From: Escherichia coli
GTDB lineage: Bacteria; Pseudomonadota; Gammaproteobacteria; Enterobacterales; Enterobacteriaceae
DNA length: 64,000 nucleotides
Direction: 5' to 3' (one strand)
Assembly: GCF_036507355.1 (NCBI RefSeq)
Contig: NZ_AP027877.1
Below the pieces are notes generated by a model. The model saw only the letters and a program-made list of their open reading frames with translations, was not told the origin of the DNA and ran no database searches. Positions 1 through 64,000 of this stretch are shown one piece after another (within the stretch, counting starts at the first letter, position 1; each line of letters starts with the position of its first letter). Both the position numbers and the translations under genes were made by a program.

Positions 1-14097: not shown

Positions 14098-17004
14098 ATG
14101 CCTTTTACACTTGGTCAACGCTGGATCAGCGATACAGAAAGCGAATTGGGACTTGGAACCGTTGTCGCGGTGGATGCGCGAACTGTCACTTTACTTTTCC
14201 CATCTACTGGTGAAAACCGTCTGTACGCACGCAGTGATTCCCCCGTGACCCGCGTGATGTTCAACCCTGGTGATACCATTACCAGCCATGACGGCTGGCA
14301 GATGCAAGTCGAAGAAGTAAAAGAAGAAAATGGCTTGCTGACCTATATCGGTACTCGCCTGGATACTGAAGAGTCCGGCGTAGCCCTGCGTGAAGTTTTC
14401 CTTGATAGCAAACTGGTGTTCAGCAAACCGCAGGACCGCCTGTTTGCCGGGCAGATTGACCGTATGGACCGCTTTGCGCTGCGTTATCGCGCGCGTAAGT
14501 ATTCCAGCGAACAGTTCCGTATGCCGTACAGCGGCCTGCGCGGTCAGCGTACCAGCCTGATCCCGCACCAGCTCAACATCGCTCATGATGTTGGCCGCCG
14601 CCACGCGCCGCGCGTCCTGCTGGCTGACGAAGTGGGTTTAGGGAAAACCATTGAAGCCGGGATGATCCTTCATCAGCAACTGCTCTCTGGCGCTGCTGAA
14701 CGTGTGCTGATTATCGTCCCGGAAACCTTACAGCATCAGTGGCTGGTAGAAATGCTGCGCCGTTTCAACCTGCGCTTTGCGCTGTTTGATGATGAGCGTT
14801 ATGCCGAAGCTCAGCACGATGCTTACAACCCGTTCGACACCGAACAGCTGGTGATTTGCTCGCTGGATTTTGCCCGTCGTAGCAAACAGCGCCTGGAACA
14901 TCTCTGTGAAGCCGAATGGGACCTGCTGGTGGTCGATGAAGCGCATCACCTGGTGTGGAGCGAAGATGCGCCAAGCCGTGAATATCAGGCCATTGAACAA
15001 CTGGCAGAGCACGTGCCGGGCGTTCTGCTGCTGACCGCGACCCCGGAACAGCTGGGGATGGAAAGCCACTTCGCCCGTCTGCGTCTGCTGGACCCGAACC
15101 GTTTCCACGATTTTGCACAGTTCGTTGAAGAGCAGAAAAATTATCGTCCGGTTGCGGACGCCGTTGCCATGCTGCTGGCAGGTAACAAACTGAGCAATGA
15201 CGAACTGAACATGCTCGGCGAGATGATCGGCGAGCAGGATATCGAGCCGCTGTTGCAGGCAGCAAACAGCGACAGCGAAGATGCCCAGAGCGCCCGTCAG
15301 GAGCTGGTTTCGATGCTGATGGATCGCCACGGCACCAGCCGCGTGCTGTTCCGTAACACCCGTAACGGTGTGAAAGGATTCCCGAAACGCGAGCTGCACA
15401 CCATTAAGCTGCCGCTACCGACGCAGTATCAGACGGCTATTAAAGTCTCCGGCATTATGGGCGCACGCAAAAGTGCGGAAGATCGCGCCCGCGATATGCT
15501 CTACCCGGAGCGTATTTATCAGGAATTTGAAGGTGATAACGCCACCTGGTGGAACTTCGATCCGCGCGTTGAGTGGCTGATGGGCTACCTGACCAGCCAT
15601 CGCTCTCAGAAAGTGCTGGTGATCTGCGCTAAAGCTGCCACTGCGCTGCAACTGGAGCAAGTACTGCGCGAACGTGAAGGTATCCGCGCTGCTGTGTTCC
15701 ACGAAGGCATGTCGATTATTGAGCGTGACCGCGCTGCCGCCTGGTTTGCTGAAGAAGACACCGGCGCACAGGTACTGCTGTGCTCGGAAATCGGTTCTGA
15801 AGGACGTAACTTCCAGTTCGCCAGCCACATGGTAATGTTTGACCTGCCATTCAACCCGGATCTGCTGGAGCAGCGTATTGGTCGTCTGGATCGTATCGGT
15901 CAGGCGCACGATATTCAGATCCATGTGCCTTATCTGGAAAAAACTGCTCAGTCGGTGCTGGTGCGCTGGTATCACGAAGGTCTGGATGCATTCGAGCACA
16001 CCTGCCCGACCGGACGCACTATTTACGATAGCGTCTACAACGATCTGATTAACTATCTGGCTTCACCGGATCAAACCGAAGGCTTTGACGATCTGATCAA
16101 AAACTGCCGCGAGCAACATGAAGCGCTGAAAGCACAACTGGAACAGGGGCGTGACCGCCTGCTGGAAATCCACTCCAACGGTGGCGAAAAAGCCCAGGCA
16201 CTGGCAGAAAGCATTGAAGAGCAGGATGACGATACCAACCTGATCGCCTTCGCCATGAACCTGTTCGATATTATCGGTATCAATCAGGACGATCGCGGCG
16301 ACAACATGATCGTGCTGACCCCGTCCGATCATATGCTGGTGCCGGACTTCCCTGGCCTGTCGGAAGATGGCATCACCATCACCTTTGATCGTGAAGTGGC
16401 GCTGGCGCGTGAAGATGCACAGTTTATTACCTGGGAGCATCCGCTGATCCGCAACGGTCTGGATCTGATCCTTTCTGGCGATACTGGTAGCAGCACGATT
16501 TCACTGTTGAAAAACAAAGCGTTGCCGGTAGGTACGCTGTTGGTGGAACTGATTTACGTGGTCGAAGCCCAGGCGCCGAAGCAGTTGCAGCTCAACCGCT
16601 TCCTGCCACCGACGCCGGTACGTATGCTGCTGGATAAAAATGGCAACAACCTGGCGGCCCAGGTGGAGTTTGAAACCTTTAACCGCCAGCTTAACGCGGT
16701 CAACCGTCACACCGGCAGCAAACTGGTTAATGCCGTGCAGCAGGATGTTCACGCTATCCTTCAGCTGGGTGAAGCGCAGATCGAGAAATCGGCCCGTGCA
16801 TTGATTGATACCGCACGTAACGAAGCCGACGAAAAACTGTCTGCCGAGCTGTCTCGTCTGGAAGCGCTGCGCGCAGTGAACCCGAACATTCGTGACGACG
16901 AACTGACCGCCATTGAGAGCAACCGTCAGCAGGTAATGGAAAGCCTGGATCAGGCAGGCTGGCGTCTGGATGCCCTGCGTTTGATCGTTGTAACGCATCA
17001 GTAA
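14098..17004 (+). CDS. rapA: RNA polymerase-associated Swi2/Snf2 ATPase RapA (HepA)
   Basis: 968-aa product with helicase motifs DEVGLGKT and DEAHH. Confidence 0.95.
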
Positions 17005-17015
17005 CGGAGCCGAAA

Positions 17016-17675
17016 ATGGGGATGGAAAACTACAATCCACCGCAGGAACCCTGGTTGGTTATCCTGTATCAGGATGACCACATTATGGTGGTCAACAAGC
17101 CGAGCGGTTTGTTGTCTGTGCCGGGTCGTCTGGAAGAGCACAAAGACAGCGTGATGACGCGCATTCAGCGTGATTATCCGCAGGCAGAATCGGTGCATCG
17201 TCTGGATATGGCTACCAGCGGCGTGATTGTAGTGGCGCTGACCAAAGCCGCGGAGCGGGAGTTAAAACGCCAGTTCCGCGAGCGCGAGCCGAAAAAGCAG
17301 TATGTGGCCCGCGTCTGGGGGCATCCATCCCCTGCGGAAGGTCTGGTAGATCTGCCGCTGATTTGCGACTGGCCAAACCGCCCGAAACAGAAAGTCTGTT
17401 ACGAAACAGGTAAACCTGCGCAGACGGAATATGAAGTGGTGGAGTATGCGGCGGATAACACGGCAAGAGTGGTGTTAAAACCGATTACCGGGCGTTCGCA
17501 TCAATTGCGTGTGCATATGCTGGCGCTGGGGCATCCGATTCTCGGCGATCGTTTTTATGCATCACCAGAAGCGAGAGCAATGGCACCGCGTTTGTTGCTA
17601 CATGCAGAGATGCTGACGATTACCCATCCGGCGTATGGCAATAGTATGACGTTTAAAGCGCCAGCGGATTTTTAA
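17016..17675 (+). CDS. rluA: 23S rRNA / tRNA pseudouridine synthase A
   Basis: 219-aa product with HRLDMATSG catalytic motif. Confidence 0.93.
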   Translation: MGMENYNPPQEPWLVILYQDDHIMVVNKPSGLLSVPGRLEEHKDSVMTRIQRDYPQAESVHRLDMATSGVIVVALTKAAERELKRQFREREPKKQYVARVWGHPSPAEGLVDLPLICDWPNRPKQKVCYETGKPAQTEYEVVEYAADNTARVVLKPITGRSHQLRVHMLALGHPILGDRFYASPEARAMAPRLLLHAEMLTITHPAYGNSMTFKAPADF

Positions 17676-17689
17676 TAGTCACGCTGGCG

Positions 17690-17790
17690 CGATTAGGTAG
17701 GCTAGAGAAGGCGTTAACGCCACATCAGGCAATTTTGCGCCGATTGCCTGATGCGACGCGGGCCGCGTCTTATCAGGCCTACAGTTTGAA
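17690..17790. repeat. REP element cluster
   Basis: cctgatgcgacgcgggccgcgtcttatcaggcctac and related palindromic units between rluA and djlA. Confidence 0.65.
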
Positions 17791-17792
17791 AC

Positions 17793-18608
17793 TTATTTAA
17801 ACCCTTTCTGCTGCTTTATCAGCTCATACGCCTGCTGAATTTCCTGCGCTTTCTGCTTCGCCATCTCCATCATCTCAGGCGGCAAACCTTTCGCTACCAA
17901 CTTATCGGGATGGTGTTCACTCATCAGCTTACGGTAGGCACGTTTGATGGTGGTCGCATCATCCGTAGGCTTCACGCCCAGCACATTACAGGCATCTTCC
18001 AGCGTCGGGCCACGCTGCGCTTGCTGCCAGTTACCACCGCCAGATTGCTGCTGATAACCGCCGCCAAACTGTGCACCGCCCTGCATCATGCGTAAAAACT
18101 GGTCAAACTGGGCACGGGAGATCCCTAATTCTTCAGCAATAACATACAGCACCGCCCGTTCATTCGGGTGCAGTGAACCATCAGCAAATGCCGCCTGAAT
18201 CTGGATCTCCAGAAACATACGAATTAAGTCAAAACGACCAAAGCAGACACTGCGAAACTGGCGCATCTTTTCGCGCAGCGGGTAATTGTCTGATTTTCCC
18301 ACCCGGAACGCGTTTTGCGCCGCAGTACGGGAAGCGCCATGAAGGTTCATTCGGTCCATCAACTGGCTGGCGATATGAATATCAGCCTCCGTGACGCGAC
18401 CTTTGGATTTGGTTAAATGCCCCATCACTTCAAAAGTGGTGGCAAAAAACAGCGCCTGACGCTCACGCTGGTTGGCGAACCACGCCATTTTACGGCTACG
18501 GGCTTTATCAAACATATGGCCAATTAACAGGCCTAACACTACGCCCCAAAAGCCGCCGCCCATCAGTAAGGCCACGGCCACGCCAATGATTTTTCCCCAA
18601 TACTGCAT
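17793..18608 (-). CDS. djlA: DnaJ-like membrane co-chaperone DjlA
   Basis: 271-aa product [22 protein letters not shown]... with C-terminal J-domain HPD motif; ORF track start trimmed. Confidence 0.93.
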
Positions 18609-18862
18609 ATATTCCCCAAATCGACACACGGATATCAGGGCTATCTCCCACAATATAAAGGTGCTTTTACCGTTTTCCGGCTGCGGTCAATTGTGGGACA
18701 TCGCCTATAATTTGCATTATCATACCTGTCATTCAATGCCGTGCCTAACACCACTGACGCTATTCGGACAGGATTAACACTAGCGTAGAGATGACGAGTA
18801 CGTTAGTCTCTGACCGTTTGTCACGCGCAACGTTACCGATGATGGAACAATAAAATCAACGT

Positions 18863-21217
18863 ATGAAAAAACGTATCCCCACTCTCCTGGCCACCATGAT
18901 TGCCACCGCCCTTTATAGTCAACAGGGACTGGCAGCCGACCTCGCCTCACAGTGCATGTTGGGCGTGCCAAGCTATGACCGTCCTCTGGTACAGGGCGAT
19001 ACCAATGACTTACCCGTGACTATCAATGCTGACCACGCGAAAGGGGACTACCCGGATGACGCCGTGTTTACTGGCAGCGTGGATATCATGCAGGGTAACA
19101 GCCGTCTGCAGGCCGACGAAGTGCAGCTCCATCAAAAAGAGGCACCAGGACAACCGGAGCCGGTACGTACCGTTGATGCGCTCGGTAATGTCCATTACGA
19201 CGATAACCAGGTGATCCTCAAAGGGCCGAAAGGCTGGGCGAATCTGAACACCAAAGATACCAACGTCTGGGAGGGTGATTACCAGATGGTGGGTCGCCAG
19301 GGACGCGGTAAAGCGGACCTGATGAAACAACGTGGCGAAAACCGCTATACCATTCTGGATAACGGTAGCTTTACCTCCTGTCTGCCGGGTTCTGACACCT
19401 GGAGCGTGGTAGGTAGCGAAATTATTCATGACCGCGAAGAACAAGTGGCCGAAATCTGGAACGCCCGTTTTAAAGTTGGCCCGGTGCCAATCTTCTACAG
19501 CCCCTATTTGCAGTTACCGGTGGGTGACAAACGCCGCTCTGGTTTCTTGATCCCGAACGCCAAGTACACCACCACCAACTACTTTGAGTTCTACCTGCCA
19601 TATTACTGGAACATCGCGCCAAATATGGATGCCACCATCACGCCGCATTATATGCATCGTCGTGGCAACATCATGTGGGAGAACGAATTCCGCTACCTCT
19701 CCCAGGCGGGCGCTGGCTTGATGGAACTGGACTATCTGCCTTCAGATAAAGTCTATGAAGATGAACACCCGAACGATGACAGTTCACGTCGTTGGTTATT
19801 CTACTGGCAACACTCCGGGGTCATGGATCAGGTGTGGCGTTTCAACGTCGACTACACCAAGGTCAGCGATCCTAGCTACTTCAATGATTTCGATAACAAG
19901 TACGGTTCCAGTACTGACGGCTACGCAACGCAAAAATTCAGCGTTGGCTATGCGGTGCAAAACTTCAATGCCACCGTTTCAACCAAGCAGTTCCAGGTCT
20001 TCAGCGAACAGAACACCAGTAGCTACTCGGCAGAGCCGCAGTTAGACGTTAACTACTACCAGAATGATGTTGGTCCGTTTGATACGCGTATTTACGGCCA
20101 GGCAGTGCACTTTGTTAACACCAGAGACGACATGCCTGAAGCAACTCGTGTTCACCTGGAACCGACCATCAATTTGCCGCTCTCTAATAACTGGGGCAGC
20201 ATCAATACCGAAGCGAAGTTGCTGGCAACCCATTATCAGCAAACCAATCTTGACTGGTATAACTCCAGAAACACGACCAAGCTGGACGAATCCGTTAACC
20301 GCGTAATGCCGCAATTCAAAGTTGACGGCAAAATGGTCTTTGAACGCGATATGGAAATGCTGGCTCCGGGTTATACCCAAACGCTGGAACCGCGCGCGCA
20401 GTATTTGTACGTGCCGTATCGCGATCAGAGCGACATCTATAACTACGACTCGTCTCTGCTGCAATCTGACTACTCTGGCCTGTTCCGGGACCGGACTTAC
20501 GGCGGTCTTGACCGTATTGCCTCCGCTAACCAGGTGACGACCGGTGTCACATCTCGCATATATGATGATGCTGCCGTTGAACGTTTTAATATTTCCGTTG
20601 GTCAAATCTACTATTTCACGGAGTCTCGCACTGGCGATGACAACATAACATGGGAGAATGACGACAAAACGGGCTCACTGGTGTGGGCAGGCGATACTTA
20701 CTGGCGTATCTCCGAGCGTTGGGGATTGCGTGGCGGGATTCAGTACGATACACGTCTGGATAACGTAGCGACCAGTAACTCCAGCATTGAATACCGTCGG
20801 GATGAAGACCGTCTGGTACAGCTGAATTACCGTTACGCCAGCCCGGAATATATTCAGGCTACGCTGCCTAAGTACTATTCCACTGCTGAGCAATATAAGA
20901 ATGGTATTTCGCAGGTAGGTGCTGTCGCCAGCTGGCCAATTGCCGATCGTTGGTCCATTGTTGGGGCCTACTACTACGACACCAATGCGAACAAGCAAGC
21001 TGACTCTATGTTAGGTGTGCAATACAGCTCCTGCTGCTATGCAATTCGCGTCGGTTACGAGCGGAAGCTGAACGGTTGGGATAACGATAAACAACATGCG
21101 GTATATGACAACGCAATCGGCTTTAACATCGAACTTCGCGGCCTGAGCTCCAACTACGGTCTGGGTACGCAAGAGATGCTGCGTTCGAACATTCTGCCGT
21201 ATCAAAACACTTTGTGA
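18863..21217 (+). CDS. lptD: LPS assembly outer membrane protein LptD (Imp/OstA)
   Basis: 784-aa product with signal peptide [24 protein letters not shown]. Confidence 0.95.
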
Positions 21218-21269
21218 TTTGTTGATTTACCACGTAATCCGCAGTGCGGTTAATTGAAATGGAAAAAGT

Positions 21270-24363
<3,094 letters not shown>

Positions 24364-24365
24364 CG

Positions 24366-24743
24366 ATGATCAATTCGCCCCGAGTGTGTATTCAGGTTCA
24401 AAGCGTCTACATTGAGGCTCAATCTTCACCTGATAATGAACGTTACGTTTTTGCTTATACCGTAACCATACGCAATCTGGGGCGAGCGCCAGTGCAGTTG
24501 TTGGGGCGTTACTGGCTGATCACCAATGGCAATGGCCGTGAAACCGAAGTCCAGGGCGAAGGAGTGGTTGGCGTCCAGCCACTTATCGCGCCTGGCGAAG
24601 AGTACCAGTACACCAGCGGTGCAATCATTGAAACCCCGCTGGGCACCATGCAGGGTCACTACGAAATGATCGATGAAAATGGCGTCCCTTTCAGCATCGA
24701 CATTCCCGTATTCCGACTCGCCGTTCCCACACTCATTCATTAA
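24366..24743 (+). CDS. apaG: ApaG (DUF525) protein
   Basis: 125-aa product [19 protein letters not shown]...; ORF track start trimmed. Confidence 0.9.
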
Positions 24744-24749
24744 AAGAAT

Positions 24750-25598
24750 ATGGCGACATACCTTATTGGCGACGTTCATGGTTGTTACGATGAACTGATC
24801 GCATTGCTGCATAAAGTAGAATTTACCCCTGGGAAAGATACCCTCTGGCTGACGGGCGATCTGGTCGCGCGCGGCCCGGGTTCGCTGGATGTTCTGCGCT
24901 ATGTGAAATCCTTAGGCGACAGCGTACGTCTGGTGCTGGGCAATCACGATCTGCATCTGCTGGCGGTATTTGCCGGGATCAGCCGCAATAAACCGAAAGA
25001 TCGCCTGACACCGCTGCTGGAAGCGCCGGATGCCGACGAGCTGCTTAACTGGCTGCGTCGCCAGCCTCTGCTGCAAATCGACGAAGAGAAAAAGCTGGTG
25101 ATGGCCCACGCAGGGATCACGCCGCAGTGGGATCTGCAGACCGCCAAAGAGTGCGCGCGCGATGTAGAAGCGGTGCTGTCGAGTGACTCCTATCCCTTCT
25201 TTCTCGACGCTATGTACGGCGATATGCCAAATAACTGGTCACCGGAATTGCGGGGGCTGGGAAGACTGCGGTTTATCACCAACGCCTTTACCCGTATGCG
25301 TTTTTGCTTCCCGAACGGTCAACTGGATATGTACAGCAAAGAATCGCCGGAAGAGGCCCCTGCCCCACTGAAACCGTGGTTTGCGATTCCTGGCCCTGTC
25401 GCTGAAGAATACAGCATCGCCTTTGGTCACTGGGCATCGCTGGAAGGCAAAGGTACGCCGGAAGGTATTTACGCGCTGGATACAGGCTGTTGCTGGGGCG
25501 GTTCATTAACCTGCCTGCGCTGGGAAGATAAACACTATTTTGTCCAGCCGTCGAACCGACATAAGGATTTGGGTGAGGGAGAGGCGGTCGCGTCTTAA
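24750..25598 (+). CDS. apaH: Diadenosine tetraphosphatase
   Basis: 282-aa product [16 protein letters not shown]... with metallophosphatase motifs GDLVARG and GNHD. Confidence 0.94.
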
Positions 25599-25909
25599 AT
25601 CCCGTCGAGCATAAAATCTAATGCTCCTTTAATCAACGTTCGGTGCGCGCTGGCATCGCAAAATTTCGTTCCCAGCGCGTTAACTGGAACAGTTGCAGTC
25701 TCATGCGTCATGAGCACATATTCTTTGCCGTCTACCAGTAAAAGGATTGGGTTAAGCCGTTCTGGTGGGCGAATACGGATAAATCGTTCAATAGGTGTTA
25801 ATGGAATAACAATACGGCGATTAATCACACCAATAATGTCGCTGGTAACATCGATAACAAAGGGAAACGCGGCGTTCCTGCTGCGACTGCGGTATACCGT
25901 AAATTGCAT
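25595..25909 (-). CDS. ccdB: CcdB-family toxin (chromosomal ccd locus)
   Basis: 104-aa product [27 protein letters not shown]... similar to F-plasmid CcdB (MQFKVYTYKRES...DVQSDIID...); immediately downstream of ccdA with a 2-bp gap; stop overlaps the apaH stop. Confidence 0.8.
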
Positions 25910-25911
25910 CG

Positions 25912-26145
25912 CTAGAAGCTCCGGTACTCATCAGAGAAACATCCGGTTTCATCAGCCAATTGATTTAACGCAGCGATAGCTTCTGCGTTCTCTTCACGCC
26001 AACGTGTTGCTGCATGTTTTTTAAGTTCAGCATTGAGCGCAACCGTAAGGGTGGCGCTCATATTTAAGCCTGCATCACGAGCGCGATTGACTAACTCACG
26101 GTCGACGGTGACGGTCACACTTTGTGTGGTACGTTTTGCAGTCAT
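25912..26145 (-). CDS. ccdA: CcdA-family antitoxin (chromosomal ccd locus)
   Basis: 77-aa product with ...SVTVTVDRELVNRAR...RWREENAEAIAALN... resembling F-plasmid CcdA; small acidic C-terminus; operon with ccdB. Confidence 0.78.
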   Translation of the reverse strand: MTAKRTTQSVTVTVDRELVNRARDAGLNMSATLTVALNAELKKHAATRWREENAEAIAALNQLADETGCFSDEYRSF

Positions 26146-26230
26146 GATATCGTGCTCCTGTACAATTTATACGTCTAGTATACACGGATATCTGCACGTA
26201 TCAGTGATGCCGGAATTCTAATATACAAAA

Positions 26231-28756
<2,526 letters not shown>

Positions 28757-28764
<8 letters not shown>

Positions 28765-29287
28765 GATGGGCCTCCTGCCATTCCAGCAGACGTTGCTTAT
28801 AGTGGCGCGCCTGCCCTTCGAGGGTTTCGTCGTCACAAATAAAGGTGCAGTGCATGGCAAACGGAGGCAGCCAGTTCAGCCCGCAGTAGATTGCCGTCGC
28901 CTGTAGCGGCTGCGACAGCACATCAAAGCCCGGATGCGCACCAATTTCAAAATGGCTTTCCCCGCCGCCGGTCGTCACCGCCCACAGCAAATGTTTGCCA
29001 TGCAGCGCCGTGCCGCCGTGACCGTAAGCCCAGCCGTGGGAGAAGACTTTATCGATCCAAAGTTTAAGGAGCGGTGGAATGCTGTACCACTGCATCGGGT
29101 GCTGCCAGACGATCAGATCGGCGCGAGACAGCGCCTCCTGCTCGGCGGCAATATCGATATTGAAGTCAGGATAGAGTTGATAAAGAGAGCGAATTTCGAC
29201 GCCATCCAGCGTCCTTGCCTGTTCAAGCATCCGTTTATTCGCATGGGAATGATGCGGATACGGATGCGCATAAATTATGAGGATCAT
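28757..29287 (-). CDS. kefF: KefC ancillary flavoprotein (quinone oxidoreductase) KefF
   Basis: 176-aa product [23 protein letters not shown]...; overlaps kefC start. Confidence 0.93.
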
Positions 29288-29397
29288 AGTTATTAGCCCG
29301 CGTGTTTACGCCTTTGTTTTCCCACAAAGTGTAGTCATATATTCACGCGGCTTATAGTCAATAATATTGATTCAGAAAAGAGAGAAATCTGAACAAA

Positions 29398-30729
29398 TTA
29401 TCCCATTCTCTGCCCGCGGATCGTCATATTGCTGGTCTGCGCCAGTGACATTCCTCGAGTCTCCGGGGCAAACGCTACGGAAATCAACAAGCCAAACAGC
29501 GAGATACCCGCCCCCATTAGCATCGTGTTACTGATACCGTAATTATTGATAAAGATCGGCAGTGCCCAGGTCGAAACAATGGTGCCAATACGACTTAAGG
29601 ACATAATCACGCCCACGGCAGAGGCGCGGATATCCGTCGGGAAGAGTTCATTAGGATAGAGCCACTACAAATTACCCGGCCCGCCAGAGAAAAAGGCATA
29701 CACCGCAAAGGCCATCACTACCAGCCAGATCCCCATATCCGGGATTAGCCCCAAAACCGCCAGCGCCAGCGTCATCATGGCAAAGCTGCCAATCAACAAT
29801 GGACGCCGTCCGGCAGTGTTTAGCCACAGCATCGGCGGAATACAGCCGAGCATAAAGAACAGGCTAATCACCACATTCCCCAGCGCCGCGTTTTTGCCAA
29901 CCCCCAATCCCAACAAACCAACGATTTGCGGGCCAAAGGTGTAAATGGCGAACATTGGGATCACCTGGCAGGTCCAGATGGCGGCAACAAACAGAACAAA
30001 AGGAAAATGGCGGCGATTAAACAGATCGCGAAAACGGGTTTGCTGCGGCTGCTCTTCATCGAAAGCCACCGGTTCGCCAAACAGTTTTATCATCATCTCT
30101 TCGCACTCTTTTACTCGCCCTTTGCGTAATAACCAGCGGGGAGATTCAGGCAGTTCGAATCGACCAATCAAAATCAACAAACAGGGGATCGCTGCGCTAC
30201 CCAGCATCCAGCGCCAGCCGCCTTCCACATCATAAAGCCAGTAGCCGACCAGATCGGCGCAGGTCGCGCCGACATACCACATGGCGGCGATAAAGCTGAT
30301 GGAAAATGCCCGCTGACGGGTACTGGAGAACTCGGTGATCATTGAGGTGGCGATGGGATAATCTGCACCGATGACAATGCCGATAAGTACCCGCATCACC
30401 AACAGTTCGACGGGGGATGAAACAAACATCGTCGCCACCGATATCACACCGATGGCGATGATATCAATGAGGAACATTTTGCGCCGTCCGACTTTATCGG
30501 AAATATAGCCAAACAGCGATGTGCCAACGAACAGCCCGGCGAGCGTTCCCGCGCCCAGCAAGCCAATCCAGTCAGCGTCCAGTTTTAGCGCCGGAGTCAG
30601 TTGCTCCAGCGCCACGCCAATCATTACCAGTACATAACCATCCAGAAACGGACCACCGCTTCCCCACAGCAAAATGCGGCGGTGAATAGAGGAGAATTTA
30701 AGATCGTCAAAGTTTCTGGACGGTTGCAT
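29398..30729 (-). pseudogene. yaaU: MFS transporter YaaU disrupted by an in-frame stop codon
   Basis: Two same-frame ORFs (354 aa at 29665..30729 and 72 aa at 29398..29616) together span exactly the 443-codon length of K-12 yaaU; TAG at 29665..29667 (cta on + strand). Confidence 0.75.
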
Positions 30730-30787
30730 GGATTATTCCTGTTTTTTTGCAATGAGAGTCAGTACGGCGTTACGTATCAAACCAACA

Positions 30788-31075
30788 TCAGCCGTAACGG
30801 AACTCCACACCAAAGGTGCCGCGCGGGTATTCCCACTGTTCCAGCGCCGACCCCAGCCCCAGAATGCGACAGGTGCCGCACTCCAGACATCCGGCGTAAT
30901 CGAAGCGCACACTGCCGTCATCCTGCTTCTTGTACAGACCTGCGGGGCACGCTTTCACCAGCAGCTCCAGGGCCTGTTTATCGGCATCGGCCTTCACAAC
31001 AATGTGTGGATGCTCTTCATCGACATTGAATTTATTGACGCCCAGTTTGACGTCCACATTGACGGGAGAAGTCAT
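30788..31075 (-). CDS. fixX: Ferredoxin-like protein FixX
   Basis: 95-aa product with Cys cluster. Confidence 0.92.
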   Translation of the reverse strand: MTSPVNVDVKLGVNKFNVDEEHPHIVVKADADKQALELLVKACPAGLYKKQDDGSVRFDYAGCLECGTCRILGLGSALEQWEYPRGTFGVEFRYG

Positions 31076-32358
31076 AAAACGGTCACTCCTTTCATGCCAT
31101 CCTTGATCAGATTGATGAAGCCCACTTTCTTGCCGTGGCGGAGGATTTTCTTGCGCATCAGTTCCGGCGCACTGCCGTCAATGGTGAACAGGTCACGCGC
31201 CACGCCCACCGCCAGTTCCGGGTAGCCGCTAAACATGCGTGGGTTATCAAGGAACGCCGGTAGTTTCTGGTACATGCGCATATCGCGCAGCGGGCCACTC
31301 TCCAGATGCTGACGATATTCCGCGAGTTTTTGCTTACTGAAATCGCCGCTTTTCATCGCTGAAAGCACGGTTTTTGCTGCAGCTTCCCCGGCGGCAATCG
31401 CCAGATCCATACCGCGAATGGTAAAACCGAGGTTCATACACATTCCGGCGGCATCACCGGCAATCAATACGCCGTCACCGACCAGCTCCGGCAGCATGTT
31501 GATGCCTGCTTCCGGCACTACGTGAGCGGAATATTCCACCAGCTTGCCACCCGCGATCAGCGGTGCAACGGCCGGATGTTGTTTGAAATCTTCCAGCATT
31601 TGCGGCACCGATTTTTTTGCGTCATGCAGATGATGCAGACCACAAACCAGCCCCAGCGACAGGGTATTTTCATTGGTATAAAGGAAGCCGCCGCCCATCA
31701 GGCTATTGGTGGGCGATCCCGCAAACAGACAAGCCGCGCCCTGATTACCCTGCAACTGAAAACGGTCTTCGATTACCGACTTCGGTAACTCGATCAGTTC
31801 CTTCACGCCAACCGCCACATCCGTCGGTTTAACGCGTTTTGCCATCCCCAACTTTTCGGCAAGGATGGAGTTCACCCCATCAGCAAGGATCACCGTTTTC
31901 GCTTCAATCACATCGCCATCGGCTTCTACACCGACGACTTTGCCATCGCGCTGTACGAGGTTATCGACGCGGATCCCGGTAATTAACTGCGCGCCCGCTT
32001 CTTCGGCCTGCTCCATCAACCAGGCATCAAATTTACTGCGCAAAACGGAGTAAGAACGCTGGGATGGCGAGGTTTCGTCACCGTTGCAGTAGTCCATAGT
32101 CATCGCTGACTTTTCCGTCATAAACGCGAGTTTTTCATGGGTGATCAGGCGTTCTACGGGGGCGGATTCGGCGAAACCTGGAATAATGTGTTCCAGACTG
32201 TGGGCATAGAGACGCCCGCCAGTAACGTTCTTGGCACCTGCGGAATTGCCACGCTCGATAACTAACACTTGCGCCCCTTCGCGGGCGAGCACCAGTGCGG
32301 CAACCGAACCGGCAAGCCCTGCACCGACGATGATGGCGTCAAAGATATCTTCGGACAT
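31072..32358 (-). CDS. fixC: Flavoprotein oxidoreductase FixC
   Basis: 428-aa product with N-terminal FAD-binding GAGLAGS motif. Confidence 0.93.
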   Translation of the reverse strand: MSEDIFDAIIVGAGLAGSVAALVLAREGAQVLVIERGNSAGAKNVTGGRLYAHSLEHIIPGFAESAPVERLITHEKLAFMTEKSAMTMDYCNGDETSPSQRSYSVLRSKFDAWLMEQAEEAGAQLITGIRVDNLVQRDGKVVGVEADGDVIEAKTVILADGVNSILAEKLGMAKRVKPTDVAVGVKELIELPKSVIEDRFQLQGNQGAACLFAGSPTNSLMGGGFLYTNENTLSLGLVCGLHHLHDAKKSVPQMLEDFKQHPAVAPLIAGGKLVEYSAHVVPEAGINMLPELVGDGVLIAGDAAGMCMNLGFTIRGMDLAIAAGEAAAKTVLSAMKSGDFSKQKLAEYRQHLESGPLRDMRMYQKLPAFLDNPRMFSGYPELAVGVARDLFTIDGSAPELMRKKILRHGKKVGFINLIKDGMKGVTVL

Positions 32359-32408
32359 AAGAGCTCCCTGTCAGCGGCAGAGCCGTAATGCAGCCCTGCC
32401 AGAGTGGA

Positions 32409-33350
32409 TCAACGCGCTAAAGCTGCGGTCAGTGCCGGAAGGATCTTCACGGCATCGCCAACAATGCCGTAATCCGCGTACTGGAAGATCGGCGCATTTT
32501 TATCTTTATTGATGGCGAAAATGGTTTGCGATGCATTAGCACCAACCATGTGCTGGATCTGCCCGGAGATCCCCACCGCCAGATACAATTCAGGTTTCAG
32601 CATCAGGTTGGAGATACCGACATAGCGTTCGTGCTCCATCCATTTTTCGTTTTCCGCCACCGGACGAGAACAGGCCAACTCCGCACCTATCGCCTTGCAA
32701 AGCTGTTCTGCCAGCGCAATGTTCTCTTTGCTGCCAATGCCGCGACCGACGCTGACCACCAGACGGGCTTTGTCGAGATCGACGCTGTTGCTCTGGCGCG
32801 CCTGGGTTGCCGTGCGGGTAATCGCCACAGCCGGAGCCTGCCACTCCACGGTGTGCGTTTCGCCAGTGCGTGACGCGTCTGGCTGAGCCGCATCGAACGT
32901 GCCACTGCTGATGGTCAGTACCGCATACGGCGTGGCAATGCGTTCTTCGCCAATCGCCAGGCCGCCGTAAACCATGTGTTTCACTGTTGCTTTACCGTCC
33001 TGTACGCTGACGGTGCTGGCATCGTTAGACACCGCCGCTTTAAGGCGATAACCCAGTTTTGCCGCCAGTAATTTGCCGCGACGGGTGTTTGGCAACAACA
33101 CCAGGCCGTCTGCGCCGTGCTGGCGAATAGTGTCAGCCATGACACTGGCGTAATCTTCGATCATCCGATCGTCCGGTTTGCCGTTTAATTTCCAGACATG
33201 ATTAGCGCCGAGCTGGATTGCCTGTGCGCCGTCGGCATCATTGAGGACAAAGGTGTTGATTTGATTAGCTAAAGCCTGCGCACCGTTCATCAGTTCCGGC
33301 AGACGAGAAGGGGTATCGCTGAATACCCAGACTTGAGAAAACGTGTTCAT
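32409..33350 (-). CDS. fixB: Electron transfer flavoprotein alpha-like subunit FixB
   Basis: 313-aa ETF-alpha-like product. Confidence 0.93.
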
Positions 33351-33364
33351 AGCATCCCCTGTAA

Positions 33365-34135
33365 TTAAATGACTTTGCGAAGATTTTCAGCAAATGCGGC
33401 GATCTGTTCTTCGCCGTCGCCTTCAATCACGATGCGCTGACGCTCGCGCTGTTTCGGCGCGGCAACCTGTTGTTCTGACCAGGCTGCCTCTGCGTTAAAA
33501 CCGATATCCGCCGCCGACCATACCTGGACTGGCTTTTTCGCCGCGCCGAGAATGGCTTTCATCGAAGGTATTTGTGGGGAGTTGATATCAGTGGAAACAG
33601 CAACAACCGCAGGCAGCGGAATGCTTAAGGTTTCGGTTTCATCTTCCAGTTCGCGCTCAACGGTGAGGGTATCTGCCGTCAGGGAGATAATTTTGCTGAC
33701 GCCGTTAACTGCCGGAATATTGAGGATTTCGCCCACCAGCAGACCAACCTGCTGGGCATAAAGGTCGGAAGAACCATCGCCACAGAGGATCAGATCAAAG
33801 CCTGCTTTCTGGGCGGCTGCAGCCAGTGCGCTCGCCGTTTGTTGCGGCAGTGCCTGCTCGAACTGGTCATCAATCACCACAATCAGTTCATCCGGGCCGC
33901 GCGATAGCACATCTTTACGCCCTTTGGCGTTGGTCAGGGCTTTACCGCCCACACTTAAGGCTGTCACCTGCGCCTCTGCTGCCTGTTGCTTTAGCTGGCA
34001 AGCCGCTTCAATAGCGTTGAGATCGTATTGGCTTATTTTGGCATCGGCTTTGCTGAAGTCTAATGAACCATCAGCATTATTGACCGCAATATCCTGTTCA
34101 TCAGGCACGCACTTATAGCAAGTAATAATCTTCAT
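33365..34135 (-). CDS. fixA: Electron transfer flavoprotein beta-like subunit FixA
   Basis: 256-aa product [18 protein letters not shown]...; ORF track start trimmed. Confidence 0.93.
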
Positions 34136-36122
<1,987 letters not shown>

Positions 36123-36152
36123 TTAACCCCCAAAATATCAAGAGGTTGAAAG

Positions 36153-37295
36153 ATGGATTTTAATTTAAATGATGAGCAGGAACTGTTTGTCGCCGGTATC
36201 CGCGAACTGATGGCCAGCGAAAACTGGGAGGCCTATTTTGCCGAGTGCGACCGTGACAGCGTCTACCCGGAACGTTTTGTCAAAGCACTGGCGGATATGG
36301 GTATCGACAGTCTGCTGATCCCTGAAGAGCACGGTGGTCTGGACGCGGGGTTTGTTACTCTCGCCGCCGTGTGGATGGAGCTGGGACGTCTGGGGGCACC
36401 AACCTATGTACTGTACCAGTTGCCGGGCGGATTCAACACCTTCCTGCGCGAAGGCACACAAGAGCAGATCGACAAGATTATGGCTTTCCGCGGCACCGGT
36501 AAGCAGATGTGGAACTCAGCGATTACCGAACCGGGCGCGGGCTCCGACGTGGGTAGCCTGAAAACGACTTATACCCGTAGAAATGGTAAGATTTATCTTA
36601 ATGGTAGTAAGTGTTTTATTACCAGCAGCGCCTACACCCCGTACATCGTGGTGATGGCGCGCGACGGGGCTTCTCCGGACAAACCTGTCTACACCGAATG
36701 GTTTGTTGATATGAGCAAACCGGGCATCAAAGTGACCAAACTTGAAAAGCTCGGTCTGCGTATGGATAGCTGCTGTGAAATCACCTTTGACGACGTGGAA
36801 CTGGACGAGAAAGACATGTTCGGTCGGGAAGGTAACGGCTTTAACCGCGTCAAAGAAGAGTTCGACCATGAACGTTTCCTGGTAGCCCTGACCAACTACG
36901 GTACGGCGATGTGCGCCTTTGAAGATGCGGCGCGCTACGCCAACCAGCGCGTGCAGTTTGGCGAGGCTATTGGTCGTTTCCAGTTGATTCAGGAAAAATT
37001 CGCCCACATGGCGATCAAATTAAACTCCATGAAAAACATGCTGTATGAAGCAGCGTGGAAAGCAGACAACGGCACCATCACCTCTGGCGATGCAGCGATG
37101 TGCAAATACTTCTGCGCCAATGCGGCATTTGAAGTTGTGGATAGCGCAATGCAGGTGCTGGGCGGTGTCGGGATTGCGGGCAACCACCGCATCAGCCGCT
37201 TCTGGCGTGACCTGCGTGTAGACCGCGTCTCCGGGGGATCTGACGAAATGCAGATTCTGACGCTGGGTCGCGCGGTGCTGAAGCAATACCGCTAA
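36153..37295 (+). CDS. caiA: Crotonobetainyl-CoA reductase
   Basis: 380-aa acyl-CoA dehydrogenase-family product. Confidence 0.94.
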
Positions 37296-37299
37296 GTCA

Positions 37300-37400
<101 letters not shown>

Positions 37401-37405
37401 CATAA

Positions 37406-38641
<1,236 letters not shown>

Positions 38642-38714
38642 ACGCGTGGCGTCAGTCGGCTTGCCTGACTAGCGCCCGCCCAATAACAAACGAACAAAAA
38701 TGGATAGAGGTGCA

Positions 38715-40268
38715 ATGGATATCATTGGCGGACAACATCTACGTCAAATGTGGGACGATCTTGCGGACGTTTACGGTCATAAAACGGCGCTGATTTGTGA
38801 ATCCAGCGGCGGAGTCGTTAACCGGTATAGTTATCTTGAGTTAAATCAGGAGATTAACCGCACGGCAAACCTGTTTTATACGCTGGGGATTCGCAAAGGC
38901 GACAAGGTTGCACTACATCTCGACAACTGCCCGGAATTTATCTTTTGCTGGTTCGGGCTGGCAAAAATTGGCGCGATTATGGTGCCGATTAACGCCCGCC
39001 TGTTACGCGAGGAAAGTGCGTGGATCCTGCAAAATAGCCAGGCGTGCCTGCTGGTGACCAGTGCGCAATTCTATCCTATGTATCAACAGATTCAGCAGGA
39101 AGATGCCACTCAATTGCGGCACATTTGCCTGACAGATGTGGCACTTCCCGCTGATGATGGCGTGAGTTCGTTTACTCAACTGAAAAATCAACAACCTGCC
39201 ACCTTGTGCTATGCACCGCCGCTATCGACTGACGATACGGCGGAAATTCTCTTCACCTCCGGCACCACCTCCCGACCGAAAGGTGTGGTGATTACCCATT
39301 ACAACCTGCGCTTCGCTGGATATTACTCCGCCTGGCAGTGTGCACTGCGTGACGATGACGTCTACCTGACGGTAATGCCTGCGTTTCATATCGATTGCCA
39401 GTGTACTGCGGCGATGGCGGCGTTTTCTGCCGGGGCCACCTTTGTGCTGGTCGAGAAATACAGCGCCCGCGCCTTCTGGGGACAGGTGCAGAAGTACCGC
39501 GCCACCATTACCGAATGTATTCCGATGATGATCCGTACGTTGATGGTACAGCCGCCTTCAGCGAACGATCGGCAACACCGCCTGCGGGAAGTGATGTTTT
39601 ATCTCAACTTGTCGGAGCAGGAAAAAGATGCGTTTTGTGAACGCTTCGGCGTTCGCTTGCTGACGTCTTATGGGATGACGGAAACCATTGTGGGCATTAT
39701 CGGCGATCGTCCTGGCGATAAACGACGCTGGCCGTCGATTGGTCGGGCGGGGTTTTGCTACGAAGCGGAGATCCGCGACGATCACAATCGCCCGCTCCCG
39801 GCAGGTGAGATCGGTGAAATCTGTATTAAAGGCGCACCAGGGAAAACCATCTTCAAAGAGTATTTTCTCAACCCGAAAGCCACTGCAAAAGTGCTGGAAG
39901 CTGATGGCTGGCTGCATACCGGCGATACCGGATACCGCGACGAAGAGGGCTTTTTTTATTTCGTCGATCGCCGCTGCAATATGATCAAACGCGGTGGCGA
40001 GAATGTCTCCTGCGTGGAGCTCGAAAATATCATCGCCACCCATCCAAAAATTCAGGATATCGTGGTTGTGGGTATTAAAGATTCGATTCGCGATGAAGCC
40101 ATCAAAGCATTTGTGGTGCTGAATGAAGGTGAAACATTGAGCGAAGAGGAATTTTTCCGCTTCTGCGAACAAAATATGGCGAAATTTAAAGTGCCCTCTT
40201 ATCTGGAGATCAGAAAAGATCTGCCACGTAATTGCTCGGGGAAAATAATTAGAAAGAATCTGAAATAA
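38715..40268 (+). CDS. caiC: Crotonobetaine / carnitine-CoA ligase
   Basis: 517-aa AMP-binding enzyme ([12 protein letters not shown] motif); ORF track start trimmed to MDIIGGQHL. Confidence 0.92.
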
Positions 40269-40376
40269 ATGAAACGGCAGGGAACTACCCTGCCAGCTAA
40301 TAATCACGCTCTAAAACAATATGCATTTTTTGCAGGGATGTTGTCGTCCCTGAAAAAGCAAAAATGGAGAAAAGGA

Positions 40377-41162
40377 ATGAGTGAATCATTACATCTGACC
40401 CGCAATGGATCAATTCTGGAAATTACCCTTGATCGCCCAAAAGCGAATGCTATTGATGCAAAAACCAGCTTTGAAATGGGCGAAGTATTTCTAAATTTCC
40501 GTGACGATCCGCAATTACGTGTCGCCATTATTACCGGTGCCGGAGAGAAATTCTTTTCCGCGGGCTGGGATTTAAAAGCGGCAGCAGAAGGCGAAGCACC
40601 GGATGCTGACTTTGGCCCGGGTGGTTTTGCGGGATTAACTGAAATTTTCAATCTCGACAAACCGGTTATCGCAGCTGTGAACGGCTACGCCTTTGGCGGC
40701 GGTTTCGAACTGGCGCTGGCGGCAGATTTTATTGTTTGTGCCGATAACGCCAGCTTCGCCCTGCCGGAAGCCAAACTGGGCATCGTTCCTGACAGCGGCG
40801 GTGTGCTGCGTCTGCCGAAGATCCTGCCGCCTGCCATCGTCAATGAAATGGTGATGACCGGCAGACGAATGGGCGCAGAAGAGGCGCTGCGTTGGGGGAT
40901 AGTCAACCGCGTGGTTAGCCAGGCGGAACTGATGGATAACGCCCGCGAACTGGCTCAGCAGCTGGTTAACAGCGCCCCGCTGGCGATTGCGGCGCTGAAA
41001 GAGATCTACCGCACCACCAGCGAAATGCCGGTAGAAGAAGCGTATCGCTATATTCGCAGCGGCGTGTTGAAACACTATCCGTCGGTTCTGCATTCGGAGG
41101 ATGCCATTGAAGGGCCGCTGGCGTTTGCCGAGAAGCGCGATCCGGTGTGGAAAGGACGTTAA
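40377..41162 (+). CDS. caiD: Carnitinyl-CoA dehydratase
   Basis: 261-aa crotonase-family product [21 protein letters not shown]...; ORF track start trimmed. Confidence 0.92.
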
Positions 41163-41167
41163 CAACC

Positions 41168-41758
41168 GTGAGCTATTACGCCTTTGAGGGGTTAATTCCG
41201 GTGGTTCACCCGACGGCGTTTGTCCATCCCAGTGCCGTCTTGATTGGCGATGTGATTGTGGGAGCCGGTGTCTACATCGGCCCACTCGCCTCACTGCGTG
41301 GTGACTACGGGCGGTTGATCGTGCAAGCGGGAGCCAATATTCAGGATGGCTGCATTATGCATGGCTACTGCGACACTGACACCATCGTTGGGGAAAACGG
41401 CCATATCGGGCATGGAGCGATCCTGCATGGTTGTGTGATTGGTCGCGATGCATTGGTCGGGATGAACAGCGTGATTATGGATGGCGCGGTCATTGGCGAA
41501 GAGAGCATTGTTGCCGCAATGAGCTTTGTCAAAGCAGGCTTTCACGGCGAGAAACGTCAGTTGTTGATGGGTACGCCAGCCCGCGCGGTACGCACTGTTA
41601 GTGACGACGAGTTACACTGGAAACGGTTGAATACCAAAGAGTATCAGGATCTTGTCGGGCGCTGTCATGCATCGTTACATGAAACACAGCCACTGAGGCA
41701 AATGGAGGAAAATCGCCCCCGTTTGCAGGGGACGACGGATGTGACGCCTAAACGGTGA
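41168..41758 (+). CDS. caiE: Carnitine operon protein CaiE (hexapeptide-repeat transferase family)
   Basis: 196-aa product beginning (GTG) [17 protein letters not shown]...; left-handed beta-helix repeats. Confidence 0.88.
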
Positions 41759-41843
41759 TCTTGCCGGATGCGACCTGGTTGCTGGATAAGATGCTACAAC
41801 ATCGTATCTGGCAAGCAGGACGCCCGGTATCAACGAGATAAAA

Positions 41844-42239
41844 TCAACGACGCATACTCTTTGACAACATCATCTGCCACTTCTGCTCGCGGTTAAGTTC
41901 CGTGAGCGGAACGGCAGGAATACGCGGTGTCTTTCTTACGCCGACTAATTTTTCCCGACTGTTATTGCGCAGGCGCGCGTAAATTTGCTCATCGATATCG
42001 ACCACTTTAACCAGTCGCTGACACTGGCATCCCCGCCCTTCCAGCTTATTAGGGATCATCTTAACTTCGCAGCTTATTTCTGTGACTTCCGACAGAATAT
42101 AAGTCAGGGTATTAACCGCCTTGCTGTGTTCAATATCGAAATGAATAGAGATCTCTCTTGCTATCACCCACCGATTTTCAGCCATCATCCATTCGGCGAT
42201 TAACAAGTAGAGTGGTTTTTCAACATATCCTTCACACAT
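41844..42239 (-). CDS. caiF: Transcriptional activator of cai / fix operons
   Basis: 131-aa product MCEGYVEKPLYLLIAEWMMAENRWVIAREI...; ORF track start trimmed. Confidence 0.9.
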   Translation of the reverse strand: MCEGYVEKPLYLLIAEWMMAENRWVIAREISIHFDIEHSKAVNTLTYILSEVTEISCEVKMIPNKLEGRGCQCQRLVKVVDIDEQIYARLRNNSREKLVGVRKTPRIPAVPLTELNREQKWQMMLSKSMRR

Positions 42240-42499
42240 ACGAACTCCAGTTTCACAAATTAAAAGTCTGGCTATGACTCGTTTTGAAGCAATTAAACAA
42301 GGCCATATTAAAATTGTGGATATATCGATAGTATGCAACTTCACCGTCGATAAGTGTGAGCTAAATCCTGCTTATGTCATCAAAAATATCGATTCCCCAA
42401 AAGATTTACTTAATGGGCAAAAAAAACGGTCCTCATCAGAGAACCGTATTAGTTATTCGATCAAATTAGCGGATGAAAAATATCCGCCATGACACGCTA

Positions 42500-45721
<3,222 letters not shown>

Positions 45722-45738
45722 GGCTCTTTTACTCCTGA

Positions 45739-46887
45739 TTACTTAGCGGTTTTACGGTACTGCTCAATTAACTCGATAAAGTGGTCGAACAACGGCGCGG
45801 CGTCGTGTGGACCTGGGCTGGCTTCCGGGTGCCCCTGGAAGCTGAACGCCGGTTTATCGGTGCGATGAATGCCCTGTAACGTACCGTCGAACAGGGATTT
45901 ATGCGTGACACGCAGGTTTGCAGGTAATGTTGCTTCGTCCACCGCAAAACCGTGGTTCTGGGCGGTGATCATCACCACGTTTTTCTCCACATCTTTAACC
46001 GGATGGTTGCCGCCGTGGTGACCAAATTTCATTTTGACAGTCTTCGCACCGCTCGCCAGCGCCAGCAGCTGATGACCGAGACAGATGCCGAATACCGGAA
46101 TATCGGTTTCGAGGAATTTCTGGATGGCGGTAATGGCGTAATCGCACGGGGCCGGGTCGCCAGGACCGTTGGAGAGGAAGATGCCGTCTGGATTCATTTT
46201 CAGCACATCTTCCGCAGAAGTTTGCGCCGGAACGATGGTCAGGCGACAGCCTCTATCCACCAGCATCCGCAGGATGTTGCGCTTGGCACCAAAATCATAA
46301 GCCACGACGTGGAACGGCAGCTCGTCTTCTTTTTTCGCTTCTGGCAGGCCGCCGGTCAACGTCCAGCTCCCTTGTGTCCAGCTATAGGCTTCTGCGGTGG
46401 TCACTTCTTTTGCCAGATCCATGCCGTTCAGACCTGGGAACGCGCGGGCTTTTTCTAACGCCAGCGCCGCATCCGGGTTATCGCCCGCGATAATGCAGCC
46501 ATTCTGTGCGCCTTTCTCGCGCAGTAAACGCGTCAGCTTACGGGTATCGATATCGGCAATCGCCACGATGTTATGGCGTTTCAGGTAAGAAGAGAGGTCT
46601 TCGGTATTACGGAAGTTGCTGGCAATCAGCGGCAGGTCGCGAATCACCAGACCTTGTGCATGTACCTGAGAAGATTCTTCATCGGCGTCATTAGTGCCGA
46701 CATTGCCAATATGGGGATAAGTAAGAGTAACGATTTGACGAGAATAGGAAGGATCAGTGAGGATTTCTTGATAACCGGTCATTGAAGTATTGAAAACGAC
46801 TTCCCCAACCGCCGAACCTGTTGCCCCTATGGCCCGACCGTGAAACTGGGTTCCGTCTTCCAGAACCAATAGCGCTGACTTAATCAA
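45739..46887 (-). CDS. carA: Carbamoyl-phosphate synthase small (glutaminase) subunit
   Basis: 382-aa product from non-ATG (TTG) start [17 protein letters not shown]...; 17-bp gap to carB. Confidence 0.93.
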
Positions 46888-47260
46888 AACACCCTCCAGA
46901 GAATATTCACTCACTTTATTTGCATATTAATTCACAATGATGACGTAAATCAATGCAAATCTGCTTACCGACGAATTTCTGGCAAACGGCGGCATTCTGG
47001 AGATATGGGCGCTAAAAGTCAACTTAATGGCAGGATTTTTATATTATTTTGTGGCTCATGCATGTTTTACAGGCATTAAGCGACAAAAAGATCATCTAAC
47101 CTGTTCTGGAAAACGCTTGCGCAGCAAGAAGATTGCATGAAGTAAAAACGAGTAGAAAAAAGTGGACCAAATGGTCAAAATTTACATTAAAACAACAAAA
47201 ATAGAAGACAAAACATGTGATTTTTAGCGTTTGCATAAAATTTAAAAACATAACACAAAA
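46888..47260 (-). promoter_or_regulatory. carAB tandem-promoter control region (ARG box and pyrimidine-responsive sites)
   Basis: AT-rich leader upstream of carA containing the ARG-box-like palindrome tgcatattaattca. Confidence 0.6.
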
Positions 47261-47261
47261 A

Positions 47262-47292
47262 ATAAAAGGGCTAAAAATTAAAGCCCTTTATA
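47262..47292 (-). terminator. Rho-independent terminator downstream of dapB
   Basis: Hairpin aaagggct-aaaaatta-aagcccttt followed on the minus strand by a T-run. Confidence 0.65.
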
Positions 47293-47341
47293 TTCAATAA
47301 ATTAAATGCGTTACTTTTGCATCACTATAAACACTTTGTGG

Positions 47342-48178
<837 letters not shown>

Positions 48179-48329
48179 TTAATTTGCATAGACCGTTTTC
48201 AGAGTAACCAGCGCATCGCTACGCCGCCAGCCAAAAACGCTGATAATTAGAAATTAATGATAAACAGGGAGGGATATCAGTGAAAGGCATGAGTCGATGA
48301 ATGACTGCATGCCGATAACATGTGACAGG

Positions 48330-49244
48330 TTACGGCACCAGAGCCAGCACCTCAGCCACCCACTGTTGGAAGCCTTTTACATTCAGATCCAATGCCACCT
48401 GTACATTGGCTGGTTTGCCCAGGCAACCGTCGATATCAACCACCGTCGTGCCTGAGGTAAATTCGCCTTGAGTTTCTACCGCGACAAAACACGGCTTGAG
48501 GGTGAATAAGTCCGGGCGCACCAGCCAGGCGATGGCGCAGAGATCGTGCATTCGCAGACCGCTTTGCATACTGCCGCTACGGTAGTGGCTAAACAGGGCG
48601 TGGAGCATTTTTCCGGTGCGATTCAACTCCGGCAAAGTAGCGAGATAGTCAGGGGTTAATATTGCCTGATTGGTGACATCCAGACCGCACATGACGATTT
48701 CGATGCCGCTACGGAAGACACAGGCTGCCGCTTCTGGATCGGCAGCGATATTAAACTCGGCGTTTGGCGTGCAGTTGCCGCGACCGGCAGAGCCGCCCAT
48801 GATCACCAGACGACGAATATACGGTTTACATTCCGGGCATTGTGAAAGTAACAGCGCAATATTGGTTAACGGGCCGATGGCCACCAGGGTAACGGGCTCT
48901 GGTGCACGCATCAGGGCATCCCGAATCGCCAGAAACGCCGGTATCCCGAGCGGCTTTCGGTTGTGCTCAACAAAGTCGTAGCCAGCCATTCCCGATTCGC
49001 CGTGCACAGATGCCGCATCACGCGGTGCGCGTACCAGCGGCACAGCGGCCCCCTGGGCGAGCGGAATCTCCGCATTCCAGAAATGCAGCAGTTGCAGGGC
49101 ATTGCGGGTAGTTTTCTCAACCGAGACATTACCCGCGACGGTGGTCATCAGTTGCAGGTCGAGTTCGGGGGCAAAAATCGCGGCGGCAATGGCGACGGCA
49201 TCGTCAATGCCGGGGTCAGTATCGAGGAAGATAGGTAAACGCAT
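48330..49244 (-). CDS. rihC: Non-specific ribonucleoside hydrolase
   Basis: 304-aa product with N-terminal [12 protein letters not shown] nucleoside hydrolase motif. Confidence 0.93.
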
Positions 49245-49309
49245 GTTTTCTCCATAAAAAATGCCGGTAACAAGACCGGCATTTTCGCATAACTTAGGCT
49301 GCTAATGAC

Positions 49310-50260
49310 TTAATCGACTTCACGAATATCGACACGCAGCTCTTTCGGCACTTCGAAAACAATGTTTTCTTCACGGCCTTCCAGCGGAATGGCTTCACCA
49401 CCGCCCAGCTGTTGCAAACGTGCCACAACATTCTGCACCAGAATATCCGGAGCCGATGCGCCCGCAGTCACGCCGACGCATTTAACCTCTTTCACCCACT
49501 CTTCCTGGATATCTTTCGCATCGTCAATCAAAAACGCGCGTTTGCCCATACGCTGGGCCAGCTCCGCCAGACGGTTGGAGTTGGAGGAGTTTTTCGAACC
49601 GACCACCAACACAACTTCCGCCTGTTCTGCCAGGGCGCGTACCGCTTCCTGACGGTTAGTCGTGGCGTAGCAGATGTCATCTTTGCGCGGACCGACAATT
49701 TTCGGGAAGCGTTTACGCAGCGCGTCGATCACATCAGACGTGTCATCCACCGACAGCGTGGTTTGGGTCATAAAGGAGAGTTTCTCTTCGTTTTTGACCG
49801 TCAGTTTCCACACATCGTCCGGCGATTCGACCAGATACATTCCCCCTTCCGGGTTACTGTACTGGCCCATCGTACCTTCCACTTCCGGATGCCCGGCGTG
49901 GCCGATGAGAATCGACTCTTCGCCACGACGGCTGGCGCGGGCGACTTCCATATGCACTTTGGTCACCAGCGGACAGGTGGCATCAAACACCGTCAAATCG
50001 CGGCTTTTTGCTTCGTTACGTACCGCCTGAGAAACACCGTGTGCGGAGAAAATCAGGATCGCGCCGTCCGGTACTTCGCTAATCTGCTCAATAAAGATAG
50101 CCCCACGCTCGCGCAGGCTATCGACCACGTAGCGGTTATGCACCACTTCGTGACGGACATATATCGGTGCGCCGTAAATGGCCAGCGCGTTTTCAACAAT
50201 GCTGATAGCGCGGTCTACCCCGGCACAAAAACCACGCGGGTTGGCCAACAGGATCTGCAT
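49310..50260 (-). CDS. ispH: 4-hydroxy-3-methylbut-2-enyl diphosphate reductase
   Basis: 316-aa product [23 protein letters not shown]...; ORF track start trimmed. Confidence 0.94.
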
Positions 50261-50261
50261 G

Positions 50262-50711
50262 TTACGCCTCCAGTGCCGGATCGATTTCCAGCACTTCAAT
50301 ATCAAAATGAACGGTCTGCCCGGCCAGCGGATGGTTGAAATCAACGGTAATGGAGTCGCCGTTAATTTCGCGGATCACGCCAGGCATCTCACTGCCATCC
50401 ATTGCGGTAAAAAGCATAATTGCGCCAATTTCTGGCTCGCCTGCATCCATAAATTCACGGCGGGAGAAGTACTGAATCAGGTCCGGTGACGGCACGCCAA
50501 ACGCCGCATCGGGCTCCAGCGAGAAGGTGGTTTTATCGCCCACTTTCAGCCCCAACAGGTGTTGCTCCAGCCCTTCAGAAAGAGAAGCATCGCCCAGGCG
50601 GAACAGCGCCGGTTTACCGTTGTTGCGGGTAGACTCGGCAGTGGTGCCATCGTCGAGTTTTAGCGTGAAGTGCACCAGGACGGCGCTATTGCTCTGTACA
50701 GATTCAGACAT
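50262..50711 (-). CDS. fkpB: FKBP-type peptidyl-prolyl cis-trans isomerase
   Basis: 149-aa product [23 protein letters not shown]... Confidence 0.93.
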
Positions 50712-50798
50712 GCAGGTTTGCTCTTATATTTTGAGGATTTTTGCCGGATGCGGCCTACGATTTCGCAGCAATCTGTAGGCCTTATCCGGCAGGGTTTA

Positions 50799-51293
50799 TT
50801 ATTGTTTTTTCGCTTTAGAAGGCAAAAAACCTTCCAGCACAATCAGTGCCGCACCGACACAAATGGCAGTATCGGCAAGGTTGAAGGTGGCGAAGTGCCA
50901 GTCGCCGACGTAGAAGTCGATCATATCGACAACGAAGCCGTGCCACAGGCGGTCGAACAGGTTGCCCAGCGCGCCGCCAATAATCAGCGCATAAGCGATA
51001 TTGTTTAGCTTCTGCGTGGCCTTCGAGCGATACATCATCACTGCCAGGATCACGCTAATACCAATCGCAATACCGGCAAAGAACCAACGCTGCCAGCCGC
51101 CGCTATCGGCAAGGAAACTAAACGCCGCGCCATAGTTACGCGCATAATGCAGATTAAGCGACGGGAACAGCGGGACCGTATCCCCCAGAGCAAAGTTCTG
51201 GAGGATCAGGTATTTGCTGCCCAGATCGATAATCAGCACGACTACCACCAGCCACAGCCAGCGTAGCCCTGTTGAACAGATCGATTGACTCAT
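50799..51293 (-). CDS. lspA: Lipoprotein signal peptidase II
   Basis: 164-aa membrane protein. Confidence 0.94.

Positions 51294-64000: not shown

Follow-up and report, generated by a model that had tools for sequence, protein, structure and literature searches.

The window, a 64-kb stretch of Escherichia coli DNA, carries rluA on the plus strand and djlA on the minus strand, and the two genes converge on an intergenic spacer of 117 bp. The features of this locus are:

rapA: 14098-17004, plus strand
rluA (219 amino acids): 17016-17675, plus strand; left flank of the spacer, from the list of open reading frames
rluA-djlA intergenic spacer: 17676-17792, no strand; lies between the stop codons and is the unoccupied espY1/yabPQ site
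REP palindrome 1: 17697-17731, minus strand; degenerate, in reverse orientation, placed by the Rfam naRNA4 alignment and by spacer comparison
Linker between the two REPs: 17732-17744, no strand; 13 bp, ATTTTGCGCCGAT
REP palindrome 2: 17745-17782, plus strand; canonical, TGCCTGATGCGACGCGGGCCGCGTCTTATCAGGCCTAC, placed by an exact 18-mer core and the Rfam alignment
djlA (271 amino acids): 17793-18608, minus strand; right flank of the spacer
lptD: 18863-21217, plus strand; follows djlA

Both flanking genes end in TAA. The stop codon of rluA has its last base at 17675, and that of djlA occupies 17793-17795 on the minus strand, whereas djlA of K-12 ends in TGA. A collinear genome, NZ_OZ197100.1, annotates rluA at identical coordinates, and the window spacer aligns end to end with the spacers of other E. 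coli, for example that of strain EC2641.

Two inverted REP palindromes, which together make up one BIME, cover 86 of the 117 bp (~74%). Judged by the published consensus sequences, REP 1 would be Y-like and REP 2 Z2-like. The Rfam family naRNA4 (RF02564), which is built from the REP/BIME unit, matches 17700-17779 on the plus strand with 64.7 bits (gathering score 59.5); the alignment spans the whole model (positions 1-77), and its first hairpin contains two non-canonical pairs. An earlier note on this DNA had described the spacer as about 118 bp long and largely REP sequence, an estimate that these values bear out. The 18-mer REP core GCGTCTTATCAGGCCTAC occurs in four exact copies in the window, compared with 0.03 expected by chance, and one further near copy brings the number to five, which was reached in 0 of 100 shuffles. 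Like other E. coli REP/BIME elements, such as REP325 and the naRNA4 unit, the spacer element consists of two imperfect inverted palindromes of ~35-38 nt joined by a short linker, is extragenic and sits at gene 3' ends, and its core, GCCTGATG...CTTATCAGGCCTAC, is repeated elsewhere in the window. With the REP core, the dispersed copies, the extragenic 3'-end position and the inverted pair all present, the spacer is a BIME. Unlike REP325, which is a cluster of six repeats (PMC4550694), the window has a single unit with a partly decayed left REP.

The two halves of the BIME are conserved to different degrees. The right REP matches its counterparts in other E. coli exactly, and the left part of the spacer differs from strain EC2641 at 11 positions. 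The left REP is unusually decayed (17690-17731), its CCGG now reading CTAG, and its individual hairpin is weakened by this degeneracy and by the two non-canonical pairs. When folded as a transcript, the spacer reached -49.3 kcal/mol from the plus strand (z = -3.8) and -48.4 kcal/mol from the minus strand (z = -4.3), with the inverted REP arms pairing across ~34 bp. By these folding models the spacer is structurally competent to form hairpins from both strands. In a simple promoter/terminator scan, the stretch 17500-18000 gave a single match, inside rluA, and no canonical intrinsic terminator within the spacer.

The K-12 interval and the espY1 islet

In K-12 MG1655, 1507 bp separate the end of djlA (58179) from the end of rluA (59687), and this interval holds yabP (58474-59124) and yabQ (59121-59279). 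In a three-way alignment with EC2641, the homology of the window and K-12 reaches both stop codons, and the sequences between these are unrelated. Comparing the spacer with the K-12 interval in both directions (blastn-short, word size 7) returned only chance words of 8-11 nt. A direct search for a yabP/yabQ remnant in 17676-17792 gave a 10-nt word as the best blastn-short match (E = 0.17), and tblastn of EspY1, YabP and YabQ found nothing in that interval.

The two K-12 genes correspond to successive parts of a single effector gene. YabP is 86% identical to residues 1-192 of EspY1 from O145:H28 (248 amino acids), and YabQ aligns to residues 202-248 at the EspY1 C-terminus. Judged from these alignments, yabP and yabQ together represent a frameshifted espY1, with the break inside the repeat region. 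In O157:H7, O145:H28 and others, RefSeq labels the intact gene at djlA-rluA 'T3SS effector EspY1', and in its annotation espY1 always adjoins a frameshifted fragment of an IS4/Tn5-family transposase DNA-binding domain. The islet, 1.4-1.5 kb long in K-12 and O157, looks foreign, with a GC content of 44.3% (against 51.8% for the window) and the neighboring transposase fragment. The chromosomal site of the espY1 islet in O157:H7 and O145:H28, and of yabP/yabQ in K-12, is identical to that of the window spacer and is bounded by the same stop codons. Unlike the islet allele, the window contains neither espY1 nor the transposase fragment, and the two share no intergenic sequence; conversely, REP sequence is absent from the islet allele by both alignment and short-word BLAST.

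These comparisons settle most of what the earlier note had said about K-12. It had placed about 1.5 kb with yabP/yabQ at this site, had reported no remnant of these genes in the window, and had allowed that K-12 might after all have an equally short spacer; the alignment instead gave 1507 bp versus 117 bp, and the searches for a remnant came back empty. Its description of yabP/yabQ as a broken relative of EspY agrees with the match of both products to EspY1. The further label of pentapeptide-repeat pseudogene held for the EspY-type pseudogene and less so for the repeat: the Pfam pentapeptide model PF00805 reaches 19.2 bits in EspY1 alone, under its cut-off of 20.2, and matches neither YabP nor EspY2 of the window. 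RefSeq names some homologues 'pentapeptide repeat-containing protein', and EspY3 has been described with pentapeptide repeats (PMC6313403; PMC3256949).

Two incidental points concern the islet and its name. The 58 bp of the K-12 islet next to the djlA stop (positions 3681-3738 of the retrieved K-12 locus, L001) recur with ~91% identity beside a yjhR pseudogene (positions 2501-2558 of L034, NZ_CP020520.1). This second copy occurs in many genomes, some of them without the islet, and the sequence looks like a short repeat common to two accessory regions. A literature search for 'yabP/yabQ' returned almost only the Bacillus sporulation genes that bear the same names.

espY2 and other accessory features of the window

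A second EspY-type locus lies near the left end of the window, at the sgrR-thiB site:

espY2 (189 amino acids): 1058-1627, minus strand; EspY-family T3SS effector-like gene, assigned by translation, homology and annotation in relatives
espY2 islet: 829-1833, no strand; ~1 kb between the sgrR stop and the TPP riboswitch region

Members EspY1 to EspY5 are defined by an N-terminal WEx5F motif, as in Salmonella SopD (PMC6313403; PMC3256949), and EspY1 and EspY4 are reported as translocated effectors (cited in PMC6313403). The window protein carries this motif as WETLRNLF at residues 47-54 and is 40% identical to EspY1 over 168 amino acids (E = 6e-29). Motif and homology thus place the ORF at 1058-1627 in the EspY family as a predicted effector, in line with the earlier note, which had pointed to an effector-like gene at sgrR-thiB. 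It also has the same site and the same length as espY2 of O157:H7 (ECSP_0073, PMC3256949). At the DNA level the islet shares 98.7-98.9% identity with regions that carry the annotation espY2 ('T3SS effector EspY2') in relatives, and its GC content is 42.8%, compared with 51.8% for the window. Of 5426 complete E. coli genomes, 1034 contain it at 80% coverage or more; in K-12 and most others the match is confined to query positions 1006-1158 (window 1834-1986), the part that belongs to the TPP riboswitch. Pfam and NCBIfam scans gave no match in the window EspY2, and for EspY1 and YabP they yielded nothing beyond the sub-threshold pentapeptide score of EspY1. Searching the 64 kb by tblastn with EspY1, EspY2, YabP and YabQ for other EspY paralogues recovered espY2 only, next to a 25-amino-acid repeat-like match (E = 0.056) inside an espX1-like ORF.

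This espX1-like ORF is itself intact (56169-57590, plus strand, 473 amino acids) and, like espY2, an orphan T3SS effector gene; its neighbors are rpsT on one side and a fimbrial operon on the other. Together with espY2 it brings the orphan effector genes of the window to two. The espX1 of the closest complete genome is cut short by IS1. The window has its own IS1 copy of 768 bp at 59077-59844 (insA/insB ORFs at 59132-59829) inserted in a fimbrial usher gene, and the ORF at 58031-59098 is the C-terminal part of that usher gene; in the closest relative IS1 lies elsewhere, in caiD and beside espX1. A chromosomal ccdA (77 amino acids)/ccdB (104 amino acids) toxin-antitoxin pair occupies 25595-26145 on the minus strand between apaH and folA, and is annotated in the closest relative, too. 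Two RNAs score above their Rfam gathering scores: the sok antitoxin RNA at 63529-63681 (plus strand, the hokC/mokC locus near nhaA) and the ES003 sRNA at 46935-46987 (minus strand). Finally, the araA-araD intergenic region (10645-10812) is a REP-containing spacer with a REP core at 10685-10702. About one third of the sampled E. coli alignments break in it, at query position 9919 (window ~10747), and in O157 and F9792 the start of araD lies 30 bp further on. This spacer appears to be a second length-variable BIME.

Frequency and polarity of the empty site

We probed 5426 complete E. coli genomes with 901 bp spanning the rluA-djlA junction. A contiguous short spacer was found in 3182 of them. 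The K-12-type interval itself, at 80% coverage or more, is present in 2080; the empty state is the majority state in E. coli. Short spacers vary in length: in ST131 the spacer measures 149 bp and contains one extra REP, and ~730 genomes, counted as a group, fall into the 90-95% identity band that such a 149-bp variant would produce.

The remaining ~160 genomes are in other states, and the two that we inspected both carry an insertion sequence within the BIME. In P19_598 (NZ_CP067241.1; positions 4377-5772 of the retrieved locus, L006), IS621 of the IS110 family lies inside the right REP, and in KE50 (NZ_CP141083.1; positions 4377-5961 of L007), IS1397 of the IS3 family lies inside the loop of an extra REP. 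Both are experimentally known REP-specific elements (PMC1525189). The window BIME, unlike these two, is free of any IS. Across strains, this one spacer has therefore received at least three different mobile inserts, namely the espY1 islet, IS621 and IS1397, and it is mildly interesting that a single BIME was hit, in independent events, by an effector islet and two insertion sequences with REP specificity. The N-terminal transposase fragment still found beside espY1, together with the listing of IS4-family members among REP-targeting IS elements in the literature, invites a more far-reaching reading: the rluA-djlA BIME would be a recurrent integration hotspot at which a REP-targeting IS4/Tn5-type element delivered the espY1 islet, after which the BIME eroded down to the stop codons. 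We consider this improbable; if true, it would amount to REP-directed capture of an orphan T3SS effector gene.

To place the two alleles in order, we turned to other species. A degenerate-pattern scan of a collection of species-representative genomes retrieved the rluA 3' end from 26 contigs, and wherever djlA followed convergently downstream of rluA, the gap was short:

Escherichia albertii: 169 bp
Escherichia whittamii: 116 bp
Escherichia sp. MOD1-EC7003: 117 bp
a divergent 'E. coli' representative: 149 bp
Salmonella diarizonae: 58 bp
several Citrobacter species: 53-193 bp
other genera of the Enterobacteriaceae: 32-229 bp

The spacers from Escherichia can be aligned with the window BIME base by base, and those of Salmonella, Citrobacter and other Enterobacteriaceae mostly contain a REP-like or another short palindrome. 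None of these short-gap species representatives has espY1. Because homologous REP spacers without espY1 occur in other Escherichia, and short spacers beyond the genus, the REP spacer is ancestral and the islet derived. The only espY1-bearing contig that the scan retrieved (JAIJJM010000692.1, L021; 1646 bp) is filed under a 'Collinsella sp.' MAG. It encodes the end of rluA, an espY1 that is 89% identical, and the end of djlA, and almost certainly represents E. coli sequence that contaminated the bin.

The earlier note had further remarked that the window distributes this gene family differently from K-12 or O157, and this is correct: K-12 has the espY1 pseudogene only and lacks espY2, and O157:H7 has both genes. 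Both are found in O157:H7 F6667, O145:H28 RM12761 and YZMc3-1. The combination of espY2 with an empty rluA-djlA site recurs in NZ_OZ197100.1, which is the best match to the window among complete genomes (99.0% over 24 kb, collinear), in F9792 (O169:H41 group), and in nine other genomes from the 30 best matches, which are collinear and come from baboon, cattle, pig, human or unrecorded sources. With at least 11 complete genomes sharing it, the espY2-present, espY1-absent state is a minority pattern, neither unique nor new. As a rough bound, it probably accounts for less than 10% of espY2-positive genomes. An evenly spaced sample of all genomes included 11 espY2-positive rows, of which the top one alone had an empty rluA-djlA site. 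In the other ten, 1.3 kb or more of additional DNA lies somewhere between espY2 and djlA, and both of those that we checked have espY1 at the rluA-djlA site. This cross-tabulation of espY1 and espY2 from one long query was workable for about two thirds of the sampled rows. For the rest, the alignment was split at the araA-araD REP region and one half was listed.

Origin and role of the empty allele

Taken together, the data point with considerable confidence to one explanation, in which the window carries the ancestral, unoccupied BIME allele, the islet is derived, the BIME acts as a 3'-end element, and the espY1 and espY2 islets segregate independently. The 1.4-1.5-kb islet would have been acquired horizontally by the K-12 and O157 lineages and would have replaced the whole BIME, stop codon to stop codon. 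The site in the window would never have been filled, and nothing would have been deleted in place. The presence of espY2 without espY1 would then be one of the combinations in which two independent single-gene islets segregate within E. coli.

The absence of the islet might also reflect a precise, scarless deletion of espY1/yabPQ at this site, which would account for that absence and for nothing more. With REP sequence entirely missing from the islet allele, a deletion could not regenerate the BIME, and the BIME found in the window aligns base by base with its counterparts in E. albertii, E. whittamii and 3182 E. coli genomes; in-place deletion is effectively refuted, and we consider it extremely improbable. 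Less probable still, to the point of being negligible, is an assembly artefact in which the islet is concealed by a collapse or a wrong join: over 24 kb the window is collinear, in one alignment piece, with several independently finished genomes, and ordinary unique coding sequence borders the junction on both sides.

Secondary reversion deserves closer attention, even though we judge it unlikely. Here, an ancestor of the strain would have possessed the espY1 islet, and recombination across rluA/djlA with an empty donor would have restored the BIME allele. The prevalence of extra DNA among the sampled espY2-positive genomes (10 of 11, with espY1 in the two checked) would fit such a history, as would the fact that about equally close genomes (98.8-99.0% over 24 kb) are a mixture of islet-bearing (O145:H28, Ec1120) and empty ones. 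Divergence also rises locally. Between the window and NZ_OZ197100.1, rapA-rluA is 99.55% identical (0.45% diverged), whereas the 3' 300 nt of djlA (17793-18092) contain 9 mismatches (~3%), and the 901-bp junction segment finds its best match to any complete genome at 97.4%. This local excess at the djlA 3' end and the spacer may mark a small recombination import, or it could equally reflect REP decay plus ordinary variation; it is modest and stems in part from the decay of one REP. Vertical retention fits the data just as well, the empty allele being both the majority and the ancestral one. Whether retained or regained, the allele present in the window is of the ancestral type.

Turning to the role of the element in the preferred explanation, the BIME is most likely a 3'-end element shared by the convergent rluA and djlA. 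REPs have been described as dual terminator/stabiliser elements on the basis of REP325 and of genome-wide REP-associated expression, and convergent gene pairs with REPs show higher expression (bioRxiv 10.64898/2026.03.23.713779). By analogy, we infer a role for the rluA-djlA BIME in the 3' UTRs, as a stabiliser and as a limit on convergent read-through. Hairpins formed from either strand would impede 3'-5' exonucleases and thereby stabilise the upstream mRNAs, and they would limit transcription that runs on from either gene into the other.

The empty rluA-djlA site belongs to a well-known and unremarkable polymorphism, in which single-gene effector islets are present or absent around a common REP element. 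The earlier note was right that the site is empty and that no remnant is left, but its framing as a loss is slightly misleading, because the empty state is the majority (3182 of 5426) and the ancestral one, and K-12 and O157 are derived. The overall importance of the finding is small. For annotation, it means that no gene is to be expected at rluA-djlA, and the site may serve as a minor strain marker. It also sets the polarity of a small virulence-gene polymorphism, as the presence of espY1 and espY2 is routinely scored in VFDB-style typing papers. Read in this direction, yabP/yabQ of K-12 is a decayed, acquired effector gene, and the empty rluA-djlA site is the ancestral state of Escherichia.

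Follow-up and report, generated by a model that had tools for sequence, protein, structure and literature searches.

A known chromosomal ccdAB toxin-antitoxin pair of the ccdO157 type between folA and apaH of Escherichia coli

The folA-apaH locus and its closest described counterpart

The closest described system is ccdO157 of E. coli O157:H7, which is located in the spacer between folA and apaH (PMC7232551, PMC3184786 and PMC2654758, in passages that cite Wilbaux 2007 and Mine 2009). Secondary literature describes the O157 CcdB as a gyrase poison that acts through GyrA, with somewhat attenuated toxicity (PMC10886550). In the secondary sources PMC7326226 and PMC2654758, ccdO157 is reported to cause no post-segregational killing, to stabilise no plasmid and to give no protection against large deletions. 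Secondary sources also report a species-wide decay of its toxin gene (PMC2654758). [quoted passage not shown] PMC7354431 states that CcdA of F neutralises the O157 CcdB and that CcdA of O157 does not neutralise the F CcdB, whereas in PMC10886550 the chromosomal CcdA is described as able to protect against the F CcdB.

Here we analysed a 64,000-nucleotide stretch of E. coli DNA, called the window in the following. Between folA and apaH it carries the already known chromosomal ccdAB pair of the ccdO157 type, intact and otherwise ordinary (Table 1).

Table 1. Features of the folA-apaH locus, in positions of the window
Feature	Position	Strand	Basis
ccdA, antitoxin, 77 aa	25912-26145	-	ORF listing and sequence
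ccdB, predicted gyrase poison (toxin), 104 aa; undisrupted ORF with C-terminus ...FMLDGI	25595-25909	-	ORF listing and sequence
folA-ccdA spacer, 85 nt, presumed ccd promoter/operator	26146-26230	-	Promoter scan, repeats, palindrome count
TTAA, overlapping stops of the convergent apaH (+) and ccdB (-)	25595-25598		Sequence
Segment with no K-12 counterpart; K-12 has about 67 nt of spacer with a REP here	25600-26221		MG1655 alignment
apaH flank, 282-aa form, ending ...GEGEAVAS	24750-25598	+	
folA flank, upstream of ccdA on the same strand	26231-26710	-	

An initial annotation of this DNA had described two minus-strand ORFs of 77 and 104 amino acids, 2 bp apart, and an overlap of the ccdB stop with the convergent stop of apaH; both statements agree with the ORF listing and the sequence. 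The two bases between the ccdA stop and the ccdB ATG are 25910-25911, and within the shared tetranucleotide the TAA of apaH occupies 25596-25598 and that of ccdB, read on the minus strand, 25597-25595. The antitoxin gene comes first and is followed on the same strand, after the 2-nt gap, by the toxin gene, as is typical for ccd-type type II systems, and folA lies 85 nt away from ccdA on the same strand. The in-frame folA ORF of the window reaches upstream to 204 aa (26231-26845), and folA of O157:H7 Sakai (ECs_0051, positions 628-1218 of locus L010) is annotated with 591 nt, compared with 480 nt in other records. This looks like a discrepancy in start codon annotation and not like a real extension.

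The folA-apaH spacer measures 632 nt in the window and 77 nt in K-12 MG1655. The window thus has 555 nt more, in agreement with the approximately 0.55 kb that had been noted as missing from K-12. In the alignment, homology to MG1655 stops at 25599 and restarts at 26222, so that 622 nt stand for about 67 nt of the K-12 spacer. The replaced K-12 sequence contains a REP-like palindrome, which is absent from the window. The module had initially been called inserted between apaH and folA; site and order hold, but strictly the REP spacer is replaced, so that the change is not a plain insertion. At the 3' end of apaH (25560-25598) a 6-nt indel separates the 282-aa form of the window from the 280-aa form of K-12, which ends ...GEAAAS. 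The length difference suggests that the haplotype boundary lies inside apaH and not at its stop codon, with one empty-site genome compared. All retrieved loci that carry or once carried ccd have an apaH of 849 nt (282 aa); K-12, the sole empty-site genome in this comparison, has 843 nt.

Over 636 nt, which include the 85-nt spacer, the module is identical to that of O157:H7 Sakai at 634 positions. The Sakai genes have the same arrangement and are annotated as 'CcdA-like' (ECs_0052) and 'CcdB-like' (ECs_0053). Both loci share the folA-apaH site, gene order, gene lengths, 2-nt gap, a promoter spacer that is 100% identical and the CcdA protein. They differ only by a synonymous GCA/GCT change in ccdA codon 54 and by ccdB codon 44, where AGC (Ser) in Sakai is ATC (Ile) in the window (S44I). 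The suggestion that this is a known accessory module, described for O157:H7 at the folA-apaH position, is thus borne out by the Sakai alignment as well as by the literature. At this locus, the common single-residue allele S44I is the sole departure from the published description. The discovery value is small: publications from 2007-2009 onwards already describe the element and its site as well as its relation to F ccd and its decay across the species, and annotation of the genes by PGAP is routine.

Judged on its gene order, family membership, fold, near-identity to the O157:H7 module and distribution in the population, the pair is very probably an intact chromosomal type II toxin-antitoxin operon of the ccdO157 type. 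By analogy with the F and O157 literature, its transcription would start at a sigma-70 promoter within the 85 nt between folA and ccdA. By homology, a CcdB dimer would bind the dimerisation domain of GyrA and trap gyrase in the cleavage complex, and the disordered C-terminal part of CcdA would bind CcdB and neutralise it. As in F, chains of CcdA and CcdB on operator hexamer palindromes may repress the operon in a ratio-dependent manner, and CcdA is expected from the F and O157 literature to be labile to Lon. On the chromosome the module would represent a small islet, gained horizontally, that is not known to have a function for the host.

Distribution, decay and the I44 allele

We surveyed 5426 complete E. 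coli genomes, a set biased towards clinical clones, and found the ccd module at the folA-apaH site in 2024 of them, always on the chromosome and in single copy. The PGAP labels of its genes are 'CcdB family protein' and 'CcdA family antitoxin'. The empty K-12-type site of 77 bp is present in 2858 of the 5426 genomes (53%), and by subtraction about 540 genomes have other content at the site.

Lesions of ccdB were counted with short queries specific for each junction; for a 13-nt deletion, this was a 36-mer spanning the junction, which seeds on the deletion only. The nonsense mutation G95* was found in 413 genomes (the ST131 lineage), the 13-nt deletion in codons 61-65 in 259, a +1 frameshift at codon 40 in 134, among them the type strain ATCC 11775 and NU14, and a mere remnant of ccdB in three. 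As the lesion counts are lower bounds, ccdB is disrupted in at least 809 of the 2024 copies (at least 40%). Eight modules were additionally aligned by hand: ccdA has three variable sites, none of them disruptive, and is intact in all eight, and ccdB has 13 SNP sites and three independent inactivating lesions. The survey finds, in current genomes, the decay of ccdO157 that the literature describes.

Two further loci differ more strongly from the window. In NZ_AP027764.1 (4109120-4109850) the last 72 nt of ccdB remain, abutting apaH, and the remaining module has given way to a gene of 204 aa with the annotation 'IS1096 element passenger TnpR family protein'. The folA-apaH site of another strain (NZ_AP045770.1, 4213200-4214580) holds a diverged orphan CcdA of 59 aa and no ccdB. 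This CcdA is 44% identical to that of the window, has a 14-aa internal deletion and is encoded next to a DUF4291 gene and a hypothetical gene on the opposite strand. It suggests that a second, independent ccd lineage was once present at this hotspot.

For positions 15001-40000 of the window, the best match among complete RefSeq E. coli genomes is 99.2% identical (strain A30, from a baboon), and none is better. By itself, the ccd module shares 100% identity with those of strains TR01 and UCPROB-002. Taken together, the identities over 25 kb and over the module appear as the mosaic pattern typical of recombination at this locus.

The intact state of ccdA in all eight sampled copies, including those of three lineages with a dead toxin, two of which have a CcdA identical to that of the window, could mean that the module persists through a benefit to the host, for example anti-addiction immunity against plasmids with related ccd systems or a contribution to drug tolerance, and is not a neutral or selfish islet. 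Plasmid-borne relatives with the same lengths of 77 and 104 aa exist, with 60-73% identity in CcdB, and Gupta 2017 is cited for higher survival under stress in PMC7354431 and PMC10886550. However, the preserved ccdA may simply reflect a recent loss of ccdB, and the sample consists of eight sequences. Furthermore, 53% of the genomes thrive with the empty K-12-type site, the O157 CcdA is reported not to neutralise the F CcdB (PMC7354431), and ccdO157 is reported neither to stabilise plasmids nor to stop deletions (PMC2654758 and PMC7326226). We regard a host benefit as unlikely. The narrower proposal, in which the chromosomal CcdA would be kept as anti-addiction immunity against the 77/104-aa ccd plasmids of Hafnia, Klebsiella (IncFII) and the IncL/M group and not against F, is in our view very unlikely. 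If it were true, in about 37% of E. coli the islet would influence the set of plasmids able to establish addiction.

The preferred reading, an intact ccdO157-type operon, places the copy of the window in the intact class, since both its ccdA and its ccdB are undisrupted ORFs. An exact match to a 60-mer with the I44 codon is present in 70 of 1978 genomes, O145:H28 among them, and at least 1000 public contigs encode, under CcdB names, a protein identical to the 104-aa CcdB of the window. Position 44 is variable in the subfamily (Ile, Ser, Gly, Arg or Pro) and is Asp in V. fischeri. In the AlphaFold2 model described below, residue 44 comes directly behind a short helix, opens the 44-54 loop and belongs to a block of lower confidence (41-50). 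Because the position is variable and stands at the start of a low-confidence loop, S44I would be expected to be tolerated. Toxicity does not follow from an intact ORF, as Mine 2009 reportedly describes toxins inactivated by missense changes.

The residues of CcdB equivalent to Trp99-Gly100-Ile101 of F are Asp102-Gly103-Ile104. The Asp is present in all 77/104-aa relatives and is a Thr in V. fischeri, and the C-terminal LDGI is conserved in the subfamily. Trp99 is important for the toxicity of the F CcdB, and the effect of its replacement is given as unknown in PMC7232551. With S44I and with Asp in place of the F Trp99, the CcdB of the window could be attenuated or dead, and the pair intact in looks only, a decaying relic that functions as an antitoxin alone. 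In at least 40% of the copies in complete genomes ccdB is indeed overtly disrupted with ccdA still intact, I44 also occurs in the lineage that later gained the 13-nt deletion, and in secondary sources the chromosomal toxin is described as degenerating and as attenuated in its toxicity (PMC2654758, PMC7354431, PMC10886550). Against this stand the full-length ORF with a conserved LDGI terminus in common with the plasmid-borne relatives, the placement of residue 44 at a variable loop position and the frequency of the allele, which is found on at least 1000 contigs. Moreover, the protein is one residue away from the O157:H7 CcdB, which is described as a toxin neutralised by CcdA in PMC7354431. An attenuated or dead toxin is quite unlikely, and the strain of the window carries a candidate active gyrase poison (I44), where at least 40% of the copies in complete genomes have lost ccdB.

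Family, fold and promoter region

The proteins had been proposed to be homologous to CcdA and CcdB of plasmid F, and a profile search that failed to place them in these families had been named as the finding that would speak against it. Pfam places both proteins practically end to end. CcdB matches PF01845 with an E-value of 5e-31 and 107.4 bits (cut-off 28.6), residues 2-103 aligning to profile positions 1-101 of 101. CcdA matches PF07362 with an E-value of 1.3e-26 and 93.1 bits (cut-off 22.4), residues 8-77 aligning to profile positions 2-71 of 71. CcdA consists of an N-terminal ribbon-helix-helix DNA-binding part and a C-terminal CcdB-binding part (...ETGCFSDEYRSF). A comparison with the F and O157:H7 proteins, which had also been proposed, gave 31% identity to the F CcdA and 35% to the F CcdB. 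The CcdA is identical to the O157:H7 protein WP_000125566.1, and the CcdB, which has the S44I difference from O157:H7, is identical to WP_001160974.1.

The NCBIfam equivalogs for the F-type proteins (NF010264 and NF010262) scored below their cut-offs, with 61.2 versus 147 bits for CcdB and 38.6 versus 100 bits for CcdA. Since these scores are far under the cut-offs and the identities to F are 35% and 31%, the pair is, judged on its sequence, a member of the ccd family and not an orthologue of F ccd.

The PDB sequence matches of CcdB are all CcdB chains, with E-values of 1.2e-16 for V. fischeri and 2.8e-11 for plasmid F, and CcdA matches the F CcdA structure 2adl with an E-value of 9e-6. An AlphaFold2 model of CcdB was built from an alignment of eight sequences (pLDDT 81.7, pTM 0.75) and has the SH3-like barrel with C-terminal helix that is characteristic of the CcdB fold. 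All of the 16 top-ranking PDB fold matches to it are CcdB, with a TM-score of 0.77 and E-values down to 3e-8, and CcdB:GyrA14 complexes are among them. MazF-type folds match at E > 0.01 only. The notion that the two genes are chance ORFs or an annotation artefact in intergenic DNA, for which their small size and nothing further could be put forward, is rejected by the profile E-values of 5e-31 and 1.3e-26, the fold match and the conservation in 2024 genomes.

In the 85-nt spacer, a promoter scan predicted a sigma-70-like promoter with the -35 element CTGATA (26204-26199), a 16-nt spacer and the -10 element TATACT (26182-26177). The -10 element overlaps a perfect GTATAC palindrome (26183-26178), and imperfect copies are found 11 nt downstream (GTATAA, 26172-26167) and upstream (GTATAT, 26226-26221). 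The putative Shine-Dalgarno sequence of ccdA, AGGAG, is at 26159-26155, 9 nt before the ATG.

The operator of F ccd is 113 bp long, and its centre consists of one perfect and two imperfect GTATAC palindromes with a spacing of about 12 bp, on which chains of CcdA2-CcdB2 give ratio-dependent repression (PMC5389731). The likeness of the 85-nt spacer to this operator is suggestive and statistically weak. The spacer contains five perfect 6-bp palindromes, which puts it in the top 0.75% of 85-nt windows, yet against dinucleotide shuffles the P-value is 0.11. Over the whole window GTATAC occurs at chance frequency, with 5 copies observed versus 6.6 expected. The RNA folding of the spacer is not significant (z = -1.5), and Rfam gave no match.

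No intrinsic terminator above chance was found between folA and ccdA, after the stops of ccdB and apaH, or in the K-12 spacer. As no terminators are recognisable, read-through from folA with co-transcription of ccdAB, as well as convergent transcription of ccdB and apaH, is possible.

Comparison with related ccd systems

The ccdAB genes of the F plasmid (NC_002483, ccdA 46340-46558, ccdB 46560-46865) share with the pair of the window the protein families, the antitoxin-first order, the fold and the Gly-Ile end of CcdB; GTATAC-type hexamers are clustered in both promoter regions, a likeness that is statistically weak. In contrast, the F proteins are 72 and 101 aa long instead of 77 and 104 aa, are 31% (CcdA) and 35% (CcdB) identical to those of the window and have Trp99 where the window has Asp. 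F ccd is plasmid-borne, whereas the module of the window is chromosomal, a form that is reported not to mediate post-segregational killing (PMC7326226).

In the plasmid collection, the nearest true plasmid relatives of the CcdB are found on a Hafnia alvei MOBF plasmid (NZ_CP015380, 73% identity) and a Klebsiella aerogenes IncFII plasmid (NZ_CP139388, 71%), followed by an E. coli IncL/M plasmid (NZ_CP048339, 60%), with the F type at 35%. The one 'plasmid' match above 80% is PLSDB entry CP054241.1, an 834-kb E. coli sequence with apaH and a 95% identical ccdB, which is probably part of a chromosome that was entered as a plasmid.

The Hafnia, K. aerogenes and IncL/M modules have the same geometry as the window, namely a ccdA of 234 nt, a gap of 2 nt and a ccdB of 315 nt. 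They also share the C-termini of CcdB, (F)(M/L)LDG(I/V), and of CcdA, GCFSDEYR(S/T)F. These modules differ from the window in being plasmid-borne, in their identities of 60-73% for CcdB and 62-74% for CcdA and in their upstream regions, which cannot be aligned beyond short motifs. Because geometry and C-termini are shared, the chromosomal islet can be assigned to a ccd subfamily of the 77/104-aa type that is found on plasmids as well, consistent with a horizontal origin.

The best PDB match to the CcdB of the window, in sequence as well as in fold, is the chromosomal CcdB of V. fischeri (PDB: 2kmt, 3jrz, 4elz). It was crystallised bound to the GyrA14 fragment (PDB: 4elz, 4ely) and, like the CcdB of the window, has no Trp at the position of F Trp99, its C-terminus being Thr-Gly-Ile. 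The two proteins are 36% identical and lie in different genomic contexts.

What the first reader, a model, noticed from the sequence alone, without database searches (positions are those of the whole stretch)
25595..25630. CcdB C-terminus differs from the gyrase-contacting WGI tail of plasmid CcdB
The chromosomal CcdB here ends ...DFMLDGI, whereas F-plasmid CcdB ends ...NLMFWGI as I recall. The C-terminal Trp-Gly-Ile residues of F CcdB are reported as critical for gyrase poisoning. Trp to Asp at the equivalent position could mean reduced or altered toxicity. The alignment is by eye and may be off.
Basis: inference. Interest (0 to 1): 0.35.

Follow-up and report, generated by a model that had tools for sequence, protein, structure and literature searches.

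The report
Known chromosomal CcdB toxin tail variant
This is the already characterised chromosomal ccdO157 toxin-antitoxin pair of E. coli. Its CcdB toxin does end in Asp-Gly-Ile rather than the F-plasmid Trp-Gly-Ile, but Asp is the conserved normal state for its subfamily and Trp is the F-plasmid peculiarity.

Summary
Window 25595-25909 (- strand) encodes a 104-aa CcdB ending ...[12 protein letters not shown] gapless end alignment to F-plasmid CcdB (...KNAINLMFWGI) puts Asp102 opposite Trp99, with Gly-Ile retained. The protein contains no Trp at all.

- The locus is the published ccdO157 islet between folA and apaH. Its CcdA is identical to EDL933, and its CcdB differs from EDL933 by S44I only.
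- Reviews report that the O157 toxin still poisons gyrase, with lower toxicity and about fivefold lower gyrase affinity than F CcdB.
- The change is not a degenerate loss of Trp. Asp at this position occurs in 102 of 103 full-length close homologues from many enterobacterial genera.
- Across 136 family representatives, Trp occurs once (the F type). Thr, Gln, Ser and Asp dominate.
- The closest solved structure is V. fischeri CcdB, which ends ...DFLITGI and binds GyrA Arg462 through Asp99. That Asp is conserved here as Asp98, and in 132 of 136 representatives.

The tail therefore looks like the family-typical alternative gyrase contact. Real decay looks different: about 20% of ccd-carrying E. 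coli genomes have a Gly95 stop codon that deletes this tail. The finding is ordinary and already known.

The parts
25595..25909 (-). ccdB: a 104-aa CcdB toxin gene including its stop codon. It differs from E. coli O157:H7 EDL933 CcdB only by S44I.
   Evidence: ORF list. Pfam PF01845 E 5e-31. PDB sequence hits to V. fischeri and F CcdB. Comparison with EDL933. AF2 model pLDDT 86, TM 0.87 to 4elz_C.
25598..25630 (-). Codons K94-I104 ([11 protein letters not shown]). This is the end of the C-terminal helix and the tail, the region the finding refers to.
   Evidence: Direct reading of the sequence. Gapless alignment to F residues 91-101 and V. fischeri residues 95-105.
25604..25606 (-). GAC = Asp102, the residue aligned with F CcdB Trp99 and V. 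fischeri CcdB Thr103.
   Evidence: Asp in 102 of 103 close homologues. This column is highly variable family-wide.
25616..25618 (-). GAT = Asp98, aligned with V. fischeri CcdB Asp99 (which H-bonds GyrA Arg462) and with F CcdB Asn95.
   Evidence: Alignments. PMC5086665 for the Asp99-Arg462 contact. Asp in 132 of 136 family representatives.
25625..25627 (-). GGA = Gly95. In about 20% of ccd-carrying E. coli genomes this codon is TGA, which deletes the ten-residue tail. It is intact in the window.
25912..26145 (-). ccdA: a 77-aa CcdA antitoxin gene, identical in protein sequence to EDL933 CcdA. Its stop codon lies 2 nt before the ccdB ATG.
   Evidence: Pfam PF07362 E 1.3e-26. Identity to EDL933. 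RefSeq annotation of matching loci.
26177..26204 (-). Sigma-70-like promoter match (CTGATA-16-TATACT) upstream of ccdA. It is a candidate ccd promoter, based on a consensus match only.
   Evidence: One site was found and 1.3 are expected by chance, so this is weak evidence.
24750..25598 (+). apaH, the flanking core gene, convergent with ccdB. The two stop codons overlap in TTAA at 25595-25598.
26231..26710 (-). folA, the flanking core gene upstream of ccdA. Coordinates are inferred from the 480-nt RefSeq folA.

Best explanation
The window carries the known chromosomal ccdO157 type II toxin-antitoxin islet (ccdA-ccdB) inserted between folA and apaH.

Its CcdB belongs to an enterobacterial 104-aa subfamily whose C-terminal signature is x-D-F-x-x-D-G-I. 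Both solved CcdB-GyrA complexes show the C-terminal helix and tail of the CcdB dimer docking on the GyrA dimer around Arg462. F CcdB does this with Asn95 and a Trp99 stack. V. fischeri CcdB does it with Asp99 hydrogen bonds and has no Trp.

The window protein keeps the family-typical Asp (Asp98) and the Gly-Ile end. It carries a second conserved Asp (Asp102) one helical turn later, on the same face, at the spot where F has Trp99.

The most likely mechanism is therefore gyrase poisoning through carboxylate-Arg462 contacts instead of Trp stacking. That gives a functional toxin that is somewhat weaker on E. coli gyrase than F CcdB.

Shown here: the sequence, the alignment, the conservation, the predicted fold and the locus identity. 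Taken from literature: the O157 toxin targets gyrase with lower toxicity and about fivefold lower affinity, and V. fischeri CcdB contacts Arg462 through Asp99. Inferred: Asp98 and Asp102 contact Arg462 in this protein.
For: - Family and operon: Pfam CcdB and CcdA hits.
- Locus identity: position between apaH and folA. DNA is 99.7% identical to EDL933, CcdA is identical and CcdB differs by S44I.
- Alignment: the best PDB sequence match is V. fischeri CcdB at E 1.2e-16, tail AAIDFLITGI against [11 protein letters not shown] CcdB aligns at E 3e-11 with a gapless tail.
- Fold: AF2 model pLDDT 86 with a C-terminal helix at 87-102. The top structural match is 4elz_C (CcdBVfi:GyrA14Vfi) at TM 0.87. 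F CcdB and its GyrA14 complex 1x75 match at TM 0.83-0.87.
- Active site: seven of the nine F CcdB active-site residues named in PMC5062330 are identical here (Q2, F3, Y6, S22, I24, G100, I101). Only N95 and W99 differ.
- Conservation: Asp at -3 and Asp at -7 each occur in 102 of 103 full-length homologues of 52-96% identity. These come from Escherichia, Klebsiella, Salmonella, Citrobacter, Xenorhabdus, Photorhabdus, Serratia, Yersinia, Dickeya, Pectobacterium, Morganella and Pantoea.
- Family-wide: Asp at the N95/D99 column in 132 of 136 representatives, Gly at -2 in 133 of 136, and Trp at the W99 column in 1 of 136.
- Literature: V. fischeri Asp99 makes two H-bonds to GyrA Arg462 and there is no Trp rearrangement (PMC5086665). 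The O157 toxin targets gyrase, with lower toxicity and fivefold lower affinity (PMC5543033; PMC10886550).
Against: - No structure or mutagenesis of an Asp-Gly-Ile CcdB was found, and PDB holds only F and V. fischeri CcdB. The Asp102 contact is therefore an inference.
- The window allele carries S44I relative to the tested EDL933 protein. Its toxicity is not documented in what I could read.
- The primary papers (Wilbaux 2007, Mine 2009, De Jonge 2010 and 2012, Gupta 2017) were not available in the library. The experimental statements rest on reviews and on my recollection of the abstracts.
- Reviews cite Mine et al. 2009 for neutral evolution of chromosomal ccdB within E. coli. That sits uneasily with strong constraint on the tail, although the cross-genus conservation argues for constraint.
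- The family survey covers only the best 150 of 756 hits.
Confidence: 0.8

Rival explanations
1. Asp102 is a degenerative change. The chromosomal toxin is decaying under neutral evolution, and loss of Trp99 has crippled gyrase binding. This is the strong form of the first reader's idea.
For: - Reviews cite Mine et al. 2009 for decay and neutral evolution of ccdO157.
- CcdB-O157 has lower toxicity and about fivefold lower gyrase affinity.
- W99 substitutions such as W99C abolish GyrA14 binding in F CcdB.
Against: - Asp is present in 102 of 103 homologues across more than ten genera. Drift would not preserve it.
- Trp is the rare state in the family, 1 of 136.
- V. fischeri CcdB lacks Trp and is a nanomolar gyrase binder.
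- The O157 toxin still kills and still needs an antitoxin.
- Real decay alleles are nonsense mutations: Gly95 stop in 413 of 2016 genomes, and a Cys84 stop pseudogene.
Confidence: 0.07
2. The conserved Asp102 serves mainly antitoxin recognition or CcdA-driven release from gyrase, that is, toxin-antitoxin specificity, rather than gyrase contact.
For: - Cross-neutralisation is asymmetric. CcdA-F neutralises CcdB-O157, but CcdA-O157 does not neutralise CcdB-F. Specificity determinants therefore differ between the two systems.
- Conservation alone cannot say which partner selects for the residue.
Against: - In both solved complexes the aligned position lies in the gyrase-binding helix and tail (F Glu87-Ile101, V. 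fischeri Glu91-Ile105).
- In the yeast-display study, F CcdB mutants at gyrase-interacting positions, W99C among them, lost gyrase binding while CcdA binding stayed like wild type.
Confidence: 0.08
3. This particular allele is inactive for a reason unrelated to the tail, for example S44I or weak expression, so the tail chemistry has no consequence in this strain.
For: - S44I distinguishes it from the tested EDL933 protein.
- From my recollection of the Mine et al. 2009 abstract, about 29% of natural variants have an inactive toxin.
- The only promoter evidence is a weak consensus match.
Against: - The ORF is intact and CcdA is intact and identical to EDL933.
- Position 44 is variable in the family (S, G, P, R). 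It aligns with Leu in both structurally characterised toxins, so a hydrophobic residue there is tolerated.
- The I44 allele is shared by 70 complete genomes, including the O145:H28 lineage.
Confidence: 0.1

Closest known systems
ccdO157 (chromosomal ccdAB of E. coli O157:H7 EDL933, the folA-apaH islet; Wilbaux et al. 2007, Mine et al. 2009, Gupta et al. 2017)
   Same: Same genomic position and same gene order. DNA is 99.7% identical, CcdA is identical, and CcdB matches at 103 of 104 residues with an identical tail.
   Different: One substitution, S44I, a minority allele found in 70 of 1978 ccd-carrying genomes. The flanking apaH also differs by one residue (Q to H).
Vibrio fischeri chromosomal CcdB (PDB 3JSC, 2KMT, 4ELY, 4ELZ)
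   Same: It is the best sequence and fold match among solved structures. It shares the A-[IL]-D-F motif with the Asp that H-bonds GyrA Arg462, has no Trp in the tail, and ends in Gly-Ile.
   Different: Only about 37% identity. It has Thr, not Asp, at the Trp99-equivalent position, and two extra residues in the N-terminal loop.
F-plasmid CcdB (PDB 3VUB, 1X75)
   Same: Same fold (TM 0.83-0.87) and same Pfam family. Seven of nine mutationally defined active-site residues are identical, including Gly100 and Ile101. It has a CcdA partner and the same target, gyrase (per the literature).
   Different: F has Asn95 and Trp99 where the window protein has Asp98 and Asp102. F is plasmid-borne, mediates post-segregational killing and binds gyrase more tightly.
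Chromosomal ccd of Erwinia chrysanthemi (Dickeya), the anti-addiction module of Saavedra De Bast et al. 2008
   Same: Dickeya CcdB clusters in the same Asp-Gly-Ile subfamily. P0059 from Dickeya zeae is 58% identical and has the tail AIDFLIDGI. It is a chromosomal ccd system.
   Different: Its CcdA is reported to neutralise F CcdB, whereas CcdA-O157 does not. I did not verify the sequence of the strain used in that study.

Membership tests
CcdB toxin family (Pfam PF01845) of ccdAB type II toxin-antitoxin systems | Sequence matches the CcdB profile above the curated threshold | tested here: met
   107.4 bits against a cut-off of 28.6, covering profile positions 1-101 of 101
CcdB toxin family (Pfam PF01845) of ccdAB type II toxin-antitoxin systems | CcdB/MazF-type barrel with a C-terminal alpha-helix | tested here: met
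   AF2 model pLDDT 86 with a helix at 87-102. TM 0.87 to 4elz_C and 0.83-0.87 to F CcdB. MazF structures follow at TM about 0.7. This is a predicted model, not a solved structure.
CcdB toxin family (Pfam PF01845) of ccdAB type II toxin-antitoxin systems | Cognate CcdA antitoxin gene immediately upstream on the same strand | tested here: met
   PF07362 at 93.1 bits. The ccdA stop lies 2 nt before the ccdB ATG.
CcdB toxin family (Pfam PF01845) of ccdAB type II toxin-antitoxin systems | Poisons DNA gyrase through GyrA (Arg462 region) and is toxic without CcdA | not testable with these tools
   Reviews report this for the EDL933 protein, which differs by one residue. This allele has not been tested.
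F-plasmid-type CcdB gyrase contact (Trp99 stacking on GyrA Arg462, Asn95 H-bond) | Trp at the third residue from the C-terminus | tested here: not met
   Asp102 occupies that position and the protein contains no Trp
F-plasmid-type CcdB gyrase contact (Trp99 stacking on GyrA Arg462, Asn95 H-bond) | Asn at the position equivalent to F Asn95 | tested here: not met
   Asp98
F-plasmid-type CcdB gyrase contact (Trp99 stacking on GyrA Arg462, Asn95 H-bond) | C-terminal Gly-Ile | tested here: met
   G103 and I104
V. fischeri-type (alternative) gyrase contact | Asp on the C-terminal helix at the position of V. fischeri Asp99, which H-bonds GyrA Arg462 | tested here: met
   Asp98 aligns with V. fischeri Asp99 (ALDF against AIDF). 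The contact itself is described in PMC5086665. Whether it forms in this protein was not tested.
V. fischeri-type (alternative) gyrase contact | Small polar residue (Thr) instead of Trp at the third position from the end | tested here: not met
   Asp102. This defines a separate Asp-Gly-Ile subgroup, seen in 11 of 136 family representatives and 102 of 103 close homologues.
ccdO157 genomic islet | Inserted between folA and apaH in place of the 77-bp REP-containing spacer of K-12 | tested here: met
ccdO157 genomic islet | Near identity to the EDL933 ccdAB sequence | tested here: met
   2 differences in 681 nt. CcdA matches at 77 of 77 residues and CcdB at 103 of 104.

The most novel reading that the evidence does not exclude
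The invariant Asp-x-x-x-Asp pair (Asp98 and Asp102, giving four carboxylates per CcdB dimer) could form a third way of clamping the two GyrA Arg462 side chains. It would be distinct from both the F Trp sandwich and the V. fischeri single-Asp contact. It might tune affinity, gyrase species specificity or ease of CcdA-driven release in the enterobacterial chromosomal subfamily. No structure of this subfamily exists.
Probability: 0.3. Interest if true: 0.3.

Novelty: already known. Interest (0 to 1): 0.12.

Why it matters
It matters little beyond annotation. The locus is a textbook chromosomal toxin-antitoxin system, and it was already published that CcdB proteins use alternative residues to contact gyrase.

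There are two modest points of value. First, Trp99 should not be used as a marker of CcdB activity, because Asp at the N95/D99 position and the Gly at -2 are the conserved family features. Second, functional decay at this locus shows up as nonsense alleles that cut off the tail, not as this substitution. A structure or mutagenesis of an Asp-Gly-Ile CcdB bound to GyrA14 would fill a small gap.

Tried and rejected
- Primary papers. I tried to read Wilbaux 2007 (PMC1855815), Mine 2009 (PMC2666520), De Jonge 2010 (PMC2820787), Gupta 2017 (PMC5585702) and Xu 2020 (PMC7293176). None is held. De Jonge 2012 was never looked up by id; it appeared only in reference lists, without a PMC id.
- A substitute Trp. 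I considered that a Trp elsewhere might replace W99. This is rejected because the protein has no Trp.
- Misalignment. I considered that the by-eye alignment might be shifted. This is rejected because BLASTP, phmmer and MAFFT all give the same gapless tail alignment.
- Complex modelling. I considered modelling the CcdB-GyrA14 complex. I did not attempt it because the structure tool folds single chains and returns no coordinates or contacts.
- Promoter and terminator scan. It gave only chance-level matches.
- Source strain. The best match over 16 kb is 99.3% (strains A30 and 042), so the exact strain is not in the complete-genome set.

Full report
**1. What is in the sequence**

The finding's coordinates, 25595-25630, cover the stop codon and the last eleven codons of a minus-strand ORF at 25595-25909. 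The tail reads K94-G-A-L-D98-F-M-L-D102-G-I104-stop. The 104-aa product matches Pfam CcdB (PF01845) over the whole profile at 107.4 bits, against a cut-off of 28.6.

The ORF immediately upstream, 25912-26145 on the same strand, matches CcdA (PF07362) at 93.1 bits. The pair sits between apaH (+, 24750-25598) and folA (-, from 26231).

**2.

Three methods give the same gapless alignment of the C-terminal 44 residues: BLASTP against F CcdB (36% identity, E 2e-18), phmmer against PDB chains, and a 33-sequence MAFFT alignment. D102 aligns with W99, G103 with G100, I104 with I101, and D98 with N95.

The window protein contains no tryptophan, so the proposed refutation (another, structurally equivalent Trp) does not apply.

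An AlphaFold2 model has mean pLDDT 86 and a C-terminal helix at residues 87-102. Its best PDB matches are V. fischeri CcdB bound to GyrA14 (4elz_C, TM 0.87) and F CcdB (TM 0.83-0.87). D98 and D102 are four residues apart on that helix, and so on the same face, as N95 and W99 are in F CcdB.

**3. Identity of the locus**

- About 2020 of 5426 complete E. coli genomes carry this ccdAB pair between folA and apaH. The others, K-12 among them, have a 77-bp REP-like spacer instead.
- The window differs from O157:H7 EDL933 at 2 of 681 nt. CcdA is identical, and CcdB differs by S44I.
- This is therefore the published ccdO157 system. Reviews describe it as a genomic islet between folA and apaH.
- Reviews also say its toxin targets gyrase and its antitoxin is degraded by Lon. 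CcdA-F neutralises CcdB-O157 but not the reverse.
- The toxin shows lower toxicity and about fivefold lower gyrase affinity than CcdB-F (PMC5543033 citing Gupta et al. 2017). PMC10886550 calls it 'somewhat attenuated'.
- I could not read the primary papers.

**4. Is Asp a loss of Trp?**

No. Among 103 full-length homologues (90%-identity cluster representatives, 52-96% identical to the query, from at least a dozen enterobacterial genera), the third residue from the end is Asp in 102. The seventh from the end is also Asp in 102.

I then looked at 136 full-length 50%-identity cluster representatives, taken from the best 150 of 756 hits:

| Column (F numbering) | Residues observed |
|---|---|
| W99 | Thr 53, Gln 23, Ser 15, Asp 11, His 8, Leu 7, Trp 1 (the F type) |
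| N95 | Asp 132 |
| G100 | Gly 133 |

F CcdB, with Asn95 and Trp99, is therefore the outlier. The window protein has the family-typical Asp98 plus a subfamily-invariant Asp102.

**5. Mechanistic reading**

In the F complex, GyrA Arg462 stacks between the two Trp99 side chains (PMC1635281). Saturation mutagenesis identifies Q2, F3, Y6, S22, I24, N95, W99, G100 and I101 as the active site (PMC5062330).

In the V. fischeri complex, Arg462 makes two hydrogen bonds to CcdB Asp99. Only three of ten gyrase-contacting helix residues are shared with F, and there is no Trp rearrangement (PMC5086665 summarising De Jonge et al. 2012).

The window protein keeps seven of the nine F active-site residues and the V. 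fischeri Asp. I infer that Asp98, and probably Asp102, pair with Arg462. That is a carboxylate-guanidinium contact in place of the Trp stack. The inference has not been tested.

**6. What real decay looks like here**

The tail 61-mer (25590-25650) is exact in 1254 of 2025 ccd-carrying genomes. Another 413 of 2016 carry a single change, equivalent to C25627A. It turns Gly95 (GGA) into TGA and removes exactly [10 protein letters not shown]. An example is strain H105, annotated as a 94-aa CcdB.

A further allele has a stop at Cys84 and is annotated as a pseudogene. The protein search also returned N-terminally frameshifted and internally deleted forms. This matches the 'decay' literature. The window allele is intact.

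**7. Verdict**

The system is already known, so interest is low.

**Caveats**

- The S44I allele has no functional data that I could access.
- The first two residues of the V. fischeri sequence used in alignment A1 were assumed. The PDB alignment shows residues 3-105 only.
- Experimental claims rest on reviews.

Noticed in passing
window 25595-25599: The convergent genes apaH and ccdB overlap by 4 nt, with their stop codons sharing a TTAA palindrome. Homology with ccd-less K-12 runs up to 25599. The ccdB stop codon and two bases of its last codon therefore lie in DNA shared with the empty site, so the islet junction sits exactly at the end of ccdB.
   Followed up: partly
window 25575-25598: The ApaH C-terminus differs from K-12: ...[10 protein letters not shown] (282 aa) against ...DLGEAAAS (280 aa). 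This is a 6-nt difference next to the islet junction. EDL933 has the same extended tail.
   Followed up: partly
window 25779 (ccdB codon 44): The window CcdB has Ile44 where EDL933 has Ser. The exact 61-mer carrying this allele occurs in 70 of 1978 ccd-carrying complete E. coli genomes, including the O145:H28 lineage. I could not find its effect on toxicity.
   Followed up: partly
window 25625-25627 (Gly95 codon); L004 401-461: In 413 of about 2016 ccd-carrying complete E. coli genomes, this codon is TGA. That truncates CcdB to 94 aa and deletes the whole gyrase-contacting tail. These alleles are still annotated as 'CcdB family protein'.
   Followed up: yes
L005 406-720: Strain Ec-U4-19 has a different inactivating allele, a stop at Cys84 plus K94E, and is annotated as a pseudogene. 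The protein database also holds frameshifted forms (111 aa with a foreign N-terminus) and internally deleted forms (95-98 aa).
   Followed up: partly
window 26146-26230: The 85-nt spacer between the folA stop and the ccdA start holds one weak sigma-70-like match (26204-26177). It also contains AT-rich partial palindromes (TGTACA...TATACGTCTAGTATACA) that might be the CcdA/CcdB operator.
   Followed up: no
window 18000-34000: The best match of this 16-kb stretch to any complete RefSeq E. coli genome is only 99.3% (strain A30, then 042). The ccd islet alone is 100% identical to a few strains (TR01, PS10-3, MB53). The source strain is not in that collection, and the region looks mosaic.
   Followed up: no
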